From Kofleriaceae bacterium (lineage in GTDB: Bacteria > Myxococcota_A > Polyangia > Haliangiales > Haliangiaceae), in the NCBI GenBank assembly GCA_020633495.1, contig JACKDR010000001.1, forward strand, positions 182,105 to 246,104: 64,000 nt of DNA. Direction: 5' to 3'. The position numbers and the translations under genes are program-made. Below, piece after piece: positions 1 through 64,000 of this stretch. The stretch's first letter is position 1. Every line of letters begins with the position of its first letter. The notes under the pieces are model-generated. The model worked only from the letters and a program-made list of their open reading frames with translations. It was not told where the DNA came from and did not search any database.

Positions 1-382
1 TCACGATCCGGATCCAGGCGTCGCCGGGCCGGCCAGCGCCGGCGCGGGCCTCGGCCCACGCCCGCAGCGGCGCCAGCGCGACGCCGGCGTCGCCGCCACC
101 ATCGATGATGGCGCCGTGATCGAGCGGGACGATCTCGGCGCCGTCGCCGAGGACCGCGGCCGAGGTCACGACGACCAGCGGGCCATCGGGCACCGGCTCG
201 ACCGCGACGGTCGCCGCGGTCGCCGGCATCGCCAGCGCGCCGTAGGGATCCGCCAGCGCGCCGCCGTCGCGGCCGCGCTCGGCGGCGGTCGCCGCGGCGC
301 CGCCGCCCTTGCCGCCGTCACCCTTGCCGCACGCGGCGACCAGGACCACGGCGAGCGCCCCCAGGCCGACCCGGTTCCGCAT
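1..382 (-). CDS. Lipoprotein, partial (N-terminal 127 aa; 3' end runs off the window start)
   Basis: My own reverse-strand translation from the ATG at 382..380 gives MRNRVGLGALAVVLVAACGKGDGG... with a lipobox (LVAAC). It is open to position 1 and is absent from the ORF track because it is truncated. Confidence 0.45.
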   Translation of the reverse strand, partial: MRNRVGLGALAVVLVAACGKGDGGKGGGAAATAAERGRDGGALADPYGALAMPATAATVAVEPVPDGPLVVVTSAAVLGDGAEIVPLDHGAIIDGGGDAGVALAPLRAWAEARAGAGRPGDAWIRIV

Positions 383-433
383 CGTGCGATGGAAACCCGA
401 TCCGGCCGCGGGCGTCCAGCCCCGACCGCGGCG

Positions 434-616
434 CTACTTCCAGAGCTCCCACCAGCGGGCGCCGCTGCCCCCCGACGACGACGCGCCGGCGGAGGCGTCG
501 TCACGGCACGAGCAACGCTTGGCCTTGGGGACATCGCCGAGGACGGACTCGACGTGCATGCCGCACCCGGCGAAGGTCGGCTTGCCACAACGATTGCAAC
601 TCACGCGTCTGCACAT
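434..616 (-). CDS. Small Cys-rich protein of 60 aa, putative zinc-binding (MCRRVSCNRCGKPTFAGCGMHV...KRCSCRDD)
   Basis: The ATG at 616 has a perfect AAGGAG RBS 7 nt upstream (plus-strand 625-630). The composition is protein-like and there are paired CxxC/CxC cysteines. The 96-aa track ORF 434..724 extends upstream of this start. Confidence 0.55.
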   Translation of the reverse strand: MCRRVSCNRCGKPTFAGCGMHVESVLGDVPKAKRCSCRDDASAGASSSGGSGARWWELWK

Positions 617-642
617 GGTGGTTTCTCCTTGGGCCCACTTAT

Positions 643-658
643 AGCAGCGCTCGTGCCA
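643..658 (-). promoter_or_regulatory. Candidate sigma-54 promoter (TGGCACG-N4-CTGCT) upstream of the small Cys-rich gene
   Basis: The minus strand reads TGGCACGAGCGCTGCT, matching the -24 GG / -12 GC spacing of the RpoN consensus with one mismatch in the -12 element. It sits in a local low-GC (~50%) stretch. Confidence 0.3.
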
Positions 659-739
659 GCATTTCACCCTTGAACTACAGCAACTTGCACGCCGTGATGA
701 AACAGAATGAAACGCGTGCTGCAACGTGGCCGGGCCGGC

Positions 740-1273
740 TCAGAACAGCTCGAGGGCGGCGAGGTCGGCGTCCATGACCCGGGCCGCCTCGGCGCGGGCG
801 GTCCGGGTCCGCGCCTGCGCCTGGTCGAGCCGGGCGCGGTCCCAGATCACCTCGCGGCGATCCGCGCGCAGCCGCGCGGCGCCGACCCGCTCGGCCTGCA
901 GCGCCGCCCAGTGCCGCTCGGCCAGCTTGCCGGCGGTGTGGATGTCATCGGCGCGCACCGCGGCCTGCCAGCGGGCCCACTCGGCCCGCTCGACCCGACG
1001 ATCGGCGCGCAGCAGATCGCGATCGACGCGCCACGACGCGCGAGCGGCCTCGAGCGCGAGGCGCGCCTCGTGCTCGGCGCGATCCGCGGCGCGCACCTCC
1101 GCGGCGGCGGCGTCGGCGACCGGCGAGCGATCGACCACGGTCTCCGACTCCATCACGTACGGCACGGCACGGTGACCGGGCGCGGTGGCCGCGGGCGCGG
1201 CGCCGGCCACCGGCGCGGCCAGCATGACGGCGGAGAACAGCGACGCGGCAAGGATCTTCATCGAGGACTTCAT
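740..1273 (-). CDS. Secreted hypothetical protein with an Ala/Arg-rich coiled-coil-like region
   Basis: It has a signal peptide (MKSSMKILAASLFSAVMLAAPVAGAA) and an AAGGAG RBS 7 nt upstream of the ATG at 1273. Confidence 0.6.
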   Translation of the reverse strand: MKSSMKILAASLFSAVMLAAPVAGAAPAATAPGHRAVPYVMESETVVDRSPVADAAAAEVRAADRAEHEARLALEAARASWRVDRDLLRADRRVERAEWARWQAAVRADDIHTAGKLAERHWAALQAERVGAARLRADRREVIWDRARLDQAQARTRTARAEAARVMDADLAALELF

Positions 1274-1432
1274 GATGTGCTCCTTTCAGGTCGATCCGAT
1301 CGAGTGCATCGCGCGTGCCTCGTCGCGCCACCGGCGCGCGCGCCCCGGGGCCGCGCCCGCGCGCCCGGCGCGTCGCGAGGCGTTCTGACCCGCGGGGCAA
1401 CCTGCCTCGTCCCGCGACGCGCCCGCCACCGT

Positions 1433-1486
1433 CGACGACGCGCCCCGACGACGCCCGACGACGCCCGACGACGCCCGACGACGCCT
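1433..1486. repeat. Tandem decamer repeat (CCGACGACGC) of about 5 copies in the intergenic/promoter region
   Basis: Direct reading shows four perfect copies at 1445-1484 plus degenerate flanking copies. It lies ~70 bp upstream of the start at 1557. Confidence 0.8.
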
Positions 1487-1556
1487 GAGGACACCGGCGG
1501 CGCGCGCCGGCACCGGCACGCGCGATGCACCGAGGCAGGCCAGCCAGGAGGCCATC

Positions 1557-2222
1557 ATGAAGATCCTCGGTTCCGTCCTCGTCTCCACCGCCCTCGCCAC
1601 CACCGCCGCCCCCGCCCTCGCCGCGCCGGCGCGCCCGATCCACGCCACGACCCGTCGTCCGGTCGCCCGGACAGAGCTGATGCGGGTCGACGCCGCCGCC
1701 GTGCCGGCGTCGTGCCAGGTCTACCTGACCGGCCCCGGCATGCACCCGTCCGCGGGGATGGTCGGCGCGCAGCGGATCTCGCTGGCGATGTGCCAGGCCG
1801 GCGCGCTCGATCACCTGGCGCTGTCGATCGACGACGCCGACGACGTCGGCGACGCGATGAAGGAGGTGCAGGCCGCCGCCGCGCCGACGATCGCCGAGCT
1901 GCGCGACGTGATCGCGCACGGCACGCCGCGCGACGCGCTGATCGCCGCCGACCGGCTCGGCGACCTCGACCGCGACCTGGTGGTGCGGCTGCAGAGCGCC
2001 GTGCCCCTGACCGGCCCCGACCTCACCGCCGACGCCCGCGACCTGGCGCTGCACGCGCAGATCGCGACCGCGGCGCAGCCGCTCGACGCCGACGCCACCC
2101 GCGCGTTCGCCGACGTCGCGCGGATCACGACGACGCACCCGCTGCTGCGCCTGGGTGACCCGGTGGTGCGCGACGCGATCAACGAGGCCGCGCACACCCC
2201 GGCGACCACCGCCCGGCGCTGA
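1557..2222 (+). CDS. Secreted hypothetical protein
   Basis: It has a signal peptide (MKILGSVLVSTALATTAAPALAAPA) and an AGGAGG RBS 6-8 nt upstream. Confidence 0.6.
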   Translation: MKILGSVLVSTALATTAAPALAAPARPIHATTRRPVARTELMRVDAAAVPASCQVYLTGPGMHPSAGMVGAQRISLAMCQAGALDHLALSIDDADDVGDAMKEVQAAAAPTIAELRDVIAHGTPRDALIAADRLGDLDRDLVVRLQSAVPLTGPDLTADARDLALHAQIATAAQPLDADATRAFADVARITTTHPLLRLGDPVVRDAINEAAHTPATTARR

Positions 2223-2321
2223 CCGCGCGGCGCCCTCCCCGCCGCGCCGTCTCCGGACGCGCGAAGGCCCGGCGCGCCGTTCGGCGTGCCGGGCCTCGTG
2301 GGTCGACGGTGAGCCGCGACG

Positions 2322-5291
2322 CTAGTCGTGGACCGCCCAGGTCGCGAGCGTCCCGGTGTCGCCGTACGCGTCGGTGTCGACGATGCACAGCGTCCAGGCG
2401 CCGGTGGCCGAGCCCGACAGGCCCGACACCGCGCGGCTGGTCAGGCTGAACGAGCCGGCGTTGCTCGGGAAGGTGCCGGTCGGGAAGGCCTCGACCGTGA
2501 CGCCGCCGTGGCTCAGCGTGCCGCGGAGGATCGAGCGCCAGGCGTGGGTGCCGGCGAGGTCGAGCTTGACGTCGGCGGCGTTGCCGTCACCGGCCACGTT
2601 CAGCGTCGTGCAGGCCTGGCCGTTGTCGACCAGGGCGAGGTTCGGCGACGCCGACCCGGACCAGCCGCCGGGTGGCGGCACCTGACAATCGCCGGAGATG
2701 GCCAGCGACCACGAGTTGAGCGTGCCGACGTCCTGCCCGGCGCGGTCGGAGACCTTGAGCTGCCAGACGCCCGCGGCGGCCTGGCCGTTGAACGCGCTGA
2801 CCAGGCTGTTGGTCAGGATGATGTTGTCCGCCGAGCCGCCCGACCGGTTCGACACCGTGTACGAGGTGCCGCTCGGCGACACCAGCGTGACGACGAGATC
2901 GCCGCGCCAGGTGTGGGTGATGTCGAGCGACAGCTCCAGGGCGCCGACGTTGCCGGTGCCGCTGACCGTGATCCGCGAGGTGATGCCGGTCGAGTTGTTG
3001 TCGGGGATGCCGATCGGCGTGTCGGTCGAGGCGAAGACGCCGTCGAGGCAGCCCACCGAGTTCGACACCGAGATCATCCGGCTGGCGACCGCGCTGGCGG
3101 CGCCCAGGTTGTCGACCGCGGTGGCCTTGACCAGGTAGCCGGCGCCGTCGGCGACGGTCGCGCTGTTCCAGGTGGTGCTGTACGGCGCGGTGGTGTCGTC
3201 GACGGTGGTGCCGTCGGGCAGCTGGAACGTGACCTTGGCGACGGAGCCGTCGCTGTCGGCCGCGGTCGCGGTGACCGTCACCGAGCCGGTGACCGTGGCG
3301 CCGTCCGCCGGGGCGGTCAGCTGCACGGTGGGCGCCTGGTTGGTGGTGCCGCCGGTGGTCCAGTTGGCGTGGAAGCCGGTGCCGGTGACCGACGCGTCGC
3401 TGGCGAACTTGACGACCAGCTTGGTCGAGGTCGCCGCCGCCGGCGCCGTGGTGCCCGCGGTCTTGGACAGCTGGGTGCCGTTGGCGTCGCTGATCGTGAC
3501 GAAGTCGTAGCCCGCCTCGGTGTTGAAGGCGTCGAAGGTCAGCGTCGCGGGCTGGCCGTTCGACGGCTGGATGCACCAGGTGTGGGTGTAGTTGTTGCCG
3601 TACGCGTTGGGGTAGTTCGGCGACTGGATCGAGCCGGACGCGCCGGTGAGGGTCTCGTCGCAGGTCGGGGTCGGGTCGGGCGGCGGCTGCGAGCTGCCGC
3701 AGGTGACGCCGACGTCGGCCCACGACTGGGTCAGCGCCGCGATCTCGGTGGCCGAGTAGCCCATCGCGCCGGCGGCGTCGACGACGCCCTGGCACGCCGC
3801 GGTCCAGCCGGTGCTGGTCGTCCAGTAGCTGGCGTTGGCCTCGTAGAAGGCGGCGCCGGCGCGCTTGACGCTGTCGGCGGTGGCGGCGCCGGTCGGGCTG
3901 CCGCTGCCGAGGCGCTTGGCCGACAGGCAGAACGCCTTGTTCATGACGCCGCTGGAGTAGTGGACGTCGAGGCCGTTGGTGTAGTTGGCGGCGTTGTCGA
4001 TCGACGCGCCGTCGGCGGTCGGGTTGCACATGTAGCGCAGCGCGCCGCTGCCCTTGAAGATGTCGCGGCCGAGGTCGAAGTCGGCGGTGTTACCCTCGGT
4101 GTAGAACTCGACCATCGTGCCGGCGATGTCGGAGAACGACTCGTTGAGGCCGCCCGGGATGCCGGAGTAGTTGAGGTTGGAGTGGAACGAGGTGAAGCCG
4201 TGGTTGATCTCGTGGCCGACCACGTCCGGATCGCCGGACAGCGGGTAGAAGTACGAGGCGCCGTCGCCGTACGTCATCTGGGTGCCGTCCCAGAACGCGT
4301 TCTCGTAGCTGTTGCTGTAGTGGACGCGGCTGACGATCTTGAAGCCGTTGTCGTCGATCGAGTTGTGGCCGACCCACTCCTGCATCATCCGCACGGTCTT
4401 CTCGGCGAAGCCGTGGGCGTCGTTGATCGCGGCGTCGCCGATGTTGGACAGCGAGCCGGTGACCGTGGTCCCCGTGCCCGAGGTCCCGTGGTTCATGTTG
4501 GTGGTGCGGTACTGGGTCGTGTTCATCGCGTACGAGCTGCCGGACGCCTCGACGTCGAGCTCGTTGGTCCAGGTCCGCGACACCTTGGCGTTGCCGCCCG
4601 GGCCCGACGCCTGCGACAGCGTGTGGATGCCGTTGTAGCTGTCGAGGATGTCGCCGGTCTTGGCGTCGATGAAGTAGTTCCACAGGCCCGGGGTCAGGCC
4701 GCCCTGGAGCTCGGTGAAGAAGACCGCGTGCCAGGCCAGGCGCGCGTCGCGCCCTTCCATGGGGAAGATCACCAGCTCGGTCGACTCGCGATCGTAGGCG
4801 AGCACGGCCGAGGTGTCCTTGGCGCCGCTGGCGTAGGCCTGCTGGGCCACCGCCAGGGCGTCGGCCCCGCCCAGCGTGGGCGTGGTGTCGAAGCCGTCGA
4901 GGTTGGCGACCAGCGTGCCGTTGACCGCCTTGAAGGTGTCGTCGCTGGCGTGCAGGACCAGGTCGCCGCCCCACACCTTGACGCCGTCGTGCAGCTGCTC
5001 GAGGCGGACGTGGTTGAGGCCGTCGGCGCCGCGACCGGCGGCGCGCACGTGCCAGTCGTCCTCCGCCGACAACGTCAGCTCGGGCGTGTTGCGCACGTAG
5101 TCGAGCGCCGCGGTGTCGAGCACGCCGACCAGCGGCGTCGACACCTTGTCCGTGAACCGGACAGTTTCGACCGTGGGGGGAGCCGACGAGGTGCCGTCTG
5201 GGGCGTCGTGGCCGAGGGCGCAGCCCGCCAGGGCCGCCATGGAAATGTACGGGACAGCCGCCGCAGCTGCCCTCAGGGTTCGCTTCACCAT
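2322..5291 (-). CDS. Secreted thermolysin-like M4 zinc metalloprotease with a CUB domain, Ig-like region and two proprotein-convertase P-domains
   Basis: The HExxH motif (VVGHEINHG) and downstream NESFSDIAG glutamate match thermolysin. A CUB-like segment (CDETLTGASGSIQSPNYPNAYGNNYTHTWCIQP) and P-domain signatures (ITHTWRGDLVVTLVSPSGT; LAGTHAWRSIL) follow. The start is placed at the internal ATG 5291, which has an AGGAGG RBS and a signal peptide (MVKRTLRAAAAAVPYISMAALAGCA); the track ORF extends to 5354. Confidence 0.9.
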   Translation of the reverse strand: MVKRTLRAAAAAVPYISMAALAGCALGHDAPDGTSSAPPTVETVRFTDKVSTPLVGVLDTAALDYVRNTPELTLSAEDDWHVRAAGRGADGLNHVRLEQLHDGVKVWGGDLVLHASDDTFKAVNGTLVANLDGFDTTPTLGGADALAVAQQAYASGAKDTSAVLAYDRESTELVIFPMEGRDARLAWHAVFFTELQGGLTPGLWNYFIDAKTGDILDSYNGIHTLSQASGPGGNAKVSRTWTNELDVEASGSSYAMNTTQYRTTNMNHGTSGTGTTVTGSLSNIGDAAINDAHGFAEKTVRMMQEWVGHNSIDDNGFKIVSRVHYSNSYENAFWDGTQMTYGDGASYFYPLSGDPDVVGHEINHGFTSFHSNLNYSGIPGGLNESFSDIAGTMVEFYTEGNTADFDLGRDIFKGSGALRYMCNPTADGASIDNAANYTNGLDVHYSSGVMNKAFCLSAKRLGSGSPTGAATADSVKRAGAAFYEANASYWTTSTGWTAACQGVVDAAGAMGYSATEIAALTQSWADVGVTCGSSQPPPDPTPTCDETLTGASGSIQSPNYPNAYGNNYTHTWCIQPSNGQPATLTFDAFNTEAGYDFVTISDANGTQLSKTAGTTAPAAATSTKLVVKFASDASVTGTGFHANWTTGGTTNQAPTVQLTAPADGATVTGSVTVTATAADSDGSVAKVTFQLPDGTTVDDTTAPYSTTWNSATVADGAGYLVKATAVDNLGAASAVASRMISVSNSVGCLDGVFASTDTPIGIPDNNSTGITSRITVSGTGNVGALELSLDITHTWRGDLVVTLVSPSGTSYTVSNRSGGSADNIILTNSLVSAFNGQAAAGVWQLKVSDRAGQDVGTLNSWSLAISGDCQVPPPGGWSGSASPNLALVDNGQACTTLNVAGDGNAADVKLDLAGTHAWRSILRGTLSHGGVTVEAFPTGTFPSNAGSFSLTSRAVSGLSGSATGAWTLCIVDTDAYGDTGTLATWAVHD

Positions 5292-5801
5292 CCGAGACCT
5301 CCTGGGAATGCGATCGCGCGCCGTCTCTCTCGTCGTCCTCGGTGCGCGCAGCATTCATCGGACATCTGGCCACCGAAGCCCAGCTTCTCCGACGACGCGA
5401 CTCCAACACGGACTTGCACCGACGTGCGGCGTCGTGTCGACGCCAGGCCCACACGCGCGGCGTGACGCGCGACGCCGCGCGCCGAGAAAAAGTGAGCGCG
5501 CACACCGTCGCGACGCGGTGCCGTGATGTGGTCGCCGTGGGGCGAGATCCCACGCGGTCGCACAGCGGCCGCCTGCGACGCGCACCCACATCGCGGCCGA
5601 TGTATTCGGCCGCGGTCGCGGGCGCTTGCGGCGCCGCGCGAACCGACGTTGCGCGCGATCGCGGCGCCGCGCCGTGTAGCGTTGGTAGCGCGCCTCGCAA
5701 TCGCGGTGACAGAACGCGCAGGTCAACGACCGAGGAGTCAGCGCGCGACGTCCGGACCGCGGACGAACCTGACAGGAGCTGGCATCCCGGGCCCGCGCGT
5801 C

Positions 5802-5826
5802 TGACAGGCGGCGAGATCGCCTGTCA
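5802..5826. promoter_or_regulatory. Perfect 9-bp inverted repeat, TGACAGGCG-N7-CGCCTGTCA, a candidate operator
   Basis: Direct reading. An extra half-site CTGACAGG lies at 5769-5776. It sits inside a ~640-bp non-coding divergent region between the protease and the lipoprotein gene at 5992. Confidence 0.3.
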
Positions 5827-5991
5827 CCGCGCGCCCGTGCGATCCACGACTGACCGGCGAGCCGGCGGCCACGGCGGGCCACGACGCGGTCGATCGCGCC
5901 GCGGCGGGCGCTCGGGCAACGCCGGCCCCGCCGCGCCGCCACCCGCCGCCACCCCTGCTGCGGCGCCCGGACTTCGGGTACGTTCCCGGCC

Positions 5992-6978
5992 ATGCACTAC
6001 CGCAAGATCGCGATCCTCGTGGCGGCCCTGGCTCTGGGCGGCTGCAAGAAAGAGGAAAAGGGAGCCGACAAGCCCGCCGCTGGATCGGCCGCCAAGGCGG
6101 CCGACAAGGGCGCCGCCGCCGACCAGGGCACGCCGGCCGGCCAGGCCGCCCCCGCCGACAAGGCCGCCCCCGCCGACGTCAAGGACACCACGGCCGCGCC
6201 GGCCGCCGCCGACAAGGCCGCGCCGCCGGAGGCGCTCAAGGCCCAGCCGACGGTCGCCGACGACAAGCAGATCACGATGGGCGGTCAGCCCCCGGCGATC
6301 GGCAGCACGTGGGAGGAGACCAAGGTCCAGCACATGGAGCTCAACATCGACGCCAACGGCCAGAAGGTCGCCATGACCATGGACGGCGTCGAGAACAAGA
6401 AGACCGAGGCCCTCGAGGTCACCAACGACATCCTCACCAAGGCCAAGATCACCTACATCAAGAACGACAACACGCAGACCATGGGCGGCAAGTCCCGCTC
6501 CAAGCCGACCTCGGTCGTCGGCAAGACCTACACGATCACCGCGGGCTCGCCGCTGGGGGTCGCCACCGACGCCGGCCCGGCGCCGGACGCCGAGGCCGCC
6601 GAGGTCCGCGATCTCGAGAAGCACTTCGGCGAGCCCGAGCGCATGGCCAAGCTGCTGCTCGGCAAGACCTTCCCGATCAACCAGAAGGTCGACCTGCCCG
6701 CCGACGAGATCAAGGGCGCGATGAGCGACGAGCTCACGGTCAAGAAGCTGTCGCTGACCTACCTGGGCCTCGACGGCACCGACGCCACCCTCGACATGGA
6801 CATGGAGGCCGAGGTCAACCAGGGCGGCAACGTCATCACCATGGGCCTGGCCGGCAAGGTCCGCCTCGACACCAAGACCTCGGAGCTGGTCGAGATGAAG
6901 CTGGAGGGCCCGGTCAAGATGACCGGCCAGGCGTCGGCCGAGGGCACGATGCGCATGGAAGCGACCCGCAGCCGCTGA
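5992..6978 (+). CDS. Lipoprotein with an Ala/Lys/Asp-rich linker, hypothetical
   Basis: It has a lipoprotein signal (ILVAALALGGC) followed by a low-complexity linker, and the remainder is protein-like. Confidence 0.7.
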   Translation: MHYRKIAILVAALALGGCKKEEKGADKPAAGSAAKAADKGAAADQGTPAGQAAPADKAAPADVKDTTAAPAAADKAAPPEALKAQPTVADDKQITMGGQPPAIGSTWEETKVQHMELNIDANGQKVAMTMDGVENKKTEALEVTNDILTKAKITYIKNDNTQTMGGKSRSKPTSVVGKTYTITAGSPLGVATDAGPAPDAEAAEVRDLEKHFGEPERMAKLLLGKTFPINQKVDLPADEIKGAMSDELTVKKLSLTYLGLDGTDATLDMDMEAEVNQGGNVITMGLAGKVRLDTKTSELVEMKLEGPVKMTGQASAEGTMRMEATRSR

Positions 6979-7083
6979 GGCAACCTCGCGCCGCCCGCCC
7001 GGATCGCGATCCCGGGCGGGCGCGTCGGGCCGACGGCCCCGCGCTTCGACATCGGTCGCGCCGGGCTGCTATGGTGAACGCCC

Positions 7084-8147
<1,064 letters not shown>

Positions 8148-8148
<1 letters not shown>

Positions 8149-8648
8149 TGCCGGGATCGACCGCGCCGCCGAGCGACGCCAAGGCCGCGCTGCGCCGCGA
8201 GCTGCTCGCCCACCTCGAGGCCGCGCTGGCCGCCGCCGAGGCCGCCCACGCCGCCGCCACCGAGGGCGCGACCCACGCCGAGGCTCGCCCCGAGAACAGC
8301 AAGGACACGCGCGCGCTCGAGCAATCGTACCTGGCGCGCGGCCAGGCGGCGCGGGTCGAGGAGCTGCGCACCGCGGTCACCGAGGTCACGGCGTGGACGC
8401 CGCGCGCGTTCGCGGCCGGCGCGGCGATCGCGCTCGGCGCCCTGGTCACGGTCGAGGAGGACGGCGCCGAGGCCCGCTACCTGGTGGCGCCGCACGGCGG
8501 CGGCGCCCGGCTCGACGACGACGCGATCGGCGTGGTGACGCCGCGGTCACCGCTGGGGCGCGCGCTGGTCGGCCGCCGCGCCGGTGACGACGTCGAGGTG
8601 CGCCTGCCCGGCCGCCTCCGCGAGCTCGTGATCACCGCGGTGGCGTAG
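8148..8648 (+). CDS. GreA/GreB-family transcription elongation factor-like protein
   Basis: The C-terminal FKBP-like domain signature is present (VTPRSPLGRALVGRRAGDDVEV...ELVITAV), together with an N-terminal coiled coil that includes ARPENSKDTRA. The ATG overlaps the mscS stop (TGATG). Confidence 0.65.
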
Positions 8649-8858
8649 CCGGGCGGCGCGCGCGGCGAGGGCCGGCGACGGGCGGCGCGAAACCTCGGCT
8701 CGCTCACCGGTGCTGAACGAACCGAGAACCGCGGGTGTCGTGGCGTCCCGCCACGGCGTCGTGCCCAAACGCCACGGCGTCGCCGGCCAAGACCCCAGTC
8801 ATCTCGGCCAGGTGGCGCCGGTCCCGGACGAGGAACGCTTCGTGCACGAGGTCACACC

Positions 8859-10001
8859 ATGCCGTCACTCCTGGTCTTCCTGGTCGCGTACGCCGGCGTC
8901 GGCGGCAAGGACGCCTCGAAAATCGACAAGCAGGTGAAGGGGCTGCTCGAGGAGCGCGCCGACATCAGCGAGGTGTCGATGACCACCAAGCAGCGGCACA
9001 CGCTGGTCGAGCACGGCCCGGGCGCCGCCGAGATCGTGCGCGACCTCGACGTCGACGGCGTGATCGCGGGCGAGGTCACGCGGACCAAGCGCCGCGCCAC
9101 GCTGCACGTCGTCGTCTACGACCGCGACGGCTCGATGATCGACCTCGTCGAGATGCCGATCGGCAAGAAGAAGACCCGCACCCTCAGCAAGGGCGATCTC
9201 GAGTCGCTGACCGACACCGTGGTCGGCGACATCGCCCGGCTGGCGCCGCCGCCGCCGCCCGAGCCCGAGCCGGTGGCCCAGGTCGACGACGACGACGTCG
9301 CCGCCGACGCCGACGACCTGCCGGGCATCGCGGCCACGGCGCCGCCGCCGCGCCGGCGCGGCCGCCGCGACGCCTACCTGCGGGTCGCGGTCGGCGCCGG
9401 CATGCGCAGCCGCATGTTCGAGCCCGGCCCCGCGATGGTGCTCGCCTTCCGCGGCAGCGCGGTGCCCGCCGCCCAGGTCTCCGCCGAGCTCCGGCCGATC
9501 CGCTACCTCGCGCTCGGCGCCCGCCTCGAGCGCACGCTGACGATGCACAGCGAGCTGCCCACCGAGAGCGCGCCGTCGTCGATCACCGACTGGCGCGCGA
9601 TGGGCGCGCTGCGCCTGCCGCTCGGCAAGCTCGAGGTGGCCGCGGTCGGCGGCGTCGGCGCCCGCGACTTCGTCATCGACAGCGCCCAGCCGGCCGGCAC
9701 CCCCGACGGCCACTACGTCTACGCGATGGCCGGGCTGCGCCTGGCCGCGCGCCTGGGCCCGCGCGCCGAGCTGCGCGCGTTCGCCGCGTTCGAGCCGGTG
9801 ATCGGCGGCGACGTCGCGATGGTCGACGCGCCGACCAGCCGGCGCGGCCTCGAGGTCGGCGGCGCGTTCGAGGTCGAGGTGGTCAGCCACGTCTTCGCGC
9901 TCGCCGAGGTCGGCTACCAGCACTTCCGCTGGTTCTGGGACGGCGGCTCCGCCACCGACGAGTACCCGAGCGGCACCCTGTCGCTGGGCGCCCGCTACTA
10001 A
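8859..10001 (+). CDS. Hypothetical protein with a Pro-rich linker; the C-terminal half is beta-rich
   Basis: The composition is protein-like, in contrast to the overlapping Arg-rich frames. Its stop codon TAA at 9999-10001 is built from the IS630 target TA plus the first base of the IS. Confidence 0.55.
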   Translation: MPSLLVFLVAYAGVGGKDASKIDKQVKGLLEERADISEVSMTTKQRHTLVEHGPGAAEIVRDLDVDGVIAGEVTRTKRRATLHVVVYDRDGSMIDLVEMPIGKKKTRTLSKGDLESLTDTVVGDIARLAPPPPPEPEPVAQVDDDDVAADADDLPGIAATAPPPRRRGRRDAYLRVAVGAGMRSRMFEPGPAMVLAFRGSAVPAAQVSAELRPIRYLALGARLERTLTMHSELPTESAPSSITDWRAMGALRLPLGKLEVAAVGGVGARDFVIDSAQPAGTPDGHYVYAMAGLRLAARLGPRAELRAFAAFEPVIGGDVAMVDAPTSRRGLEVGGAFEVEVVSHVFALAEVGYQHFRWFWDGGSATDEYPSGTLSLGARY

Positions 10002-10067
10002 CCCCAGTGTTCGCTTGGGTTGATCCGAGGTCTTGAAACCTGGATCCGGCTCTGATCTGCTGGCTGC

Positions 10068-10478
10068 ATGGCAGAAGCGCACTCGGTCGAGCTGCGGGCA
10101 CGTGCGGTCGCAGCGTACGAAGCCGGCGTTGGCAGCTACCCCCAGGTCGCCGCCCGGTTCGCGGTCGGCGAGGCATCGGTGAAGCGCTGGGTGCGCCTGC
10201 ATCGCCGCGCTGGCGTTCTCACGCCGTCGCCCAAGGCTGGCGGCGTGCCCTCTCGGATCTCGCTCGGCGATCTCGAAGCGGCCTTGGCGGTCATTCGTGA
10301 CGCGACGGCTGGCGAGATCACCGCCGAGTTCAACCGCACGCGCCCTCGCCGCGAACGGGTACACGTCTCGAGCATCAAGCGCGCGCTGCGCCGACACGGC
10401 TACGTTGTAAAAAAAAGCGCCGACGGCCGTTGGAGAGTCTACGGCCGGACGTCGTCGCAAAGCGTGCGGCCTACCTGA
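10068..10478 (+). CDS. IS630 transposase OrfA (HTH DNA-binding part)
   Basis: It is a helix-turn-helix N-terminal transposase segment. An A AAA AAA slippery heptamer at 10409-10415 lies in this frame. Confidence 0.85.
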   Translation: MAEAHSVELRARAVAAYEAGVGSYPQVAARFAVGEASVKRWVRLHRRAGVLTPSPKAGGVPSRISLGDLEAALAVIRDATAGEITAEFNRTRPRRERVHVSSIKRALRRHGYVVKKSADGRWRVYGRTSSQSVRPT

Positions 10479-11023
10479 GGAAGATCCGCCGCGTGCCGGT
10501 CAAGCGGCTCGTCTTCCTCGACGAGTCGGGCATGAATCTATCGATGAGTCGGAGCCACGCCTGGGTGAAGCGTGGAGAGGAGCTCATCGACCGAGTGCCG
10601 GTGAACTGGGGCACGAACCTCACCTTGCTCGGTGCGATCCGTCTCTCCGGGTGGGTGGTCCTGACCAGCATGTTTGCAACAGCGAACAAGGACCGCTTCG
10701 TGGCCTGGTTGAAGGCCAAGATGCTGCCGAAGCTCCGCCGCGGCGACGTCTTGGTTATGGACAACCTGCGTGCGCATCACGACCCACGTGTGGCGCTCGC
10801 CTGTGCAGCTCGCGGAGTTCGAGTCATCTACCTGCCCCCGTACTCGCCGGACTTCAACCCGATCGAATCAGGCTGGGCACTCCAGAAGCAGTACGTTCGT
10901 CGCGTGGCGCCGCGCCAGCCCGAAGCTCTTCGACGCGTCGCGCGACGCGCACGCCATCGCGTCACAGAACGGCATTGCCGGAACTGGTTCACTCACTGCG
11001 GCTACCCGGCTCAACCCAACTGA
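10430..11023 (+). CDS. IS630 transposase OrfB (DDE catalytic part), expressed by -1 frameshift fusion with OrfA
   Basis: The DDE triad context is present (FLDESG, VMDNLRAHH, YSPDFNPIE). It is in the -1 frame relative to OrfA downstream of the A8 tract. Confidence 0.85.
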   Translation: MESLRPDVVAKRAAYLRKIRRVPVKRLVFLDESGMNLSMSRSHAWVKRGEELIDRVPVNWGTNLTLLGAIRLSGWVVLTSMFATANKDRFVAWLKAKMLPKLRRGDVLVMDNLRAHHDPRVALACAARGVRVIYLPPYSPDFNPIESGWALQKQYVRRVAPRQPEALRRVARRARHRVTERHCRNWFTHCGYPAQPN

Positions 11024-11079
11024 TCTCTGGGGTTAGGCGCGGCTCGTCGGCGCCGAGGCCGCCGCGCCCGGGCGCTCGC

Positions 11080-11910
11080 TCAGTTGACGTTGACGCCGAC
11101 GCCGACGCTGCCGAACGTCGACGACGGGCTGGCCACCAGGTCGAGCCGCAGGTCGAGCACGAAGCTGCCGGCGCGGACCAGCGCGAGGCTGGCGGCGCCG
11201 TCGAGGCCGGGGCCCAGCGACGGATCCTCGAAGCCGGGGTCGAAGGCCAGCACCAGCGCCGGCCCGGCGCGCAGCGCGACCCGCGCGCTCGGCCACCACT
11301 GCGCGCCCATGCCCCAGGCGAAGCCCATCGCGCCGCCGGCGTCGTCGCTGCCGCTGACCATCGCCATCGTGCCGACCAGCCCCAGCCGGGGCCCGATCAT
11401 GCCGCCGAGGTAGAGCCCGCCCGACGGCAGCGGCGTGCCGGTGTCGTCGAGCCGGCCCATGCCGACGTGCAGGCCCAGGATCGCGCCCCACCGCAGGTTG
11501 AGGCCGCGCGGCGCGCCCCAGCGCAGCGACGGCCCGTCGACGCCGACGACGCGGCCACCGGCGTCGACGGCCGCGACCACCTCGGTCGTCGAGGTCCAGA
11601 CCTTGCCGGCCTGCCAGCTGGCCTGGGCATCGAAGCTGCCGGGCGCGAGCGTCAGCGACGCGCTCGCCGACGGCAGCTCGACGTGCTGGCGCGAGATCGA
11701 CCAGGTCAGCACGGCGCCGTCGCCCTGGGCGGCGACCGTCGCGGGCCGCCCCCACCGCGCCTCGAGCTCGGCGCGGCTGCGCCCCTGCCAGGCGCGGTTG
11801 ACGTCGCGGGTGGCGCGGGCGCCGTGGTAGCAGCCGGCGACGGCGACGGCGACGAGCACGAGCGGGCACGCGGACGCGAGCCGACGACGCGACGGATCCC
11901 CTGAGCGCAT
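11080..11910 (-). CDS. Lipoprotein, hypothetical (Gly/Ala/Trp-rich, possibly beta-rich)
   Basis: Only the C-terminal 277 aa of the 903-aa track ORF is protein-like. It has a lipoprotein signal (LVLVAVAVAGC), and the ATG is at 11910. Confidence 0.6.
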   Translation of the reverse strand: MRSGDPSRRRLASACPLVLVAVAVAGCYHGARATRDVNRAWQGRSRAELEARWGRPATVAAQGDGAVLTWSISRQHVELPSASASLTLAPGSFDAQASWQAGKVWTSTTEVVAAVDAGGRVVGVDGPSLRWGAPRGLNLRWGAILGLHVGMGRLDDTGTPLPSGGLYLGGMIGPRLGLVGTMAMVSGSDDAGGAMGFAWGMGAQWWPSARVALRAGPALVLAFDPGFEDPSLGPGLDGAASLALVRAGSFVLDLRLDLVASPSSTFGSVGVGVNVN

Positions 11911-12006
11911 CCGCCGATCGTACACCGGCGGCGCGTCGAGGCGCGGCGACGCGGGCGACGGGGACCGCACCGGCGCGCGCGGGGCCCGAGCTGGTAGGCT
12001 GCGCCG

Positions 12007-13104
12007 GTGCAGCCCGGCCACCACGTCGTCGTCTCCGCGCTCGCCGAGGATCCCGCCGCCGGGATCGCGGCGCTGACCGTCGCGCCCATGGCGGCGCCCG
12101 ATCCGGCGACGCTGGGCCCGCGCGACGTCGTCGTCGCGGTCAAGAGCGCGTCGGTCAACTGGGTCGACCTGCTGATGACCAGCGGCCAGTACCAGCACCA
12201 GCCGCCGCTGCCGTACACGCCGGGCCTCGAGTACGCCGGCGAGGTCGCGTGGCACGGTCCCGAGGTCACCGGGGTCGCGGTCGGTGATCGCGTCCTGGTC
12301 GACGGCCTGCTCGCCGGACCGCGCTCGCTCGGCGCCTACCAGCGGTGGGGCGGCTACGCCTCGTACGCGGTCGCCCCCGCCGAGGCCGTGCACCGGGTGC
12401 CCGGCGACCTGACCCTCGACCAGGCGTGCAACCTGCTCGGCAACTACGAGACCGCGTACCACGTGCTGATCGCGCGGGGCCGGCTGCAGCCGGGCGAGAC
12501 CGTGCTGATCCTCGGCGCCTCGGGCTCGACCGGGCTGGCCGCCGTCCACGTCGCGCGGCTGGTCGGCGCCACCGTGATCGCGGTCGGCCGCTCCGACGCC
12601 AAGCTCGCGGTGGTCGCGGCGCAGGGCGCCCACCACGTCGTCAACTGCCGCGGCGCCGACGGCGGCCTGCGACCGTTCCGCGACGAGGTCAAGGCGCTGA
12701 CCGGCGGCCGCGGCGTCGACGTCGTCTACGACGGCGTCGGCGGCGAGCTGTCCGATCACGCGATGCGGTGCACGCGGTTCGGCGCCCGCTTCCTGATCGC
12801 CGGCTGGGCCGGCACGCCGCTGGTCGCCGCCGGCAAGGGCGGCCGCGGCGCGCCCAACGTCAACCGGCTGCCGACCAACCTCATCATGATGAAGAGCCTC
12901 GACGTCCTGGGCTGCCCGGCGGCGATCTCGGTGGCGCAGGATCCGTCGATCCGGCCGCCGCGGTTCGCGCAGATCTGGCGGTGGGCCGAGGCCGGCGCGC
13001 TGCGGCCGTACGTCTCGCACACCTTCCCGCTGACCGAGGTCCAGGCGGCCCTGCGCGCCAAGTGGCAGGGCGAGATCATCGGCGGCTGCGTGCTGCACCC
13101 GTAG
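12007..13104 (+). CDS. Zinc-binding alcohol dehydrogenase / NADPH:quinone oxidoreductase (MDR superfamily)
   Basis: The MDR fold carries a GxGxxG-like nucleotide-binding motif (LILGASGSTGLAAV). Confidence 0.8.
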   Translation: MQPGHHVVVSALAEDPAAGIAALTVAPMAAPDPATLGPRDVVVAVKSASVNWVDLLMTSGQYQHQPPLPYTPGLEYAGEVAWHGPEVTGVAVGDRVLVDGLLAGPRSLGAYQRWGGYASYAVAPAEAVHRVPGDLTLDQACNLLGNYETAYHVLIARGRLQPGETVLILGASGSTGLAAVHVARLVGATVIAVGRSDAKLAVVAAQGAHHVVNCRGADGGLRPFRDEVKALTGGRGVDVVYDGVGGELSDHAMRCTRFGARFLIAGWAGTPLVAAGKGGRGAPNVNRLPTNLIMMKSLDVLGCPAAISVAQDPSIRPPRFAQIWRWAEAGALRPYVSHTFPLTEVQAALRAKWQGEIIGGCVLHP

Positions 13105-13121
13105 CCGCGGCCGCGACCGCG

Positions 13122-13436
13122 TCAGCCGCGTCGCCGCGCCAGCACGCCGAGCGCGGTCCCCGCGGCCAGCGCGCCGGCGACGAAGCCGATGACGATCGGC
13201 CCGCCGATCACGCCGTCGCGCCGCGCGAGCTGGTGGACCAGCGTGCGCGCCACGTACAGCGCCGTCGCGGCGCCGCCGACCGCCACCGCCGGCAGCAGCC
13301 AGGGACGGTCGGCGCGCTGCCGGTCGAGCCACGCCAGCGCCGGTCGCGGCGTGGGCTTGCCGAGCTCGCGCCACGCGGTCGCGAAGCCGGCGCCGCCCCA
13401 GAACACCGCCCCGATCGCCAGGATCACCGTGACCAT
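13122..13436 (-). CDS. Small membrane protein (2-3 TM helices), hypothetical
   Basis: Hydrophobic helices are present, the composition is not Arg-rich, and there is a weak RBS. Confidence 0.4.
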   Translation of the reverse strand: MVTVILAIGAVFWGGAGFATAWRELGKPTPRPALAWLDRQRADRPWLLPAVAVGGAATALYVARTLVHQLARRDGVIGGPIVIGFVAGALAAGTALGVLARRRG

Positions 13437-13537
13437 GGCTCGATCCTACCCAAACGGGGGGGCCGCGCCGCCGTGAACGCCCGTCCCTACCCGTCCGCGG
13501 GGTTGACGTCGGCACGCCGGATGCTTTCGGTAGAGGC

Positions 13538-13807
13538 ATGCGATTCACCGACGCCAACGTGTCCCCGACCCCCGCCCTCGGGCCCGCGGCCGGCGCCGAG
13601 GCGCCGGTCGAGCTCAGCCCCCGGGACCTGCTCGACCGCGCGGCTCGTGCGGCGGTCGACGCCGGCCTCGACCTCGACGTCTTCATGCAGCAGGCGTGGA
13701 ACGCCTTCGTCGAGGCCCAGCCCGGGCTGCGCGAGCACCTCGAGTACCTGCAGACCCTGGCCCGGCTCGAGGAGCTGCGCCAGCAGGGCAAGATCGGGCA
13801 GGCCTGA
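13538..13807 (+). CDS. Small hypothetical protein (89 aa)
   Basis: The composition is protein-like and there is a GAGG RBS 3-4 nt upstream of the ATG. No homology is recognised. Confidence 0.4.
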   Translation: MRFTDANVSPTPALGPAAGAEAPVELSPRDLLDRAARAAVDAGLDLDVFMQQAWNAFVEAQPGLREHLEYLQTLARLEELRQQGKIGQA

Positions 13808-13904
13808 GAGCCTGCTCGCGCTTCGACCCCGCACGCGCCGCGCTGGAGCGCGCCGCGGCGACGCGGCTGCGCTACGCTCGGCCGCCGTACCCCGAGGAGC
13901 TGCC

Positions 13905-14954
<1,050 letters not shown>

Positions 14955-15074
14955 CCGGGCGTCGCGCGCGCGGGGCAAGATGCCCCACGCGCGCGCGGGA
15001 GCGACGCGAGCCGGGCCGGTCGGCCCCACGGCGGCGGCGAATGGCGTAGGCTCGGAACCCGGGAGGCGTCTCGC

Positions 15075-16541
15075 ATGAGCAAGCTGTCGGAACCGAGCAT
15101 CTACGTGATCTTCGGCGGGACCGGGGATCTGTCACGGCGCAAGCTCCTGCCGGCGCTGGCACGCCTGGCCAAGAGCGGCCACCTCAACCCGCGCAGCCAC
15201 ATCATGGCGGTCGCGATCGAGCCGCTCGACGACGACGGCTTCCGCAAGCTCGCCCGCGAGGCGCTCGCCGCCGCCGGCGTCCCGCCCGAGGACGTCGTCC
15301 TGCTCGGCGGCGACGCGCTGCACTACCACGGCATCGGCAAGGGCGGCCCGGCCGACTTCCAGGCCCTGGCCAAGCGGCTCAAGGACCTCGAGCACACCCA
15401 CGATCTCCCCGGCAACCGCGCGTTCTACCTGGCGCTGCCGCCGCAGGTCTTCGTCTCGACGATCGACGGCCTCGGCGAGGCCGGCCTCAACAAGAGCGAG
15501 GGCTGGACCCGGGTCATCGTCGAGAAGCCGTTCGGCCACGACCTGGCGTCGGCGGTCGAGCTCAACCGGCAGATCCACCGCTGGTACGACGAGAAGCAGA
15601 TCTACCGGATCGATCACTACCTGGGGAAGGAGACGGTCCAGAACCTGATGGTGCTGCGGTTCGCCAACACGATCTTCGAGTCGGTGTGGAACCGCGATCG
15701 CGTCGAGGCCGTGCAGATCACCGTCGCCGAGGATCTCGGGGTCGGCACCCGCGCCGGCTACTACGACCGCTCGGGCGCGCTGCGCGACATGATCCAGAAC
15801 CACCTCACCCAGCTGTTCACGCTGGTGGCGATGGAGATCCCGTCGGCGTACGAGGCCGAGGCGATCCGCTACGAGAAGATCAAGGTGCTGCGCTCGACCC
15901 GCCCGGTCGATCCCGAGGCGGTCGTGCGCGGCCGCTACACCGCGGGGACGATCGACGGCAAGCCGGTGCCCGGCTACCTCGACGAGCCCGGCATCGCGGC
16001 GACGTCGAAGACCGAGACCTTCGTGGGCGTGCCGCTGTACGTCGACAACTGGCGGTGGTCGGGCGTGCCGTTCTACCTGCGCACCGGCAAGCGCATGGGC
16101 AAGCGGCTCAGCCAGATCGCGGTGCGGCTGCGGCCGACCCCGGCGGCGCTGTTCGACTCGCTGGGCCAGCAGAACGAGACCGCCGACGCGCTACTGATCC
16201 GGCTGCAGCCCGACGCCGGGTTCTCGCTGCACTTCGACGTCAAGGTGCCGGGCTCGCCGTTCCAGACCAGCCGGGTGCCGCTCGGCTTCCGCTACAGCGA
16301 GCGCTTCCCCGCGATCCCCGAGGCCTACGAGACCCTGCTGCTCGACGTCCTCGAGGGCGACCAGACCCTGTTCGTCCACGCCGACGAGGTCGAGCAGTCG
16401 TGGCGGCTGTACGCGCCGCTGCTCGAGACCTCGACGCCGCTCCACGGCTACCCGGCCGGGACCTGGGGGCCGCCCGAGGCCGATCACCTCGCGATCCCCG
16501 ACACCGACCTCTGGCAAGAGAGCTGGAGCAACGGCAAGTGA
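15075..16541 (+). CDS. zwf: Glucose-6-phosphate 1-dehydrogenase
   Basis: The G6PD signature RIDHYLGKE and an N-terminal NADP-binding motif are present. There is a GGGAGG RBS. Confidence 0.95.
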   Translation: MSKLSEPSIYVIFGGTGDLSRRKLLPALARLAKSGHLNPRSHIMAVAIEPLDDDGFRKLAREALAAAGVPPEDVVLLGGDALHYHGIGKGGPADFQALAKRLKDLEHTHDLPGNRAFYLALPPQVFVSTIDGLGEAGLNKSEGWTRVIVEKPFGHDLASAVELNRQIHRWYDEKQIYRIDHYLGKETVQNLMVLRFANTIFESVWNRDRVEAVQITVAEDLGVGTRAGYYDRSGALRDMIQNHLTQLFTLVAMEIPSAYEAEAIRYEKIKVLRSTRPVDPEAVVRGRYTAGTIDGKPVPGYLDEPGIAATSKTETFVGVPLYVDNWRWSGVPFYLRTGKRMGKRLSQIAVRLRPTPAALFDSLGQQNETADALLIRLQPDAGFSLHFDVKVPGSPFQTSRVPLGFRYSERFPAIPEAYETLLLDVLEGDQTLFVHADEVEQSWRLYAPLLETSTPLHGYPAGTWGPPEADHLAIPDTDLWQESWSNGK

Positions 16542-17272
16542 GCGCGGTCGCGGAGGTGTGCCGCCACCCCGACGCCGCGACCCTCGCCGCCGACGCCGCC
16601 GCCCGGGTCGAGGCCGCCCTGGCCGCGGCGGTCGCGGCGCGCGGCCGGGCGTCGATCGCGCTGGCCGGCGGCTCGACGCCGCGCGCGCTGTACGCACGGC
16701 TCGCCGCGGCGCGCGCCGGCGCCATCGCCTGGGACCGCGTCGACGTCTACTTCGGCGACGAGCGCGCGGTCCCGCCCGACGACGCCGCCAGCAACTTCCG
16801 CATGGCGCGCGAGACCCTGCTGCGCCACGTCCCGGTGCCGCGCGACCAGGTCCACCGCATCGAGGGCGAGCGCCCCGCCGACGACGCCGCGCGCCGCTAC
16901 GCCGAGATCGTCGCGGCGGCGCTGCCGCTCGACGTCGTCCTGCTCGGCATGGGCGACGACGGCCACACCGCGTCGCTGTTCCCGGCCACCGCCGACCTCG
17001 ATCCCGGGCCGCCGGTGATCGTCACGACCAGCCCGGTGGCGCCGGCGACGCGCATCTCGCTGGCGCTCGGCGCGATCAACCGGGCCCGCGCCGTCATCTT
17101 CCTGGTCGCCGGCGCCGGCAAGGCAGCGCGCCTCGCCGAGGTCTTCGCCCAGCGGCGCGCCGGCGCGCCGACGCTGCCGGCGGCGCGGGTCGCGCCGACC
17201 GACGGCACGCTGACCTGGCTCGTCGACGACGCGGCGGCGGCCCAGCTCGACGCGGAGGGCGCGCCGCGATGA
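16538..17272 (+). CDS. pgl: 6-phosphogluconolactonase
   Basis: The GDDGHTASLFP motif is present. The GTG start overlaps the zwf stop (GTGA). Confidence 0.85.
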   Translation: MSAVAEVCRHPDAATLAADAAARVEAALAAAVAARGRASIALAGGSTPRALYARLAAARAGAIAWDRVDVYFGDERAVPPDDAASNFRMARETLLRHVPVPRDQVHRIEGERPADDAARRYAEIVAAALPLDVVLLGMGDDGHTASLFPATADLDPGPPVIVTTSPVAPATRISLALGAINRARAVIFLVAGAGKAARLAEVFAQRRAGAPTLPAARVAPTDGTLTWLVDDAAAAQLDAEGAPR

Positions 17273-18336
17273 TCCTGCTGGCGGGCGACATCGGCGGCAC
17301 CAAGACCACCGTCGGCCTGTTCGACGGCGGCCGCCGCGATCCGGCCCGGGACGCCCCGGCGACGATCGTCCGGCGCACCTACCCCAGCCAGGACTTCGAC
17401 GGCCTGTCGCCGCTCCTGCGGCGGTTCCTCGACGAGGTCCGCGGCGACGGCGCGATCGCCGCCGACGCCACGATCGCGACCGCGTGCTTCGGCGTCGCCG
17501 GCCCCGCGATCGAGAACCGGGTCGAGACCCCCAACCTGCCGTGGGTCGTCGACGGCCGCGCCCTCGCCGGCGAGCTCGCGGTCCCCTACGTCGAGCTGAT
17601 CAACGATCTGGTCGCCACCGCCGAGGGCATCGACGCCCTGACCGGCGACGAGCTGCGGACGCTCAACCCGGGCCAGCCGCAGCCCGGGCCGCGCCGCGCC
17701 CGCGCCCTGGTCGCCGCCGGCACCGGCCTGGGCCTGGCGCTGCTGATGCCGGGCCCGCAGGGCTGGACGGTGTTCCCGTCCGAGGGCGGCCACGCCGACT
17801 ACGCGCCCGGCGACGACGACGAGATCGCGCTGCTGCGGTTCCTGCGCGCGCGCTACCCCGGCCACGTCAGCGCCGAGCGCGTCGCCTCCGGCATGGCGAT
17901 CCCGTCGCTGTACGAGTTCGCGTGCGCCCACCACCCCGAGTGGCCCCAGCCCGACGACGTCCGCGCCGCCCTCGCCGCCGATCGCGATCGCGCGACCCCG
18001 CTGATCACCCGCCACGCGATCGACGAGTCGTGCCGGCTGTCGGCGCTGGCGATGCGGCTGTTCGTGCGCAGCTACGGCGCGGTCGCCGGCAACCTGGCGC
18101 TGACCGCGTTCGCCACCGGCGGCGTCTTCGTCGGCGGCGGCGTCGCGCCCAAGATCCTGCCGCTGCTCGAGCGCGGCGCCTTCCTCGACGGCTTCGCCCG
18201 CAAGGGCCGCTTCGAGGCCTTCCTGCGCGACATCCCGGTCGCCGTCATCCTCAACGGCGACGCCGCGCTGCTCGGCGCCTCCCGCCGGGTCTGGACCGAC
18301 CCGCCGCTGGCGGCGCGAGGAGGCGCCGCGTCGTGA
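17269..18336 (+). CDS. glk: Glucokinase
   Basis: A glucokinase N-terminus is present ([15 protein letters not shown]). The ATG overlaps the pgl stop (ATGA). Confidence 0.85.
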
Positions 18337-18355
18337 CCCCCCGAAAGGACCCCGC

Positions 18356-20011
18356 ATGTCGACCCTGACCGAGAGCGCGGCGTGGCAGGCGCTGCGCGCC
18401 GAGCGCGACACCCTGCGCGCCACCAGCCTGCGCCAGCTGTTCGCCGACGACCCCGACCGCTTCGCCCGCTACACCCGCCGCCTCGGCGACCTCGTCGTCG
18501 ACTTCTCCAAGCACCTGATCACCGACCGCACGCTGCCGGCGCTGTTCGCGCTCGCCGACCAGGCCGGGCTGCGCGGCGCGATCGACGCGATGTTCCGCGG
18601 CGACCACGTCAACGTCACCGAGGATCGCGCGGTGCTGCACACCGCGCTGCGCCACCAGGGCCCCGACCCGGTGATGGTCGACGGCGAGGACGTCATGCCC
18701 GGCGTCCGCGCGGTGCGCGCCAAGATGCGCGCGTTCACCGACGCGCTGCACGGCGGCACCTGGCGCGGCCACACGGGCGAGCAGATCACCGACGTCGTCA
18801 ACATCGGCATCGGCGGCTCCGACCTCGGCCCGGTGATGGTGACCGAGGCGCTGCGGCCGTACTGGGTCGAGGGCATGAAGGTCCACTTCGTGTCCAACGT
18901 CGACGCCACCCACCTGGTCGAGACCCTGCGCGACCTGCGCCCGGCGACGACGCTGTTCATCGTGGCGTCGAAGACCTTCACCACCCAGGAGACCCTGACC
19001 AACGCGCGGTCGGCGCGGGCCTGGCTGGTCGGCGGCCTGCACGGCGACGACGCCGCGGTCGCCAAGCACTTCGTCGCGCTGTCGACCAACGCCGCCGAGG
19101 TCACCAGGTTCGGCATCGACCCCGCCAACATGTTCGAGTTCTGGGACTGGGTCGGCGGCCGCTACTCGCTGTGGTCGGCGATCGGCCTGTCGATCGCCGC
19201 GGTCGTCGGCATGGACCGGTTCGAGGAGCTGCTGGCCGGCGCCGCCGAGGCCGACCAGCACTTCCGCACCGCCCCGTGGCCCGACAACATCCCGGTGCTG
19301 ATGGGCCTGCTCGGGGTCTGGTACGCCAACTTCTTCGGCGCCGAGACCCACGCGATCCTGCCCTACGACCAGTACCTGCACCGGTTCCCGGCGTACTTCC
19401 AGCAGGGCGACATGGAGTCCAACGGCAAGCGCGTCGATCGCGACGGCCGGCCGATCACCGACTACACCACCGGCCCGGTGATCTGGGGCGAGCCCGGCAC
19501 CAACGGCCAGCACGCCTTCTACCAGCTCATCCACCAGGGCACCCGGCTGATCCCCGCCGACTTCATCGCCGCGGCCCGACCCCAGCACCCGATGGGCGAC
19601 CACCACCCGATCCTGCTCGCCAACTTCTTCGCCCAGACCGAGGCCCTGATGAAGGGCAAGACCCTCGACGAGGCCCGCGCCGAGCTGGTCGCCGCCGGCG
19701 TCCCGGCCGAGCGCCTCGAGCGCCTGGCCCCGCACAAGGTCTTCCCCGGCGACCGCCCGACCAGCTCGTTCCTGATGACCAAGCTGACCCCGTTCGCGCT
19801 GGGCCGGCTGATCGCGCTCTACGAGCACAAGATCTTCGTCCAGGGCACGATCTGGCACATCAACAGCTTCGACCAGTGGGGCGTCGAGCTCGGCAAGCAG
19901 CTCGCCAAGAAGATCCAGCCCGAGCTCGCCGGCCCGGGCGCGGTCACCACCCACGACAGCTCCACCAACGGCCTGATCGCCGAGTACAAGCGCATGCGCG
20001 AGGAGACGTAA
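18356..20011 (+). CDS. pgi: Glucose-6-phosphate isomerase
   Basis: The PGI family is recognisable along the full length, and there is an AAAGGA RBS. Confidence 0.95.
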
Positions 20012-20014
20012 GCC

Positions 20015-20995
20015 ATGACCACCCTGTCCCAGCAGCTCCGCCAGATGACGATCGTCGTCGCCGACACCGGCGACATCGAGGCCATCGAGCAGTACAAGCC
20101 GCGCGACGCCACGACCAACCCGTCGCTGATCACCGCCGCCGCGCAGATGCCGCAGTACGCCGAGCTGATCGACGACGCCCTGCGGTTCGCGCGCAAGGAG
20201 CGTGGCGCCGCCGCCAGCAACGCCGCGGTGGTCGCGCTGGCGATCGACCGCCTCGCGATCGAGTTCGGCCTGCGGATCCAGCGGATCATCGAGGGTCGGG
20301 TCTCGACCGAGGTCGACGCCCGGCTGTCCTACGACACCGACAAGACGATCGCCAAGGCCCGCGAGCTGATCGCGATGTACGAGGCCGCGGGCTCGACCCG
20401 CGAGCGCGTGCTGATCAAGATCGCGTCGACCTGGGAGGGCATCCGCGCCGCCGAGCTGCTCGAGCGCGAGGGCATCCACTGCAACCTCACGCTGCTGTTC
20501 GGCCTGCACCAGGCGGTCGCGTGCGCCGAGGCCAAGGTCACGCTGATCTCGCCGTTCGTCGGGCGGATCCTCGACTGGTACCTCAAGGACACCGGGCGGA
20601 CCAGCTACCCCGCCGCCGAGGATCCCGGCGTCGCGTCGGTCACCGAGATCTACGCCTACTACAAGCGGCACGGACACCCGACCGAGATCATGGGCGCCAG
20701 CTTCCGCAACCTCGGCCAGATCACCGAGCTCGCCGGCTGCGACCTGCTGACGATCGCGCCCAAGTTCCTCAAGGTGCTGGAGGAGACCGAGGGCGAGCTG
20801 CCGCGCAAGCTCGACCCCAAGACCGCCAGCGAGCAGGGCGTCGACCGCATCACGATGGACCGGGCGACGTTCGACAAGATGCACGCCGCCGACCGGATGG
20901 CCACCGACAAGCTCGCCGACGGCATCACCGGGTTCTCGAAGTCCCTCGAGGCGCTCGAGGTCATGCTCGAGCAGCGCCTGGGCGAGCTGAGCTGA
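20015..20995 (+). CDS. tal: Transaldolase
   Basis: A transaldolase B-type N-terminus is present ([27 protein letters not shown]). Confidence 0.95.
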
Positions 20996-21017
20996 CGGGC
21001 CCCACAAGGAGCAAACG

Positions 21018-22433
21018 ATGAGCGACACGTATCAGTTCGGCATGCTGGGGGTCGGCGTCATGGGCCGCAACCTGGCCTGGAACATCGCCGACCACGGCTA
21101 CACGGTCTCGGTGTGGAACCGCGAGCTCGACATGCTCGACGACGTCCTCGCCCAGCACCCGGGCAAGCTGCACGGCACCCGCACCCTCGAGGAGTTCGTC
21201 GCGTCGCTGGAGCGGCCGCGGCGGATCATGCTGATGATCACCGCCGGCAAGCCGGTCGACATGGTGATCGACGCGCTCGAGCCGCTGCTCGAGGCCGGCG
21301 ACATCGTCATCGACGGCGGCAACTCGTGGTTCGAGGACACCCAGCGGCGCGAGGCCCGGCTGACCGCCAAGGGCATGAACTTCTTCGGCGTCGGCGTGTC
21401 GGGGGGCGAGGACGGCGCCCGCTTCGGGCCGTCGATGATGCCCGGCGGCAAGGCCGAGGCCTACGAGCGCATCCGGCCCATCCTCGAGGCGATCGCCGCC
21501 AAGACCGACTCGGGCCCGTGCGTGACCCACGTCGGCCCCGACGGCGCCGGCCACTTCGTCAAGATGGTCCACAACGGCATCGAGTACGCCGACATGCAGT
21601 TCATCGCCGAGGCCTACGACCTGCTGCGTCGGCTCGGCGGCTTCGACCCGCCGACCCTGGCCAAGACCTTCGCGGCGTGGAACCAGGGCCCGCTCGAGTC
21701 GTTCCTGATCGAGATCACCGGCAAGGTCTTCGAGGTCAAGGACCCGCGCGGCGACGGCTGGCTGATCGATCGCGTCCTCGACAAGGCCGGCCAGAAGGGC
21801 ACCGGCCGGTGGACCGCGCAGATCGCGCTCGAGCTCGGCGTCTCGATCCCGTCGATCGCCGCGGCGATCGACGCCCGCGTGCTGTCGAGCATGAAGGACG
21901 CCCGGGTCGCCGCGGCCGGCGTCCTGCACGGCCCCGCCGCGCCGCCCGCGGTCGGCGACCCGGCGGCGCTGGCGGCGTCGATCCACGACGCCCTGCACGC
22001 CGCCAAGATCGTCGCCTACGCCCAGGGCATGGCGCTGATCCGCGCCGGCTCGGACAAGTTCAGCTGGGGCATCTCGATGCGCGAGATGGCGCGGATCTGG
22101 AAGGGCGGCTGCATCATCCGGGCGCGCTTCCTCGACACGATCATGAAGGCGTACGAGCGCAACCCCGAGCTGCCCAACCTGCTGCTCGACGAGGCCATCC
22201 GCGGCCAGGTCCACGCCGCCCAGGGGGCGTGGCGCGACGTGGTCGGCCTGGCCCAGCGCCACGGCATCCCGGTGCCGGCGATGGCGTCGAGCCTGGCGTA
22301 CTTCGACAGCTACCGGACCGCGTCGCTGCCGCAGAACCTGACCCAGGCCCAGCGGGACGCCTTCGGCGCCCACACCTACCAGCGCAACGACGCCCCCGAG
22401 GAGGGGTTCGTCCACACCGACTGGCTGCCGTGA
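21018..22433 (+). CDS. gnd: 6-phosphogluconate dehydrogenase (decarboxylating)
   Basis: An N-terminal Rossmann motif (MLGVGVMGRNLAWN) and a conserved core are present. There is an AAGGAG RBS. Confidence 0.95.
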   Translation: MSDTYQFGMLGVGVMGRNLAWNIADHGYTVSVWNRELDMLDDVLAQHPGKLHGTRTLEEFVASLERPRRIMLMITAGKPVDMVIDALEPLLEAGDIVIDGGNSWFEDTQRREARLTAKGMNFFGVGVSGGEDGARFGPSMMPGGKAEAYERIRPILEAIAAKTDSGPCVTHVGPDGAGHFVKMVHNGIEYADMQFIAEAYDLLRRLGGFDPPTLAKTFAAWNQGPLESFLIEITGKVFEVKDPRGDGWLIDRVLDKAGQKGTGRWTAQIALELGVSIPSIAAAIDARVLSSMKDARVAAAGVLHGPAAPPAVGDPAALAASIHDALHAAKIVAYAQGMALIRAGSDKFSWGISMREMARIWKGGCIIRARFLDTIMKAYERNPELPNLLLDEAIRGQVHAAQGAWRDVVGLAQRHGIPVPAMASSLAYFDSYRTASLPQNLTQAQRDAFGAHTYQRNDAPEEGFVHTDWLP

Positions 22434-25114
22434 CCGGGGCGCCGCCCGACGACGACCCCGAGCGGCAGCGCCTCGACGAGGACGAGCGCCGCACCAAGAA
22501 CTGGACCCGCTGGGGGCCGTACCTGTCGGAGCGGCAGTGGGGGACCGTCCGCGAGGACTACTCGCCGGACGGGACCTGCTGGGACTACCTGCCCCACGAT
22601 CACGCGCGCAGCCGCGCGTATCGATGGGGCGAGGACGGGCTGCTCGGCATCACCGACCGCGAGTGCCGGATGTGCTTCGCGCTGGCGCTGTGGAACGGCC
22701 ACGATCCGATCCTCAAGGAGCGCCTGTTCGGGCTGACCGGGCCCGAGGGCAACCACGGCGAGGACGTCAAGGAGCTGTACTACTACCTCGACGCCACGCC
22801 GACGTCGTCGTACCTGGCGGCGCTCTACAAGTACCCGCAGGCGGCGTACCCGTACGCCGAGCTGGTCGAGGAGAACCGGCGCCGCGGCCGCGACCTGCCC
22901 GAGTACGACGTCGAGGACACCGGCGTCTTCGACGACAACCGCTACTTCGACGTCCTGGCCGAGTACGCCAAGGCGTCGCCGTCCGACGTCCTGATCCGGA
23001 TCACGGTGTCCAACCGCGGCCCCGAGGCGGCGCCGCTGCACCTCCTGCCGACGGTGTGGCAGCGCAACACGTGGTCGTGGGGCCGGACCAGCGAGGGCTA
23101 CTGGCCGCGCGGCGAGCTGCGCCGCCACGACGGCGAGACCGTCGCGATCACGCACCCGTCGCTGGGCCGCTACCGCCTGACCTGCGAGGCCCACCCCGGC
23201 GCCGGTCCGCGGCTGCTGTTCACCGAGAACGAGACCAACTTCGCCCGCCTGTACGGCGTCGCCAACCCGACGCCCTACGTCAAGGACGCCTTCCACCGGG
23301 TCGTCGTCGACGGCGACGACGCCGCCGCCAACCCCGAGCAGGTCGGGACCAAGGCGGCGGCGTGGTACCGGCTGTCGATCCCGGCCGGCCGCGAGGTCGT
23401 GATCCGGCTGCGCCTGAGCAGCGAGGCCGAGGCCGCCGCCGAGGCCGCGCCGCTGGGCGCCGACTTCGACGCGCTGTTCGCGCGCCGCAAGGCCGAGGCC
23501 GACCGCTACCACCTGACCGCCCGCGACGAGCCGCTCGACGACGCCGAGCGCCACATCGTCCGCCAGGCCGACGCCGGCCTGATGTGGTCGAAGCAGTTCT
23601 ACCACTACATCGTCGAGCACTGGCTCGAGGGCGACCCGGGGCAGCCGGCGCCGCAGCGCCGCGAGCAGCGCAACAAGACCTGGCGCCACCTGTGGGCCCG
23701 CGATCTGATCGCGATGCCCGACAAGTGGGAGTACCCGTGGTTCGCCGCCTGGGACACCGCGTTCCACTGCGTCGCGATGGCGCGCGTCGACCCGGCGTTC
23801 GCCAAGAAGCAGATCCTGCTGCTGTGCCGCGAGTGGTACATGCACCCCAGCGGCCAGCTGCCGGCGTACGAGTTCGCGTTCGACGACGTCAACCCGCCGG
23901 TCCACGCCTGGGCGGCGTGGCGGGTCTTCCAGCTCGACGCCCAGCGCGGCAAGAAGGACCGGCTGTTCCTCGAGCGCGCCTTCCAGAAGTGCCTGATCAA
24001 CTTCACGTGGTGGGTCAACCGCGAGGACCTCGAGGGCGACAACCTGTTCAGCGGCGGCTTCCTCGGCCTCGACAACGTCGGCGTCTTCGACCGCTCCAAG
24101 GGCCTGCCCGGCGGCGGCCGGCTCGAGCAGGCCGACGCCACCGCGTGGATGGCGTTCTACTGCACGACGATGCTGGCGATCGCCCTCGAGCTGGCCACCG
24201 AGGATCCGGCCTACGGCGACGTCGCGTCGAAGTTCTTCGAGCACTTCGTCACGATCTCCAAGGCGATGAACGAGCTCGGCGGCACCGGGCTGTGGGACGA
24301 GCAGGACGGCTTCTACTACGACGTCGCGTTCTGGGCCGGCCACTCGTCGCCGCTGCGGATCCGCTCGATGGTCGGCCTGATCCCGCTGTTCGCGGTCGAG
24401 TCGCTGGACAGCCGGCACCTCGAGCGCCACCCGCTGTTCCGCGAGCGCATGGAGTGGTTCCTCGACAACCGACCCGATCTGGCGTCGAGCATCGCGTGCC
24501 TGGCGCCCGACGCGACCTCGGAGCACCGGCTGCTGGCGGTGCCGTCGCGCGAGCGCCTCGAGCGGGTGCTGCGCTACCTGCTCGACGAGGACGAGTTCCT
24601 GTCGCCGTACGGCATCCGGTCGCTGTCGCGCTACCACAAGGACCACCCCTACGTCCTCGAGGTCGACGGCGAGCGGCGCGAGGTCCACTACACGCCGGGC
24701 GAGTCGGACTCGGGGCTGTTCGGCGGCAACTCCAACTGGCGCGGCCCGATCTGGTTCCCGGTCAACTACCTGCTGGTCGAGGCGCTCAAGCGCTTCCACC
24801 ACTTCTACGGCGACACCCTCAAGGTCGAGTGTCCCACCGGCTCGGGCCACTGGGTCGATCTGCGCGGCGCCGCCGAAGAGATCGAGCGCCGGCTGTGCAA
24901 CCTGTTCCGGCCCGACGACGACGGCCAGCGGCCGTGCCACGGCCGCAGCGTCCACCACGCCCGCGACCCGCACTGCCGCGACCTGGTCCTGTTCCACGAG
25001 TTCTTCGACGGCGACGACGGCCGCGGCCTCGGCGCCAGCCACCAGACCGGCTGGACCGCGCTGGCCGGCAACCTGTTCGAGCGGGTCGCCGCGGTGCGGG
25101 CGCGCCGCGGGTGA
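22430..25114 (+). CDS. Glycoside hydrolase family 63-like protein (processing alpha-glucosidase / MGH-like)
   Basis: An (alpha/alpha)6 GH63-type core is present (WRHLWARDLIAMPDKWEYPWFAAWDTAFH...). The start is taken as the GTG overlapping the gnd stop; the upstream part of the track ORF is read-through. Confidence 0.75.
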   Translation: MTGAPPDDDPERQRLDEDERRTKNWTRWGPYLSERQWGTVREDYSPDGTCWDYLPHDHARSRAYRWGEDGLLGITDRECRMCFALALWNGHDPILKERLFGLTGPEGNHGEDVKELYYYLDATPTSSYLAALYKYPQAAYPYAELVEENRRRGRDLPEYDVEDTGVFDDNRYFDVLAEYAKASPSDVLIRITVSNRGPEAAPLHLLPTVWQRNTWSWGRTSEGYWPRGELRRHDGETVAITHPSLGRYRLTCEAHPGAGPRLLFTENETNFARLYGVANPTPYVKDAFHRVVVDGDDAAANPEQVGTKAAAWYRLSIPAGREVVIRLRLSSEAEAAAEAAPLGADFDALFARRKAEADRYHLTARDEPLDDAERHIVRQADAGLMWSKQFYHYIVEHWLEGDPGQPAPQRREQRNKTWRHLWARDLIAMPDKWEYPWFAAWDTAFHCVAMARVDPAFAKKQILLLCREWYMHPSGQLPAYEFAFDDVNPPVHAWAAWRVFQLDAQRGKKDRLFLERAFQKCLINFTWWVNREDLEGDNLFSGGFLGLDNVGVFDRSKGLPGGGRLEQADATAWMAFYCTTMLAIALELATEDPAYGDVASKFFEHFVTISKAMNELGGTGLWDEQDGFYYDVAFWAGHSSPLRIRSMVGLIPLFAVESLDSRHLERHPLFRERMEWFLDNRPDLASSIACLAPDATSEHRLLAVPSRERLERVLRYLLDEDEFLSPYGIRSLSRYHKDHPYVLEVDGERREVHYTPGESDSGLFGGNSNWRGPIWFPVNYLLVEALKRFHHFYGDTLKVECPTGSGHWVDLRGAAEEIERRLCNLFRPDDDGQRPCHGRSVHHARDPHCRDLVLFHEFFDGDDGRGLGASHQTGWTALAGNLFERVAAVRARRG

Positions 25115-25116
25115 CG

Positions 25117-27033
25117 ATGCGGCTCGACGCGCGCGAGTGGCTCGAGCCCGACGGCCTCGGCGGCTACGCGATGGGCACCGTCGACGGCATCCGCACCCGC
25201 CGCTACCACGGCCTCCTGGTCGCGGCGACCCGGCCGCCCGAGGGCCGGATGGCGCTGGTCGCCGACCTCGAGGTCGAGGTCGAGACCGCCGCCGGGACGC
25301 GGGCGCTGTCGTCGCACCGCTACCGCGGCGACGTCGTCCACCCCGACGGCGCGGCCCGGCGGGTCGGCTTCGCCTGGCAGCCGTGGCCACGCTGGGAGTA
25401 CCTGCTCGAGGACGGCACCCGGATCGCGCAGGAGGTGATCGTCGCGCCGGGCGCGCCCCAGGTCCTGGTGCGGTGGCGGCGGCTGGCCGGCGACGGGCCG
25501 GCGCGGCTGCGGGTGCGGCCGCTGCTGTCGGGGCGCGATCACCACGCCCTGCACCACGAGAACCCCGCGTTCCGGTTCGACGCCGAGGTCGACGATCCGG
25601 GCTCGGGCCACGGCGCCCGGGTCACCTGGCGGCCCTACGACGGCGTCCCGGCGATCGTCGCGCTCGCCAGCGGCGGCTACCGCGCCGCCCCCGACTGGTA
25701 CCGCGGCTTCCGCTACGCCGCCGAGGTCGCGCGCGGCCTCGACGCCGAGGAGGATCTGGCGGCGCCGGGCGTGTTCACGATCGACCTCGCCGACGGCGAC
25801 GCCGTGGTCGCGTTCGGCGCCGGCGATGCCCTCGCCGACGCCACCGACGCCCGCGCGCTGGCCCGCGAGGTCGGCGACGCCGAGGCCGCGCGGCGGGCCG
25901 GGTTCGCGACCCCGCTGCACCGCGCCGCCGACGCCTACGTCGTGACCCGCGGCGCCGGCCGCACCGTGATCGCCGGCTACCCGTGGTTCACCGACTGGGG
26001 CCGCGACACGTTCATCTCGCTGCGCGGCCTGTGCCTGGCCACCGGCCGGCTCGACGAGGCGCGCGGCCTGGTGCTGGCGTGGTCGGCGGCGCTGTCGCGC
26101 GGCATGCTGCCCAACCGCTTCGTCGAGGACGGCACCGCCGAGTACAACACCGTCGACGCCGCGCTGTGGTTCGTGGTCGCCGCCGACGCGCTGGTCGCCG
26201 CCGACGCCTGCGACGCGGCCGAGCGCCGCGCCCTCGACGAGGCGATCGACGCGATCGTCGCCGGCCACGCCGCCGGCACCCGGCACCGCATCGCGGCGAC
26301 CGACGACGGCCTGCTGGCCTGCGGCGAGCCCGGGATCCAGCTGACCTGGATGGACGCGCGGATCGGCGACCGCGTGATCACGCCGCGCACCGGCAAGCCG
26401 GTCGAGATCCAGGCGCTGTGGGCCAACGCGCTGGCGATCGCCGGCCGCCGCACGCCGCGCTGGCGCGACCTGCTGGCGCGCACCCGGGCGGCGTTCACGG
26501 CGCGGTTCTGGGACGACGCGCGCGGCCACCTGCGCGACGTCGTCGACTGCGATCACGTCGCCGGCGCCATCGACCCCAGCCTGCGCCCCAACCAGCTGTT
26601 CGCGGTCGGCGGCGGCCTGCCGCTGGCGCTGCTCGACGGCCCGCGCGCCCGCGCCGTGGTCGACGTCGTCGAGGCCGCGCTGTGGACGCCGGCCGGGCTG
26701 CGCTCGCTGGCGCCCGACGCGCCCGGCTACCGCGGCCGCTACCAGGGCGGCGTGGTCGCGCGCGACGAGGCCTACCACCAGGGCACGGTGTGGACCTGGC
26801 TGACCGGCCCGTTCGTCGAGGCCTGGGTCAAGGTCCGCGGCGGCGGCGCCGACGTCCGCGCCGAGGCACGCCGCCGGTTCCTGGCGCCGGTGCTGGCGCG
26901 CCTCGAGGTCGCCGGCCTCGGCCACCTCGCCGAGATCGCCGACGGCGACCCGCCGCACGCGCCGCGCGGCTGCCCGTTCCAGGCCTGGTCGGTGGCCGAG
27001 GCGCTGCGCCTCGACGTCGACGTCCTGGCCTAG
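25117..27033 (+). CDS. Glycogen debranching enzyme family protein (amylo-alpha-1,6-glucosidase, GDE C-terminal domain type)
   Basis: GDE_C-type motifs are present (GYPWFTDWGRDTFISLRGL...LPNRF), with an N-terminal GDE_N-like region. The ATG is 2 nt after the GH63 stop. Confidence 0.8.
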   Translation: MRLDAREWLEPDGLGGYAMGTVDGIRTRRYHGLLVAATRPPEGRMALVADLEVEVETAAGTRALSSHRYRGDVVHPDGAARRVGFAWQPWPRWEYLLEDGTRIAQEVIVAPGAPQVLVRWRRLAGDGPARLRVRPLLSGRDHHALHHENPAFRFDAEVDDPGSGHGARVTWRPYDGVPAIVALASGGYRAAPDWYRGFRYAAEVARGLDAEEDLAAPGVFTIDLADGDAVVAFGAGDALADATDARALAREVGDAEAARRAGFATPLHRAADAYVVTRGAGRTVIAGYPWFTDWGRDTFISLRGLCLATGRLDEARGLVLAWSAALSRGMLPNRFVEDGTAEYNTVDAALWFVVAADALVAADACDAAERRALDEAIDAIVAGHAAGTRHRIAATDDGLLACGEPGIQLTWMDARIGDRVITPRTGKPVEIQALWANALAIAGRRTPRWRDLLARTRAAFTARFWDDARGHLRDVVDCDHVAGAIDPSLRPNQLFAVGGGLPLALLDGPRARAVVDVVEAALWTPAGLRSLAPDAPGYRGRYQGGVVARDEAYHQGTVWTWLTGPFVEAWVKVRGGGADVRAEARRRFLAPVLARLEVAGLGHLAEIADGDPPHAPRGCPFQAWSVAEALRLDVDVLA

Positions 27034-27048
27034 TGGTAGCCTGCCGCG

Positions 27049-27585
27049 ATGGCCCTGTCCGCGACGATGCGACGCTTCGAGATCGAGCTGGCCGACAGCG
27101 ATCGCGGCGTCTACGAGGCGCTCGACCTGCGGGTCGCGCAGCACCCGTCGGAGAGCGACCGCTACCTGATCGCGCGGGTCCTGGCCCGGGCGCTCGAGCA
27201 CGCCGAGGGCGTCGGCTTCAGCAAGGGCCTGTGCGTCGACGACGAGCCGGCGGTGTGGCAGCGCGATCTGCGCGGCGACCTGCAGGCGTGGATCGAGGTC
27301 GGCGCGCCGTCGACCGATCGCCTGCACAAGGCCGCCAAGACCTGCCCGCGGGTCGTCGTCTACGCGTGGAAGTCGCCCGACCAGCTGGCCCAGGCCATCG
27401 TCGACGCCGCGGTCCACCGCGCCGAGCACATCGCGATCCGCGGCCTCGACCCGGCGCTGCTCGACGCCGTCGCGGCCACCCTCGACCGCAACAACAAGTG
27501 GGCGCTGTCGGTCACCGGCGGCACGCTGTACCTGGAGATCGGCGGCAAGACGTTCGAGGGCGAGCTGCGCGCGATCGCCGGCTGA
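27049..27585 (+). CDS. YaeQ family protein
   Basis: A YaeQ-like N-terminus (MRRFEIELADSDRGVYE) is present and the size is ~180 aa. Confidence 0.75.
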   Translation: MALSATMRRFEIELADSDRGVYEALDLRVAQHPSESDRYLIARVLARALEHAEGVGFSKGLCVDDEPAVWQRDLRGDLQAWIEVGAPSTDRLHKAAKTCPRVVVYAWKSPDQLAQAIVDAAVHRAEHIAIRGLDPALLDAVAATLDRNNKWALSVTGGTLYLEIGGKTFEGELRAIAG

Positions 27586-27591
27586 CCCGCC

Positions 27592-27780
27592 CGCTCACCT
27601 CGAGCGTTCGACCGACGGCCGTCGGAGATTTGCCGCAAGACGAACCGGGTCAGGTCGCCTGGTCGACATGGTTCGCTCACCTCGAGCGCTCGACCGACGG
27701 CCGTCGGAGATTTGCGGCAAGACGAACCGGGTCAGGTCGCCTGGTCGACGTGGTTCGCTCACCTCGAGCGGAGCCCGAGC
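27592..27780. repeat. 82-bp tandem repeat, two full copies plus a partial third, each with nested palindromes
   Basis: Copies start at 27592, 27674 and 27756 and are >95% identical. Each unit contains the perfect palindrome CCGACGGCCGTCGG, the TTGC-N-GCAA palindrome and terminal GTCGACC/GGTCGAC complementarity. It lies in a convergent intergenic region. Confidence 0.85.
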
Positions 27781-28055
27781 GGCGAAGCCGCGAGGGCGCA
27801 GTCGAGAGGGCGTGGATCGGTGCGGTCTCGGCGGTGCACCGGTGCCCGCCCCCTCGACTCCGGGGTCGGTGCTGCGCACCTCCCCCTCCGCTCGGGGTGA
27901 GTGCTGTGAGGCCCAAACCCGCGGTCCGCCGATCGCTGCGCCACGCAAGATCAGCGGCCTGGCCCAGCTGTTCGTTAGGAGCGGAGCCCGAGCGGCGCAG
28001 CTGCGAGGGCGGAGGGGTGAGCGACGTCTGCAGGTCGAGCCGTCGTCGCCCGCGG

Positions 28056-28808
28056 CTAGTCCGCCGTGGCGACCGCGCACGTCGACGGCGGCGCCACCGC
28101 GGCGCCGTCGGCGGCGGCCGCGGCGGACAGCTCGAGGTCGAGCTCGAGGTTGTCGCTGCGCATCCCCACCGGGCCGGTCAGGCCCGCGGCGGTGCCGTCG
28201 AGCGTGCCCTGCCAGGCGACCTCGCCGTCGATCCACGCGACCAGGTCGTCGCCGACGATCTCGGCCTGCAGCGTGTGGGTCGAGCCCAGCGCGAAGCGCT
28301 TGACCCGGGCCGCCCGCCGCGGCGCGATCTTGACGTAGCCGCCGACGCCGCAGGCCGCGTTGTCGTGGGCGCCCGGGTTGTGCTTGACCGAGACCTCGAG
28401 CTGCGGCCGCGGCTCGAGCCGCCACATGACGTAGACCAGGTTGCATCCGTCGGCGGCGCGCAGCTTGAGGCCGACCTGGTGGCGGACGTCGCCGGAGGCC
28501 AGCGCGCGGGTCTTCAGGGTCGGGCCGAGGTAGGTGAAGCGCAGCGCGGCGCCGTCGCCCTCGGTGGCGGGCGCGACCGCGCGGAACGTCGGCTCGGTGA
28601 CGTGGACGACGTCGCCGTCGCCGTCGAGGTGGCCGTGGGTGACGCAGACGTCGGCGGCGGCCACCGGGGTCAACGCCAGCGACGGCGACCGGGGGGTCGG
28701 CTTGCCGGCGTCGTGGCCGCGCTCGCCGGCGGCGGACCGGTCGAACGCGCCGGCCTTGCACATGCCGACGACCGCGAGGATCGCGAGCGCGCCGTACTCG
28801 GGCTTCAC
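28056..28808 (-). CDS. Secreted/lipoprotein-like hypothetical protein (~250 aa)
   Basis: The C-terminal 250 aa of the track ORF is protein-like and has a hydrophobic N-terminus (ALAILAVVGMC). The GTG start overlaps the upstream stop (GTGA). Confidence 0.55.
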   Translation of the reverse strand: MKPEYGALAILAVVGMCKAGAFDRSAAGERGHDAGKPTPRSPSLALTPVAAADVCVTHGHLDGDGDVVHVTEPTFRAVAPATEGDGAALRFTYLGPTLKTRALASGDVRHQVGLKLRAADGCNLVYVMWRLEPRPQLEVSVKHNPGAHDNAACGVGGYVKIAPRRAARVKRFALGSTHTLQAEIVGDDLVAWIDGEVAWQGTLDGTAAGLTGPVGMRSDNLELDLELSAAAAADGAAVAPPSTCAVATAD

Positions 28809-29884
28809 GGCGCCGCCGCCTCGTCGCCGAGCACCTGGGCCAGCGCGTCGACGTGCGCGCTGAGGTAGGCGTGCTCGGCCTTGGCCTTGATCCACTCGAA
28901 CCACACGGTCTGGCGCAGGCGCCGGCTGGCGTCGCCGCCGACCTTGTCGAGCGTGCCGAGCTGCTCGTGCAGGTCGCGCTCGAGCACGGTGGCGTCGTCG
29001 AGGCGGGCCCGCTCGGCGTCGAGCAGGGCGCGCAGCCGGGTCGCGGTGACGTCGAGCTGGCCGACCGCGTGGTCGCGCTCGACCATGCGGCGACGGCCGG
29101 CGGCGGCCCGCCGGTTGGCGCCGCCCTGCAGGAACCACCCGGTGTTGAAGCTGAACGACACCATCGCGAACACCGGCGAGCCCTGATCGCCCTCGAGGAA
29201 CTGGTCGTAGCCGAGCCGCAGGCTGAGATCCCAGGCCCGGGCGCGGCGCAGCTTGCCGTCGTCGCGCTCGACGTCGGCGTCGGCGCGGTAGTACGCGGCC
29301 AGCGCGTGGGCGGTCGGGCGCTCGCCGGCGACGCCGGGCAGCGCGCCCAGCTCGCCGTGGGTGGTGGCGGCGAGCTGCCGCAGCTCGTCGACCCGCAGCC
29401 GGGTCGCGGTCGCCTCCTGCGCGGTGGTGCGGCGGTGCGCCATGTCGTCGTCGGCCTGGCGCAGCAGCTTGTCGGCCTCGGCCAGCGCGCCGTCGAGGAC
29501 CTCGGCGCGGGCGGCCAGCGCCTCGCGCGCGGTCGCGCCCTCGACCTGGTCGAGGGCCTGGTGACGGCGGCAGTCGGCGCGGGCCCGGTCGCGGGTCAGC
29601 TTGCCCTGGTACAGGCCGCCGAGCCGGATCCGCACGCCCAGGGTCAGGCGCAGATCGTCGGAGCTGGTGTCGGGGATGTCGACCGCCCCCGACTGATCGA
29701 TGTAGCCGAAGCTGCCGAACAGCTCGGGCGCGACCAGCAGCGCGCGCTCGGCGTCGGCGACGCCCTCGACGTGCGCGCAGTAGCCGTCGCCGGTGGCGGC
29801 CGCGCCCTTGTCGGCGTGGGCCGCCGGGGCGACGGCGGCGACCAGCGCCGCCGTCGCGAGCCCGGTGGTGAACAGGATGCGCAT
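28805..29884 (-). CDS. Secreted hypothetical protein (signal peptide; beta-strand-rich ends with a central coiled coil)
   Basis: It has a signal peptide (MRILFTTGLATAALVAAVAPAAHA) and protein-like composition. Confidence 0.6.
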   Translation of the reverse strand: MRILFTTGLATAALVAAVAPAAHADKGAAATGDGYCAHVEGVADAERALLVAPELFGSFGYIDQSGAVDIPDTSSDDLRLTLGVRIRLGGLYQGKLTRDRARADCRRHQALDQVEGATAREALAARAEVLDGALAEADKLLRQADDDMAHRRTTAQEATATRLRVDELRQLAATTHGELGALPGVAGERPTAHALAAYYRADADVERDDGKLRRARAWDLSLRLGYDQFLEGDQGSPVFAMVSFSFNTGWFLQGGANRRAAAGRRRMVERDHAVGQLDVTATRLRALLDAERARLDDATVLERDLHEQLGTLDKVGGDASRRLRQTVWFEWIKAKAEHAYLSAHVDALAQVLGDEAAAP

Positions 29885-29906
29885 CGTGTCTCCCGGCGAA
29901 GGATCC

Positions 29907-31040
29907 TCAGATGAGCAGCGGGCGGCCGCCGACGAACAGCGTGTCCTGCTCGGCGGCGGCGCCGTCGGACAGCTCGACCTCGACCATCTGGCCGCGCAGC
30001 ATCTTCTCCCGGTGCGGGTGCTTGAAGCTGACCTCGCCGGGCAGCACCTCGAGGACCTTGCCGACCCGGTGGCAGATGATCATCTCGAGCTTGCACGCGT
30101 ACAGCGGCGTGCCGGCCTTGACGTTGTGGAGGTTGCCGTAGGGGACGAACGCGACGCTGGCGCCGTCGTCGATCGCGCGCAGCCACGGCGACTGGCGCAG
30201 GCCGTCGAGGATCGCGTCCTGGCGGGCCAGCCCGGCCTGCAGCGCCTTGCGGTTCTCGATCGCCTTGGCGGTCTCGAGCCGCTGCAGCGCGTACTCCTGC
30301 TTGATCTTGAGGACGTCGTACGACAGCGCGCCGTCGCCGCCCTTCTCGGTCAGGATCGCGTCGAGCGCGTTGGCCTCGGCCTCGAGGTCGGCGGCGCGGG
30401 TCTCGTACTCGGCCTGACGCTCGGCCAGCGACAGGTTCGAGGTCGTGATCTGCGCGACCTGGTACTTGCCCGACAGCATCTCGCTGCGGTCGATCAGCCC
30501 GGCCGCGTACTCCTGGGCCATGCGCTTCTTCGACGCGTTGGCGAACGCGGCGTTGTTGCGCTCGACCTTGCGCCGGGCGCTGCCGTACTGATGGGCGAGG
30601 CTGCGGGCCCGGTCGAGGGCGTTGCGGCGGCCCTCGAGGTCGGCGCGGATCGCGGCGGCGAACTCGGCCTGGTAGTCCTGCTGGACCGCGATATAGCGAT
30701 CGGCGTGGGCCAGCTCCGCGGCCATGCGATCGCGGACGTTCTCCTGCTCGGCGACCTGGGCCTGCAGCGCCAGCACCCGCTCGTCGCTCGCCGACACCGC
30801 CATCGGCTGGATCCAGCTGTCGCTGACGAAGTAGAAGACGCTGGTCGCGATGTAGCCGATCAGCACGACGACGATGATCGTCAGCACCGCGAAGCCCAGG
30901 GCCCGGTAGGTGTTGACCAGCATCTTCTGGGTCTGCTGCGGATCCGCGGCGGGGCGGCCGAGGCCGAGGTCCTCGAAGACCTTCCAGCGCTCGGCGTCGC
31001 TGACCCGCGGCGGCGGCGCCGCGACCATCGGCGGCGCCAT
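29907..31040 (-). CDS. Membrane-anchored coiled-coil protein, HlyD/membrane-fusion-like topology (start uncertain)
   Basis: A Pro/Ala-rich N-terminus is followed by a single TM (FAVLTIIVVVLIGYIATSVFYFV), a long coiled coil and a C-terminal beta domain. The true start may lie further upstream because two frames are open up to ~31500. Confidence 0.5.
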   Translation of the reverse strand: MAPPMVAAPPPRVSDAERWKVFEDLGLGRPAADPQQTQKMLVNTYRALGFAVLTIIVVVLIGYIATSVFYFVSDSWIQPMAVSASDERVLALQAQVAEQENVRDRMAAELAHADRYIAVQQDYQAEFAAAIRADLEGRRNALDRARSLAHQYGSARRKVERNNAAFANASKKRMAQEYAAGLIDRSEMLSGKYQVAQITTSNLSLAERQAEYETRAADLEAEANALDAILTEKGGDGALSYDVLKIKQEYALQRLETAKAIENRKALQAGLARQDAILDGLRQSPWLRAIDDGASVAFVPYGNLHNVKAGTPLYACKLEMIICHRVGKVLEVLPGEVSFKHPHREKMLRGQMVEVELSDGAAAEQDTLFVGGRPLLI

Positions 31041-31751
31041 CACCGGCGCCGAGCCGGCGGCCAGCGCGGTGTGCGGCACCGCGGTCTCGATCGTGTCCGC
31101 CGGCGGCGGCACCGGCGCGGTCGCCGGCGAGAACGCGGCCGGCCAGGCGGCGACGCGATCGACGAGGGTCGGATCGGCGCCGAACGGCGACGGCCCGGCG
31201 GCGGGCGGCCGCGCCGGCTGCGGCGCCGCGGCCAGCGCGGTGTTGCCGGCGGCGACGAAGCGCCGCCGCCGCGCGGCTCGGGCACGGGACGCTTGAACGG
31301 GATGACGTTGGTGGTGTCGGCGCGCGCCGGCGGGGTGGCGCGCACCAGGGCGGCCAGGCCGCCGCCGCCGATCGGGCGCGACGCGCGCGGCGCCTCCGGC
31401 ACCGGCCGCGACGCGCGCGGCGCCGGCAGTGAGGCGCGCGGCGGCAGCGCGCGGGACGCGCCGCGGGCAGCGGCGGCCGCGCGCTGCCCGGCGGACGCAG
31501 GGAGGCACGGGGAGAGGCGGCGGGACGGGGTGGAGCGGCGCGCGACTTGGGTTCGGACACGTCGTCCTCGAGGCGAGGGGGTGAGCGGCGGAGTCACGGA
31601 GTTTTGCAAGAAGGCCGCCACGGCCGGTTCACCGCTATGTCCGCGTCCTGGCGCACGAACCAAGGCTCCCATGAAGGGTCGCGCCCCCACGTGTGGGACT
31701 CCGTCCCCCGGCCGCACCGCGTCGTGATGGCGCTGACTCGACGGATCTTCG

Positions 31752-33023
31752 ATGTCCACGACCGTCGTGGCGCACGGCACCGCTCTTGCTGAGGTTCCGT
31801 CGAACCAGCAGATGTCCGCCTTCCCCATCTACCTCTTCATCTTCATCGTCTTCCTGAACCGCTACGTGTTCGGGCTCTACCTGTCGCTGGTCCGCGGCAA
31901 GAAGTTCGACCAGAAGATCGAGGGGTACGAGCCGACGATCGGCGTGGTCGTGCCGCTCTACAACGAGGGCAAGTCGATCTACGACACGATCGTCAGCCTG
32001 GTGAAGCTCGAGTACCCGGCCGACAAGCTGACGATCACCGTGGTCGACGACTGCTCGACCGACGACAGCTACCAGTGGGCGCAGAAGGCGGCCGACGAGT
32101 TCCCCAACGTCACGGTGCTGCGCAACCCGTACAACATGGGCAAGCGCAAGGGCATCAACCACGCCGTGCGCCAGAGCACGGCCGAGATCATCGTCTCGGT
32201 CGACTCCGACGTCATCGTCTACCCGTCGGCGCTGCGCGAGCTGGTCGCGCGCTTCACCGGGCCCGAGGTCGCCGCGGTCGGCGGTCGCATCCACGTCTCC
32301 AACCCCAACGACAACTGGCTGACCAAGCTGCAGACGATCAAGTACTACTTCGGCCAGGAGCACCTCAAGAACCTGGAACGGTCGCTGCGCTCGGTGATGT
32401 GCCTGTCGGGGTGCCTGACCGCGTACCGCCGCCACGTCCTGATCGAGCTCGAGCCCGTCCTCGAGAACCGCAACCTGCTCGGCGTGCCCATCAAGTACGG
32501 CGAGGACCGGTTCCTGACCCGGCAGATCGTCAAGCGCGGCTACCGCACGGTCATGACGATGGACGCGATGTGCTTCACCAAGGCGCCGACCCAGCTCAAG
32601 GCGTACTTCAACCAGCAGCTGCGCTGGAAGCGCTCCAACATCGTCGACTTCATCGGCGGCATCGGCCACGCCTGGCGCCTGCACCCGCTCTTGTGCGTGC
32701 AGTACCTGTCGATGCTGATGCTGCTGTTCATCTACCCGTTCGTGATCATCAGCCACGTCCTCGACGGCTCGTTCTTCGACCTGGCGGTCTTCCACCTCGC
32801 GGTGATCGCGGCGTTCAGCCTGGTCTACTACTTCTCGCCGTCGACCCGTCGCCTGCCGCCGTGGCTGCGCGTCCACCCCGCCGCGTTCCTGCCGATGGCG
32901 GTGCTGATGCCGGTGGCCTACCTGACCCTGACCCCGCTGGGCATGTTCACCCTCGACACGTCGAGCTGGGAGACCCGCGGCCACGTCGCCGGCGTCGCGC
33001 CCGGCCCCGGAGCCGCGCCGTGA
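31752..33023 (+). CDS. Family 2 glycosyltransferase, processive synthase type (NodC/HasA/PgaC-like)
   Basis: The GT-A motifs DDCSTDDS and DSD and the QQLRWKRS (QxxRW) motif are present, flanked by N- and C-terminal TM helices. Confidence 0.85.
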   Translation: MSTTVVAHGTALAEVPSNQQMSAFPIYLFIFIVFLNRYVFGLYLSLVRGKKFDQKIEGYEPTIGVVVPLYNEGKSIYDTIVSLVKLEYPADKLTITVVDDCSTDDSYQWAQKAADEFPNVTVLRNPYNMGKRKGINHAVRQSTAEIIVSVDSDVIVYPSALRELVARFTGPEVAAVGGRIHVSNPNDNWLTKLQTIKYYFGQEHLKNLERSLRSVMCLSGCLTAYRRHVLIELEPVLENRNLLGVPIKYGEDRFLTRQIVKRGYRTVMTMDAMCFTKAPTQLKAYFNQQLRWKRSNIVDFIGGIGHAWRLHPLLCVQYLSMLMLLFIYPFVIISHVLDGSFFDLAVFHLAVIAAFSLVYYFSPSTRRLPPWLRVHPAAFLPMAVLMPVAYLTLTPLGMFTLDTSSWETRGHVAGVAPGPGAAP

Positions 33024-33763
33024 TCGTCGCCGCCCATCAGCCGTCGTACCTGCCCTGGCTGGGCTACCTCGACAAGATGCTGGCGGCCGACGTCTTTGTC
33101 GTGATGGACGACCTCCAGTACGAGGCCCAGAACTTCCAGAACCGCAACCGGCTCAAGCTCAACCAGGGCGCCGCGTGGGTCACGGTCCCGCTCGAGCGCG
33201 GCACCCAGCGCGATCGCATCCTCGACAAGCGCATCCACAACGGCGGCAACCCCAAGGAGCACTGGCAGCGCCGCACCTGGCTGACGATCAAGACCCACTA
33301 CGGCAAGGCCGCGCACTTCGATCGCTACGCGCCCGAGCTCGAGGAGCTGTTCACCCGGCGCTGGGACCGCCTCGTCGATCTCGACCAGCACGTCCTGACC
33401 CTGGCGCGGCGCTGGCTCGGTATCACCAAGCCGATCCTGCACGCGTCGTCGCTCGGCCTGGTCGGCGACAAGACCGACCGCATCATCGACCTGTGCCGCA
33501 AGGTCGGCGCCCGGGTCTACCTGTCGGGCAGCGGCGGCTCGACCGGCTACCTCGACGTCGACGCCCTGCACCGCGCCGGCATCAGCGTGCGCTGGCAGCG
33601 CTTCGATCACCCGGTCTACCCGCAGCGCTACCCGGCGCAGGGCTTCGTCCCCAACCTCGCGTTCCTCGATCTGATCCTCAACTGCGGCGCCGCAAGCGCC
33701 GCGATCCTGCGCGGTGGCGACCTGCAAAGTCGCGACCTGCCGCGGGCGGAGGCGATGCCGTGA
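33020..33763 (+). CDS. WbqC-like family protein
   Basis: It matches the WbqC-like N-terminal consensus (HQPSYLPWLGYLDKMLAADVFVVMDDLQYEAQNFQNRNRL). The GTG overlaps the GT2 stop (GTGA). Confidence 0.75.
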   Translation: MIVAAHQPSYLPWLGYLDKMLAADVFVVMDDLQYEAQNFQNRNRLKLNQGAAWVTVPLERGTQRDRILDKRIHNGGNPKEHWQRRTWLTIKTHYGKAAHFDRYAPELEELFTRRWDRLVDLDQHVLTLARRWLGITKPILHASSLGLVGDKTDRIIDLCRKVGARVYLSGSGGSTGYLDVDALHRAGISVRWQRFDHPVYPQRYPAQGFVPNLAFLDLILNCGAASAAILRGGDLQSRDLPRAEAMP

Positions 33764-34392
33764 ACCGCATCTTCGACGAAGAGAAGGGCGGCCGCGTGCT
33801 CGCCTTCGGCGCCCACCCCGACGATCTCGAGGTCGGCGCCGGGGGCCTCTTGGCGCGCCTGTCGAACGAGGGCGCCGACGTCACGATGTGCGTGGTGTCG
33901 ATCCCCAACCGCGGCGACGAGCGCGCCGCCGAGGCCCGCGCCGGCGCCGAGGTCATCGGCGCCGACCTGTTCATCCTCTACGAGGGCAAGCCGTGCCGGG
34001 TCGAGGACATCCCGATGCACGAGCTGGTCGGTCGCTTCGACCAGCTGGTCGGCGACCTCCGACCCGACCTGGTGATCACCCACTCGGGCCACGACCTGCA
34101 CTGGGACCACGGCCTGGTCAACCGCGCCACGGTGTCGGCGCTGCGCCGGACCCCGTGCGATCTGCTGTCGTTCCTGTCGAGCCCGGAGATGAACGCGCAG
34201 TCGCGCTCGTACGGCCAGTGCTTCGCCGACATCTCGACGACGATGGACACCAAGCTGGCCGCGATCTCGGCGCACAAGTCGCAGCTGCCCAAGCTCGACC
34301 TCGAGTCGAGCCGCGACCTGGCCCGCGCCATGGGCCGCATCAGCGGCGTCGCCTACGCCGAGGCCTACGAGGTCCTGCGCGTCCGGATCTGA
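33760..34392 (+). CDS. PIG-L/LmbE-family N-acetylglucosaminyl deacetylase
   Basis: It has an AHPDDLEVGAGG zinc-binding motif and HSGHDLHWDHG. The GTG overlaps the previous stop (GTGA). Confidence 0.85.
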   Translation: MNRIFDEEKGGRVLAFGAHPDDLEVGAGGLLARLSNEGADVTMCVVSIPNRGDERAAEARAGAEVIGADLFILYEGKPCRVEDIPMHELVGRFDQLVGDLRPDLVITHSGHDLHWDHGLVNRATVSALRRTPCDLLSFLSSPEMNAQSRSYGQCFADISTTMDTKLAAISAHKSQLPKLDLESSRDLARAMGRISGVAYAEAYEVLRVRI

Positions 34393-34615
34393 TCCCGTGC
34401 GCGTGCCCGTGCCCGTGCCCGATCCGGACTCTGGTTCTGTTCTGATCCCGTGCCCGTGCCCGATCCGGACTCTGGTTCTGTTCTGATCCCGTGCCCGTGC
34501 CCGTGCCCGTGCCCGTGCCCGATCCGGACTCTGGTTCTGTTCTGATCCCGTGCCCGTGCCCGTGCCCGTGCCTGTGCCCGTGCCCGTGCCCGTGCCCGTG
34601 CCCGATCCGGCTCCC
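34388..34615. repeat. Minisatellite array of four variable-length units, each ending in (CCCGTG)n
   Basis: Direct reading. Units share the core GATCCGGACTCTGGTTCTGTTCTGATCCCGTGCCC and carry 2-9 CCCGTG hexamers each. The array is intergenic between the deacetylase and the DMT transporter. Confidence 0.9.
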
Positions 34616-34685
34616 GCTTCCGGTCCACCTCCGCCCTCCCCTTCCCCGGTGACCTCCTGCCCGCCGCGGTGTATCGTCCGCGCCC

Positions 34686-35564
34686 TTGCCGTCCCCCGGT
34701 GAACTGGCCGCGCTCGGTACCGCCGGTGCCTGGACCTGCTCGTCGCTGGCGTTCGCCGCCGCTGCCGAGCGCATCGGCTCGCTGTCGCTCAACCTGATCC
34801 GGATCGGCATCGCGCTGATCTGGCTGACGGTGATCGCCACGATCACCCGCGGCCTGCCGCTGCCCACCGACGCCAGCGCTCACACCTGGCTGTACCTGAC
34901 CCTGTCGGGCGCGGTCGGGTTCGTCCTCGGCGACCTGTGCTTCTTCCGCGCGCTGATCGAGATCGGGCCGCGGCTGACCATGCTGATCCAGACCACGACG
35001 CCGATCTTCGCGGCGGCGATCAGCTGGGTCGCGCTGGGCGAGGGGCTGTCGCCGCGCGGCCTGATCGGCCTGGTCCTCGTCGTCGCCGGCGTCGCCTGGG
35101 CGGTGAGCGCGCGACGCGGCACCACCACGATGCGCCGCCCCGGCCGCGGCGTGCTGCTCGCGCTGGGCGGTGCCCTCGGCCAGGCCGGCGGCCTGATCCT
35201 CACCAAGCATGGCCTCGGCGACTACCCGCCGATCGCCGGCAACCAGATCCGCGCCCTGGCCGCGCTGGTCGGCTTCGCGATCGTCCTGACCGCGTCGCGG
35301 TGGTGGCCCCACTTCCGCCGCGGCGTCCGCGACGGCCGCGCCATGGCCTTCGCCGCCACCGGCGCGACCCTGGGCCCGTTCATCGGCGTGACGCTGTCGC
35401 TGTACGCGGTGTCGCACGCCAAGGCCGGCGTCGCCGCCGCGCTGATGTCGACGCCGCCGGTGATGATCCTGCCCTACGTGTGGTGGCGCGGCGAGCAGGT
35501 CGGCGCCGCCGGCGTCCTCGGCGCTCTGACCGCGGTCGCCGGCGTCGCGCTGCTGGTCACGTGA
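34686..35564 (+). CDS. EamA/DMT-family transporter
   Basis: Ten predicted TM helices and two EamA-like halves are present. The start codon is uncertain; the track begins at a TTG. Confidence 0.7.
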   Translation: MPSPGELAALGTAGAWTCSSLAFAAAAERIGSLSLNLIRIGIALIWLTVIATITRGLPLPTDASAHTWLYLTLSGAVGFVLGDLCFFRALIEIGPRLTMLIQTTTPIFAAAISWVALGEGLSPRGLIGLVLVVAGVAWAVSARRGTTTMRRPGRGVLLALGGALGQAGGLILTKHGLGDYPPIAGNQIRALAALVGFAIVLTASRWWPHFRRGVRDGRAMAFAATGATLGPFIGVTLSLYAVSHAKAGVAAALMSTPPVMILPYVWWRGEQVGAAGVLGALTAVAGVALLVT

Positions 35565-35576
35565 CCGCGCGCCGGC

Positions 35577-36488
35577 TCAAGGCCAGCGGACGCCGGTGAG
35601 GTCCTCGGACAGCGCCCACAGCCGGGCGGCCCGGGCGTCGTCGCGGGCCGCGCGCGACGGCGTCGCGACCTTGCAGCGCACGAAGTACTGGCCGGTGACG
35701 TCGGCGACCTCGGGCGCCGACGCCAGGTAGATCGACGTGCGCGCCCCCTTCGCGGGGGTGAGCAGGACCCGCTTGCCGATCCGCATGCCGACCCGGTACA
35801 GCCACGAGCCGTCGCGCCCGAACCCCGACGCGATCGCGCCCGGGTGCAGCGCGTTGGAGGTGACGCCGGTGCCGGCGAGCCGCCGCGCCGCCTCGCGGGC
35901 GAACCACAGGTTGCACAGCTTGGACGCGCCGTACGCGAACGACTCGCGGTAGCCGCGCTCGCCGTACGGCAGGTCGTCCCAGGTGAAGCGGGCGAACCGG
36001 TGGCCCAGCGACGACACCGTGATCAGCCGCGCCGGCGCCGACGCCACCAGCAGGTCGCGCAGCTCCGCCGACAGCAGGAACGCCGCCAGGTGGTTGACCG
36101 CGAACGTGCGCTCGAAGCCGTCGACGGTCAGCTCGCGGCGATCGTTGATCGCGCCGGCGTTGTTGAGCAGGACGTCGAGGCGGTCGAAGCGGTCGCGGAC
36201 CTCGGCGGCGGCGCGCCGGACCTCGGCGAGCGACGCCAGGTCGGCGACCACCCGCTCGAGCCTCGCCGCGGGCGCGGTGGCGAGGATCGACGCCGCCGCG
36301 GCGTCGGCGCGGGCCGGATCGCGCACCAGCATGACGACGCGGGCGCCGCGCGCCGCCAGCGCGCGCGCCGCCTCGAGGCCGATGCCCGAGCTGGCGCCGG
36401 TGACGAGGACGGTGCGGCCGTCCATCGTCGGGGGCGTGGGCGTCGTCGGGGCGTCGTCGGGCTCGGCCATGGCGGCGCACCGTAGCAC
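35577..36488 (-). CDS. Short-chain dehydrogenase/reductase (SDR), retinol-dehydrogenase-like
   Basis: The TGASSGIG cofactor motif and a YGASK catalytic motif are present. Confidence 0.85.
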   Translation of the reverse strand: MLRCAAMAEPDDAPTTPTPPTMDGRTVLVTGASSGIGLEAARALAARGARVVMLVRDPARADAAAASILATAPAARLERVVADLASLAEVRRAAAEVRDRFDRLDVLLNNAGAINDRRELTVDGFERTFAVNHLAAFLLSAELRDLLVASAPARLITVSSLGHRFARFTWDDLPYGERGYRESFAYGASKLCNLWFAREAARRLAGTGVTSNALHPGAIASGFGRDGSWLYRVGMRIGKRVLLTPAKGARTSIYLASAPEVADVTGQYFVRCKVATPSRAARDDARAARLWALSEDLTGVRWP

Positions 36489-36505
36489 GCGCTAGGCTCG
36501 GCCCG

Positions 36506-37597
36506 ATGACACCACGTCGAGGGCTCGCGGTGCTGCTGGGGATGATCGGGCTCGCCGGGTGCGGCGGCGCCGCGCCGCCGCCGCCCGCGGGCGTCGCGCG
36601 CCCCACCGCCGTCGATCTGTCGCACCCGACGCTGACCCTCGAGTACCTGGTGTGGTCGGGCGGCGTCGACGGCGACACCGTGTGGCTCGACGCCGACGGC
36701 CACGAGCGCGGCCGCGCCCACGGCGCCTGGGTGTCGCGCGGCGGTCGGCTGTGGCAGCTGCGGCTGCGGCAGGAGCGCTACCCGGCGTCGCCGTGTAACG
36801 CCGGCCCGACCGGCGCGCCGACGCCGCCCGGCGAGATCGTCGTCGACGTGCTCGAGCTGGTGGCACCGCCGGTCCCGGCCGCGGACACCCGGGGCGCCGG
36901 CCGTGGCGGCGGCGGCTACGGCGGCGATGGCTACGGCGGCGATGGCTATGGCCTCGAGGACGACGAGTACGACGGCTACGACGGCTACGACGGCTACGAC
37001 GGCTATGACGGCTACGGCAACGGCGAGGCCGTGCGCCAGCTGTCGTCGGGCGGCTACGGCGGCGGCCCCGGCGCGGTCCACACCGTGACGCTCCGCGGCC
37101 AGCTCGGCCGCTTCGTGTTCCTCGACGAGCGCACCGCCGGCACCGGCTGCGACGGCGTCACCCGCGCCGAGGTCACCGCGCACGCCTACGACCTGTCGAC
37201 CAGCAACTGGCTCGAGCCGCTGGTCCGCGACGACGACGAGGCGGCGCTGATCCGCACCGCGACGCCGCAGCTCGCCCGCCTCGCCGCCACCACCACCGCG
37301 CCCGACGCCTGGATCGCCGAGGCCCGGCCGCGCTGGCGCGACGGCGGGTTCGGCGTCGACGCGCTGGTGGTCGCCGCGTGCCCGGCCTGCGCCGCCGGCG
37401 AGTGGTCGTCGGGCACCGCGGCGATCTGGCTCGAGGCGCCCGCGGCGCCGCCGGCGATCGAGGAGGAGGCCGAGCTGCCCGAGCCGGTGCGCGCGTGGCT
37501 GTCGCGCGCCGCCGGGCCCACCGGCGTCAGCAGCGGCCTGCCGGATCGGAGCTGGTCGCGGCTGCTCGGCGGCGGCGGCGGCGACGTCGCGCGCTGA
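36506..37597 (+). CDS. Lipoprotein with a Gly/Tyr/Asp repeat region (GYGGD x2, DGY x5)
   Basis: It has a lipoprotein signal (LLGMIGLAGC). The repeats are encoded by 9-bp and 15-bp tandem DNA repeats at 36905-37020. Confidence 0.65.
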   Translation: MTPRRGLAVLLGMIGLAGCGGAAPPPPAGVARPTAVDLSHPTLTLEYLVWSGGVDGDTVWLDADGHERGRAHGAWVSRGGRLWQLRLRQERYPASPCNAGPTGAPTPPGEIVVDVLELVAPPVPAADTRGAGRGGGGYGGDGYGGDGYGLEDDEYDGYDGYDGYDGYDGYGNGEAVRQLSSGGYGGGPGAVHTVTLRGQLGRFVFLDERTAGTGCDGVTRAEVTAHAYDLSTSNWLEPLVRDDDEAALIRTATPQLARLAATTTAPDAWIAEARPRWRDGGFGVDALVVAACPACAAGEWSSGTAAIWLEAPAAPPAIEEEAELPEPVRAWLSRAAGPTGVSSGLPDRSWSRLLGGGGGDVAR

Positions 37598-37613
37598 GCG
37601 TGAGTCGCGCGGG

Positions 37614-37785
37614 AGCGGATCAAGAGACAGAGCCCGGATCGGGCACGGGCACGGGCACGGGCACGGGCACGGGCACGGGCACGGGCACGGGCACGGGCAC
37701 GGGCACGGGCACGGGCACGGGCACGGGCATGGGCATGGGCACGGATCAGAACCAGAGCGGATCGGGCGCGAGCACGGGCGGGCCT
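37614..37785. repeat. (GGGCAC)n array of about 17 hexamers; inverted copy of the 34388-34615 minisatellite
   Basis: The reverse complement shares GATCCG..CTCTGGTTCTG..GATCCGTGCCC with the left array. Its G-rich strand is (GGGNNN)n, a textbook G-quadruplex motif. Confidence 0.9.
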
Positions 37786-37798
37786 GGTACGATGGGGC

Positions 37799-39616
37799 AT
37801 GGGCGCCGACCCGGTCCCGGGGGACGTGACCGCCGCGGTGGCGTCGCCCACCTCGCGCTCGGGCGTCCGCGCGGCCTACCGCCGGGTCGTGCACGGCGTC
37901 ACCCTCGCCGACGACGCCGAGGTGGTCTACGAGCGCGAGCGCATGGCGCTCAACCGCCGCAACATCCGCGTCGTCACGCTCGCGACGCTGGCGCTCCACG
38001 CGATCTCGGTGGTGGTCTACGCGCGGCAGGCGGCCGACTGGACCGACGTGCCGCGCAGCTTCCACGCCACCGTCGCGTGGGTCCACCTGCTCGCGCTGCC
38101 GCTGGTCACGACCCTGGCGGCGCTGGTGTCGTGGGTCGAGCCGCGGCGGTGGCCGCCCGGCTGGCGGGCCTGGGCCACCGACCTGTACGCCTTCGCGTAC
38201 CTGATGATCGGCGCCGCGCTGTCGATCAACGCGCAGCGCCTCAACGGCAACGTCAACGTCTACACGATCGCCTCGCTGGCCGGCGCGATCGCGCTGCGCC
38301 AGCGCACCACCGCGGTCATCCTCGGCCAGGCCGCCGGCGTCACCGCGATGGTGATCGGCGTGCTGCAGGTGCAGCACGCGACCCCGCTGCGCATGGCGGC
38401 GCTGGCGCCGGTGCTGGCGGTCGCGGTGTTGACCATCGTCCTGGCCCGCGCGTCGGTGGCCGCGATGCGCGCCGAGATCGCCGCGCGCCTGACCATCGAG
38501 CGCCAGCGCGCCGAGCTGGCGACCAACCACGACGCGCTCGAGCGCCTCAACGGCGACCTCGAGCGCCGCGTCCAGGCCCAGGTCGCCGAGATCGTCGCCC
38601 GCGCCGGCGAGATCGATCGCCTCAACCACCACCTGCGGACCCAGGTCATCGACCGCTCGCGCCAGCTCGCCCACGCGCTCAAGGCGCTGGGCAAGGGCGA
38701 GGCCCTGCCCCTGGCGCCCGGCGTCACCCTCGACGGCCGCGTCGAGATCCGCGAGCAGATCGGCGTCGGCGCGATGGGCGAGGTCTACCGCGGCGCCGAC
38801 CGCATCCTCGCCCGCGACGTCGCGGTCAAGGTGCTACGCGCGGACAGCGGGGTGTCGACCGATCTGTGGGTGCGGTTCGCCGCCGAGGCCGAGGCCGCCG
38901 CCGCGATCCACCACCCCGCGGTGGTGCCGACGCTGCACGTCGGCATCGCCGACGACGGCCGCCTCTACCAGCTGCAGGAGCTCGCCGATGGCGTGCCCCT
39001 GAGCCGGCTGCTCGAGGACGGCGGACCGTGGGCGCCGGGCGCCGCGGCGCGGGTCGGCGCCGGCCTGGCCGAGGCGCTGGCCGCGGCCCACGCCGCCGGC
39101 ATCGTCCACCGCGACGTCAAGCCCGGCAACGTCATGGTCGGGACCACGGCGCCGGCGGTGCGCCTGCTCGATTTCGGCGTGTCCAAGGTGCTCGGCAGCG
39201 ACGCCGACGCCGGCATCGTCGTCGGCACGCCGGCGTACATGGCGCCGGAGCAGATGACCGCGTCGACCGCGGTCGACGCCGCCGCCGACGTCTACGCCAC
39301 CGGCGTCGTGCTCCACGAGCTGATCGCCGGGACCCGACCGTTCGTCGGCGGCACCGCGACGCTGCTCGATCCCGCCGGCCGCGCCGCGCCGCCGCGGCTG
39401 TCGGCGCAGGAGGCGCCGCCGGCGCTGGCCGCGCTGATCCAGCGCTGCCTGGCGCCGGACCCCGCGCGCGCGGCCGACCGCGGCCGCGCTGGCCGCCGAG
39501 CTGACCGCGATCGCCGACGCCGCCGGCGCGCCGCCGCCCACGCCCTGCCGCGGCCACGATCGGCGACGCGCGACGGCAGCGGCGCCACGGTGCGGCTGCG
39601 CGCGCCCGACGCGTGA
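37799..39616 (+). CDS. Membrane-anchored Ser/Thr protein kinase (N-terminal polytopic domain, coiled coil, C-terminal kinase)
   Basis: The Hanks kinase motifs HRDVKPGN, DFG and GTPAYMAPE are present, with 5-6 predicted TM helices N-terminal. The last ~45 aa are Arg-rich, and an alternative +1 frame reads protein-like, so a C-terminal frameshift is possible. Confidence 0.75.
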   Translation: MGADPVPGDVTAAVASPTSRSGVRAAYRRVVHGVTLADDAEVVYERERMALNRRNIRVVTLATLALHAISVVVYARQAADWTDVPRSFHATVAWVHLLALPLVTTLAALVSWVEPRRWPPGWRAWATDLYAFAYLMIGAALSINAQRLNGNVNVYTIASLAGAIALRQRTTAVILGQAAGVTAMVIGVLQVQHATPLRMAALAPVLAVAVLTIVLARASVAAMRAEIAARLTIERQRAELATNHDALERLNGDLERRVQAQVAEIVARAGEIDRLNHHLRTQVIDRSRQLAHALKALGKGEALPLAPGVTLDGRVEIREQIGVGAMGEVYRGADRILARDVAVKVLRADSGVSTDLWVRFAAEAEAAAAIHHPAVVPTLHVGIADDGRLYQLQELADGVPLSRLLEDGGPWAPGAAARVGAGLAEALAAAHAAGIVHRDVKPGNVMVGTTAPAVRLLDFGVSKVLGSDADAGIVVGTPAYMAPEQMTASTAVDAAADVYATGVVLHELIAGTRPFVGGTATLLDPAGRAAPPRLSAQEAPPALAALIQRCLAPDPARAADRGRAGRRADRDRRRRRRAAAHALPRPRSATRDGSGATVRLRAPDA

Positions 39617-39649
39617 CGCCGGCACGCGCCGGCCCGCCGCGCGGTCACG

Positions 39650-40838
39650 TCACGGCCCGGGCGCGATCGTCACGACGTAGGAGTCGCAGCCGCCGGGCCC
39701 GGTCGGCGGGCCGAGCCGGCGCGTCGCCGGGCACGCGCCGTCGTGCGCGTCGGTGCGCAGCACCGTGGCGCCCACCGCCTCGAGCGCCTCGATCACCTCG
39801 GGATCGGGCAGGCGCTTGCCGGCGTAGGTCCTGGGGCCCGCGCTGACCAGCGCCAGCGACGGGCTGACCGCGTCGAGGAAGGCGCGCCGGCTCGACGTCT
39901 TCGAGCCGTGGTGGCCGACCTGCAGGATGTCGGCGTCGACCTCGTCGGGGAACCGCGCGACGAGGTGGGCCTCGACGTCGCCGAGCGGCGCGTCGGGATC
40001 GGCGCGCTTGCCCGACTCGGCGTCGCCGGTGAGCAGCACCCGGGTCGCGCCCAGCACGACGCTGATCACCACCGAGTTCTGGTTGGGATCGGGGTGGGCC
40101 TTGGCCTCGGCGTGCAACAGCGTGAACCGCGCGTCGGCGCCCAGCGGCACGACGTCGCCCTCGCTGAAGGTCCGCCACGTGACGTCGGCGGGGATCGTGA
40201 TGGCCTCGCCCTTGATCGTGACCGTGCGATCGGCCGGCACCGGCGCGGCGGTGTGGTAGGTGGCGCCGGCCTCGCGGGCGACCGCGCGCACGAACTCGCG
40301 GTAGAAGACCCGGTCGTAGGGCCGCCCGGCGTCCCAGACGTCGTGGACGTCGAAGCAGTGCAGCACCAGATCGAGCGCCGAGGCGTGATCCTGGTGCGGG
40401 TGGCTGAGCACGACGTGATCGATCGTGCGGCGCCCGGTCGGCGCCGGCTCGCCCTTGGCGACGCACAGCCCGTCGCCCGACGGCCCCAGCTCGGCCTCGA
40501 GGTAGGCGACGACCCGCAGCGGTCGCTCGTCGGGATCGTTGGTCCCGGCGTCGTACAGCAGCGTGAAATCGGGTCCCTCGATCAGGATCGACAGGCCGGT
40601 CCCGACGTCGATCAGGTGGACGCGCCAGGACCCGGCCGGCGGCGGCGCGCCCGGCAGGTCGTCGGGCTCGGCGACGCGGGCCCAGGTGACGCGCGGCGCC
40701 GCGGCCAGGGCCGCCCCAGGCCGCCGCCGGAGCCGCCGCCGGAGGTCGCGGTGGCACCGGCCGCGGGCGGGCCGGCGCCGGGCAGCCGGCCAGGCCGATC
40801 GCGAGCCACGACACGACCAGGGCGGCGAGGCGTCGCAC
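39650..40838 (-). pseudogene. ComEC/Rec2-related MBL-fold metallo-hydrolase lipoprotein; the signal peptide and catalytic domain are in different frames
   Basis: The catalytic frame has HPHQDHASAL and LQVGHHGSKTS (ComEC C-terminal-domain-like). A textbook lipoprotein signal (GTG-RRLAALVVSWLAIGLAGC) plus a Pro/Ala linker lies in the +1 frame upstream, and both frames are open across the junction near 40650-40700. Confidence 0.5.
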
Positions 40839-40931
40839 GGGTCGATGGTGCCACGGCGGCGGCCGCCGCGGCGCGTCGCAGTCGGTCCTCGGCGATGGAC
40901 ACTCCGCCGCGAATTTGCGAACAATCGGGCC

Positions 40932-41255
40932 ATGGAGAACACGGTCTCGCTCATGGCCAAGATCCTCGGCGCCCACAACGTCGAGGCTGCCGGTGCCGAC
41001 GCGCGCTTCGCGGTCGAGGGCGCGGGCGGCGCAATGCTCAAGGTGTCGCTGGAGGGGCGGCAGCAGCGGTTCATGGCCGTGCTGCTGGATCCCACCGGCG
41101 TCGCCCGCTGCACCGTCGACCTCGCGCCCGTCGCCCACGTCAAGGACGACCCCAACTTCCCCGGTCGGGTCACGCTGCACATCGGCAAGCAGCTGGTCCA
41201 CATCGACAGCCGCCCGACCCTGGCGATCGAGATCGTCAGCGTCCTCGACGACTGA
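40932..41255 (+). CDS. Small hypothetical protein (107 aa)
   Basis: The tail of the 238-aa track ORF from MENTVSLMAKILG onward is protein-like. No homology is recognised. Confidence 0.4.
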   Translation: MENTVSLMAKILGAHNVEAAGADARFAVEGAGGAMLKVSLEGRQQRFMAVLLDPTGVARCTVDLAPVAHVKDDPNFPGRVTLHIGKQLVHIDSRPTLAIEIVSVLDD

Positions 41256-41271
41256 GCCGCCCGCGGCGCCG

Positions 41272-41769
41272 CTACCGGTAGTCGACCTTGGCGCGCTGCC
41301 AGGCGGCGAGCCGATCGCCGGCCCGCTCGCGCGCCCGTGCGATCTGGTCGTCGTGGTCGGGCCGCTTCGCAGTCAATTCGACCACGTAGCCGTTGGGATC
41401 CCGGAAGTAGATCGAGTCGATGAAGCCGTGGTCCGCCGGCCCCCGGGTCTCGATCCCCGCGGCCAGTCCGCGGGCCCGCATCGGCTCGAGGTCGGCGTGG
41501 GCGACCTCCACCGCGATGTGGAGGTCGTAGTCGTGCTGGGGCTTGAACTCGAACGGGCCCGGGTCGTCGCCGCAGACCTCGAAGAACGCCAGGCACGAGC
41601 CGTCGTCCATGGCGTAGAACGAGTGCAGCACGTGGGTCGCGCGCCCGGTCTTGGTCTCGGTGATCTCGAAGGCGTTGATCAGCGGCAGCCCCAGGAAGTC
41701 CTCGTAGAACTTCCGGGTCTCCTCGGAGTCCCGACAGCGATAGGCGGCGTGATGCAGACCCTTGATCAT
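41272..41769 (-). CDS. VOC-family (glyoxalase/bleomycin-resistance/dioxygenase fold) protein
   Basis: Paired beta-alpha-beta-beta-beta modules carry the conserved His/Glu metal ligands (HHAAY...HIAVEV...VVELT). Confidence 0.8.
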   Translation of the reverse strand: MIKGLHHAAYRCRDSEETRKFYEDFLGLPLINAFEITETKTGRATHVLHSFYAMDDGSCLAFFEVCGDDPGPFEFKPQHDYDLHIAVEVAHADLEPMRARGLAAGIETRGPADHGFIDSIYFRDPNGYVVELTAKRPDHDDQIARARERAGDRLAAWQRAKVDYR

Positions 41770-41809
41770 GGCGCGCTGACCTCCCAGGCCTCACCCTAGC
41801 ACGCTCCCG

Positions 41810-43639
41810 ATGACCGCCATCCTCACCGCCCAGGACCTCGAGAAGAGCTACGGCCCGCGCCGCGTGCTCGACGGGGTCTCGTTCACGGTCCACGACGGCG
41901 ACCGCATCGGCCTGATCGGCCGCAACGGCTCCGGCAAGTCGACCCTGATGAAGCTGATCACCGGCGAGGCCGAGGCCGACGGCGGCCAGCTCGCGATGCG
42001 CCGCGCCCTCGGCCTCGAGTACGTGCCCCAGGAGCCGCGCCTCGATCCCGAGCGCACGGTGGCGGCCACGCTCGAGCGCGACGGCGTCGCCCTGCACGAG
42101 GCCCAGACCCTGGCCGCGGCGCTGCGCCTGCCGCCGATGGAGGCGCACATCCGCGTCCTGTCGATCGGCGAGCGCCGGCGCGTCGCGCTGTGCCGGGCGC
42201 TGCTCGGCAACGCCGAGCTGCTCGCGCTCGACGAGCCGACCAACCACCTCGACGCCCGCACCGTCGAGTGGCTCGAGGACCGGCTGGCCAGCCGCGCCGG
42301 CGCGCTGCTGCTGGTCACCCACGATCGCTACTTCCTCGACCGGGTCGCGACCCGCATCCTCGAGCTCGACCGCGGCAAGCTCTACGCCCACGACGGCGAC
42401 TACACCGCCTTCCTCGAGCGCCAGGCCGAGCGCCTGTCGGCGGAGGCCAGCCACGAGCGGGCGCGGGCGTCGTTCGTCCGCCGCGAGCTCGACTGGATCC
42501 GGCGCGGCCCCAAGGCCCGCACCACCAAGGCCAAGGCCCGGATCGATCGCTTCGACAACGCCGTCGCGGCGGCGCCGACCGCGGCCGACAAGGTCGTGGG
42601 CGCGATCTCGCTGCGGCTCCCCGAGGGCGGCCGGCTCGGCAAGACGATCCTCGAGCTCAAGGGCCTGACCCGGCGCATCGGCGACCGCACGCTGTTCCAG
42701 GACCTGACGCTGACGATGAAGCCGGGCGACCGGATCGGCATCGTCGGGCCCAACGGCGCCGGCAAGACCACGCTGATCCGGACGATCCTCGGCGAGGTGC
42801 CGCCCGACCGCGGCGAGGTCGTCCTCGGGATCAACACCCGGCCCGCGTACCTCGAGCAGGGCCGCACCGAGCTCGACGACGACCGCACGGTCCTCGAGGA
42901 GGTCGCGGGCGACAGCGACCACGTCCAGCTCGAGGACGGGCCGGTCCACGTGCGCACGTTCCTGCGCGCGCTGCAGTTCGACGACGCCACCGCGTCGACC
43001 CGGATCGCCGACCTGTCGGGCGGCGAGCGCAACCGGGTCCAGCTGGCCCGGCTGTTGCGCCGCGGCGGCAACCTGCTGGTGCTCGACGAGCCGACCAACG
43101 ATCTCGATCTGCTGACCCTAGGCGCGCTCGAGGAGGGCCTGACCGAGTTCGGCGGCTGCGCGCTGATCGTGTCGCACGATCGCTGGTTCCTCGACCGGGT
43201 GGCGACCGGGATCCTGGCGTTCGATCCCGACGTCCGCGGCGGCGAGGTCGTGTTCTACGAGGGCGACTACAGCTCGTACGTGGCCAAGCGCAAGCAGCTG
43301 CGCGCCGAGGCCGCGCGCGCCGAGGCCGACGCCCGCGGCGACGACGGCAAGCCCGACGGCGGCCGCGCCGCGGCGCCGCGCAAGGCCGCGGCCGACCGGC
43401 CCCGCAAGCTGTCGTTCAAGGAGCGCCAGGAGCTCGACGCGATCGAGGGCGTCATCGCGGCCGCCGAGGCCCGCGTCGCCGAGCTCGAGACGACGCTGTC
43501 AGATCCGGCGGTCTTCAAGGACCGCGCCGCCGAGGTCCCGGCGCTGGTCGCCGAGCTCGACGCCGCGCGCGCCGAGGTCGAGCGCCTGTTCGCGCGCTGG
43601 CAGGAGCTCGACCTGATCGCGCAGGCGTCGCCGGGCTGA
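41810..43639 (+). CDS. ABC-F family ATPase with tandem ABC domains and no TMD (Uup/YheS/EttA-like)
   Basis: Two Walker A sites (GRNGSGKST, GPNGAGKTT), two ABC signatures (LSIGERRRVA, LSGGERNRVQ) and a linker are present. Confidence 0.9.
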   Translation: MTAILTAQDLEKSYGPRRVLDGVSFTVHDGDRIGLIGRNGSGKSTLMKLITGEAEADGGQLAMRRALGLEYVPQEPRLDPERTVAATLERDGVALHEAQTLAAALRLPPMEAHIRVLSIGERRRVALCRALLGNAELLALDEPTNHLDARTVEWLEDRLASRAGALLLVTHDRYFLDRVATRILELDRGKLYAHDGDYTAFLERQAERLSAEASHERARASFVRRELDWIRRGPKARTTKAKARIDRFDNAVAAAPTAADKVVGAISLRLPEGGRLGKTILELKGLTRRIGDRTLFQDLTLTMKPGDRIGIVGPNGAGKTTLIRTILGEVPPDRGEVVLGINTRPAYLEQGRTELDDDRTVLEEVAGDSDHVQLEDGPVHVRTFLRALQFDDATASTRIADLSGGERNRVQLARLLRRGGNLLVLDEPTNDLDLLTLGALEEGLTEFGGCALIVSHDRWFLDRVATGILAFDPDVRGGEVVFYEGDYSSYVAKRKQLRAEAARAEADARGDDGKPDGGRAAAPRKAAADRPRKLSFKERQELDAIEGVIAAAEARVAELETTLSDPAVFKDRAAEVPALVAELDAARAEVERLFARWQELDLIAQASPG

Positions 43640-43738
43640 GCGCAGCGGCCGATCGCGGACCGATCCACGCCCGGGCGTGGGGCGGGCGCCGTCGCGCGCT
43701 CCCTTCGGGCATCCGGCCGGCGCCGCGCCGTGCGCGGA

Positions 43739-44593
43739 TCAGAACGCACAGTAGTACAGGCCGACGCCCAGCGACGGCAGCGGCGCCAGCCCGTCGCCGA
43801 CCAGGTAGGCGTCGGCGCCCCAGCCTTCGTAGCCGGTGGTCAGCATGATCAGGACGATCGGGCCGTCGGGCGCCACCTGGTAGGCGGCGACCGGCTGCGG
43901 CACGCCGGGGTCGACCCCGGTGAGATCGATCGCGGCCTCGTCGGCGCCCTCCATCTCGTAGGTCTCGCCGGGGATGCTGCCGATCCGCCGGTCGCCGCCG
44001 CGGATCTCGAAGGTGGCGTGGGTGGCGTCGGCGCGCGTCGCCTCCACGACCAGCGGCCCGATCGTCCACGCCCGTCGCGCCGCGGTCGCGCCGGGCTCGT
44101 CGGCGATCGCCAGCGCGGTCGGCTGCCAGCCGGCCGGCAGCTCCGCCGGGACGACCCACGCCGCGCCCGGCGCCACCCGGGCGACGCCCTCGACCGGCAC
44201 GACGTCGACCGGGAAGCCACCGTCGCAGCCGTACCGGATCGACGTCGCGTCGCCGACCCGTCCGGTGACGGCATCGCCGCGGGCGGGCAGCACCCGCACC
44301 GCGGCGCCCGGCGTCGGCGCCGGCGTCGGCGACGCGCCCGACGGGATCACCACCGGATGGGCGTCGACCGGCACCCACCACGGCAGGCCGTCGGCACGCG
44401 TCTCGGCGGTGGCCAGGCCCAGCCAGCCGACCACCTGGTCCGGCGTCACCGCCATCGCCGGGGTCCAGGCGTGGCCCGGCACCTGGTTGCGCAGCGGCGC
44501 CGGTCCCGCCGACGAAGACGAAGACGACGGCGGCGCCGCGCCGCCGCACCCGGCCGCCAGCACCACCACGAGGAGCCCGATCGATCGCCGCAT
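43739..44593 (-). CDS. Lipoprotein, hypothetical
   Basis: It has a lipoprotein signal (LLVVVLAAGC) followed by a Ser-rich linker. Confidence 0.65.
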   Translation of the reverse strand: MRRSIGLLVVVLAAGCGGAAPPSSSSSSAGPAPLRNQVPGHAWTPAMAVTPDQVVGWLGLATAETRADGLPWWVPVDAHPVVIPSGASPTPAPTPGAAVRVLPARGDAVTGRVGDATSIRYGCDGGFPVDVVPVEGVARVAPGAAWVVPAELPAGWQPTALAIADEPGATAARRAWTIGPLVVEATRADATHATFEIRGGDRRIGSIPGETYEMEGADEAAIDLTGVDPGVPQPVAAYQVAPDGPIVLIMLTTGYEGWGADAYLVGDGLAPLPSLGVGLYYCAF

Positions 44594-44618
44594 CCGCCGA
44601 CGGTACCGCGGACGCCGC

Positions 44619-46310
44619 CTACGGCGCCGGCGTCCAGTACTCGATCTCGTCGAGGAACATCCGGCCCAGGCCGCCGCGGCTGGTCTGCCACGAGTAGTCG
44701 GCCGGGAAGTTGTTGCGGACCTGGAGCCGGCCGTTGCCGGGGTAGGTCGCCTCGTCGGTGAGGATGTCCTCGTTGGCGATCGTCGTGCCGCCGTGCTGGT
44801 GACAGCCGACGCAGTTGGTCCGCGCGTTGCCGGCGCCCTGCTCGAGGTACGGGTTGGAGCAGAAGCTCGGCCCGGCGCGCTCGTGCACCGCCGCCAGCGC
44901 CTCCGCCAGCGTCGGATCGGCGGCGCCGCCGCCGGGATCGTCGTCGCCCTCGGTGAACCAGGTCACCGCGCACATCTTGTAGTGCGCCCACGGCCCCGGC
45001 AGCGCCGCGATCGCCGCCGGGCGATCGGCGCCGAAGTCGGTGTCGGGCTCCGGCGACCACCACAGCGTGATCCACAGCCAGTGGTCGAGCTCCTTGGTCA
45101 TCAGGTGCAGGCCGGTCAGCCGGTAGCGCGCGCCGCCCTCGGGCAGCTGCACGGTGTAGATGTCGTCGGGGCCCGGGTCGAGCTCGCCCTGGCCGTCGCC
45201 CCAGGTGTCGTCGACCAGCGCGGTCAGGCCGTCGGCGCTGGTGTCGTGGACCGCGACCTGGAGGTCGAGCTCGGCGCGCCGCCACTCGGCCTTGGCGATC
45301 GCGGCGTCGAGCGGGAACGGCTGGCCCAGGCACGGCGCCCACGTCGGGTCGGCCTCCTGGTAGCTGACGTCGAGCGTGAACGTGCCGGCGTCCTCGGCCG
45401 CGACCTCGACGTAGATCGCGCCCGGGCCGGCGGCGTCGCAGGTCGCGCCCTCGCAGTCGACGACGTCACCGGCCGGCGGCGCGCCGACCCGCACCCGCAC
45501 CGCCGCGGCGCCCGCGCCGGCGACCGCCGCGGTCAGGCGCTCGCCGTCGCCGACGTAGTACGGCCCGAAGCCGCGCCGCTCGCACGCGGCGAGGTCGACG
45601 ACCTCGTGGGCCATGCGCTGCGGCCCGGCGGTGGGCGCGTCGGCGAACGCCGGCGGCGCCGGCTGGCCCTCGCACGCGACGATCGGCGCGTAGCTGGCCA
45701 GCAGGTGGCGCGCGGCGCCCGGGCTGAACGTGACCCGCGGGATGCCGCCGATGCCGTGGACCTCGGCGGCGTCGTCGATGGCGTCGAGGTAGGCCTGCCA
45801 GCGATCCGCCGGCCAGCTGGCCAGCTCGTCGACCGCGGTCGGGTTCCACGCGAACGCCGCGTCGAGCGCGGCGTCGCCGAACGGCGCCCGCGCCCGCTGG
45901 GCGTCGGGATCGAGGCCGCGGAACAGGCGATCGAAGAGCCGGCGCAGATCGTCGGCGCCGTACCAGGTCGCCCACCGCGGCAGCTCGGCGGGCACGCCGC
46001 TGGGCGGATCGATCGCGAACGGCACCGCGGTCAGCGCCCGCGCCACCGCCGCCCACGCCACCTCGCGGCGCGCCGCCACCGAGCGGCGCAGCTCGTCGTC
46101 GCGGCCGCGCAGCGCGCCGTCGGCCGGGTACGGCGACGCCGCGCCGACCAGCTTGCGGTCGGCGGCGCTCAGCGCCGCGGGCCGGGCCGCGACGTCGTCA
46201 CAGGCGCCGCCGGGCGGCGTCGGATCGGCGCAGGCGGTGGCGAGCGCGCCGACCACGGCCAGCGCGGCGAGCGCGGCCGTGGTGCCAGGTGCGCGCGCCG
46301 CCGCGGCCAC
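44619..46310 (-). CDS. Lipoprotein with a single C-terminal CxxCH motif (putative heme c site)
   Basis: It has a lipoprotein signal (AVVGALATAC) and NCVGCHQHGG near the C-terminus. Confidence 0.65.
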   Translation of the reverse strand: MAAAARAPGTTAALAALAVVGALATACADPTPPGGACDDVAARPAALSAADRKLVGAASPYPADGALRGRDDELRRSVAARREVAWAAVARALTAVPFAIDPPSGVPAELPRWATWYGADDLRRLFDRLFRGLDPDAQRARAPFGDAALDAAFAWNPTAVDELASWPADRWQAYLDAIDDAAEVHGIGGIPRVTFSPGAARHLLASYAPIVACEGQPAPPAFADAPTAGPQRMAHEVVDLAACERRGFGPYYVGDGERLTAAVAGAGAAAVRVRVGAPPAGDVVDCEGATCDAAGPGAIYVEVAAEDAGTFTLDVSYQEADPTWAPCLGQPFPLDAAIAKAEWRRAELDLQVAVHDTSADGLTALVDDTWGDGQGELDPGPDDIYTVQLPEGGARYRLTGLHLMTKELDHWLWITLWWSPEPDTDFGADRPAAIAALPGPWAHYKMCAVTWFTEGDDDPGGGAADPTLAEALAAVHERAGPSFCSNPYLEQGAGNARTNCVGCHQHGGTTIANEDILTDEATYPGNGRLQVRNNFPADYSWQTSRGGLGRMFLDEIEYWTPAP

Positions 46311-46312
46311 CG

Positions 46313-48172
46313 CTACTCGTAGACCAGCGCCGCGTCGCTGGCGACGATGTTCTCGACGCCCCGGTTGCGGTCGCGGACCAGGAAGTAGATCCAGCCGTCG
46401 CTGCGGAAGTGCGGGTACAGCGCGTACTGGCCGGGGTTCATCGTCGTGATGCGCCGGACCGTACCGGTCGGCAGGTCGAGCAGGAACAGGTTGGCCGCGC
46501 CCGAGTTGCGCAGCGCCACGAAGCCCGGGTCCGACGCGCTGGCGTAGCCCAGCGACGCCCAGTCGTTGGCCTCGACGTAGTGGTGATAGACCATCCAGCG
46601 CTCGTCGTAGCTGATCGCCGGCTTGCCGCCGCGCTCGCAGTAGCGCGCGATCTCCGGGACGTCGACGGAGTAGCTGCCGCCGTTGGGGGTCGCGACCAGC
46701 TTGCGCAGGATGTAGCCGGACTGCTGGCCGCCGCTGCCGTTGGCGCGGCTGACCAGGAGCTTGGCCGACGGCGAGATCACGGTGTCACCCTCGAGCGGCA
46801 CCGCGACCGAGGTCGCGACGTGCGGGACGAACTGGTTGCCCTCGTGGACCATCGGGGTCAGGTCGATCCGCGACGACGTCCCGAAGTTGGCGTTGAAGTC
46901 CTGCGACGTGACGCTGTGGCCGCCGTTGTCGCTGACGAACTGGCCGTCGACGGTCCAGTAGTCACCGCCGAGCGCGGCGCCGAGGTGCTGGTACAGGCCG
47001 ACCGCGTTGGTGTGGATGCACTGCGGCTCGTCGAAGCTGATCATCGTCGGCGACGTGGTCAGCAGGCTCTGCTCGCAGAAGCGGGCGCCCGAGCCCTGCA
47101 GCGCGAAGCCCGAGTTGTCGGGGAAGAACCCGGGATCGTAGTACGCCGCCGCCGGGATCTCGGTGTCGGTCACCAGATCGATCACGGTCGAGCGGTAGGT
47201 CTGGCTCGACGCCGACGAGCCGCCGTGGGAGACGAACCGGCCGTCGGCCGAGCTGCGGGTCCAGTACGCCGACGAGTAGGTGTTCTCGCGCAGGATCCGG
47301 AAGGTCGTGGTCGGCTCGGCGCTGTCCCAGCCGGTGTTCCAGCTCTGGCTACCGGCGCCCGGGTAGGTCGCCATGCAGTCCTGGGTCTCGGTCGCGCCGG
47401 CGCAGCCGAACATCAGGATGCCGTTCTCGGCGTTGACCGCGCGCCAGCCCTGGGTCTTCATCGTCATGACGTGGGTGGCGACGTCCGGCGAGATCGACGC
47501 CACGCACTGGTCGATCGGCGGGTCCGCCGGGATGACGTCGGTCAGGCCGGGCAGGCCGCGCGCGAACCACTCGGCGACGATGTCGAACTGGCCCTGATCG
47601 AGCTGGCCGGTGTCGCCACGCGGCATCCACACCTGGGCCTTGAAGATGTCGAGCTGGGCCTCCCAGGTGGTCGGGAACGCCAGCCGGAAGACGTACTCGA
47701 ACCAGGCCAGGCCGGCCGCGGTGTCGTAGATGCCCATCTTGGCCGGCTGCCACGCCGCGTTGGCGTCGCCGGCGACCTCGCGGAAGCATTCGACGATCGC
47801 GGCGGCCGCCGCCTGGGTGGTCGGCGAGGTGTCGGTGAGGCAGTTGTCGACCGCCGCCGTCGACTCGGTCTCCCAGCTCTGCAGGCGGCTGCGGCTCAGC
47901 GAGTGGCAGCGGTTGCAGTTCATCGTGCCGCCCTCGCCGAGGATCGCCGCGGCCTGGACCGCGAGCTCGGCGTCGGGCAGCCCGACCGGGTTGCGCAGCA
48001 CCGGGATGATCCAGGCGTCGGGCTCGGCGTCGGGCACGGGGGCCGCGTCGATCGCCGTCGCGGCGTCGTCGCCGCCGCCGGCATCGGAGGTGCTCTTGTT
48101 GTCGTCCCCGCACGCGGCGAGCAGACCGAACAACGACATCAGGCAGGCCACGGACGTGGCGAGTCGGGACAT
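46313..48172 (-). CDS. Lipoprotein with an N-proximal CxxCH motif and a C-terminal beta-propeller-like region
   Basis: It has a lipoprotein signal (LFGLLAAC), MNCNRCHSL, and C-terminal blade-like repeats. It lies 2 nt upstream of the previous gene. Confidence 0.7.
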   Translation of the reverse strand: MSRLATSVACLMSLFGLLAACGDDNKSTSDAGGGDDAATAIDAAPVPDAEPDAWIIPVLRNPVGLPDAELAVQAAAILGEGGTMNCNRCHSLSRSRLQSWETESTAAVDNCLTDTSPTTQAAAAAIVECFREVAGDANAAWQPAKMGIYDTAAGLAWFEYVFRLAFPTTWEAQLDIFKAQVWMPRGDTGQLDQGQFDIVAEWFARGLPGLTDVIPADPPIDQCVASISPDVATHVMTMKTQGWRAVNAENGILMFGCAGATETQDCMATYPGAGSQSWNTGWDSAEPTTTFRILRENTYSSAYWTRSSADGRFVSHGGSSASSQTYRSTVIDLVTDTEIPAAAYYDPGFFPDNSGFALQGSGARFCEQSLLTTSPTMISFDEPQCIHTNAVGLYQHLGAALGGDYWTVDGQFVSDNGGHSVTSQDFNANFGTSSRIDLTPMVHEGNQFVPHVATSVAVPLEGDTVISPSAKLLVSRANGSGGQQSGYILRKLVATPNGGSYSVDVPEIARYCERGGKPAISYDERWMVYHHYVEANDWASLGYASASDPGFVALRNSGAANLFLLDLPTGTVRRITTMNPGQYALYPHFRSDGWIYFLVRDRNRGVENIVASDAALVYE

Positions 48173-48338
48173 GGGCCCGAGGGTGCGACAAGACGGCCAC
48201 CCATGTCAGCAACTTCATGCGGCTTGGCCGCTGAGAATGGCTGGCGACCGCGCGACTGGCGGCCTCAGCAGCCCCGGTCGGCACCTGTGCGGCCGCGCCG
48301 GCGCAACAGATGTGCGCCGGCCCACGATCAGCGGCCGG

Positions 48339-50204
48339 TCAGAACGGGGTCTCGCCCGCCGCGATCGACCGGTGCAGGTCCCCGGTCAGCGGCACGTATG
48401 CGGTGTGCTTGGGCGGCAGCACGAACAGCGGCTCGGCAACCTGGGCCGGATCGTAGCCCTGCTTGCGCAGGTCGCTCTTGATCTGCTTGAAGGTGCCGGT
48501 GACCTCGAGCTCGGCGCGGACCCGCAGGAACTGCGGCCACGCGTACGACGGCAGCTGGCCCTGGACGTGGCGCGCGAAGGCGTCGAGGTCGAAGCGCTCG
48601 AACGGCTCGCGCAGGACCAGCGCCGCCATGCCGCAGCGGCCGTCGCTGCCCGGGACCTGGACCCCGTAGACCGTGGACTCCGCGACCTGCGGGAAGCCGT
48701 TGATGACCTCGGCGACCTCGTTGGTCGACACGTTCTCGCCCTTCCAGCGGAAGGTGTCGCCGACGCGGTCGATGAACTGGGCGTGGCGGAAGCCCTGATC
48801 GCGCAAGAGGTCGCCGGAGTTGAACCAGCAGTCGCCGGGCGTGAAGACGTCGCGGAACAGCTTCTTCTCGCTGGCCTTGGGATCGGTGTAGCCGTCGAAG
48901 GCGTAGCGCTCGCTGACCTCGGCGATCAGGAGGCCGATCTCGCCGCGGCCGACCTTGACCATGTGACCGTCCGGTCCCCGGACCGGCTCGTCGCGGTCGA
49001 CGTCGTAGGCGACCAGCGCGTACGGCGCCGGGCACAGCCCGACGGTGCAGTCGAGGTTGAGCAGGTTGACGAACGCGATGTTGCCCTCGGAGGCGGCGTA
49101 GAACTCGTAGACCTCCTCGATGCCGAAGCGGACCTTGAACGGCCGCCAGATGTCGGGGCGCAGGCCGTTGCCGGAGATGCACCGGATCGCGTGATCGCGA
49201 TCGCGCGGCGTCGGCGCCTGGTTGAGCAGGTAGCGGCACAGCTCGCCGATGTAGACGAACGCGGTGGCGCCGAACTTGCGGACGTCGTCCCAGAAGTGGG
49301 TGACGCTGAACTTGCGGCGGATCGCGATCGCGGCGCCGCTCGCGGCCGCCGAGCTCCACGCCACGGTCAGCGCGTTGTTGTGGTAGAGCGGCAGCGCCAG
49401 GTAGAGGACGTCGTCGGGACGCAGCGCCATCGCCGCCATGCCGAAGGCGCCGGCCGCCTTGACCCACCGGTTGTGGCTCATGACCGAGGCCTTGGGCAGG
49501 CCGGTCGTGCCCGAGGTGTAGATGTAGAAGCAGGGATCGCCGAGCGTGACCTCGGCCATCGCGTGCGGCGTCACCGGCGAGGCGTCGGCGACGGCGGCCA
49601 GCGCGTCGGTCGCGGCGGCGGGGAGCTTGGCGCGCTCGCGCTCGCGCACCCACAGCACCTGATCGCCCTTGGGGCCGCCGAGGTCGGCGCGGATCTCGGC
49701 GAACGCGTCCCACAGCTCCTCGCCGATGACGTAGGTCGACGCCTTCGCGACCGTGAACGAGTGCTGCAGGACCTTGTGGCGCTGCTTGGTGTTGACCACC
49801 GCGGCGATGGCGCCGAGCTTGACGATGCCGGCGATCGCCAGCATGACCTCGGGCCGGTTCTCGAGCAGGACCGCGACGACGTCGCCCTTGCGGACGCCGC
49901 GCGCGGCCAGGACGTTGGCCCACGCGTTCGACAGCTCGTGGACCTGCAGGTGGCTGTAGCGGCGGTCCTCGTAGAGGATCGCGTCGGCGTCGGGGCGCTC
50001 GCGGGCGTTGCGCTCGAGGAACGTGCCGATCGACAGCGCCTCGGACTTGTCGGACTTGCCGATCAGGCGCAGGCCACGCGCCACCGACGGCAGCTTGCGC
50101 GCCACCAGGCGGGCGTGCGGCGTCCACACGGCGGGCTGTCGGACGAGCCCGGCGAGGTCGCGGGCGGAGCGGATCAGAGCGCGGACATCGGGGGCGGCCT
50201 TCAT
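48339..50204 (-). CDS. Long-chain/very-long-chain acyl-CoA synthetase (FATP-like AMP-binding enzyme)
   Basis: The AMP-binding signature YIYTSGTTGLPKA and a FATP-type core are present. The ATG is at 50204. Confidence 0.85.
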   Translation of the reverse strand: MKAAPDVRALIRSARDLAGLVRQPAVWTPHARLVARKLPSVARGLRLIGKSDKSEALSIGTFLERNARERPDADAILYEDRRYSHLQVHELSNAWANVLAARGVRKGDVVAVLLENRPEVMLAIAGIVKLGAIAAVVNTKQRHKVLQHSFTVAKASTYVIGEELWDAFAEIRADLGGPKGDQVLWVRERERAKLPAAATDALAAVADASPVTPHAMAEVTLGDPCFYIYTSGTTGLPKASVMSHNRWVKAAGAFGMAAMALRPDDVLYLALPLYHNNALTVAWSSAAASGAAIAIRRKFSVTHFWDDVRKFGATAFVYIGELCRYLLNQAPTPRDRDHAIRCISGNGLRPDIWRPFKVRFGIEEVYEFYAASEGNIAFVNLLNLDCTVGLCPAPYALVAYDVDRDEPVRGPDGHMVKVGRGEIGLLIAEVSERYAFDGYTDPKASEKKLFRDVFTPGDCWFNSGDLLRDQGFRHAQFIDRVGDTFRWKGENVSTNEVAEVINGFPQVAESTVYGVQVPGSDGRCGMAALVLREPFERFDLDAFARHVQGQLPSYAWPQFLRVRAELEVTGTFKQIKSDLRKQGYDPAQVAEPLFVLPPKHTAYVPLTGDLHRSIAAGETPF

Positions 50205-50300
50205 CGCCGACGATGATAGGCGGGACCGCGGCCGCGCGGGGCGGTCGCGGCGCGCCGACTGGCGTTCGGCGCGTGGTAGTGGTGGATCGAGGCCGAGCCG

Positions 50301-51480
50301 GTGACCGCGACCCTGCCACGACGCGCGTTCCTGGGCGCGCGCCTGCCCCCCGACGACGACGCGTTCACCGCCGACGGCGTCGCGGTGGCGGCGGTGGTCG
50401 CCGGCGGCATGGCCGCCGAAGCCGGCGTGATCGCGGGCGATCGGCTGGTCGCGCTGAGCGGCGCGCCGCTGACCACGCCGGCGCGGCTGGCCGCGGCCCT
50501 GCGCGGCGCCGGGGCGGGGCGGGACGCGGAGGTGGCGTATCGTCGCAGCGACGCGGTCCACCGCCGGGTCGTCCCGGTGCGACCGTGGCCTCGCGAGGCC
50601 CTGCCCGGGCAGCAGGTCGAGCACGGCGTCCTCGCGGTGCCCGGCGCCCGGCTGCGCACGATCGTCACCGTGCCCGACGACGGCGAGCCGCCGGCCGCCG
50701 CGGTGCTGCTGATCCAGGGCCTGGCGTGCGCGTCGATCGAGGCCGACGGCGACGGCGGCCCGGCGCTGGCCGCGCTCGCCGCGGGCTGGGCCGGCGCCGG
50801 CCTGATGACGATGCGGCTCGACCGGCGCGGCGTCGGCGACAGCGACGGCGGCGCCTGCGGCGATGTCGACTTCACCACCGAGGTCGCCGACCACCGCGCC
50901 GCGCTGGCCGCGCTCGCCGCCGACCCGCGCGCCGCCGGCGCGCCGCTGCTGGTCTTCGGCCACAGCGTCGGCGGCATGATCGCCGCGCTGCTCGCCGCCG
51001 AGCGCGACCTCGACGGCGTCATCGTCGCCGGCACGTCGGCGGTGCCCTGGCTGGCCTGCGTCGAGGCCAGCGCGCGGCGCCAGCTGGCCCCTGCGCGGCG
51101 TCGCCGCCGCCGAGGCCGACGCGCGCGCCGCCGCGGTGCGGGCGCGCGCCCTGAGCGACGGCCTGCACGGCCGCTCCGCCACCTATCACCGCCAGCTCGA
51201 CGCGATCGCGCTGCCGTCGGCGTGGGCGGCGACCCGGGCGCGCCGGCTGCTGGTGCTGCGCGGCGAGCACGACTGGGTGATCGGCGACGACGACGTCGAC
51301 GCCCTGGTCGCCGTCGTGCCCGCGGGCGTCCCGGTGGCGCGCCACGTGGTGGCCGGGGTCGACCACCTGCTGGGCCGCCACGCCGACCGCGCCGCCAGCC
51401 TGCGCGACTACGGGAGTGGCCGCTTCGATCCGGCGATCGTCGGCACGACCCTGGCCTGGCTGGTAGGATCGCCGCCATGA
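50301..51480 (+). pseudogene. PDZ-domain plus alpha/beta-hydrolase (S9/S33-like) protein, frameshifted near 51085-51095
   Basis: The N-terminal PDZ is followed by a hydrolase with a GHSVGG nucleophile elbow. After ...EASARRQLA the frame turns Arg-rich, and the genuine C-terminus (VLRGEHDWVIGDDDVDALV...) continues in the frame of track ORF 51136..51480. Confidence 0.55.
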
Positions 51481-51836
51481 GCGATCTCGCGCCCTGCCCT
51501 GCCTGCCACCGCCACGTCCGCGTCGACGAGCCGGCGTGCCCGTTCTGCGGCGGCGAGACACCCGCGGCGACGCCGCGCCCGGCGTCGCGCACCCGGCTGT
51601 CGCGGGCCGCGGTGTTCGCCGGCGCCGCGCTGGCCGCCGGCGGCGCCGCGACCTCGGCCGGCTGCGGCGGCAAGGCCAAGCCCGCCGACGACAACACGAT
51701 CACGATCGGCAACAGCGCGCCGGACGCCGGCGTCGCCGAGCCGCCCGACGCCGAGCCGACGCGGGTCGATCCCGACTACGACCACCAGATCCCGATGCCG
51801 TACGGCGCGCCGCCGGTGCGCCAGCGACTGGTCTGA
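51471..51836 (+). CDS. Small zinc-ribbon protein with a TM segment (CPACHRH...CPFCGG), anti-sigma-factor-like architecture
   Basis: Four Cys form two CxxC pairs at the N-terminus, followed by a hydrophobic segment and a low-complexity tail. The ATG overlaps the end of the hydrolase. Confidence 0.45.
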   Translation, partial: AAMSDLAPCPACHRHVRVDEPACPFCGGETPAATPRPASRTRLSRAAVFAGAALAAGGAATSAGCGGKAKPADDNTITIGNSAPDAGVAEPPDAEPTRVDPDYDHQIPMPYGAPPVRQRLV

Positions 51837-51971
51837 TCTCCGGACCGGTCGGCGCGGTGAGGCCCGCTCGGGGCCACGAGCGGTGGCCCACGATCGGGAC
51901 GTCGTGTCGCGGCCAGCGCCGACGCTGACTCACGCGTTGACGCCCCGAGACCGCGCGCCTATACGCGCGCG

Positions 51972-52583
51972 ATGTCCCGCCTCCTCCCCACGCTCCCCGC
52001 CGCCCTCGCCCTCCTCCTCGCCGCCGGCTGTGTCGCGCCCGCCGACGACGCGATCGACGTCGCCGCGACCAGCGCCGCGCTGACCGATCCCGATCCGGTC
52101 CAGGCCTGCCCGCTCCCCGATCCGGCCCACCTCGCCGGCCACGAGGCAGTCTTCTACACCTGCGCCGAGACCGTCGCCGACGGCGGCGCCGGCTGCGGCC
52201 CCACCGGGTACCTGCTCGGCTACGGCACCCGCTACGCCCAGCGCTTCTACCGCGACACCCGCCCGCGCATGACCGCGCGCGGCCAGCGCTGGATCGACGA
52301 CGTCCTGGTGTGCCTGCAGCACGACCTCCGCGACGCCATCGACGCGACCACGTCGTGCGACGACATCTGGCAGACCGCCTTCGACTCGCACCCGGCGTGC
52401 TACGTCGACGCCGGCTTCTGCACGCTGTCGATCTGGGACATCGCCCAGGTCGTGCGCACGATCGACGTCCGCGACTGGGTCAGCGCCGACGCCGCGCGCC
52501 AGGTCGTGACCACGGCGGCGCGCTGCGGCGCCGGCTACGCGTGGTGGATGCGCACCCTGTTCGGCGCGCTCGCCGACGACTGA
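51972..52583 (+). CDS. Cys-rich lipoprotein, hypothetical (12 Cys in 203 aa)
   Basis: It has a lipoprotein signal (LALLLAAGC) and the composition is protein-like. Confidence 0.6.
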   Translation: MSRLLPTLPAALALLLAAGCVAPADDAIDVAATSAALTDPDPVQACPLPDPAHLAGHEAVFYTCAETVADGGAGCGPTGYLLGYGTRYAQRFYRDTRPRMTARGQRWIDDVLVCLQHDLRDAIDATTSCDDIWQTAFDSHPACYVDAGFCTLSIWDIAQVVRTIDVRDWVSADAARQVVTTAARCGAGYAWWMRTLFGALADD

Positions 52584-52584
52584 G

Positions 52585-53868
52585 CTAGGCGCCGTCGAGC
52601 GGCTCGACGACCAGCTCGAAGCGGCCCATGTCGAACGGCCGCCCCGGCGCGGCCTCGACCTGGACCAGGCGCTCGCGCAGGCCCCGCGCCGCCAGCTCGA
52701 GGGCGCGGTGGTGGCACATCGGGTTGTTGCCGGGCCTGCCCAGCAGCGACTCCGAGGTCCACGTGCACCCGGCGCGGCAGGTGTCGGCGTAGTAGCAGGT
52801 CCGGCAGAAGCCCCACAGATCGTCGACGGTGCGGTCGCGGTTGTAGCGCAGCGGCGCCGCGCGCTCCCAGATGTCGCGCAGGGGCGCGTCGCGGACGTTG
52901 CCGCCGGCCCAGGTCGCGGTCGCCAGCGACGGGCAACCCTTGAGCGTGCCGTCGGCCTCGATGCCGAGGCCCCAGCGGCCGGCGCCGCACGACACCATGT
53001 GGCCGCGCGGCAGCGTGCCGCGCAGCTTGTGCTCGAGCGGCCCGAAGTAGCCCAGGTTGTTGCCCGGCCACACCAGCACGTCGGCGGCGCGGCAGCGATC
53101 GAGCAGGGTGTCGAGCATCGGGAACAGGGTCAGCAGATCGTAGGGCTGCAGCAGCAGCTCGGGGGTGTCGGCGGCGCGGCCCATCGCGACGGTGAGCTGG
53201 AGCTGCCAGCTGTGCGCGCCGTGCGCGATGAGGGTGTCGAGCACCGCCGGCAGCTCGGCCAGGCTCCACCGGTTGATCTGGGTGTTGACCGACACCGGCA
53301 CGCCGCCGTCGCGCAGCGCGCGCATCGCGGCCAGCGCGGCGGCGTGGGCGCCGGCGACGCCGCGCAGGCGATCGTGGGTGGCGGCGTCGCCGTCGATCGA
53401 CACGCTCGCCGACACCAGCCCGGCGGCGCGGGCCTCGGCGACCCGCGCCGGGGTCAGGCCGCGGCCGCCGGTGGTCAGCAGCGGCTGCATGCCGCGCTCG
53501 GCGATCCGCCGCACCAGCTGGCACCAGTCGTCGCGCAGGTAGGCCTCGCCGCCGATCAGCACGACCTCGAGGACGCCGAGGTCGGCGAGCTGATCGACGA
53601 GATCGAGGGCCTCGGCGGTCGACAGCTCGTCGGGGCGGGCCCGCCCGGCGCGCGAGCCGCAGTGGCCGCACGCCAGATCGCAGGCCAGCGTGATCTCCCA
53701 GACCGCGAGGATCGGACGCGTCGCGACGTCGACCGGGCGGGCCTCGGCGGCCAGCGGCAGGCCGCGTCGCGCCGCCGGCGCGCGCGGCGCGATCGGCAAC
53801 CGGCGGCGCGGCGGCGCGCCGTCGTGCCGATCCTCGCGGTCGCCGCCGCCGCTGCCGGTCGAGCCCAT
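52585..53868 (-). CDS. Radical SAM protein with a C-terminal SPASM domain (peptide/protein-modifying maturase type)
   Basis: The CxxxCxxC radical SAM motif (LACDLACGHCGS) and a C-terminal Cys-rich SPASM-like region (CGAGRWGLGIEADGTLKGCPS...FCRTCYYADTCRAGC) are present. The N-terminal ~60 aa are Arg-rich, so the true start may be internal near VDVATRP. Confidence 0.85.
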   Translation of the reverse strand: MGSTGSGGGDREDRHDGAPPRRRLPIAPRAPAARRGLPLAAEARPVDVATRPILAVWEITLACDLACGHCGSRAGRARPDELSTAEALDLVDQLADLGVLEVVLIGGEAYLRDDWCQLVRRIAERGMQPLLTTGGRGLTPARVAEARAAGLVSASVSIDGDAATHDRLRGVAGAHAAALAAMRALRDGGVPVSVNTQINRWSLAELPAVLDTLIAHGAHSWQLQLTVAMGRAADTPELLLQPYDLLTLFPMLDTLLDRCRAADVLVWPGNNLGYFGPLEHKLRGTLPRGHMVSCGAGRWGLGIEADGTLKGCPSLATATWAGGNVRDAPLRDIWERAAPLRYNRDRTVDDLWGFCRTCYYADTCRAGCTWTSESLLGRPGNNPMCHHRALELAARGLRERLVQVEAAPGRPFDMGRFELVVEPLDGA

Positions 53869-53949
53869 GCCGCAGGGTCGCGCGCCCCGGCGAGGCGGTC
53901 AATGCAGCCGCCGGTAGACCGCGAGCGGAGGCCGTGCGTCGATCCCGAC

Positions 53950-54591
53950 ATGCGGTCACTCCTGCCCCTCGCCGTCGTCGTGCTCGGCGGCTGTCCCCGC
54001 GACGCGCGGCCACCGACCAGTGCCGGCCCCGCCGACGCGCCTCGCAACGCCGCGCCGGCCGTCCCCCCGCCCGTCGCCGCGGCCGCCCCCGTCGACGCGG
54101 CGCCGCACGCCGACGATCCGGCGCCGCCGGCCGATCGGCCACCGTGCGCGACCAAGGACTACCGCGCGCCGGCCGGCGCGAAGGTCGAGCTGCTCGCCCA
54201 CCAGGCCGCCGGCGGCGGCGCGGTCGCCGAGGTCGGGCTGCACAACGCCGGCACCGCGCCGGTCTGCGTGTGGACCCACGTGGCGACCCACGAGGTCCAG
54301 AGCGACTGGCTGGTGATCCAGTACGCCGACGGCGATCGCTATCACCACCTCAGCCGCGTGGTGGCGCTGAACGACGACCGCGACAAGTCGGCGCCGGTCA
54401 GCGTCGAGCTGCAGCCCGGCGAGACCATCTGGCAGCGCTGGGACGTCGCCGCGTGGGCGCTGCGCGATCGCAACGGCGCCGAGGCGATCGCGTCGGGCAG
54501 CCTCTACGCCGAGGCGGTCTACGACACCACCGGCGACACCTGGGCGTGGGCCGGGCGGCGGCAGGCCCAGTTCGAGCTGGTCGCGCCGTAG
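53950..54591 (+). CDS. Lipoprotein, hypothetical
   Basis: It has a lipoprotein signal (LAVVVLGGC) and a Pro/Ala linker. It is the C-terminal part of the 627-aa track ORF. Confidence 0.55.
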   Translation: MRSLLPLAVVVLGGCPRDARPPTSAGPADAPRNAAPAVPPPVAAAAPVDAAPHADDPAPPADRPPCATKDYRAPAGAKVELLAHQAAGGGAVAEVGLHNAGTAPVCVWTHVATHEVQSDWLVIQYADGDRYHHLSRVVALNDDRDKSAPVSVELQPGETIWQRWDVAAWALRDRNGAEAIASGSLYAEAVYDTTGDTWAWAGRRQAQFELVAP

Positions 54592-54615
54592 CCAGCGCGG
54601 CCCGCGCCGACGCGG

Positions 54616-55254
54616 TCAGCGCAGCAGCGCCGCGATGCCCTCGGCGAGGCGGCGGTCGACGGTGTCGACGTCGTAGCCGTTGGCCGGCGCCGCGCCGGCG
54701 GCGACGACGTCCATCGCGGCGGCGGCGCGCCGGAACCCGGTGGCCGCGGCGCCGCGCGGCAGCGCCGCGGCGCCCTGGCGCAGGTCGTCGGCCGCCTGCC
54801 GGATCGACGCCAGCGGCGCGCCGGCGAGGTCGCGCTCGTCCTGCCGCGACGCCCACGCGGCCGCCCGCGCCGACGACCACCCGGCGACCCCGGCGACCAG
54901 CGCGGCGGCGCGCGGCTCGATCGCGCCCTGCACGACATGATCGAGCGCGGGCAGCGCGAGGACGGCGCCGACGGCGAGCCGCTCCGGCGCGACGTGGTTG
55001 ACCGCCGCGATCACCGCGGCGTAGTGCGCGCTGCCGTAGGCCTGCCGCGCGATCGCCCCGAGCCGGTCGCCCCGGACGACCGTCCAGGACGCGAGCCCCG
55101 CCGGCGCCGCGTCGATCCGCGCCGCGTCCGCCGGCGCCGGCGCGACCGCCGCGTCCACGGGCGCCGGCCGGTCGTCGGTCCGAGCGCCGCCGGAGCGCGA
55201 GCTGCACGCCGACGCGACCACCACGATCGCCACGATCCCGGTCCATCGCACCAT
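54616..55254 (-). CDS. LysM-domain lipoprotein
   Basis: It has a lipoprotein signal (VVVASAC) and a LysM-like segment (WTVVRGDRLGAIARQAYG...AVLALP). Confidence 0.55.
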   Translation of the reverse strand: MVRWTGIVAIVVVASACSSRSGGARTDDRPAPVDAAVAPAPADAARIDAAPAGLASWTVVRGDRLGAIARQAYGSAHYAAVIAAVNHVAPERLAVGAVLALPALDHVVQGAIEPRAAALVAGVAGWSSARAAAWASRQDERDLAGAPLASIRQAADDLRQGAAALPRGAAATGFRRAAAAMDVVAAGAAPANGYDVDTVDRRLAEGIAALLR

Positions 55255-55303
55255 CGGAGACGCAACGCGCCGCCGCCGCCGCCCATTCCGTCGCGATCGG
55301 CGG

Positions 55304-55927
55304 TCAGCGGATCTCGAGCACGCGCAGCTCGATCCGCCGGTTGGCGCGCCGGCCCTCGGCGGTGGCGTTGCTGGCGACCGGGCGGCTGTCCTCGTAGCCG
55401 ACCGCCTCGAGGCGATCCGCCGCCACCCCCTGGGCTCGCAGGTAGTCGCTCACCGCCGTGGCGCGGTCCTGCGACAGCCGGTGGCCGTAGGCGTGACGAT
55501 CGGGATCGGCGGCGAGGTGGCCCTGGATCTCGATCCGCACCAGCGACGGGTGCGCGAGCAGGAACGCCGCCACCGCGTCGAGGATCGGGAACGCGCTCGG
55601 CCGCAGGCGCGACCGGTCGTAGTCGAACTCGATGGCGCCCGCCAGGGGCAAGGCGTCGCCGACGCGCAGCCCGAGGTCGGCGTCGAGCGCGGCCGCCGCG
55701 TCCGGCACCGCCGCGTCCGGCACCGCCGCGTCGACCGACGGCGGCGACGGCGGCGACGCCACGGCGACGACGCCCGCGTCCGGCGCGGCCGCCGCGCGAT
55801 CGGCGGTCCGGTCGTGAGGGTCGACGGCGCGGCCGCCTCGACCGGGACAGCCAGTGACGGCGGCGACGACCGCGCCGGCGACGGCGACGACGACGACCGG
55901 GACCAGGGCGGCGAGGCGGCGAGGCAT
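55304..55927 (-). CDS. OmpA-family lipoprotein (C-terminal OmpA/MotB peptidoglycan-binding domain)
   Basis: An OmpA C-like core is present (AIEFDYDRSRLRP...VRIEIQGH...SQDRATAVSDYLRAQGVAADRLEAVGYEDSRPVASNATAEGRRANRRIE). Confidence 0.8.
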   Translation of the reverse strand: MPRRLAALVPVVVVAVAGAVVAAVTGCPGRGGRAVDPHDRTADRAAAAPDAGVVAVASPPSPPSVDAAVPDAAVPDAAAALDADLGLRVGDALPLAGAIEFDYDRSRLRPSAFPILDAVAAFLLAHPSLVRIEIQGHLAADPDRHAYGHRLSQDRATAVSDYLRAQGVAADRLEAVGYEDSRPVASNATAEGRRANRRIELRVLEIR

Positions 55928-55993
55928 CCCTCGTCAGTACCACCACGCCGGCCCCGGGTTACCCGCCACGGCGCGCGGCGCGGCCGGCGCCGC

Positions 55994-56995
55994 TCACCAC
56001 TCCAGCAGGACCTTCCCGGTGGCCTGCTTGGTCTCCAGGCACGCGTGCGCGCTGGCGACGTCGACCGCCGGGAACACCTTGCCGACGTGCGGGGTCAGCG
56101 GCACGTCCTCGAGCGCGTCGAACGCGGTCGACAGCCGCGCGATCCACGCCGGGTCGCGCAGGACGTGCAGCGCGTTGAGCGCGTAGACCCCGGTGTTCTC
56201 GTCGAACAGCTTGAGCACCGAGATCCGGGGCGTGCGCAGCGCCGCCCACGCCATGCGCGGCAGGTTGCGGCGGCCATCCTTGACCCCCGAGTTGACGCCG
56301 ATGCAGACGATCCGCCCGGTGATGCCGAGCCGCGCCCGCTGCCAGGTGATCTCGGCGCCGCCGGAGGCGTTGAGGATGAAGTCGTAACCGCGCAGCGAGG
56401 CGTCGTTGCGGAACTCGTCGCGGGTGTACGCGATCGCGCCGTAGCCCTCGATGAACGCCTTCTTGTGCGGGCTCGTCGTCAGCCCGGTGACCTCGGCGCC
56501 GGCGTGGCGGGCCAGCTGCATCGCCAGCACGCCGACGCCGCCGGTGGCGCACTCGATCAGGACGCGGTCCCCCTTGCGGATCCGCGCCATCTCGAACAGC
56601 GCGACGTGCGCGGTGAAGAACGCCACCGGCATGGCGGCGCCGGCGCGCAGATCGAGGCCGCGCGGCACCCGCAAGACCTGGCCGGCCGGCACCGTGACCC
56701 GCGACGCGTAGCCGCCGAAGTAGGTCCCGGCGGCGACCAGGTCGCCGGGCGTGACGCCCTCGACGCCGGGGCCGACCTCGGCGACCCGACCCGAGACCTC
56801 GTAGCCGGGCACGAACGGCCGCTTCGGGGCATCGGGGTAGAAGCCGAGCCGCATCTGGACGTCGGCGAAGTTGACGCCCGAGTAGGCGACGTCGATCGCG
56901 ACCTCGCCCGGCCCCGGCGGCGTCGGCTGCCGGTCACGCACCTTCAGGGTCTGGGCCCCGCCGTACTTCTCGATCGCGATCTCCTGGAACGTCAT
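55994..56995 (-). CDS. Quinone oxidoreductase-like MDR-family dehydrogenase
   Basis: The MDR fold has a VAT-1/QOR-like layout. Confidence 0.8.
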   Translation of the reverse strand: MTFQEIAIEKYGGAQTLKVRDRQPTPPGPGEVAIDVAYSGVNFADVQMRLGFYPDAPKRPFVPGYEVSGRVAEVGPGVEGVTPGDLVAAGTYFGGYASRVTVPAGQVLRVPRGLDLRAGAAMPVAFFTAHVALFEMARIRKGDRVLIECATGGVGVLAMQLARHAGAEVTGLTTSPHKKAFIEGYGAIAYTRDEFRNDASLRGYDFILNASGGAEITWQRARLGITGRIVCIGVNSGVKDGRRNLPRMAWAALRTPRISVLKLFDENTGVYALNALHVLRDPAWIARLSTAFDALEDVPLTPHVGKVFPAVDVASAHACLETKQATGKVLLEW

Positions 56996-57037
56996 CTCCT
57001 CGGCTCCTCTACACTTTGAAAGGTTTCGAACTATCAG

Positions 57038-57065
57038 GACAAAAAAAGGGCGCGGCCCGGCCCGC
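57038..57065 (-). terminator. Putative intrinsic terminator (GC hairpin GGGCCGCGCCC followed by T7) after the ArsR gene
   Basis: The minus strand reads GCGGGCCGGGCCGCGCCCTTTTTTT immediately after the stop. A 7-T tract is conspicuous at 72% GC. Confidence 0.45.
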
Positions 57066-57374
57066 TCAGACCTCGACCGCGAACAGCGCGCGCAGCTCGT
57101 CCATGACCTCGGGCTTGACCGAGCAGATGAGCTGCTTGCCCTCCCGCTCGGTGTCGATCAGGCCGGCGTCGGCCAGCTCCTTGACGTGGTGGGACACGGT
57201 CGGGGCCCCGACCTTGAGCCCGTCGAGCAGCTTGGTCAGGAAGCAGTCGTGGACCCGGCCCTTGGCCAGATCCAGCCGGCTCTCCTCGAGCAGGTTGATG
57301 AACAGCTGCAGGCGGTTCTCGTTGCCGAGCGCCCGGAAGATCCGGGCCAGCCGCTTGGGATCGAGGTCCGCCAC
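57066..57374 (-). CDS. ArsR/SmtB-family transcriptional regulator
   Basis: A wHTH with the ArsR-like recognition helix (TVSHHVKELADAGLI) is present. Confidence 0.8.
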   Translation of the reverse strand: MADLDPKRLARIFRALGNENRLQLFINLLEESRLDLAKGRVHDCFLTKLLDGLKVGAPTVSHHVKELADAGLIDTEREGKQLICSVKPEVMDELRALFAVEV

Positions 57375-57431
57375 GGCCCATCAGTACGATGGTTGTCGAA
57401 GTGTGTCAAGCCCGGAGGCGGCGGTCGCGGC

Positions 57432-58016
57432 CTACTCGCGGGCCAGCCGGGTCAAGACCAGCTTCGACAGCCCCTTGAGCGTGTCGAACACGCCGGCGCC
57501 GGTCGCCGCCGCGGCCTCGAAGTCCGGGACCCCCAGCGGATTCACGGTCGCGCGCAGCTCGTCGACCGACATCACGTCGGGCAGGTCGCGCTTGTTGTAC
57601 TGGACCACGTACGGCAGCTTGTCGAGGGCGCCGCCGGTGTCGCGCAGGTTCTGCTCCAGGTTCTCGACGCTCTCGATGTTGGCCTCGGTGCGGCTGGGCT
57701 GCGAGTCGGCGACGAAGATGACGCCGTCGGCGCCCTTGAGCACCAGCTTGCGGCTGGCGTCGTAGAACACCTGGCCCGGCACCGTGTAGAGGTGGAAGCG
57801 GACCTTGAAGCCGCGCACCGAGCCGAGGTCGATCGGCAGGAAGTCGAAGAACAGCGTCCGCTCGGTCTCGGTGGCGAGCGTGATCATCTTGCCCTTCGCG
57901 TCGGGCTTGGTCTTCGAGAAGATGTGCTGCAGGTTGGTCGTCTTCCCGCACAGGCCGGGCCCGTAGTAGACGATCTTGCAGTTGATCTCCTTGGACAGGT
58001 GATTGACGTAGCTCAT
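57432..58016 (-). CDS. mglA: MglA, Ras-like gliding-motility/polarity GTPase
   Basis: I recall ~70% identity to Myxococcus xanthus MglA. The hallmark P-loop ([11 protein letters not shown]), the TVPGQ in place of DxxGQ, NKRD, and the intrinsic Arg ([10 protein letters not shown]) are all present. Confidence 0.9.
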
Positions 58017-58570
58017 CGCAGCTGACCCTCCAGGCGCGCGGCGACGCGGTCGATCACGGCGCGCACCTGGTCCGCCGAGTAGCCCAGGTGCGATCCCAGC
58101 TCGGTCAGCGCGGCGCCCTCGGGCGCGCCGAGCTCGCCGTCGGCCATCGCGATCAGCGCGACCAGCCCGAGGGTGTCGTCGACCAGCGAGGCGTCGACGT
58201 CGGCGGCGGCGCGGGCCAGCCGCGGCCCCCGCCCCATCGCCGCGACGCCGCGCTCGAGCTCGCGGAAGTTGGTCTCGAGCAGCTCGTGGTCGACGGCCTC
58301 GGCGGTCAGCTTCTCGAGCAGGCGGGCCAGGCCGCGCCGCTCCTCGTCGGCGAAGCCGTCGGCCGACGCGACCAGGAAGCCGAGCTCGACCACGGCCTGG
58401 AACCAGCGCGCGACGTCGAGGTCCTCGGGCACGGCGGCCATGGCCTGGGCGGCGCCGGTGCGCAGGCGCGCGGCGCGCGCGCCGTCCTCGGCGGCCACCG
58501 CGTACAGCGCCGCGGCCAGGCGCGCCGGTGGCGCCGCCGACAGCGCCACGATCGGAGCTGGATCCCCCAT
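58013..58570 (-). CDS. TerB-like (tellurite-resistance TerB / DjlA N-domain fold) protein, co-operonic with mglA
   Basis: Two ADGexxxxE-type TerB repeats are present ([16 protein letters not shown]; [17 protein letters not shown]). Its stop overlaps the mglA ATG (ATGA). Confidence 0.6.
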
Positions 58571-58623
58571 GCCCCGAGCGTACGCGGCCGGCCCGGCGCG
58601 GGGAAGGGGCTGGGGCGGGCGCG

Positions 58624-59448
58624 CTACGGCGCGTCGCAGGGGACGCCGCCGATGGCGTCGATCTCGTTCCAGCCCGGCACCGCCGGCGAGTCGATCGTGA
58701 CCCGGATGGCGGTGATCGCGACGTCGGTGCAGCCGACCTCGACGTGGCGCCGGAACGCCGCCGACCCCAGCGCCGCCGCGGCGCCGTCGTAGGCGACCTG
58801 GTGGCTGCCGTCGACGCCGATCAGCTCGATCCGCGACACCGCGCCGGCGTTGAAGGTCTCGTAGACCTCGACCGCCGACAGCCGGTGCGGCGCGGCCAGC
58901 CCGACCTCGAGGGTCTCGACCCGGTCGTCGGCGCCGCGCGACGCCCACGCGCTGACCTGGTCGCCGGCCACCGGGTAGACGTCGGGCGGGCCCAGCACCT
59001 GCGCGGCCGACCAGCTGCCGTCGCTGTACTCGCTGGACGCCTCGCGCACCGTCGCCGCCCACATCACCGGTGGCGGTGCCGCCGCGATCGCCATCGCGGC
59101 GGGTCGCAGGCGCGCGGCGCGGTAGTCCTCGGCGCCGATGCGGCCGTGCTCGTAGTCGACGCAGGCCATGGCGGCGCGGACCACCGCGGCGCGATCGCGC
59201 TCGGCGAGCTGGCCGAGGTCCATGCCGGCGGGCAGCGCACACGGGTCGGGGCGCCGCGGCGGCGCGGCGCCGGTCATCGACGTGGTGACCGCGACGCCGG
59301 TGACGAAGCACAGGGCCGCGGCGGAGACCGCCAGAGCCGGCGCGGTGACGCGCAGCGGCGAGCGGACCGGGCGGAGGACGGCGGGAGCGGCGGGCGAACG
59401 TTCGGCCATGGACGGTCGAACGCACCAGGCCGGCGCTCGGTCCATCAC
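58624..59448 (-). CDS. Secreted hypothetical protein (start uncertain, possibly at 59409)
   Basis: It has a hydrophobic N-terminal segment and protein-like composition. Confidence 0.5.
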
Positions 59449-59493
59449 GGGCCGGGCTCGTGCCCGCGGCGGCGGTCGCGACGGTCGCGGCGA

Positions 59494-60465
59494 CTACGGG
59501 GTCGGCGGTACCCGGACCAGCAGGATCTCGTCAAGGGAGCTCAGCATGGCCGAGAGGGTGTCGGCGCCGTCGCGCTGGCTGAGCCGGTTTTCCTGGTTGT
59601 AGTTGATCTTGAACAGGTTGCCCGTGTTGTCGCCGGCCAGCGGACCGGCACCTACATACCAGCCGCCGAAGCGCCACCACTGCACCAGGGGCCCGGTGTA
59701 GTCGAGCGGGTACGCCGAGTGGCTGACGATGCGCAGGTCGGGATCGATCGTGGTGTCGTTGCAGACGTCGCCGAGCGTGCACGAGGACCCGGTGGACAGC
59801 GCCTTCTCGAGGCTGGCGTAGCGCAGCGCGCTGTCGGCCGTCGCCGAGAAGCTCCCGACCACCAGGTAGTTGACGTCGGTGTCGGCGATCAACAGCTCGG
59901 TGCCGGTCGTGACCTGCGACGGCAGGATGTGGCCGGCGCACGCCGTGAAGGTGGTGCAGGTCGCGGCGCCGAACAGCGCCACCGGCCCACCGAACAGGCC
60001 GCTGGACGGCACGTAGCTGACGAGCTGCCAGCCACCGCCGGCGTCGGTCATGCGGCAGTACACCTCGACCGGGTCGTCGCCGAGATCGCCGTCGGGATCG
60101 ATCGTGTACAGGCCGTCGGGCGCGGCGGCGTCGGCGGCCAGGACGTCGCTGCAGTTGCGCGGGTGGGCCTCGCAGACGCCGCCGGCGCAGGCGCTGGACG
60201 CGCAGTCGGCGGCCGCGGCGCAGGCGTCGCCGATCGCGCAGGCATCGCAGGTCGCGCCGCCGCAGTCGACGTCGGACTCGTCGCCGTCCTGGACGCCGTC
60301 GGCGCAGGTCGGCATGGCGTCGACCGGGGTCGCGTCGACGACGCGCGCGTCGACCGGGTCGTGGCCGCCGCCGTCGGGGCCGGCGGCGGGGTCGTCACCA
60401 CAGCCCGCGGCCGCGGCGGCGACCCCGACCACGCAGGTAGACAGGAGCAGGCGAAGGTCGGGCAT
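59494..60465 (-). CDS. Lipoprotein with a Cys-rich module and a fibrinogen-related (FReD-like) domain
   Basis: It has a lipoprotein signal (LLLSTCVVGVAAAAAGC), a Cys-rich segment, and EVYCRMTDAGGGWQLV resembling the fibrinogen C-domain core. Confidence 0.6.
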   Translation of the reverse strand: MPDLRLLLSTCVVGVAAAAAGCGDDPAAGPDGGGHDPVDARVVDATPVDAMPTCADGVQDGDESDVDCGGATCDACAIGDACAAAADCASSACAGGVCEAHPRNCSDVLAADAAAPDGLYTIDPDGDLGDDPVEVYCRMTDAGGGWQLVSYVPSSGLFGGPVALFGAATCTTFTACAGHILPSQVTTGTELLIADTDVNYLVVGSFSATADSALRYASLEKALSTGSSCTLGDVCNDTTIDPDLRIVSHSAYPLDYTGPLVQWWRFGGWYVGAGPLAGDNTGNLFKINYNQENRLSQRDGADTLSAMLSSLDEILLVRVPPTP

Positions 60466-60537
60466 GAGAGCAGGGTCCCGCGGCGGCGACCACGGCACAT
60501 CACACGCCGATCTCACGGCGCCGGCCGCCGGCCCGCG

Positions 60538-63708
<3,171 letters not shown>

Positions 63709-63720
63709 GATGGCTGCCTG

Positions 63721-64000
63721 CTACGTCCGGTCATCGACGTGGTCCCCATCGTACAGGACCAGCTGGACCATGCCGCCGCCGTCGCTGCGGACCAGGTCGC
63801 CGCGGACCCCGCCGGCGCGCAGCCGCGCGCGCAGCCGCCCCAGCGCGACGTCCCAGCGGTGGCGCAGCTCCAGCGGCTCGGCGTCGCCCGGCCACAGCTC
63901 GCGGGCGACCAGCTCCCAGCTCACCGGCCCGCCGTAGGCGACCAGCTCGCCCAGGATCCGCGCGCCGGCGCCGCCGAACGTGACCACCGGGCGGTGCGGC
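63721..64000 (-). CDS. OmpR/PhoB-type winged-helix DNA-binding domain protein, partial (5' end beyond the window)
   Basis: A trans_reg_C-like segment is present (ELWPGDAEPLELRHRWDVALGRLRARL). Confidence 0.45.
   Translation of the reverse strand, partial: PHRPVVTFGGAGARILGELVAYGGPVSWELVARELWPGDAEPLELRHRWDVALGRLRARLRAGGVRGDLVRSDGGGMVQLVLYDGDHVDDRT

Follow-up and report, generated by a model that had tools for sequence, protein, structure and literature searches.

The locus at 28056-34392 of the window (the whole stretch of 64,000 nucleotides analysed, from the metagenome-assembled genome of a Kofleriaceae bacterium) raises the question of whether two gene triplets transcribed away from each other, one encoding sugar enzymes and the other envelope proteins, form a single system and, if so, what that system makes. 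Our analysis suggests a hitherto undescribed route by which a modified surface polysaccharide is made and exported. On our best reading, to which we give about even odds, the block is a synthase-dependent surface polysaccharide or exopolysaccharide module, in which a HexNAc polymer containing N-aminoacyl-glucosamine is exported through an adaptor-based conduit across the envelope.

Gene structure of the divergent block

A GC3 frame plot resolves six coding segments, on the strands and in the phases assigned to them by an earlier, sequence-only reading of this DNA. The minus strand carries three of them: G1 (28056-28808), a 250-residue lipoprotein whose GC3 phase fits that strand; G2 (28805-29884), a 359-residue secreted protein in the GC3 frame with a Sec signal peptide (AHA/D); and G3 (29907-31112), an inner-membrane-anchored, adaptor-like protein whose start is uncertain (31040, 31112 or up to 31508). 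The start at 31040 is best regarded as a minimum, because NCBI places the start at 31112 (401 residues) and homologues have long, proline-rich amino-terminal tails. The plus strand carries the sugar enzymes: G4 (31752-33023), a membrane family-2 glycosyltransferase of 423 residues (403 with the NCBI start at 31812); G5 (33020-33763), a cytoplasmic WbqC-family protein; and G6 (33760-34392), a cytoplasmic N-acetylglucosaminyl deacetylase of the PIG-L/LmbE family. The GTGA start/stop overlaps reported for the plus-strand genes are present at 33020-33023 (G4/G5) and 33760-33763 (G5/G6), and a third lies on the minus strand, where the G2 stop meets the G1 start (28805-28808). Promoters for both triplets are presumably located in the divergent intergenic region (31113-31751), in which no coding phase is seen at 31480-31720; scans of the region for sigma-70-like promoters, terminators and Rfam families returned no sites and no family.

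The synthase and its cytoplasmic enzyme pair

By sequence, G4 belongs with the membrane GT2 enzymes of the hyaluronan-synthase/NodC/chitin-synthase class. The profile search proposed for it gives Pfam matches to Glyco_tranf_2_3 (1.6e-35) and Chitin_synth_2 (4.7e-21), and its top PDB sequence matches are the hyaluronan synthases 8smm (5.4e-22) and 7sp7. It had been described as a QxxRW-type family-2 glycosyltransferase with flanking transmembrane helices, and the window copy indeed contains DDCSTDD, DSD, GEDRFLT and QQLRWKRS, together with one amino-terminal and three carboxy-terminal hydrophobic helices (four in total). The family conserves DDxSxDD, DSD, GGR, GEDRxLT, QQLRWxRS and a carboxy-terminal SWxTR (TLDxxSWxTR). 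The GT-A motifs are invariant or nearly so among 22 homologues, down to 33% identity, and the G4 copies of 77 Kofleriaceae/Haliangiales loci are 73-86% identical. Every NCBIfam equivalog cutoff is missed by far, including those for NodC (TIGR04242; 169.7 bits against 550) and PgaC/IcaA (104.1 bits against 422.3).

NodC is also the best NCBIfam match of G4 (9.4e-50, full length), and this match invites an alternative in which G4 makes short cytoplasmic chitooligosaccharides, G6 deacetylates one residue and G5 re-acylates it with an amino acid; the resulting small glycan, a signal or a surface decoration, would leave via G3 and G2 plus a transporter encoded elsewhere. G4 shares the size and 1+3 helix layout of NodC, a size that by analogy may be compatible with short oligomers only as the product; G5 and G6 are cytoplasmic, like NodA and NodB; and a 53%-identical Kofleriaceae paralogue of G4 adjoins an ABC-2 permease and an ATPase of the NodIJ type. 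We nevertheless consider this alternative rather unlikely, given a NodC score of 170 bits, far under the equivalog cutoff, a conserved block with no ABC or other transporter genes, and an adaptor-like G3 whose linkage, seen in several phyla, is with the synthase itself. In addition, the lyase, UDP-glucose dehydrogenase and hyaluronidase-like neighbours of the synthase in other lineages point to a long, uronate-containing polymer. The block and its flanks contain no CE4, NodA or ABC-2 genes.

The family names given earlier to the two genes that follow the synthase both stand. G5 passes Pfam WbqC (PF08889) over the full domain (6.3e-65; 219.5 bits against a gathering threshold of 21.3; profile positions 1-216 of 218), and G6 passes Pfam PIG-L (PF02585; 4.2e-17; 63.3 bits against 28.2) and contains the metal-site motifs GAHPDD and HWDH. 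Both proteins are predicted to be cytoplasmic, G6 having neither a transmembrane helix nor a signal peptide. Judged by its matches, G6 is BshB-like and yet no BshB orthologue: its best NCBIfam match is BshB1 (TIGR04001; 8.1e-18), at 65 bits against a cutoff of 182.5, and its PDB sequence matches are diacetylchitobiose deacetylase and BshB. A PNAG-type reading, with deacetylation in the periplasm, was rejected because G5 and G6 carry no export signals.

Of particular interest is G5, which belongs to a Pfam family (WbqC) with no assigned function that we know of. The structural model of G5 is closest to BshC, the cysteine-adding enzyme of bacillithiol synthesis, and to class-I aminoacyl-tRNA synthetases; MshC is also matched. 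The WbqC protein is 247 residues long against 540 for the BshC chain, no sequence similarity between the two is detectable, and a PDB profile search with WbqC found no link. The model leads us to predict that G5 is an ATP-dependent ligase of BshC/class-I-aaRS-like type, which would use an amino acid to acylate the amine of a sugar; acting together, G5 and G6 probably replace the acetyl group on glucosamine with an amino acid. WbqC genes adjoin PIG-L or sugar aminotransferase genes in Bacillus, Mycobacterium and Alphaproteobacteria, and the clusters of Mycobacterium and Bacillus also have a GNAT gene upstream of WbqC, a parallel to MshD.

The WbqC family as a whole is found in O-antigen, capsule, pseudaminic-acid and small-molecule amino-sugar clusters of many phyla.

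A pathway of the bacillithiol or mycothiol type would draw on the same likenesses. G4 would then form a lipid- or metabolite-linked GlcNAc-X, from which G6 would remove the acetyl group and to which G5 would add an amino acid such as cysteine; the pathway would end in a low-molecular-weight thiol or a glycolipid instead of a polysaccharide. BshB1 and BshB2 are nearest to G6, as BshC is to the G5 model, and the order of glycosyltransferase, deacetylase and ligase mirrors BshA/B/C and MshA/B/C. We regard such a pathway as improbable, because BshA and MshA are GT4 enzymes whereas G4 is a membrane GT2 with all of the processive-synthase motifs, because G6 and G5 fall well short of the Bsh equivalog thresholds, and because such a pathway leaves the tight association with three envelope proteins unexplained.

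The envelope proteins and conservation of the block

G3 consists of a cytoplasmic, proline-rich amino-terminal tail, one transmembrane helix, three long helices and a carboxy-terminal beta domain. Its AlphaFold model best matches the periplasmic adaptors EmrA, MacA and HlyD, EmrA being the top Foldseek match, and displays the traits of that class: a transmembrane anchor, a long alpha-hairpin and a lipoyl/beta domain. Thus, as modelled, G3 resembles a periplasmic adaptor (membrane-fusion protein). The single transmembrane helix and the membrane-fusion-like topology suggested previously are borne out by the model, but not by the HlyD-family profiles, since none of the 34 G3 members has a Pfam or NCBIfam match to that family, even at E<=1. 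Searches of G1, G2 and G3 against Pfam, NCBIfam and PDB sequences and profiles, with every alignment member scanned at E<=1, gave nothing above threshold; distant G3 and G2 homologues are likewise without a Pfam match, and a search of a phage collection found no G3-like protein.

G2 had been described as a beta-rich protein with a signal peptide. The signal peptide is of the Sec type; the beta-rich description is not supported, as low-GC homologues look mostly helical with two short strand-like segments, and a hydrophobic-moment estimate of G2 secondary structure is ambiguous. Two cysteines, C36 and C105, are invariant from Kofleriaceae to the Legionellales-like, Agitococcus and Paraburkholderia homologues (18-19% identity). 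Matches to OEP (PF02321) occur below threshold only, in 5 of 32 members (best E 0.0099), comparison with Escherichia coli TolC by hhalign is insignificant with narrow and broad alignments (0.1% probability), and an internal-repeat test detected no repeat. A TolC-like role is conjectural, and we treat G2 as an uncharacterised family and a candidate outer-membrane or periplasmic partner.

The lipoprotein assignment of G1 holds: although the lipobox of the window copy is atypical (VVGMC), almost all homologues (~60 loci) have canonical ones (LLFGGC, LALVAC, LLAAC). G1 also carries conserved cysteines. A match to 3keto-disac_hyd, seen in 3 of 29 members and only at E ~0.15, weakly indicates a possible concanavalin/DUF1080-like beta-sandwich; no relationship was detected between G1 and a GH16-like protein of Paraburkholderia.

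The six genes occur together in nearly every related locus with enough flanking sequence, while the flanking genes vary, so the neighbourhood check proposed earlier speaks for one block. Beyond this lineage, a core of G4, G3 and G2 without G5 and G6 recurs in Beta- and Gammaproteobacteria. G3- and G2-like genes adjoin G4 homologues in these two classes and in one low-GC lineage, where the gene order differs and the genes share a strand, and the neighbours of the core include UDP-glucose dehydrogenase (beside the Paraburkholderia triad) and a polysaccharide lyase or hyaluronidase-like gene. That the triplets are two unrelated neighbouring operons, the minus-strand trio being a separate envelope system, is very improbable and was rejected: the divergent transcription, the presumptive nature of any physical or regulatory link, and the lack of annotated domains in G1-G3 would allow it, but the triplets stay adjacent in nearly all of the 60+ Kofleriaceae/Haliangiales loci despite changing flanks, and the cross-phylum linkage of G4, G3 and G2 largely refutes it.

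Proposed function and comparison with known systems

We base the polysaccharide module that we favour on the structure of the genes, their assignment to families and folds, their conservation together, and the finding that both the core and the WbqC/PIG-L pair recur across phyla; from these we infer the polysaccharide chemistry, including the identity of the polymer and the substrate and amino acid of G5 and G6. Drawing on UDP-sugars, G4 would build up a HexNAc-based polymer on the cytoplasmic side and pass the growing chain across the inner membrane. G6 would turn a GlcNAc unit into GlcN, and G5 would then ligate an amino acid to the free amine. This modification would most likely take place at the UDP-sugar level, because other WbqC clusters are nucleotide-sugar pathways, giving G4 a second donor, N-aminoacyl-GlcN, much as HasB supplies UDP-GlcA to hyaluronan synthase. 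For the export route, we infer both that G4, G3 and G2 form a physical complex and where G2 resides: G3 and the secreted G2 would form the periplasmic and outer-membrane part, with the synthase in place of the energised transporter of a tripartite pump. G1 may be an accessory confined to this lineage, one that possibly binds or processes glycans. More tentatively, the core could be a widespread 'tripartite synthase', in which the polymer passes through a G3 tunnel and a G2 channel, with N-aminoacyl-glucosamine added in Kofleriaceae and WbqC acting as the ligase; the WbqC family would then gain a general role as ATP-dependent sugar-amine aminoacyl ligases.

WbqC thus receives a testable proposed function, that of an aaRS/BshC-like ligase for sugar amines partnering PIG-L deacetylases or DegT aminotransferases, which could explain the origin of N-aminoacyl amino sugars like N-acetylglycyl-Qui4N in E. 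coli O121. In addition, two uncharacterised families, G3 and G2, accompany HAS/NodC-type synthases in lineages ranging from Myxococcota to Beta- and Gammaproteobacteria and suggest how Gram-negative bacteria may export hyaluronan- or chitin-like polymers over two membranes, for which we know of no model in the has and nod paradigms. One carrier of the core, Paraburkholderia sp. PGU19, is a named strain for which a complete plasmid sequence is available; it appears to be in culture, which may make the core machine accessible to genetic work. If made, an aminoacylated chitin-like polymer with cationic or zwitterionic character would be of interest for materials and biofilm biology.

We found no match to the block among named systems, as had been anticipated, and the literature searched on WbqC, BshC, HAS/NodC-type synthases, myxobacterial chitin synthases and membrane fusion proteins yielded no description of such a system. 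The earlier interpretation as a whole is partly supported: its enzyme families are retained and its beta-rich G2 is not. Its analogy to PNAG and Nod-factor synthesis survives in the proposed Nod-like order of steps but not in the PgaC and NodC cutoffs.

Among tripartite pumps and type I secretion systems (EmrAB-TolC, MacAB-TolC, HlyBD-TolC), the likeness lies in the transmembrane anchor, long alpha-helical hairpin region and beta domain of the G3 model, and in a secreted partner, G2, encoded directly downstream. The block differs in having no ABC, MFS or RND transporter, the synthase being the sole inner-membrane enzyme; G2 is no recognisable OEP/TolC member and G3 matches no HlyD-family HMM. 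Alginate (Alg8/Alg44/AlgE), mixed-linkage glucan (BgsA/BgsB) and PNAG (PgaABCD) systems combine a GT2 synthase, an MFP-like inner-membrane partner and outer-membrane export, a plan that the proposed module would resemble, and partial deacetylation is part of the PNAG pathway too. In contrast to these systems, the block has no PilZ or c-di-GMP-binding domain detected by Pfam, no AlgK/AlgE- or PgaA-type TPR/porin and no PgaA, PgaB or PgaD homologues (Pfam, NCBIfam), and its deacetylase is a cytoplasmic PIG-L enzyme instead of a periplasmic CE4. Bacillithiol and mycothiol synthesis share with the predicted roles of G6 and G5 the succession of a PIG-L deacetylase and a BshC/MshC-fold enzyme that adds an amino acid to the GlcN amine, but use a soluble GT4 and yield a cytoplasmic thiol, whereas here the glycosyltransferase is a membrane GT2 and the expected product is a secreted glycan.

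The class I hyaluronan synthases (HasA with HasB and HasC; the Chlorella virus and vertebrate enzymes), which are the best solved-structure matches, resemble G4 in the motifs DSD, G(E/D)DRxLT and QQxRWxxS. In these systems one membrane enzyme both polymerises and translocates, as would be expected of G4 by analogy, and a precursor-supply gene lies beside the synthase, like the dehydrogenase of the Paraburkholderia triad. G4 is ~150 residues shorter, with four membrane helices against six or more; the Kofleriaceae block has WbqC and PIG-L in place of hasB and hasC; and known has operons are without dedicated adaptor-like and secreted partners such as G3 and G2. The Nod factor system, in which NodC has the size and topology of G4, follows the same order of steps as proposed here: a GlcNAc chain, cytoplasmic deacetylation and re-acylation of the amine. 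There, the deacetylase is the CE4 enzyme NodB and export relies on the NodIJ ABC-2 exporter, where the block has PIG-L and no such exporter; and the predicted BshC/class-I-aaRS-like fold of G5, unlike NodA, leads us to expect an amino acid instead of a fatty acid on the sugar amine.

The six-gene block and its surroundings

Most open reading frames in the window are spurious at a G+C content of ~74%, and genes were therefore called by third-position GC phase. The resulting coding segments agree with the six genes described in the sequence-only reading: on the minus strand the lipoprotein gene G1 (28056-28808), the secreted protein gene G2 (28805-29884) and the EmrA/HlyD adaptor-like membrane protein gene G3 (29907 to at least 31040); and on the plus strand the family 2 glycosyltransferase (GT2) synthase gene G4 (31752-33023), the WbqC gene G5 (33020-33763) and the PIG-L deacetylase gene G6 (33760-34392). 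The proposed translational coupling by GTGA is also seen, as start/stop overlaps at G4/G5 and G5/G6, and an overlap of the same kind joins G2/G1.

The neighbours of the block in the window are housekeeping genes without relation to G1-G6: pentose-phosphate genes, two glycogen/glucoside hydrolase-like genes and YaeQ upstream; and an EamA transporter, an SDR, a lipoprotein and a Ser/Thr kinase downstream. The two large hydrolase-like genes (22430-27033) follow a zwf-pgl-pgi-tal-gnd pentose-phosphate cluster and, judged from their translations, one is GH63/mannosylglycerate-hydrolase-like and the other amylo-alpha-1,6-glucosidase-like. Intergenic tandem repeats flank the block on both sides. The first (27592-27770), between YaeQ and the 3' end of G1, contains 2.2 copies of an 82-bp unit (96% match) that has no further occurrence within the window; the second (34406-34604), directly past the stop codon of G6, is a composite in which 41/59-bp units are combined with about 20 copies of CCCGTG. 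Further downstream, the lipoprotein-like open reading frame (36506-37597) contains Gly/Tyr/Asp-rich repeats (GGDGY, then repeated DGY) that arise from tandem repeats of 15 bp and 9 bp at 36905-37016, and a hexanucleotide array (CGGGCA x17.5; 37640-37744) lies just 5' of the kinase start (37799), where it reads in the kinase frame as a run of Arg-Ala repeats.

Family relationships of the six products

G4 matches GT2 profiles and Chitin_synth_2 in Pfam, and its QQLRWKRS motif and hydrophobic helices bear out its earlier description as a QxxRW-type GT2 enzyme with flanking transmembrane segments. The helices, one amino-terminal and three carboxy-terminal, reproduce the layout of NodC, which is also the top NCBIfam match, full length at 9.4e-50 but reaching 170 bits where the cutoff is 550; the PgaC/IcaA profile is weaker (104 versus 422 bits). 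By sequence, the solved structures nearest to G4 are those of hyaluronan synthases (8smm, 5.4e-22; Chlorella virus HAS, 1e-18). The motifs DSD, GEDRFLT, QQLRWKRS and a C-terminal SWETR are kept in homologues down to 33% identity. The other two plus-strand assignments were likewise confirmed: G5 is a clear member of the WbqC family (6.3e-65), and G6 is a PIG-L deacetylase whose AHPDD and HxxH motifs are intact.

The products of the minus-strand trio, G1, G2 and G3, have no match in Pfam, NCBIfam or PDB sequences. G2 has a Sec signal peptide, and two of its cysteines stay invariant down to homologues at 18-19% identity, which argues for a disulfide-bonded protein located outside the cytoplasm. 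The 'beta-rich' label given to it earlier was not supported, as its low-GC homologues read mostly helical, with two short strand-like segments. OEP matched below threshold, in 5 of 32 G2 members, and alignment to TolC by hhalign was insignificant; a TolC-like role is put forward as a hypothesis. Homologues of G1 have canonical lipoboxes, and a DUF1080/concanavalin-like fold is weakly hinted at.

Conservation of the block and its core

Across GTDB, sampled at one genome per species, a search recovered 525 relatives of G4; the 77 best loci, at 72-86% identity, all come from Kofleriaceae, Haliangiales or otherwise unclassified myxobacterial MAGs. When block neighbours were located by tblastn with the six window proteins, the genes that the sequence-only reading had grouped together proved to be co-conserved: the upstream trio is in canonical order in 56 of the 61 loci with enough sequence, and is rearranged in the remaining five, with all three genes still upstream in four of these; the G5/G6 pair lies downstream in about 69 of 71 loci, after correction for overlapping HSP coordinates. 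None of the window's flanking genes recur among the related loci by tblastn, and in the gene tables of two long contigs the neighbours of the block differ. Identities are graded, with 73-86% for G4, 67-86% for G6 and 58-80% for G5; and 44-72% for G3, 30-57% for G2 and 38-58% for G1. The block is real and reproducible across many genomes.

Several single MAGs contain the module twice, with the copies on separate contigs (L035/L049, L025/L064, L055/L059, L045/L066, L027/L068, L076/L078 and others). In one of the two copies, G2 (30-38% identity) and G1 have often diverged markedly, and all that L068 retains is the synthase and G3. In 33 related loci, glmS occurs ~1 kb past the PIG-L gene (for example, L023:7960-10125), an arrangement not present in the window. 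This gene encodes glutamine-fructose-6-phosphate aminotransferase, the first step towards UDP-GlcNAc, and its proximity may be a matter of shared synteny and not of function.

Distant G4 clusters were surveyed through representatives. WbqC and PIG-L are retained beside a synthase at 57% identity to G4. Synthases of 35-46% identity flanked by G3-like and G2-like genes occur in Agitococcus (Gammaproteobacteria), on a 37%-GC contig and on a replicon of Paraburkholderia sp. PGU19, and WbqC and PIG-L are absent from all three loci; HMM E-values in the distant loci are 6e-47 to 8.5e-33 for G3 and 2.5e-6 to 1.1e-12 for G2. Because G3- and G2-like genes flank distant synthases that lack WbqC and PIG-L, the conserved core is the synthase, G3 and G2. 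Among eight lineages outside the main group, a clear G3-like gene adjoins the synthase in five, and on two short contigs (L088, L090) it is followed by a partial gene with a weak G3-like match (E ~1e-4), with none in the eighth; a ninth contig, L089, is too short to score and is not counted among them. The lineage without a G3-like gene is a Kofleriaceae MAG (L087, DASTYA010000673.1), where a 53%-identical G4 paralogue precedes a UDP-GlcNAc 2-epimerase and the permease and ATPase of an ABC-2 exporter; here, export of the NodIJ or Wzm/Wzt type serves a related enzyme from the same family. On a 36 kb phage-like contig (L094, Logan SRR29078144), the genes after a 36%-identical synthase are a G3-like one (HMM 8.5e-33), the sole partner detected, and a 384-aa ORF. 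Their surroundings, with resolvase, AP2 and HNH domains and many small ORFs, resemble a prophage or mobile element; the phage genome collection yielded no G3-like protein.

The variable neighbours of the core look like precursor-supply and polymer-processing genes. In Paraburkholderia, genes for a UDP-glucose dehydrogenase and for a secreted GH16-like protein lie within or next to the block; other distant lineages have an alginate-lyase-domain protein coupled to the synthase, or a weak hyaluronidase-like protein. These genes fit a long polymer, uronic-acid-containing in some lineages. The PGU19 locus (NZ_AP023182.1, 1229203-1242189) encodes, in order, an EAL-domain protein, G3-like and G2-like proteins, the dehydrogenase, the secreted GH16-like protein and a HAS/NodC-like synthase, and is a candidate hyaluronan-like locus. 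It lies on plasmid p2, a completely sequenced, unannotated replicon of a stink-bug-associated strain, and might be open to genetics.

Predicted tailoring and export of the polymer

Gene neighbourhoods of WbqC elsewhere agree with a predicted ligase role on sugar amines. On plasmids of Mycobacterium branderi (L096, pJCM12687) and of Bacillus cereus and B. mycoides (L097, L098), two DegT aminotransferases and a GNAT protein precede WbqC, with PIG-L next. The actinobacterium and Bacillus have nearly the same gene set: a nucleotide-sugar dehydrogenase, DegT, an epimerase/dehydratase, a second DegT, a GNAT of ~300 aa, WbqC, PIG-L, a TIM-barrel protein whose gene position differs between clusters, and an MFS transporter (the L098 gene table is incomplete, and GNAT and MFS are absent from it). 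The set has the appearance of a horizontally shared pathway whose product would be a small amino-sugar molecule for export. In addition, both WbqC and PIG-L lie inside a pseudaminic-acid cluster in Mariluticola, and a DegT aminotransferase adjoins WbqC in Streptomyces. The gene name presumably derives from the E. coli O121 O-antigen, which contains Qui4N bearing an N-acetylglycyl group.

With G6 being closest to BshB1, the G5/G6 pair mirrors the logic of BshB/BshC and MshB/MshC, whereby the GlcN amine is exposed and then aminoacylated. No export signal was found in G5 or G6. We favour modification before polymerisation, from UDP-GlcNAc through UDP-GlcN to UDP-GlcN-aminoacyl, because the two proteins are cytoplasmic and WbqC clusters elsewhere encode nucleotide-sugar pathways. 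A viable alternative, given that G4 has the size of NodC, is that an oligosaccharide in the cytoplasm is modified in the manner of NodB/NodA. From the architecture and the cross-phylum linkage of the core, we infer that the polymer would leave via G3 and G2 and that the synthase would itself form the inner-membrane part of this route.

No named system matching the block was found. The block is best classed as a variant among the synthase-dependent polysaccharide systems, with two partner families that lack annotation and with predicted tailoring by deacetylation and aminoacylation; our confidence in the overall reading is moderate (about 0.5). If modification does precede polymerisation, UDP-GlcN-aminoacyl would be a second donor for G4, in parallel with the supply by HasB to hyaluronan synthase.

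Follow-up and report, generated by a model that had tools for sequence, protein, structure and literature searches.

The locus lies in a 64-kb window, by which we mean the whole 64,000-nucleotide stretch of DNA analysed, from the MAG of a soil-type myxobacterium of the Kofleriaceae (Myxococcota). Two hexamer-repeat arrays, at 34384–34617 and 37609–37783, bracket a short block of genes. To the left, a PIG-L/LmbE-family deacetylase gene (33760–34392, plus strand; Pfam PF02585, gene call in L123) closes a lower-GC GT2-WbqC-PIG-L group; the TGA stop codon of the gene, at 34390–34392, falls within a truncated core of the left array. As the original prediction had stated, three genes lie between the arrays, and gene calls and Pfam matches give exactly three. 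The first encodes an EamA/DMT transporter (34686–35564, plus strand; PF00892, identical gene calls in L123–L126) and starts 71 nt downstream of the left array. The second encodes an SDR oxidoreductase (35577–36425, minus strand; PF00106), which is 282 aa long as annotated at NCBI (P0001, 100% identical). The third, found by gene call and sequence, encodes a lipoprotein (36506–37597, plus strand) with the lipobox LAGC and an inserted Gly/Tyr/Asp repeat; its small family of ~300-aa proteins has no Pfam model. To the right, a membrane-anchored Ser/Thr protein kinase gene (37799–39616, plus strand; PF00069; P0133 and P0134) has its ATG 15 nt past the decayed end of the right array. When compared with a second MAG, one stretch of the kinase gene reads out of frame, which probably reflects indel errors elsewhere in the source assembly.

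Structure and kinship of the two arrays

The left array, annotated on the minus strand, consists of four (CCCGTG)n blocks with three identical 28-nt, GATC-bounded cores in between. At its outer end, sequence, decomposition and assembly comparison place a truncated core, CCGGATCTGATCC, followed by hexamer block 1 (CCCGTG CGCGTG CCCGTG CCCGTG CCC; together 34384–34420). The complete core, GATCCGGACTCTGGTTCTGTTCTGATCC, then alternates with hexamer blocks over 34421–34548, where exact matches, TRF and decomposition locate its three exact copies (34421–34448, 34462–34489 and 34521–34548; none in 100 shuffles), and the blocks between these copies hold 2 units (34447–34461) and 5 units (34488–34520) by decomposition. 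Block 4, (CCCGTG)4 CCTGTG (CCCGTG)4 CCC at 34547–34603, was defined by sequence, decomposition and quadruplex motif count, and the inner flank GATCCGGCTCCCGC (minus strand GCGGGAGCCGGATC; 34604–34617) completes the array. Block sizes of 4, 2, 5 and about 9.5 units, with the two variant units CGCGTG and CCTGTG, agree with the four variable-length core-plus-hexamer units described at the outset, and TRF resolves higher-order periods of 41 and 59 nt at 98–100% matches.

The right array, on the plus strand, is the reverse complement of the left and carries 17 hexamer units between two diverged or shortened cores. Sequence and decomposition give an inner flank, GCGGGAGC, with the diverged core GGATCAAGAGACAGAGCCCGGATC (37617–37640) over 37609–37640, and at the other end (37743–37783) the shortened core GGATCAGAACCAGAGCGGATC (37743–37763), after which come the decayed hexamers GGGCGC GAGCAC GGGCGG GC. 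The tract between them, (GGGCAC)14 (GGGCAT)2 GGGCAC at 37641–37742, was delimited by sequence, TRF (period 6, 17.5 copies, 97% matches), quadruplex motif count and assembly comparison. The original count of about 17 GGGCAC hexamers therefore holds; the accompanying claim of the same core does not hold literally, as the cores here are diverged or shortened, yet they are clearly homologous.

That the two arrays are related and lie in opposite orientation can be seen in the sequence as first described. Every one of the 30 matches to (GGGCAC)3 with up to two mismatches falls inside the arrays (0.1 expected from shuffles), and inverted complementarity between the arrays extends over 52 nt at 98% or 92 nt at 83%. 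Since the inner flank is also present in the right array, the inverted homology reaches past the hexamers, and the non-hexamer sequence in common (cores and inner flank) argues for common ancestry. The arrays may thus be regarded as paralogous copies of one intergenic repeat module, probably derived by an old inverted duplication, and on the G-rich strand this putative module would read GCGGGAGC(C)GGATC-(GGGCAC)n-GG(G)ATCAGAAC(AGAAC)CAGAG(TC)CGGATC-(hexamers). The junction of CCGGATC with GGGCAC is present at all five hexamer blocks of the window. Both arrays are noncoding: the core spaces the hexamer blocks by a further 29 nt, a length not divisible by 3, and neither region falls within a gene called in the independent contigs. 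No Rfam family matched at either. A CRISPR array was considered and does not fit: the 'spacers' between the identical cores are the same hexamer repeated 2–9.5 times, and the neighbouring genes scanned carry no cas-like domains.

Length variation and related tracts in other genomes

For comparison, we used GCA_020431345.1, which represents nearly the same strain and was assembled independently. Over 6.6 kb, it differs from the window by four substitutions, with flanks 99.9–100% identical, and the two sequences differ in length only by hexamer units within the arrays. Block 1 of the left array has 4 units in the window and 2 in GCA_020431345.1 (−12 nt), and the right tract has 17 and 18 units, respectively (+6 nt). 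These figures come from two assemblies, and assembly of a perfect 100-nt tract may miscount its units whether the reads are short or long. More trust can be placed in the left difference, because that block is short and holds a variant unit. Slipped-strand mutation, as originally proposed, is supported by this result, since the only indels between two near-identical assemblies are whole hexamer units.

It can be argued that the arrays, or their arrangement, arose from mis-assembled repeats, as repeat unit counts are difficult to assemble and the source assembly probably carries indel errors elsewhere, in the kinase stretch. However, two independent contigs (L122 and L136) each span one array into unique flanks with identical structure, and three short-read unitigs (Logan), from three sequencing runs, end exactly within the tracts, at the expected places. 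An assembly artefact is largely refuted by these observations, and we regard it as scarcely credible.

Beyond this strain, our scan of 185,579 species genomes found (GGGCAC)n tracts to be widespread in high-GC bacteria, at more than 118 loci, and Myxococcota account for 53 of the 118 loci returned (~45%). Noncoding tracts usually begin directly behind GATC, which stands immediately 5' of 17 of 127 tracts (0.94 expected; P~1e-16), and where two tracts co-occur they are inverted in 10 of 10 cases, mostly as short palindromes 10–222 nt apart. Across Polyangia, the hexamer tract with its GATC junction occupies many intergenic sites, several per MAG. The arrays appear to be part of a wider class of noncoding (GGGCAC)n following GATC, common in the intergenic DNA of Polyangia and found also in other high-GC bacteria. 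Further composite arrays of hexamer blocks and short cores were found at L135, L019 and L101, with GATC boundaries in the first two. L101 is the one other genome found with composite inverted arrays around a gene block, here 3.7 kb of lineage-specific genes, and its module is present at three positions within 8 kb, the third solitary and intergenic. A generic dispersed repeat, which the original prediction had named as the contrary outcome, describes the locus in part: the hexamer tract is indeed generic, intergenic and dispersed in the class, yet inverted pairing is the rule elsewhere, the array length is not fixed, and the 28-nt core was found neither in the rest of the 64-kb window nor in the collections searched.

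Two groups of known repeats share some of these features. First, the SSR contingency loci of Haemophilus, Neisseria and Campylobacter also have short tandem units by gene starts, whole-unit slipped-strand changes, and unit numbers that differ between near-identical genomes. In contrast to them, the arrays here are noncoding hexamer tracts inside a higher-order minisatellite, not demonstrably between promoter hexamers, and the host is a high-GC environmental myxobacterium. Second, as in mycobacterial MIRU-VNTR and the BIME-2 (REP clusters) of E. coli, tandem modules of 40–60 nt fill an intergenic gap from the upstream stop codon, module number and length vary, and the repeat class recurs at many intergenic sites (the hexamer tract in Polyangia, the L101 module in one contig). 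Here, however, each module holds its own variable microsatellite, and the core is non-palindromic and contains no mini-ORF.

Orientation and mobility of the bracketed segment

Recombination between the inverted arrays, either homologous or by a dedicated enzyme, would flip the 3-kb segment and produce two isomers with different gene neighbourhoods. The inverted homology (52 nt at 98%, 92 nt at 83%) exceeds the usual RecA-dependent minimum, and RecA-type inversion over 50–100 bp of near-perfect inverted homology is physically possible. In addition, G-quadruplex-forming DNA is able to stimulate recombination, as at the Neisseria pilE quadruplex, and such tracts are often paired in inverted orientation elsewhere, but most of these pairs have a spacing of 10–222 nt and are thus hairpins, not segments that could invert. 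Both junctions of GCA_020431345.1, the left in L122 and the right in L136, have the same orientation as in the window, although consensus assemblies could miss minor isomers. Moreover, no resolvase, invertase, integrase or transposase domain was found by Pfam in 17 flanking ORFs, which cover most of 27–48 kb (~10 kb per side) and include five ORFs without a Pfam match. Flipping would also follow no obvious switching logic, because the segment consists of three complete genes in mixed orientation rather than of a promoter. We therefore consider an invertible cassette very unlikely, and the inversion, excision or duplication that had been proposed finds no support in either the junctions or the flanking genes. 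Known invertons, such as Hin, Fim, Bacteroides-type invertible promoters and shufflons, likewise have inverted repeats around a DNA segment, but these are recombinase sites of ~10–30 bp, usually adjacent to a serine or tyrosine recombinase gene, and they mostly flip promoters or gene ends. The arms here are arrays of 170–230 nt with three whole genes between them, and the locus has been observed in one orientation, with no recombinase found nearby.

Alternatively, the three genes could be cargo between tandem-repeat-array ends, or could have been inserted in the loop of a palindromic repeat element that was already present. The arrays are true paralogues with common inner flanks, the left one lies at the edge of the lower-GC and apparently exchanged GT2-WbqC-PIG-L block, the SDR gene stands in a wholly different neighbourhood in more distant relatives, and in L101, too, composite inverted arrays enclose lineage-specific genes. 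However, the L101 module is also solitary at its third site, a pattern typical of a REP/BIME-like dispersed repeat but not of the ends of a transposon. No transposase was found among the flanking genes scanned, inspection of the outer ends, whose boundaries are fuzzy, revealed no target-site duplication, and the GC content of the segment matches that of the right flank, with no distinct composition. Plasmid, phage, viral and metagenome collections contained no copies of the bracketed element, and matches in the first three were limited to generic SDR and Gly-rich similarity. A mobile cassette of this kind is most unlikely in our judgement. The likeness to eukaryotic foldback (FB-type) elements, which also have long terminal inverted arrays of variable-number short tandem repeats around a middle segment, is architectural only, as the window offers neither a transposase among the genes scanned nor a target-site duplication.

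Quadruplex motifs and the meaning of the arrays

The arrays are strongly enriched in G-quadruplex motifs, for which four or more G3 runs must lie on one strand with loops of 1–7 nt. All 20 overlapping matches to four consecutive G3N3 units lie in them (0.07 expected), and they hold 7 of the 14 canonical motifs of the 64-kb window. When counted without overlap, two canonical G3N3 motifs lie on the minus strand of left block 4, and four stand in tandem on the plus strand of the right tract. With quadruplexes allowed in ViennaRNA, the predicted energy of the G-rich strands falls by 16–22 kcal/mol, with 3–4 tandem quadruplexes per array. Because the G-rich strand is the minus strand at the left and the plus strand at the right, both point outward. 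The pilE quadruplex of Neisseria gonorrhoeae is similar in being an intergenic G3-tract motif, a potential quadruplex near a locus of proposed recombination, but it is a single 16-nt motif that depends on an sRNA promoter next to it and drives gene conversion with silent copies as donors, whereas here eight tandem motifs occur in two inverted arrays with no donor cassettes.

These motifs raise the question of whether the arrays are kept as structure-forming regulatory or boundary elements, in which G-quadruplexes, i-motifs or long hairpins formed at the block borders would modulate transcription. Polymerases entering the block from either flank would meet template-strand quadruplex motifs and those leaving it would not, and changes in unit number would tune expression of the EamA and kinase genes, as at a contingency locus. 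In line with such a role, the canonical motifs are concentrated in arrays immediately upstream of two gene starts, unit number differs between the assemblies, tracts at other Polyangia loci flank terminator-like hairpins between convergent genes, and variant hexamers at other loci (GGGATC, GGGGAC, GGGCAT) retain the G-triplet. On the other hand, some units in the window (AGGCAC, GCGCAC) break it, no sigma-70-like promoter was detectable anywhere in 34200–38000, and no promoter-like or convincing terminator-like site was tied to the arrays. Tract orientation relative to flanking genes also shows no clear bias across 118 loci (44 vs 31 upstream, 43 vs 38 downstream, with genes called crudely from GC3), and the polarity at L101 is opposite, with the G-strand 3' ends pointing inward. 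Maintenance for this purpose is thus unlikely, if worth keeping in view, and any regulatory, insulator or recombination role of the arrays is inferred.

On balance, we favour the explanation that the arrays are paralogous, hypermutable intergenic minisatellites with G-quadruplex motifs, whose inverted layout is a by-product of the repeat class. From the differences between the assemblies, the hexamer tracts appear to gain and lose units by replication slippage. Whole core-plus-tract modules were probably duplicated via out-of-register exchange between tracts, which we infer because the three identical cores adjoin blocks of 2, 5 and 9.5 units. The predicted G3N3 quadruplexes, together with imperfect slipped hairpins of the tracts, plausibly drive this instability. 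The inverted arrangement itself appears fixed, and would result from a repeat class that spreads as inverted copies and not from a programmed inversion switch.

The strong GATC anchoring and the inverted pairing in 10 of 10 cases, which purely neutral slippage does not explain, point to a specific mechanism or selection, and the second genome (L101) is a hint that the bracketing could be more than coincidence. A bolder interpretation, to which we assign only a slim chance, is that GATC-anchored (GGGNNC)n quadruplex-motif tracts constitute a class-wide repeat system in Polyangia that has not been described before and multiplies in inverted copies. Its composite form, in the window and in L101, would bracket few-kb gene blocks as a structure-forming boundary or as the end of a recombination-prone, foldback-like cassette, and an enzymatic nick or cleavage at the GATC junction would be what starts new tracts or relocates them. 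Under the minisatellite explanation that we favour, the arrays resemble other slippage-prone repeats, which are frequent in this group of bacteria, and their effect on the nearby EamA and kinase genes, if any, would be a graded side effect.

Paralogous inverted arrays around three genes

The left array (34384-34617) separates a deacetylase gene of the PIG-L family (stop codon 34390-34392) from an EamA/DMT transporter gene that starts at 34686, and is G-rich on the minus strand. The right array (37609-37783) lies between a lipoprotein gene (stop codon 37595-37597) and a membrane Ser/Thr kinase gene (ATG 37799) and is G-rich on the plus strand. Both combine hexamer blocks with copies of a GATC-bounded core, ATCAGAACAGAACCAGAGTCCGGATC, which is 28 nt long in the left array and diverged or shortened in the right. 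On its G-rich (minus) strand, the left array reads GCGGGAGCCGGATC-(GGGCAC)5 AGGCAC (GGGCAC)3-coreGGGATCAGAACAGAACCAGAGTCCGGATC-(GGGCAC)5-core-(GGGCAC)2-core-(GGGCAC)3 GCGCAC-GGGATCAGATCCGG; its three full cores are all identical, and the PIG-L stop codon sits within the truncated core that closes the array. The right array reads, on the plus strand, GCGGGAGC-GGATCAAGAGACAGAGCCCGGATC-(GGGCAC)14 (GGGCAT)2 GGGCAC-GGATCAGAACCAGAGCGGATC-GGGCGC GAGCAC GGGCGG GC. The core is common to both arrays with small indels (e.g. one AGAAC missing), as is the inner flank GCGGGAGC(C)GGATC, and because this sharing extends beyond the hexamer, the sequences identify the arrays as inverted paralogues and not as two independent microsatellites. 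CCGGATC directly adjoins GGGCAC at 5/5 blocks in the window (G+C 74%), and no comparable repeat occurs in the remainder of its 64 kb, the shuffle expectation being essentially zero. As shown here, the arrays are genuine noncoding paralogues in inverted orientation, and they enclose exactly three genes, as the original prediction had stated; the EamA and SDR genes were recognized by Pfam, and the third encodes a lipobox protein without a Pfam model.

Several other identities were considered and rejected. A coding repeat would not keep a reading frame, since the core adds 29 nt between blocks, and independent gene calls place both arrays in intergenic DNA. In a CRISPR reading the spacers would be one hexamer reiterated, and the arrays lack those defining features of CRISPR that could be tested. 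A known RNA family was also dismissed, as no Rfam family reached the gathering score across the entire window and the sole weak match in the array region (nrdJ, E = 0.48) is irrelevant. No sigma-70-like promoter was detectable in 34200-38000.

Length and orientation in a second assembly

Three MAGs labelled Kofleriaceae or Myxococcales have NCBI proteins with 100% identity to the SDR protein, and the kinase cluster holds accessions matching these MAGs, contigs of 662,764 nt (MCB9558949-951) and 304,894 nt (MCB9570491-493) included. This organism is also present in the short-read runs SRR12358675/6 and SRR15882951. In one of these assemblies, the near-identical GCA_020431345.1, one contig (L122/L123; 4,904 nt) carries GT2, WbqC, PIG-L, the left array, EamA and SDR in this order, and another (L136; 1,670 nt) links the 3' end of the lipoprotein gene to the kinase gene across the right array. 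In the Logan data, unitigs of three sequencing runs match the window at 100% identity and end inside the tracts; one corresponds precisely to the inter-array segment. Since the second-assembly contigs and the unitigs agree with the window, the array structure is genuine, and an assembly artefact is scarcely credible.

Over the 6.6 kb compared, the window and GCA_020431345.1 differ by four substitutions and two indels, and both indels fall within hexamer tracts. The left block adjoining the PIG-L stop codon has 2 units in GCA_020431345.1 versus 4 in the window, and the right tract has 18 versus 17; greater trust can be placed in the left difference, since that block is only 24 nt long and includes a variant unit. 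Array length is therefore unstable, or at minimum different between assemblies. There is no sign of inversion: both array junctions have identical orientation in the two assemblies, and the earlier claim of an invertible cassette is so far without support.

On balance, we favour a hypermutable repeat without programmed inversion. Unit number would change through replication slippage, aided by the formation of hairpins or quadruplexes; recent module duplication by out-of-register exchange may account for the three identical cores; and the pair may go back to an inverted duplication or to a spreading repeat prone to inverted insertion or duplication. The arrays behave as bacterial SSR/VNTR loci do and have the defining features of this kind; their likeness to contingency loci, MIRU/BIME-type intergenic mosaics, the pilE quadruplex and eukaryotic foldback elements is confined to single respects. 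A genuine inversion system is improbable; the arrays resemble invertons in single respects only and lack those defining features of invertons that could be tested, the Pfam scan of the flanking genes gave no recombinase or integrase domain, and a single orientation is found in both assemblies. A foldback-like mobile cassette is very unlikely, as the same scan revealed no transposase domain, the defining transposon features that could be tested are lacking, and plasmid or phage matches do not go beyond generic similarity.

GATC-anchored tracts across bacteria

A scan for (GGGCAC)4 in one genome per species (185,579 species) returned at least 118 loci; those listed do not include the window's own genome. 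Among the loci listed, 53/118 belong to Myxococcota, mostly Polyangia MAGs, and the others come mainly from Actinomycetota and Planctomycetota; several MAGs have three or four loci apiece among these matches. By a crude frame test of the matches listed, about 39/130 tracts are coding, as (HG)n, (GT)n or (PV)n (e.g. locus L134), and about 91/130 are noncoding. Among 127 tracts in the matches listed, GATC stands directly 5' of the G-rich strand in 17 versus 0.94 expected (P about 1e-16) and TC forms the two 5' bases in 46, with no matching enrichment on the 3' side. To our knowledge, no mechanism is known for this GATC anchoring of the noncoding tracts. Two noncoding tracts within one 8-kb locus are inverted in 10/10 cases among the matches listed (P = 0.002), usually 10-222 nt apart, and they then make up the arms of intergenic palindromic elements. 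The hexamer tract and its GATC junction recur in intergenic DNA class-wide, and inverted pairing is typical of the class. Tract orientation relative to flanking genes showed no clear bias in these loci, as judged with a crude GC3-based gene caller.

Intergenic palindromic elements of 30-300 nt with (GGGCAC)4-5 arms were seen at nine loci (L030, L038, L039, L079, L089, L028, L078, L109 and L121). At L030 the element (2995-3150) lies between convergent genes, with GATC(GGGCAC)5 after each stop codon and a central hairpin followed by a T-run, resembling a bidirectional terminator. In several Polyangiaceae MAGs (loci L012, L035, L039, L075, L079 and L100), a small TAGGGAC..GTCCCTA hairpin, often ...attcagggacaNNccctag, stands beside hexamer tracts; it may be a REP-like element and is absent from the window.

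The window core was not found in the 118 loci listed, in JGI metagenomes, in viral contigs or elsewhere in the window, and viral collections matched neither the core nor the GATC-anchored tract. The idea of a dispersed family is supported for the hexamer tract with its GATC junction, which is widespread; across the sequences covered, the core was seen in the window's two arrays only. The longest tract among the matches listed has at most 12 units, so the window tract of 17-18 units is unusually long, with the proviso that short-read MAGs under-represent long tracts. Composite arrays are rare among these matches. At loci L135 and L019, cores of the GGGATCGGGGAC(C/G)GAGA type stand between GGGCAC blocks, and the nearest parallel to the window among the matches listed is L101, from an unclassified MAG of 72% G+C. 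Here, repeats occupy three successive intergenic sites (1-389, 4042-4600 and 7420-7493): two arrays in inverted orientation, with four to five modules apiece and 3.66 kb apart, flank two genes of unknown function without Pfam match, and the next intergenic gap holds a single module. Each module joins a core of about 55 nt (GGCCTGCGGGCGT...GGCGCGGCTTC) to a variable GGTCAA/GGGCAA/GGGCAC tract. Our literature search found no paper mentioning the (GGGCAC)n tract and none on such repeats in myxobacteria.

Gene neighbourhood, quadruplex potential and significance

The upstream flank encodes YaeQ, two unknown proteins, GT2, WbqC and PIG-L, and the downstream flank encodes the kinase, a metallo-beta-lactamase-fold protein, a glyoxalase, an ABC-F protein and three ORFs without Pfam match. 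The bracketed segment has the same G+C as the right flank (75-81%), and the GT2-WbqC-PIG-L block on the left has 62-72%; the left array adjoins the right-hand edge of this lower-GC block. An origin from a mobile element, plasmid or phage was rejected, the matches being limited to generic SDR and Gly-rich similarity. The closest SDR orthologues (63-72% identity) lie in a RuvCAB-kinase-SDR-cytochrome context and share no neighbours with the window, and none of the arrays in the other genomes listed adjoins a homologue of a window gene. For the lipoprotein, an exhaustive search found about 49 distant homologues, roughly 300 aa long; a word-indexed protein search had missed them all, a null result caused by the low-complexity repeat. 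These homologues match only the N- and C-terminal parts, and they lack the Gly/Tyr/Asp repeat, an insertion at residues ~125-180 that is encoded by DNA repeats of 9 and 15 nt (36905-37016).

Other irregularities were observed in the flanks. The kinase has an Arg-rich, seemingly out-of-frame 22-residue stretch (residues 557-578; window ~39467-39532) where the sister-MAG kinase P0122, identical on either side, reads ARPTAAALAAELTAIADAAGAP; this is likely due to compensating indels, which are probably errors in the assembly from which the window comes. The GT2 gene and the first ~150 WbqC codons (31712-33470; 62-66% G+C versus 74% for the window) recur with 100% identity in three ENA metagenome contigs (L001-L003). 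The similarity of the contig flanks ends abruptly, at 33470 in both L001 and L002 and also at 31712 in L002; the stretch would be either a mosaic segment exchanged in recent time or the product of chimeric assembly. An 82-nt tandem duplication (27592-27770; 2.2 copies, 96% identical) lies immediately 3' of the yaeQ stop codon. Just left of the GT2 block, 31000-31600 (83% G+C) contains 21-23-nt tandem repeats and falls in the 5' part of a minus-strand gene (29907-31628) without Pfam match.

The (GGGCAC)n repeat is a G3N3 quadruplex motif of textbook form. Once quadruplexes are allowed, the energy predicted for the G-rich strands falls by 16-22 kcal/mol, three to four tandem quadruplexes are predicted per array, and imperfect slipped hairpins would also be possible. 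Of the 14 canonical quadruplex motifs in the 64 kb, 7 lie within the arrays. The two G-rich strands are both directed outward, and judging from this polarity, transcription entering the block from either side may meet template-strand quadruplex motifs and transcription leaving it would not; because L101 has the opposite polarity, the idea does not hold generally. That the arrays have a functional structural or regulatory role is rather doubtful.

In conclusion, the locus itself is fairly ordinary and alone of little weight, being a hypermutable intergenic repeat beside unremarkable genes. Across Polyangia genomes, (GGGCAC)n tracts recur in intergenic DNA, and they break short-read assemblies, which is relevant to MAG quality. 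A published survey suggests negative selection against quadruplex motifs in mesophilic bacteria and reports a low predicted density in Myxococcus xanthus, a member of the lineage in which these tracts hold so large a part of the window's motifs (PMC8896161). The GATC anchoring and the obligatory inverted pairing of the class are unexplained; both lie far above chance, which points to a specific generating mechanism or selection, and they merit a systematic survey. If quadruplex formation or recombination does occur at these tracts, they would offer a natural system for G4-driven genome instability in high-GC bacteria.

Follow-up and report, generated by a model that had tools for sequence, protein, structure and literature searches.

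A (GGGCAC)n array upstream of a Ser/Thr protein kinase gene in a Kofleriaceae genome as a probable hypermutable intergenic microsatellite

The window analyzed here, the whole stretch of 64,000 nucleotides of Kofleriaceae DNA, carries an array of 17 GGGCAC-type hexamers between a lipoprotein-like gene and a gene for a membrane Ser/Thr protein kinase. The array is non-coding, its G-rich strand has the potential to fold, and its copy number differs between two near-identical genomes. We consider, with moderate confidence, that it is a hypermutable intergenic hexanucleotide microsatellite (VNTR) whose effects on neighboring genes are neutral or weak. Whole units would be gained and lost by slipped-strand mispairing, a process that should be favored by folding of the displaced G-rich strand into a G-C/G·A hairpin through its self-complementary GNGCNC units, and likewise by the three-tetrad G-quadruplexes (G4s) that the G3N3 spacing would permit. 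The array forms half of a mirror-image pair of composite repeats that combine GATC-bounded (GGGCAC)n blocks with a 21-27-nt spacer, and it lies between an upstream stop codon and a putative leaderless promoter downstream. Changes in its length would most likely be neutral or weakly felt by the neighboring genes, and it would be a long, young representative of the short intergenic (GGGCAC)4-8 arrays that are common in Myxococcota.

Results

The right array and the genes around it

The array upstream of the kinase gene, hereafter the right array, occupies positions 37641-37742 of the plus strand and consists of 14 GGGCAC hexamers, then two GGGCAT hexamers, and then one further GGGCAC. An earlier reading made from the DNA letters (the sequence-only reading) had described a (GGGCAC)17 tract at 37641-37742, and 17 hexamers are indeed present there, with 17 intact G3 tracts and 3-nt loops. 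TRF gives 17.5 copies with 97% matches, and the array is among the three strongest tandem repeats of the window. The dodecamer GGGCACGGGCAC, with at most one mismatch allowed, occurs 32 times in the window as compared to 1.98 ± 1.31 times in shuffles, and 31 of the 32 matches fall within the right array and a second repeat locus to its left. The right array is preceded by a diverged, spacer-like 5' flank, GGATCAAGAGACAGAGCCCGGATC (37617..37640, plus strand), and a distance of 43 nt separates it from the stop codon of the lipoprotein-like gene. Its 3' flank (37743..37781, plus strand) comprises a diverged spacer, GGATCAGAACCAGAGCGGATC, followed by the degenerate units GGGCGC GAGCAC GGGCGG.

The G+C content of the window is 74%. 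The third-codon-position GC signal ends at 37597, the stop codon of the lipoprotein-like gene, and resumes at 37799, the ATG of the kinase gene, indicating that the right array is non-coding. Long ORFs do cross the array on both strands and could be read as Gly-Thr, His-Gly or Ala-Arg tracts, but we consider them spurious because the third-position GC signal is absent from 37598-37798, the flanking genes lie in other frames, and the kinase start in NCBI is also 37799.

Five genes surround the two repeat loci. On the plus strand, a PIG-L family deacetylase gene (33760..34392) ends with a stop codon 2 nt from the left repeat, and an EamA/DMT transporter gene with a TTG start (34686..35564) lies downstream of that repeat. 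A short-chain dehydrogenase (SDR) gene (35577..36470, minus strand) lies centrally in the 3-kb block that the repeats enclose, and is followed on the plus strand by the lipoprotein-like gene (36506..37597), which is without a Pfam match but is marked as a real gene by its third-position GC. A homologue search with the lipoprotein-like protein gave no match, a negative of no weight because low-complexity repeats in the protein swamp the word filter. The kinase gene (37799..39616, plus strand) lies downstream of the right array. The two gene identities proposed in the sequence-only reading, a DMT transporter and a Ser/Thr kinase starting at 37799, were correct, with EamA/DMT matched at 34686-35564 and Pkinase at 37799-39616. 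The NCBI protein MCB9558951.1 (605 aa), encoded by a Kofleriaceae MAG (Myxococcota, Polyangia, Haliangiales), is 100% identical to the ORF starting at 37799, and the 292-aa EamA product that starts at 34686 is also the gene call in NCBI and in Logan contigs.

The left composite repeat and the mirror-image pair

The left repeat locus had been described as a single array at 34388-34615. A repeat is present there, but it occupies 34394-34610 and is a composite of four blocks separated by three identical 27-nt spacers. Its G-rich strand is the minus strand and that of the right array is the plus strand, as the sequence-only reading had assigned them. In plus-strand order the (GGGCAC)n blocks of the composite (34394..34610, minus strand) contain 4, 2, 5 and 9 units, the variant units GCGCAC and AGGCAC included, with GATC at the bounds of the composite. 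Read along the minus strand, the arrangement is CCGGATC-(GGGCAC)9-GG-spacer-(GGGCAC)5-GG-spacer-(GGGCAC)2-GG-spacer-(GGGCAC)4-GGGATC. The spacers are 100% identical to one another, lie at 34421..34447, 34462..34488 and 34521..34547, and read GATCCGGACTCTGGTTCTGTTCTGATC on the plus strand and GATCAGAACAGAACCAGAGTCCGGATC on the minus (G-rich) strand. The composite also shows higher-order periods of 41 and 59 nt. The 27-nt spacer was absent from every other locus that we fetched.

Since the right array is framed by diverged spacers, the two loci are taken to be diverged copies of one composite repeat. They mirror each other around the 3-kb, three-gene block, with the 5' end of the G-rich strand facing inwards at both. 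The inverted arms extend up to 92 nt at 83% identity, with 64 nt at 98%, and lie approximately 3 kb apart.

Length variation between near-identical genomes

The same locus is carried by a second assembly, GCA_020431345.1 (a "Myxococcales bacterium" MAG), which is ~99.9% identical to the window in ~6.1 kb of flanking sequence. Its contig JAGQIL010001141.1 spans the right array and contains 18 units (15 + 2 + 1) where the window contains 17, with 179 of 179 and 1383 of 1383 flanking bases identical. A second contig, JAGQIL010000918.1, spans the left composite and contains 2 units rather than 4 in the block on the PIG-L side. This is the sole difference within the composite, whose flanks differ by 4 substitutions over 2884 nt upstream and are identical over 1704 nt downstream. 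The length variability proposed in the sequence-only reading is therefore borne out by the assemblies for the right array and for one left block. Two repeat-length events are set against 4 substitutions over ~6.1 kb in this comparison of two metagenome assemblies, in which assembled repeat counts can err. A hypermutable microsatellite would be expected to produce such a pattern.

Perfect matches to the window are also found in Logan contigs from three sequencing runs, and these contigs end within both arrays. The repeats are accordingly real, and they disrupt short-read assembly. Given these contigs, and given that both repeats are spanned end to end in the independent assembly GCA_020431345.1, we rejected an assembly artefact as the source of the repeats.

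The mirror-image arrangement also raises the alternative that a 3.4-kb mobile or invertible cassette is bounded by the two composites as its terminal inverted repeats, or that one ancestral array was split by an inversion whose breakpoint lay within it. The inverted arms and the inward-facing 5' ends of the G-rich strands count in its favor, and under an inversion model the ancestral array would have stood between convergent genes, the context that this class of arrays favors (see below). Nevertheless, we regard this alternative as very unlikely. A transposable element with terminal inverted repeats would share the arms, but between these arms there are only the EamA, SDR and lipoprotein-like genes, with no transposase or recombinase, and on reading the sequence we found no target-site duplication or direct repeat at the outer ends. 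Moreover, the 3-kb block has the same orientation in both assemblies on both of its sides. Any recombination event would not be recent, because the right spacers have diverged from the left ones.

The microsatellite reading is accompanied by signs of youth. The kinase has a relative, MCB9570491.1, that is 96% identical, and a metagenome scan for orthologous loci returned a single homologue at 49%. At the loci of three homologues (~51-57% identity) there is no array upstream of the kinase and synteny is not conserved, which makes the association of array and kinase look young and lineage-specific. The perfect identity of the three left spacers, together with these array-free homologue loci, suggests the same of the array itself. 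Upstream of those distant kinases a DUF6748 protein is encoded, to which the lipoprotein-like protein is not related.

Folding potential of the repeats

The sequence-only reading had called the right array a strong G-quadruplex-forming tract that satisfies the canonical G4 motif many times over. The second half of this description is accurate: by the pattern of at least four G3+ tracts with 1-7-nt loops, the right array contains 4 non-overlapping motifs, and its 17 tracts form the longest G-tract chain of the window. The left composite contains 3 canonical motifs. On both strands of the window there are 14 non-overlapping canonical motifs, as compared to 7.2 ± 2.5 expected from a first-order Markov model, and 7 of the 14 sit in the two repeat loci. 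These features indicate that the right array can in principle fold into G-quadruplexes.

The word "strong" was an overstatement. The right array has a mean G4Hunter score of 1.18, and its 25-nt windows score from 1.08 to 1.32, straddling 1.2, with 51% of them at or above that value. Per unit, the GGGCAC array scores 1.17 as compared to 1.5 for telomeric GGGTTA. The accuracy of G4Hunter falls below a threshold of 1.2, and the algorithm penalizes cytosines because they pair with guanines (PMC6943126); the two cytosines in each loop thus account for the low score. In a G4-aware RNA energy model, four tandem three-tetrad G4s are predicted at -52.5 kcal/mol for the right array versus -33.8 kcal/mol for the best hairpin. 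As DNA, the G-rich strand is predicted to form an imperfect hairpin at -36.7 kcal/mol (z = -7.7), whereas the C-rich strand reaches -8.1 kcal/mol (z = 0.43) and has no comparable fold. The hairpin of the G-rich strand, which would be long and have G-C pairs interspersed with G·A mismatches, follows from the self-complementarity of GNGCNC and would compete with the G4. Plain RNA folds of the two whole intergenic regions are no better than those of shuffles (z = 0.01 and -1.19).

On the strength of these motifs, the sequence-only reading proposed that the arrays are G4-forming, length-variable regulators of the downstream promoters, with the number of units tuning transcription in opposite ways at the two loci: the G4 would be on the non-template strand before the kinase gene, and the EamA gene would have it on the template strand. 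We judge this proposal to be distinctly unlikely. The canonical motifs, the 17-tract chain, the preference of the G4-aware model for G4s, the approximately half of 25-nt windows that reach 1.2, and the length polymorphism between assemblies all argue for it. Against it are the mean G4Hunter score, which lies under the usual threshold (PMC6943126), the strong competing hairpin, and the duplex in which the array would be held in a genome of 74% GC. The position of the arrays relative to putative promoters bears on this proposal from both sides.

Position relative to putative promoters

The pattern TAnnnT is very scarce in this genome: it occurs at 40 sites on both strands of the 64-kb window, 26 of which lie within the ~14% that is intergenic. 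Fifteen sites lie 3-8 nt before a start codon whose ORF runs to 90 codons or more and has third-position GC of 0.95 or higher. This placement of -10-like hexamers points to leaderless transcription as a common mode in this genome. An extended -10-like element, TGGTACGAT (37785..37793, plus strand), lies 5 nt before the kinase ATG (37799) and contains the sole TAnnnT of the 201-nt intergenic region upstream of that gene. Likewise, the -10-like hexamer TATCGT (34672..34677, plus strand), 8 nt before the EamA TTG (34686), is the sole TAnnnT of its 293-nt intergenic region. We take both to be putative leaderless promoters. The SDR gene, with TACGGT 8 nt ahead of its ATG, and the lipoprotein-like gene, with TAGGCT 7 nt ahead of its ATG, fit the pattern as well, so that all four genes from EamA to the kinase share it. 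At a distant kinase homologue, TATGAT lies 7 nt before the ATG. Searches for sigma-70 promoters with both hexamers and for intrinsic terminators gave no relevant match at the locus, and a sigma-54 -24/-12 fit to TGGTACGATGGGGCA, made by eye, was rejected because its spacing is off by 1 nt.

The 3' end of the right array is 45 nt upstream of its -10 element, and the left composite ends ~68 nt upstream of its -10-like hexamer. If these are promoters, the right array would span approximately -58 to -159 from the kinase start site and the left composite, relative to the EamA start site, approximately -81 to -291. Both arrays would thereby be placed upstream of the core promoters, beyond the transcripts that start there, and would be transcribed only as 3' trailers of the upstream genes. 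The sequence-only reading had placed both arrays in promoter regions. They do lie upstream of the putative leaderless promoters, but equally they begin 2 nt (left) and 43 nt (right) past the preceding stop codons.

For G4-based regulation, this geometry offers some support. The arrays end a short distance before the only -10-like hexamers of their regions, and the degenerate tail of the composite, the 3' flank at 37743..37781, would cover the expected -35 region of the putative kinase promoter. In addition, each 6-bp step corresponds to ~0.57 of a helical turn, so the number of units could matter to a factor bound upstream. On the other hand, the arrays would be outside the transcripts that start at the putative promoters, and three distant homologues of the kinase gene are without an upstream array.

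The proximity of both arrays to upstream stop codons suggests a different function, that of a REP-like 3'-end element in which a hairpin or RNA G4 terminates or insulates transcription or protects mRNA 3' ends and thereby keeps the upstream genes apart from the leaderless promoters downstream, with length variation being incidental. We regard this as rather unlikely. The two arrays start 2 and 43 nt past stop codons, and REPs are reported to lie chiefly on the 3' side of genes, in the gaps of unidirectional and convergent ORF pairs (PMC3733652). However, the RNA folds of both intergenic regions, being no better than shuffles, speak against such an element, as does the sense strand, which is without a T-tract terminator. 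A further comparison with REPs is possible from the distribution of related arrays in other genomes.

Neither repeat-bearing intergenic region matched an RNA family when the interval 33500-38500 was searched against Rfam at E <= 1. The sole match, to nrdJ, falls inside the SDR gene and was dismissed as chance, and a known RNA family or riboswitch was accordingly rejected as an explanation.

Related arrays in Myxococcota and other phyla

We scanned one genome per species for (GGGCAC)4 and found at least 118 loci. Among the matches listed, 53 of 118 loci belong to Myxococcota and 32 of 118 to Actinomycetota by our own grouping. Gene context was assigned with an adaptive third-position-GC caller, a crude method that we checked against three annotated loci. 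Among the matches listed, Myxococcota contribute at least 58 arrays, 9 of them assigned to coding sequence and 19 left unplaced, and their non-coding and unplaced arrays contain 4-8 perfect units. Actinomycetota arrays, by contrast, are mostly coding (14 of 28 called, among the matches listed). The array of 17-18 units described here is the longest pure array of the 127 among the matches listed, the maximum elsewhere being 12, and this exceptional length could reflect selection.

Where both neighbors were called, the array-bearing intergenic regions of Myxococcota among the matches listed comprise 13 tandem, 11 convergent and 7 divergent regions, and the other intergenic regions of the same loci comprise 103 tandem, 32 convergent and 43 divergent regions. 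Convergent regions are thus enriched (11/31, or 35%, among the matches listed) relative to 18% by count (p = 0.016) and 15% by length (p = 0.005), although these configuration counts depend on the crude gene caller. Divergent regions, which are rich in promoters, are not enriched (7/31 among the matches listed versus a baseline of 24%). The distribution therefore shows no bias to promoter-bearing regions among the matches listed, and enrichment between convergent genes, which should be free of promoters, counts against the G4 regulator. For a REP-like element, the convergent enrichment is favorable, but the divergent regions are not depleted either (7/31, among the matches listed).

Inverted pairs of arrays capable of forming long hairpins lie between convergent genes at three loci (L027, L035 and L036), and tight inverted-pair hairpins are found in Planctomycetota (L075, L025, L106 and L118); both observations favor the REP-like reading. 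The arrays also have a polar boundary. Among the matches listed, GATC abuts the 5' side of the G-rich strand in 12 of 56 Myxococcota arrays, as compared to 4 of 326 isolated GGGCAC hexamers, and lies within 12 nt upstream in 16 of 55, as compared to a baseline of 7.1% (p = 8e-7). None of the 32 Actinomycetota arrays has GATC directly next to it and one has it within 12 nt, and the downstream side of the Myxococcota arrays shows no GATC enrichment, again among the matches listed. In a Polyangia MAG (L055), GAGCCCGGATC(GGGCAC)7GGCGGATC fills a convergent gap. The 11-nt sequence GAGCCCGGATC at its 5' side is identical to the end of the 5' flank of the right array.

A polar 5' GATC followed by a quasi-palindrome resembles the architecture of REPs. 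Like REP, REPIN and BIME sequences (PMC2817692, PMC3733652), the arrays are extragenic and hairpin-capable, carry a 5' tetranucleotide, occur in inverted pairs and show a convergent bias. There are also differences. In place of GTAG or CGTC (PMC3733652) the tag is GATC, which is found in only about a quarter of the arrays among the matches listed; the stem is a microsatellite of variable length; and copy number appears low, with 2 loci in the 64 kb of the window, as compared to REPs, which typically have more than 100 copies per genome and an associated RAYT transposase (PMC2817692). A REP stem-loop is an imperfect palindrome of 20-40 nt; the GNGCNC units give a mismatched hairpin, predicted for the G-rich strand and not comparably for the C-rich strand.

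The GATC boundary and the shared 11-nt flank in an unrelated Polyangia MAG could also be explained if the arrays were reiterated binding sites for a DNA-binding protein, either a nucleoid-associated protein or a transcription factor, with GATC forming part of the recognition sequence. The polar and non-random placement of GATC in Myxococcota, and its absence next to the 32 Actinomycetota arrays, are in keeping with such sites. We give this explanation very little credence: our analysis identified no candidate protein or known motif, and among the matches listed the arrays occur in every genomic context with a freely varying number of units, from 2 to 18.

Together, the 5' GATC boundary and the convergent enrichment suggest that this class of arrays is not purely mutational noise. 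A literature search returned nothing on such arrays or on intergenic repeats in myxobacteria or Myxococcota, and intergenic repeats in this phylum appear to be little studied. One may speculate that GATC-(GGGCAC)n arrays are a hitherto undescribed class of polar intergenic elements, spread throughout Myxococcota, that fold into a hairpin or G4 and insulate or terminate transcription units, with gain and loss of units tuning read-through into leaderless genes, but we consider this broader proposal unlikely. Such a class may be REP-like in its logic while being built from a microsatellite.

Discussion

Among bacterial simple sequence repeat (SSR) contingency loci are repeats close to promoters, for instance the TAAA tract that precedes nadA in Neisseria meningitidis and the TA tract of hif in Haemophilus influenzae. 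As at those loci, the right array is a perfect, short-unit intergenic repeat that would lie upstream of a promoter, its copy number varies, and slippage is the presumed mechanism. Copy number also differs between close relatives (17/18 and 4/2 units in the assemblies), as is expected of a contingency locus. It differs from them in that it is a GC-rich hexamer in a free-living myxobacterium of 74% GC. It also departs from the classical contingency locus because it would lie upstream of the putative -35 region, neither within an ORF nor between -35 and -10 elements, and its Myxococcota relatives among the matches listed are enriched between convergent genes.

The right array also resembles the MIRU-VNTR loci of mycobacteria, which are intergenic tandem repeats with strain-dependent copy number in a high-GC genome. 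MIRU units, however, are ~40-100 bp long and are without G3N3 periodicity, while the primary unit here is 6 nt.

G4 motifs in bacterial promoters have been described in Mycobacterium tuberculosis (PMC5515968) and in genome surveys (PMC6539912). The right array shares with them G3 tracts and short loops near a putative transcription start in a high-GC genome, but it differs in being a length-polymorphic microsatellite of 17 tracts where they are unique four-tract motifs, in its G4Hunter score of only 1.18, and in having a strong alternative in the hairpin. Outside bacteria, vertebrate telomeric (GGGTTA)n is likewise built of G3N3 hexamers, and the (GGGGCC)n expansion of C9orf72 resembles the array in being able to form a hairpin or G4 and in its instability of length. 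The present array differs from both in its CAC loops, its bacterial intergenic setting and its size of tens of units at most, and the telomerase or disease context of those repeats does not apply here.

At this locus one repeat occurs in both orientations at a distance of 3 kb, and in variants of different copy number. Should the G4 or hairpin be functional, these variants would form a natural allelic series for a repeat upstream of a leaderless promoter. The GATC boundary and the convergent bias hint, in addition, at an undescribed class of repeats in Myxococcota. If the arrays are merely fast-mutating, they could serve as strain-typing markers for uncultured Kofleriaceae, and they would be a hazard for short-read assembly, as seen in the Logan contigs, which break at both repeats.

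TAnnnT hexamers and leaderless starts

Counting TAnnnT hexamers across both strands of the 64-kb window shows that they are very rare, with only 40 occurrences, 26 of which are intergenic. Fifteen of the 40 lie 3-8 nt 5' of a start codon whose ORF is long and GC-rich at third codon positions, and several of these start-proximal hexamers carry a TGn extension. Examples from the count are found at 5979, 7070, 11995, 27037, 34672, 36493, 37788 and 51464 on the plus strand, and at 58582, 50218, 44605, 36484, 13448, 11922 and 5249 on the minus strand. Such placement suggests that the source Kofleriaceae genome produces leaderless mRNAs as a rule.

Sequence surrounding the arrays

Between the left composite array and the predicted -10 element of the EamA gene, positions 34614-34665 are strongly C-rich on the plus strand, making the minus strand G-rich. 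This stretch has a G4Hunter score of -1.38, larger in absolute value than that of either the left or the right array, and it spans the expected -35 region of the EamA gene. The lipoprotein-like gene between the two arrays, for which no Pfam match was found, contains low-complexity, in-frame coding repeats, (GGDGY)x3 and (DGY)x6, at 36905-37016. A search with its product yielded no homologues, a negative of little weight given that these repeats swamped the search. Upstream of the left composite, 31803-34392 corresponds to a sugar-modification cluster in the annotation of a near-identical contig (L125), where the genes are labelled as a glycosyltransferase of family 2, WbqC and a deacetylase of the PIG-L type.

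GGGCAC arrays in other genomes

Among the matches listed from the one-genome-per-species scan for (GGGCAC)4 or longer, Myxococcota arrays (for example, those at L055:817-880, L045, L070 and L103) show a strong enrichment of GATC directly on the 5' side of their G-rich strand, with the tetranucleotide lying within 12 nt in 16 of 55 arrays versus a baseline of 7.1%. An 11-nt flank, GAGCCCGGATC, is common to L055 and the right array of the window. We also looked for GATC enrichment 3' of the Myxococcota arrays and at the Actinomycetota arrays, and found neither among the matches listed.

Inverted pairs of (GGGCAC)n are likewise present in both Planctomycetota and Myxococcota among the matches listed. 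The Planctomycetota pairs (L075:7037-7094; L025, L106, L118, Gemmataceae MAG) form tight, perfect hairpins of the form (GTGCCC)4-5 N10-11 (GGGCAC)4-5. The arms of the Myxococcota pairs (L027, L035, L036 and L076) are separated by approximately 90-220 nt, and the pairs with callable neighbours, L027, L035 and L036, have convergent ones.

Among the matches listed, the array lies inside genes at 14 of the 28 Actinomycetota loci that could be called (examples include the L056-type His-rich tracts, L041 and L079) and at a few Myxococcota loci. These in-gene arrays probably encode His-Gly, Gly-Thr or similar low-complexity tracts.

Other tandem repeats in the window

An 82-nt tandem repeat (2.2 copies, 96% matches) occupies 27592-27770, in a 482-nt gap (27577-28058) between convergent genes, and 4.2 copies of a perfect decamer repeat, CCCGACGACG, lie in a divergent intergenic region at 1444-1485.
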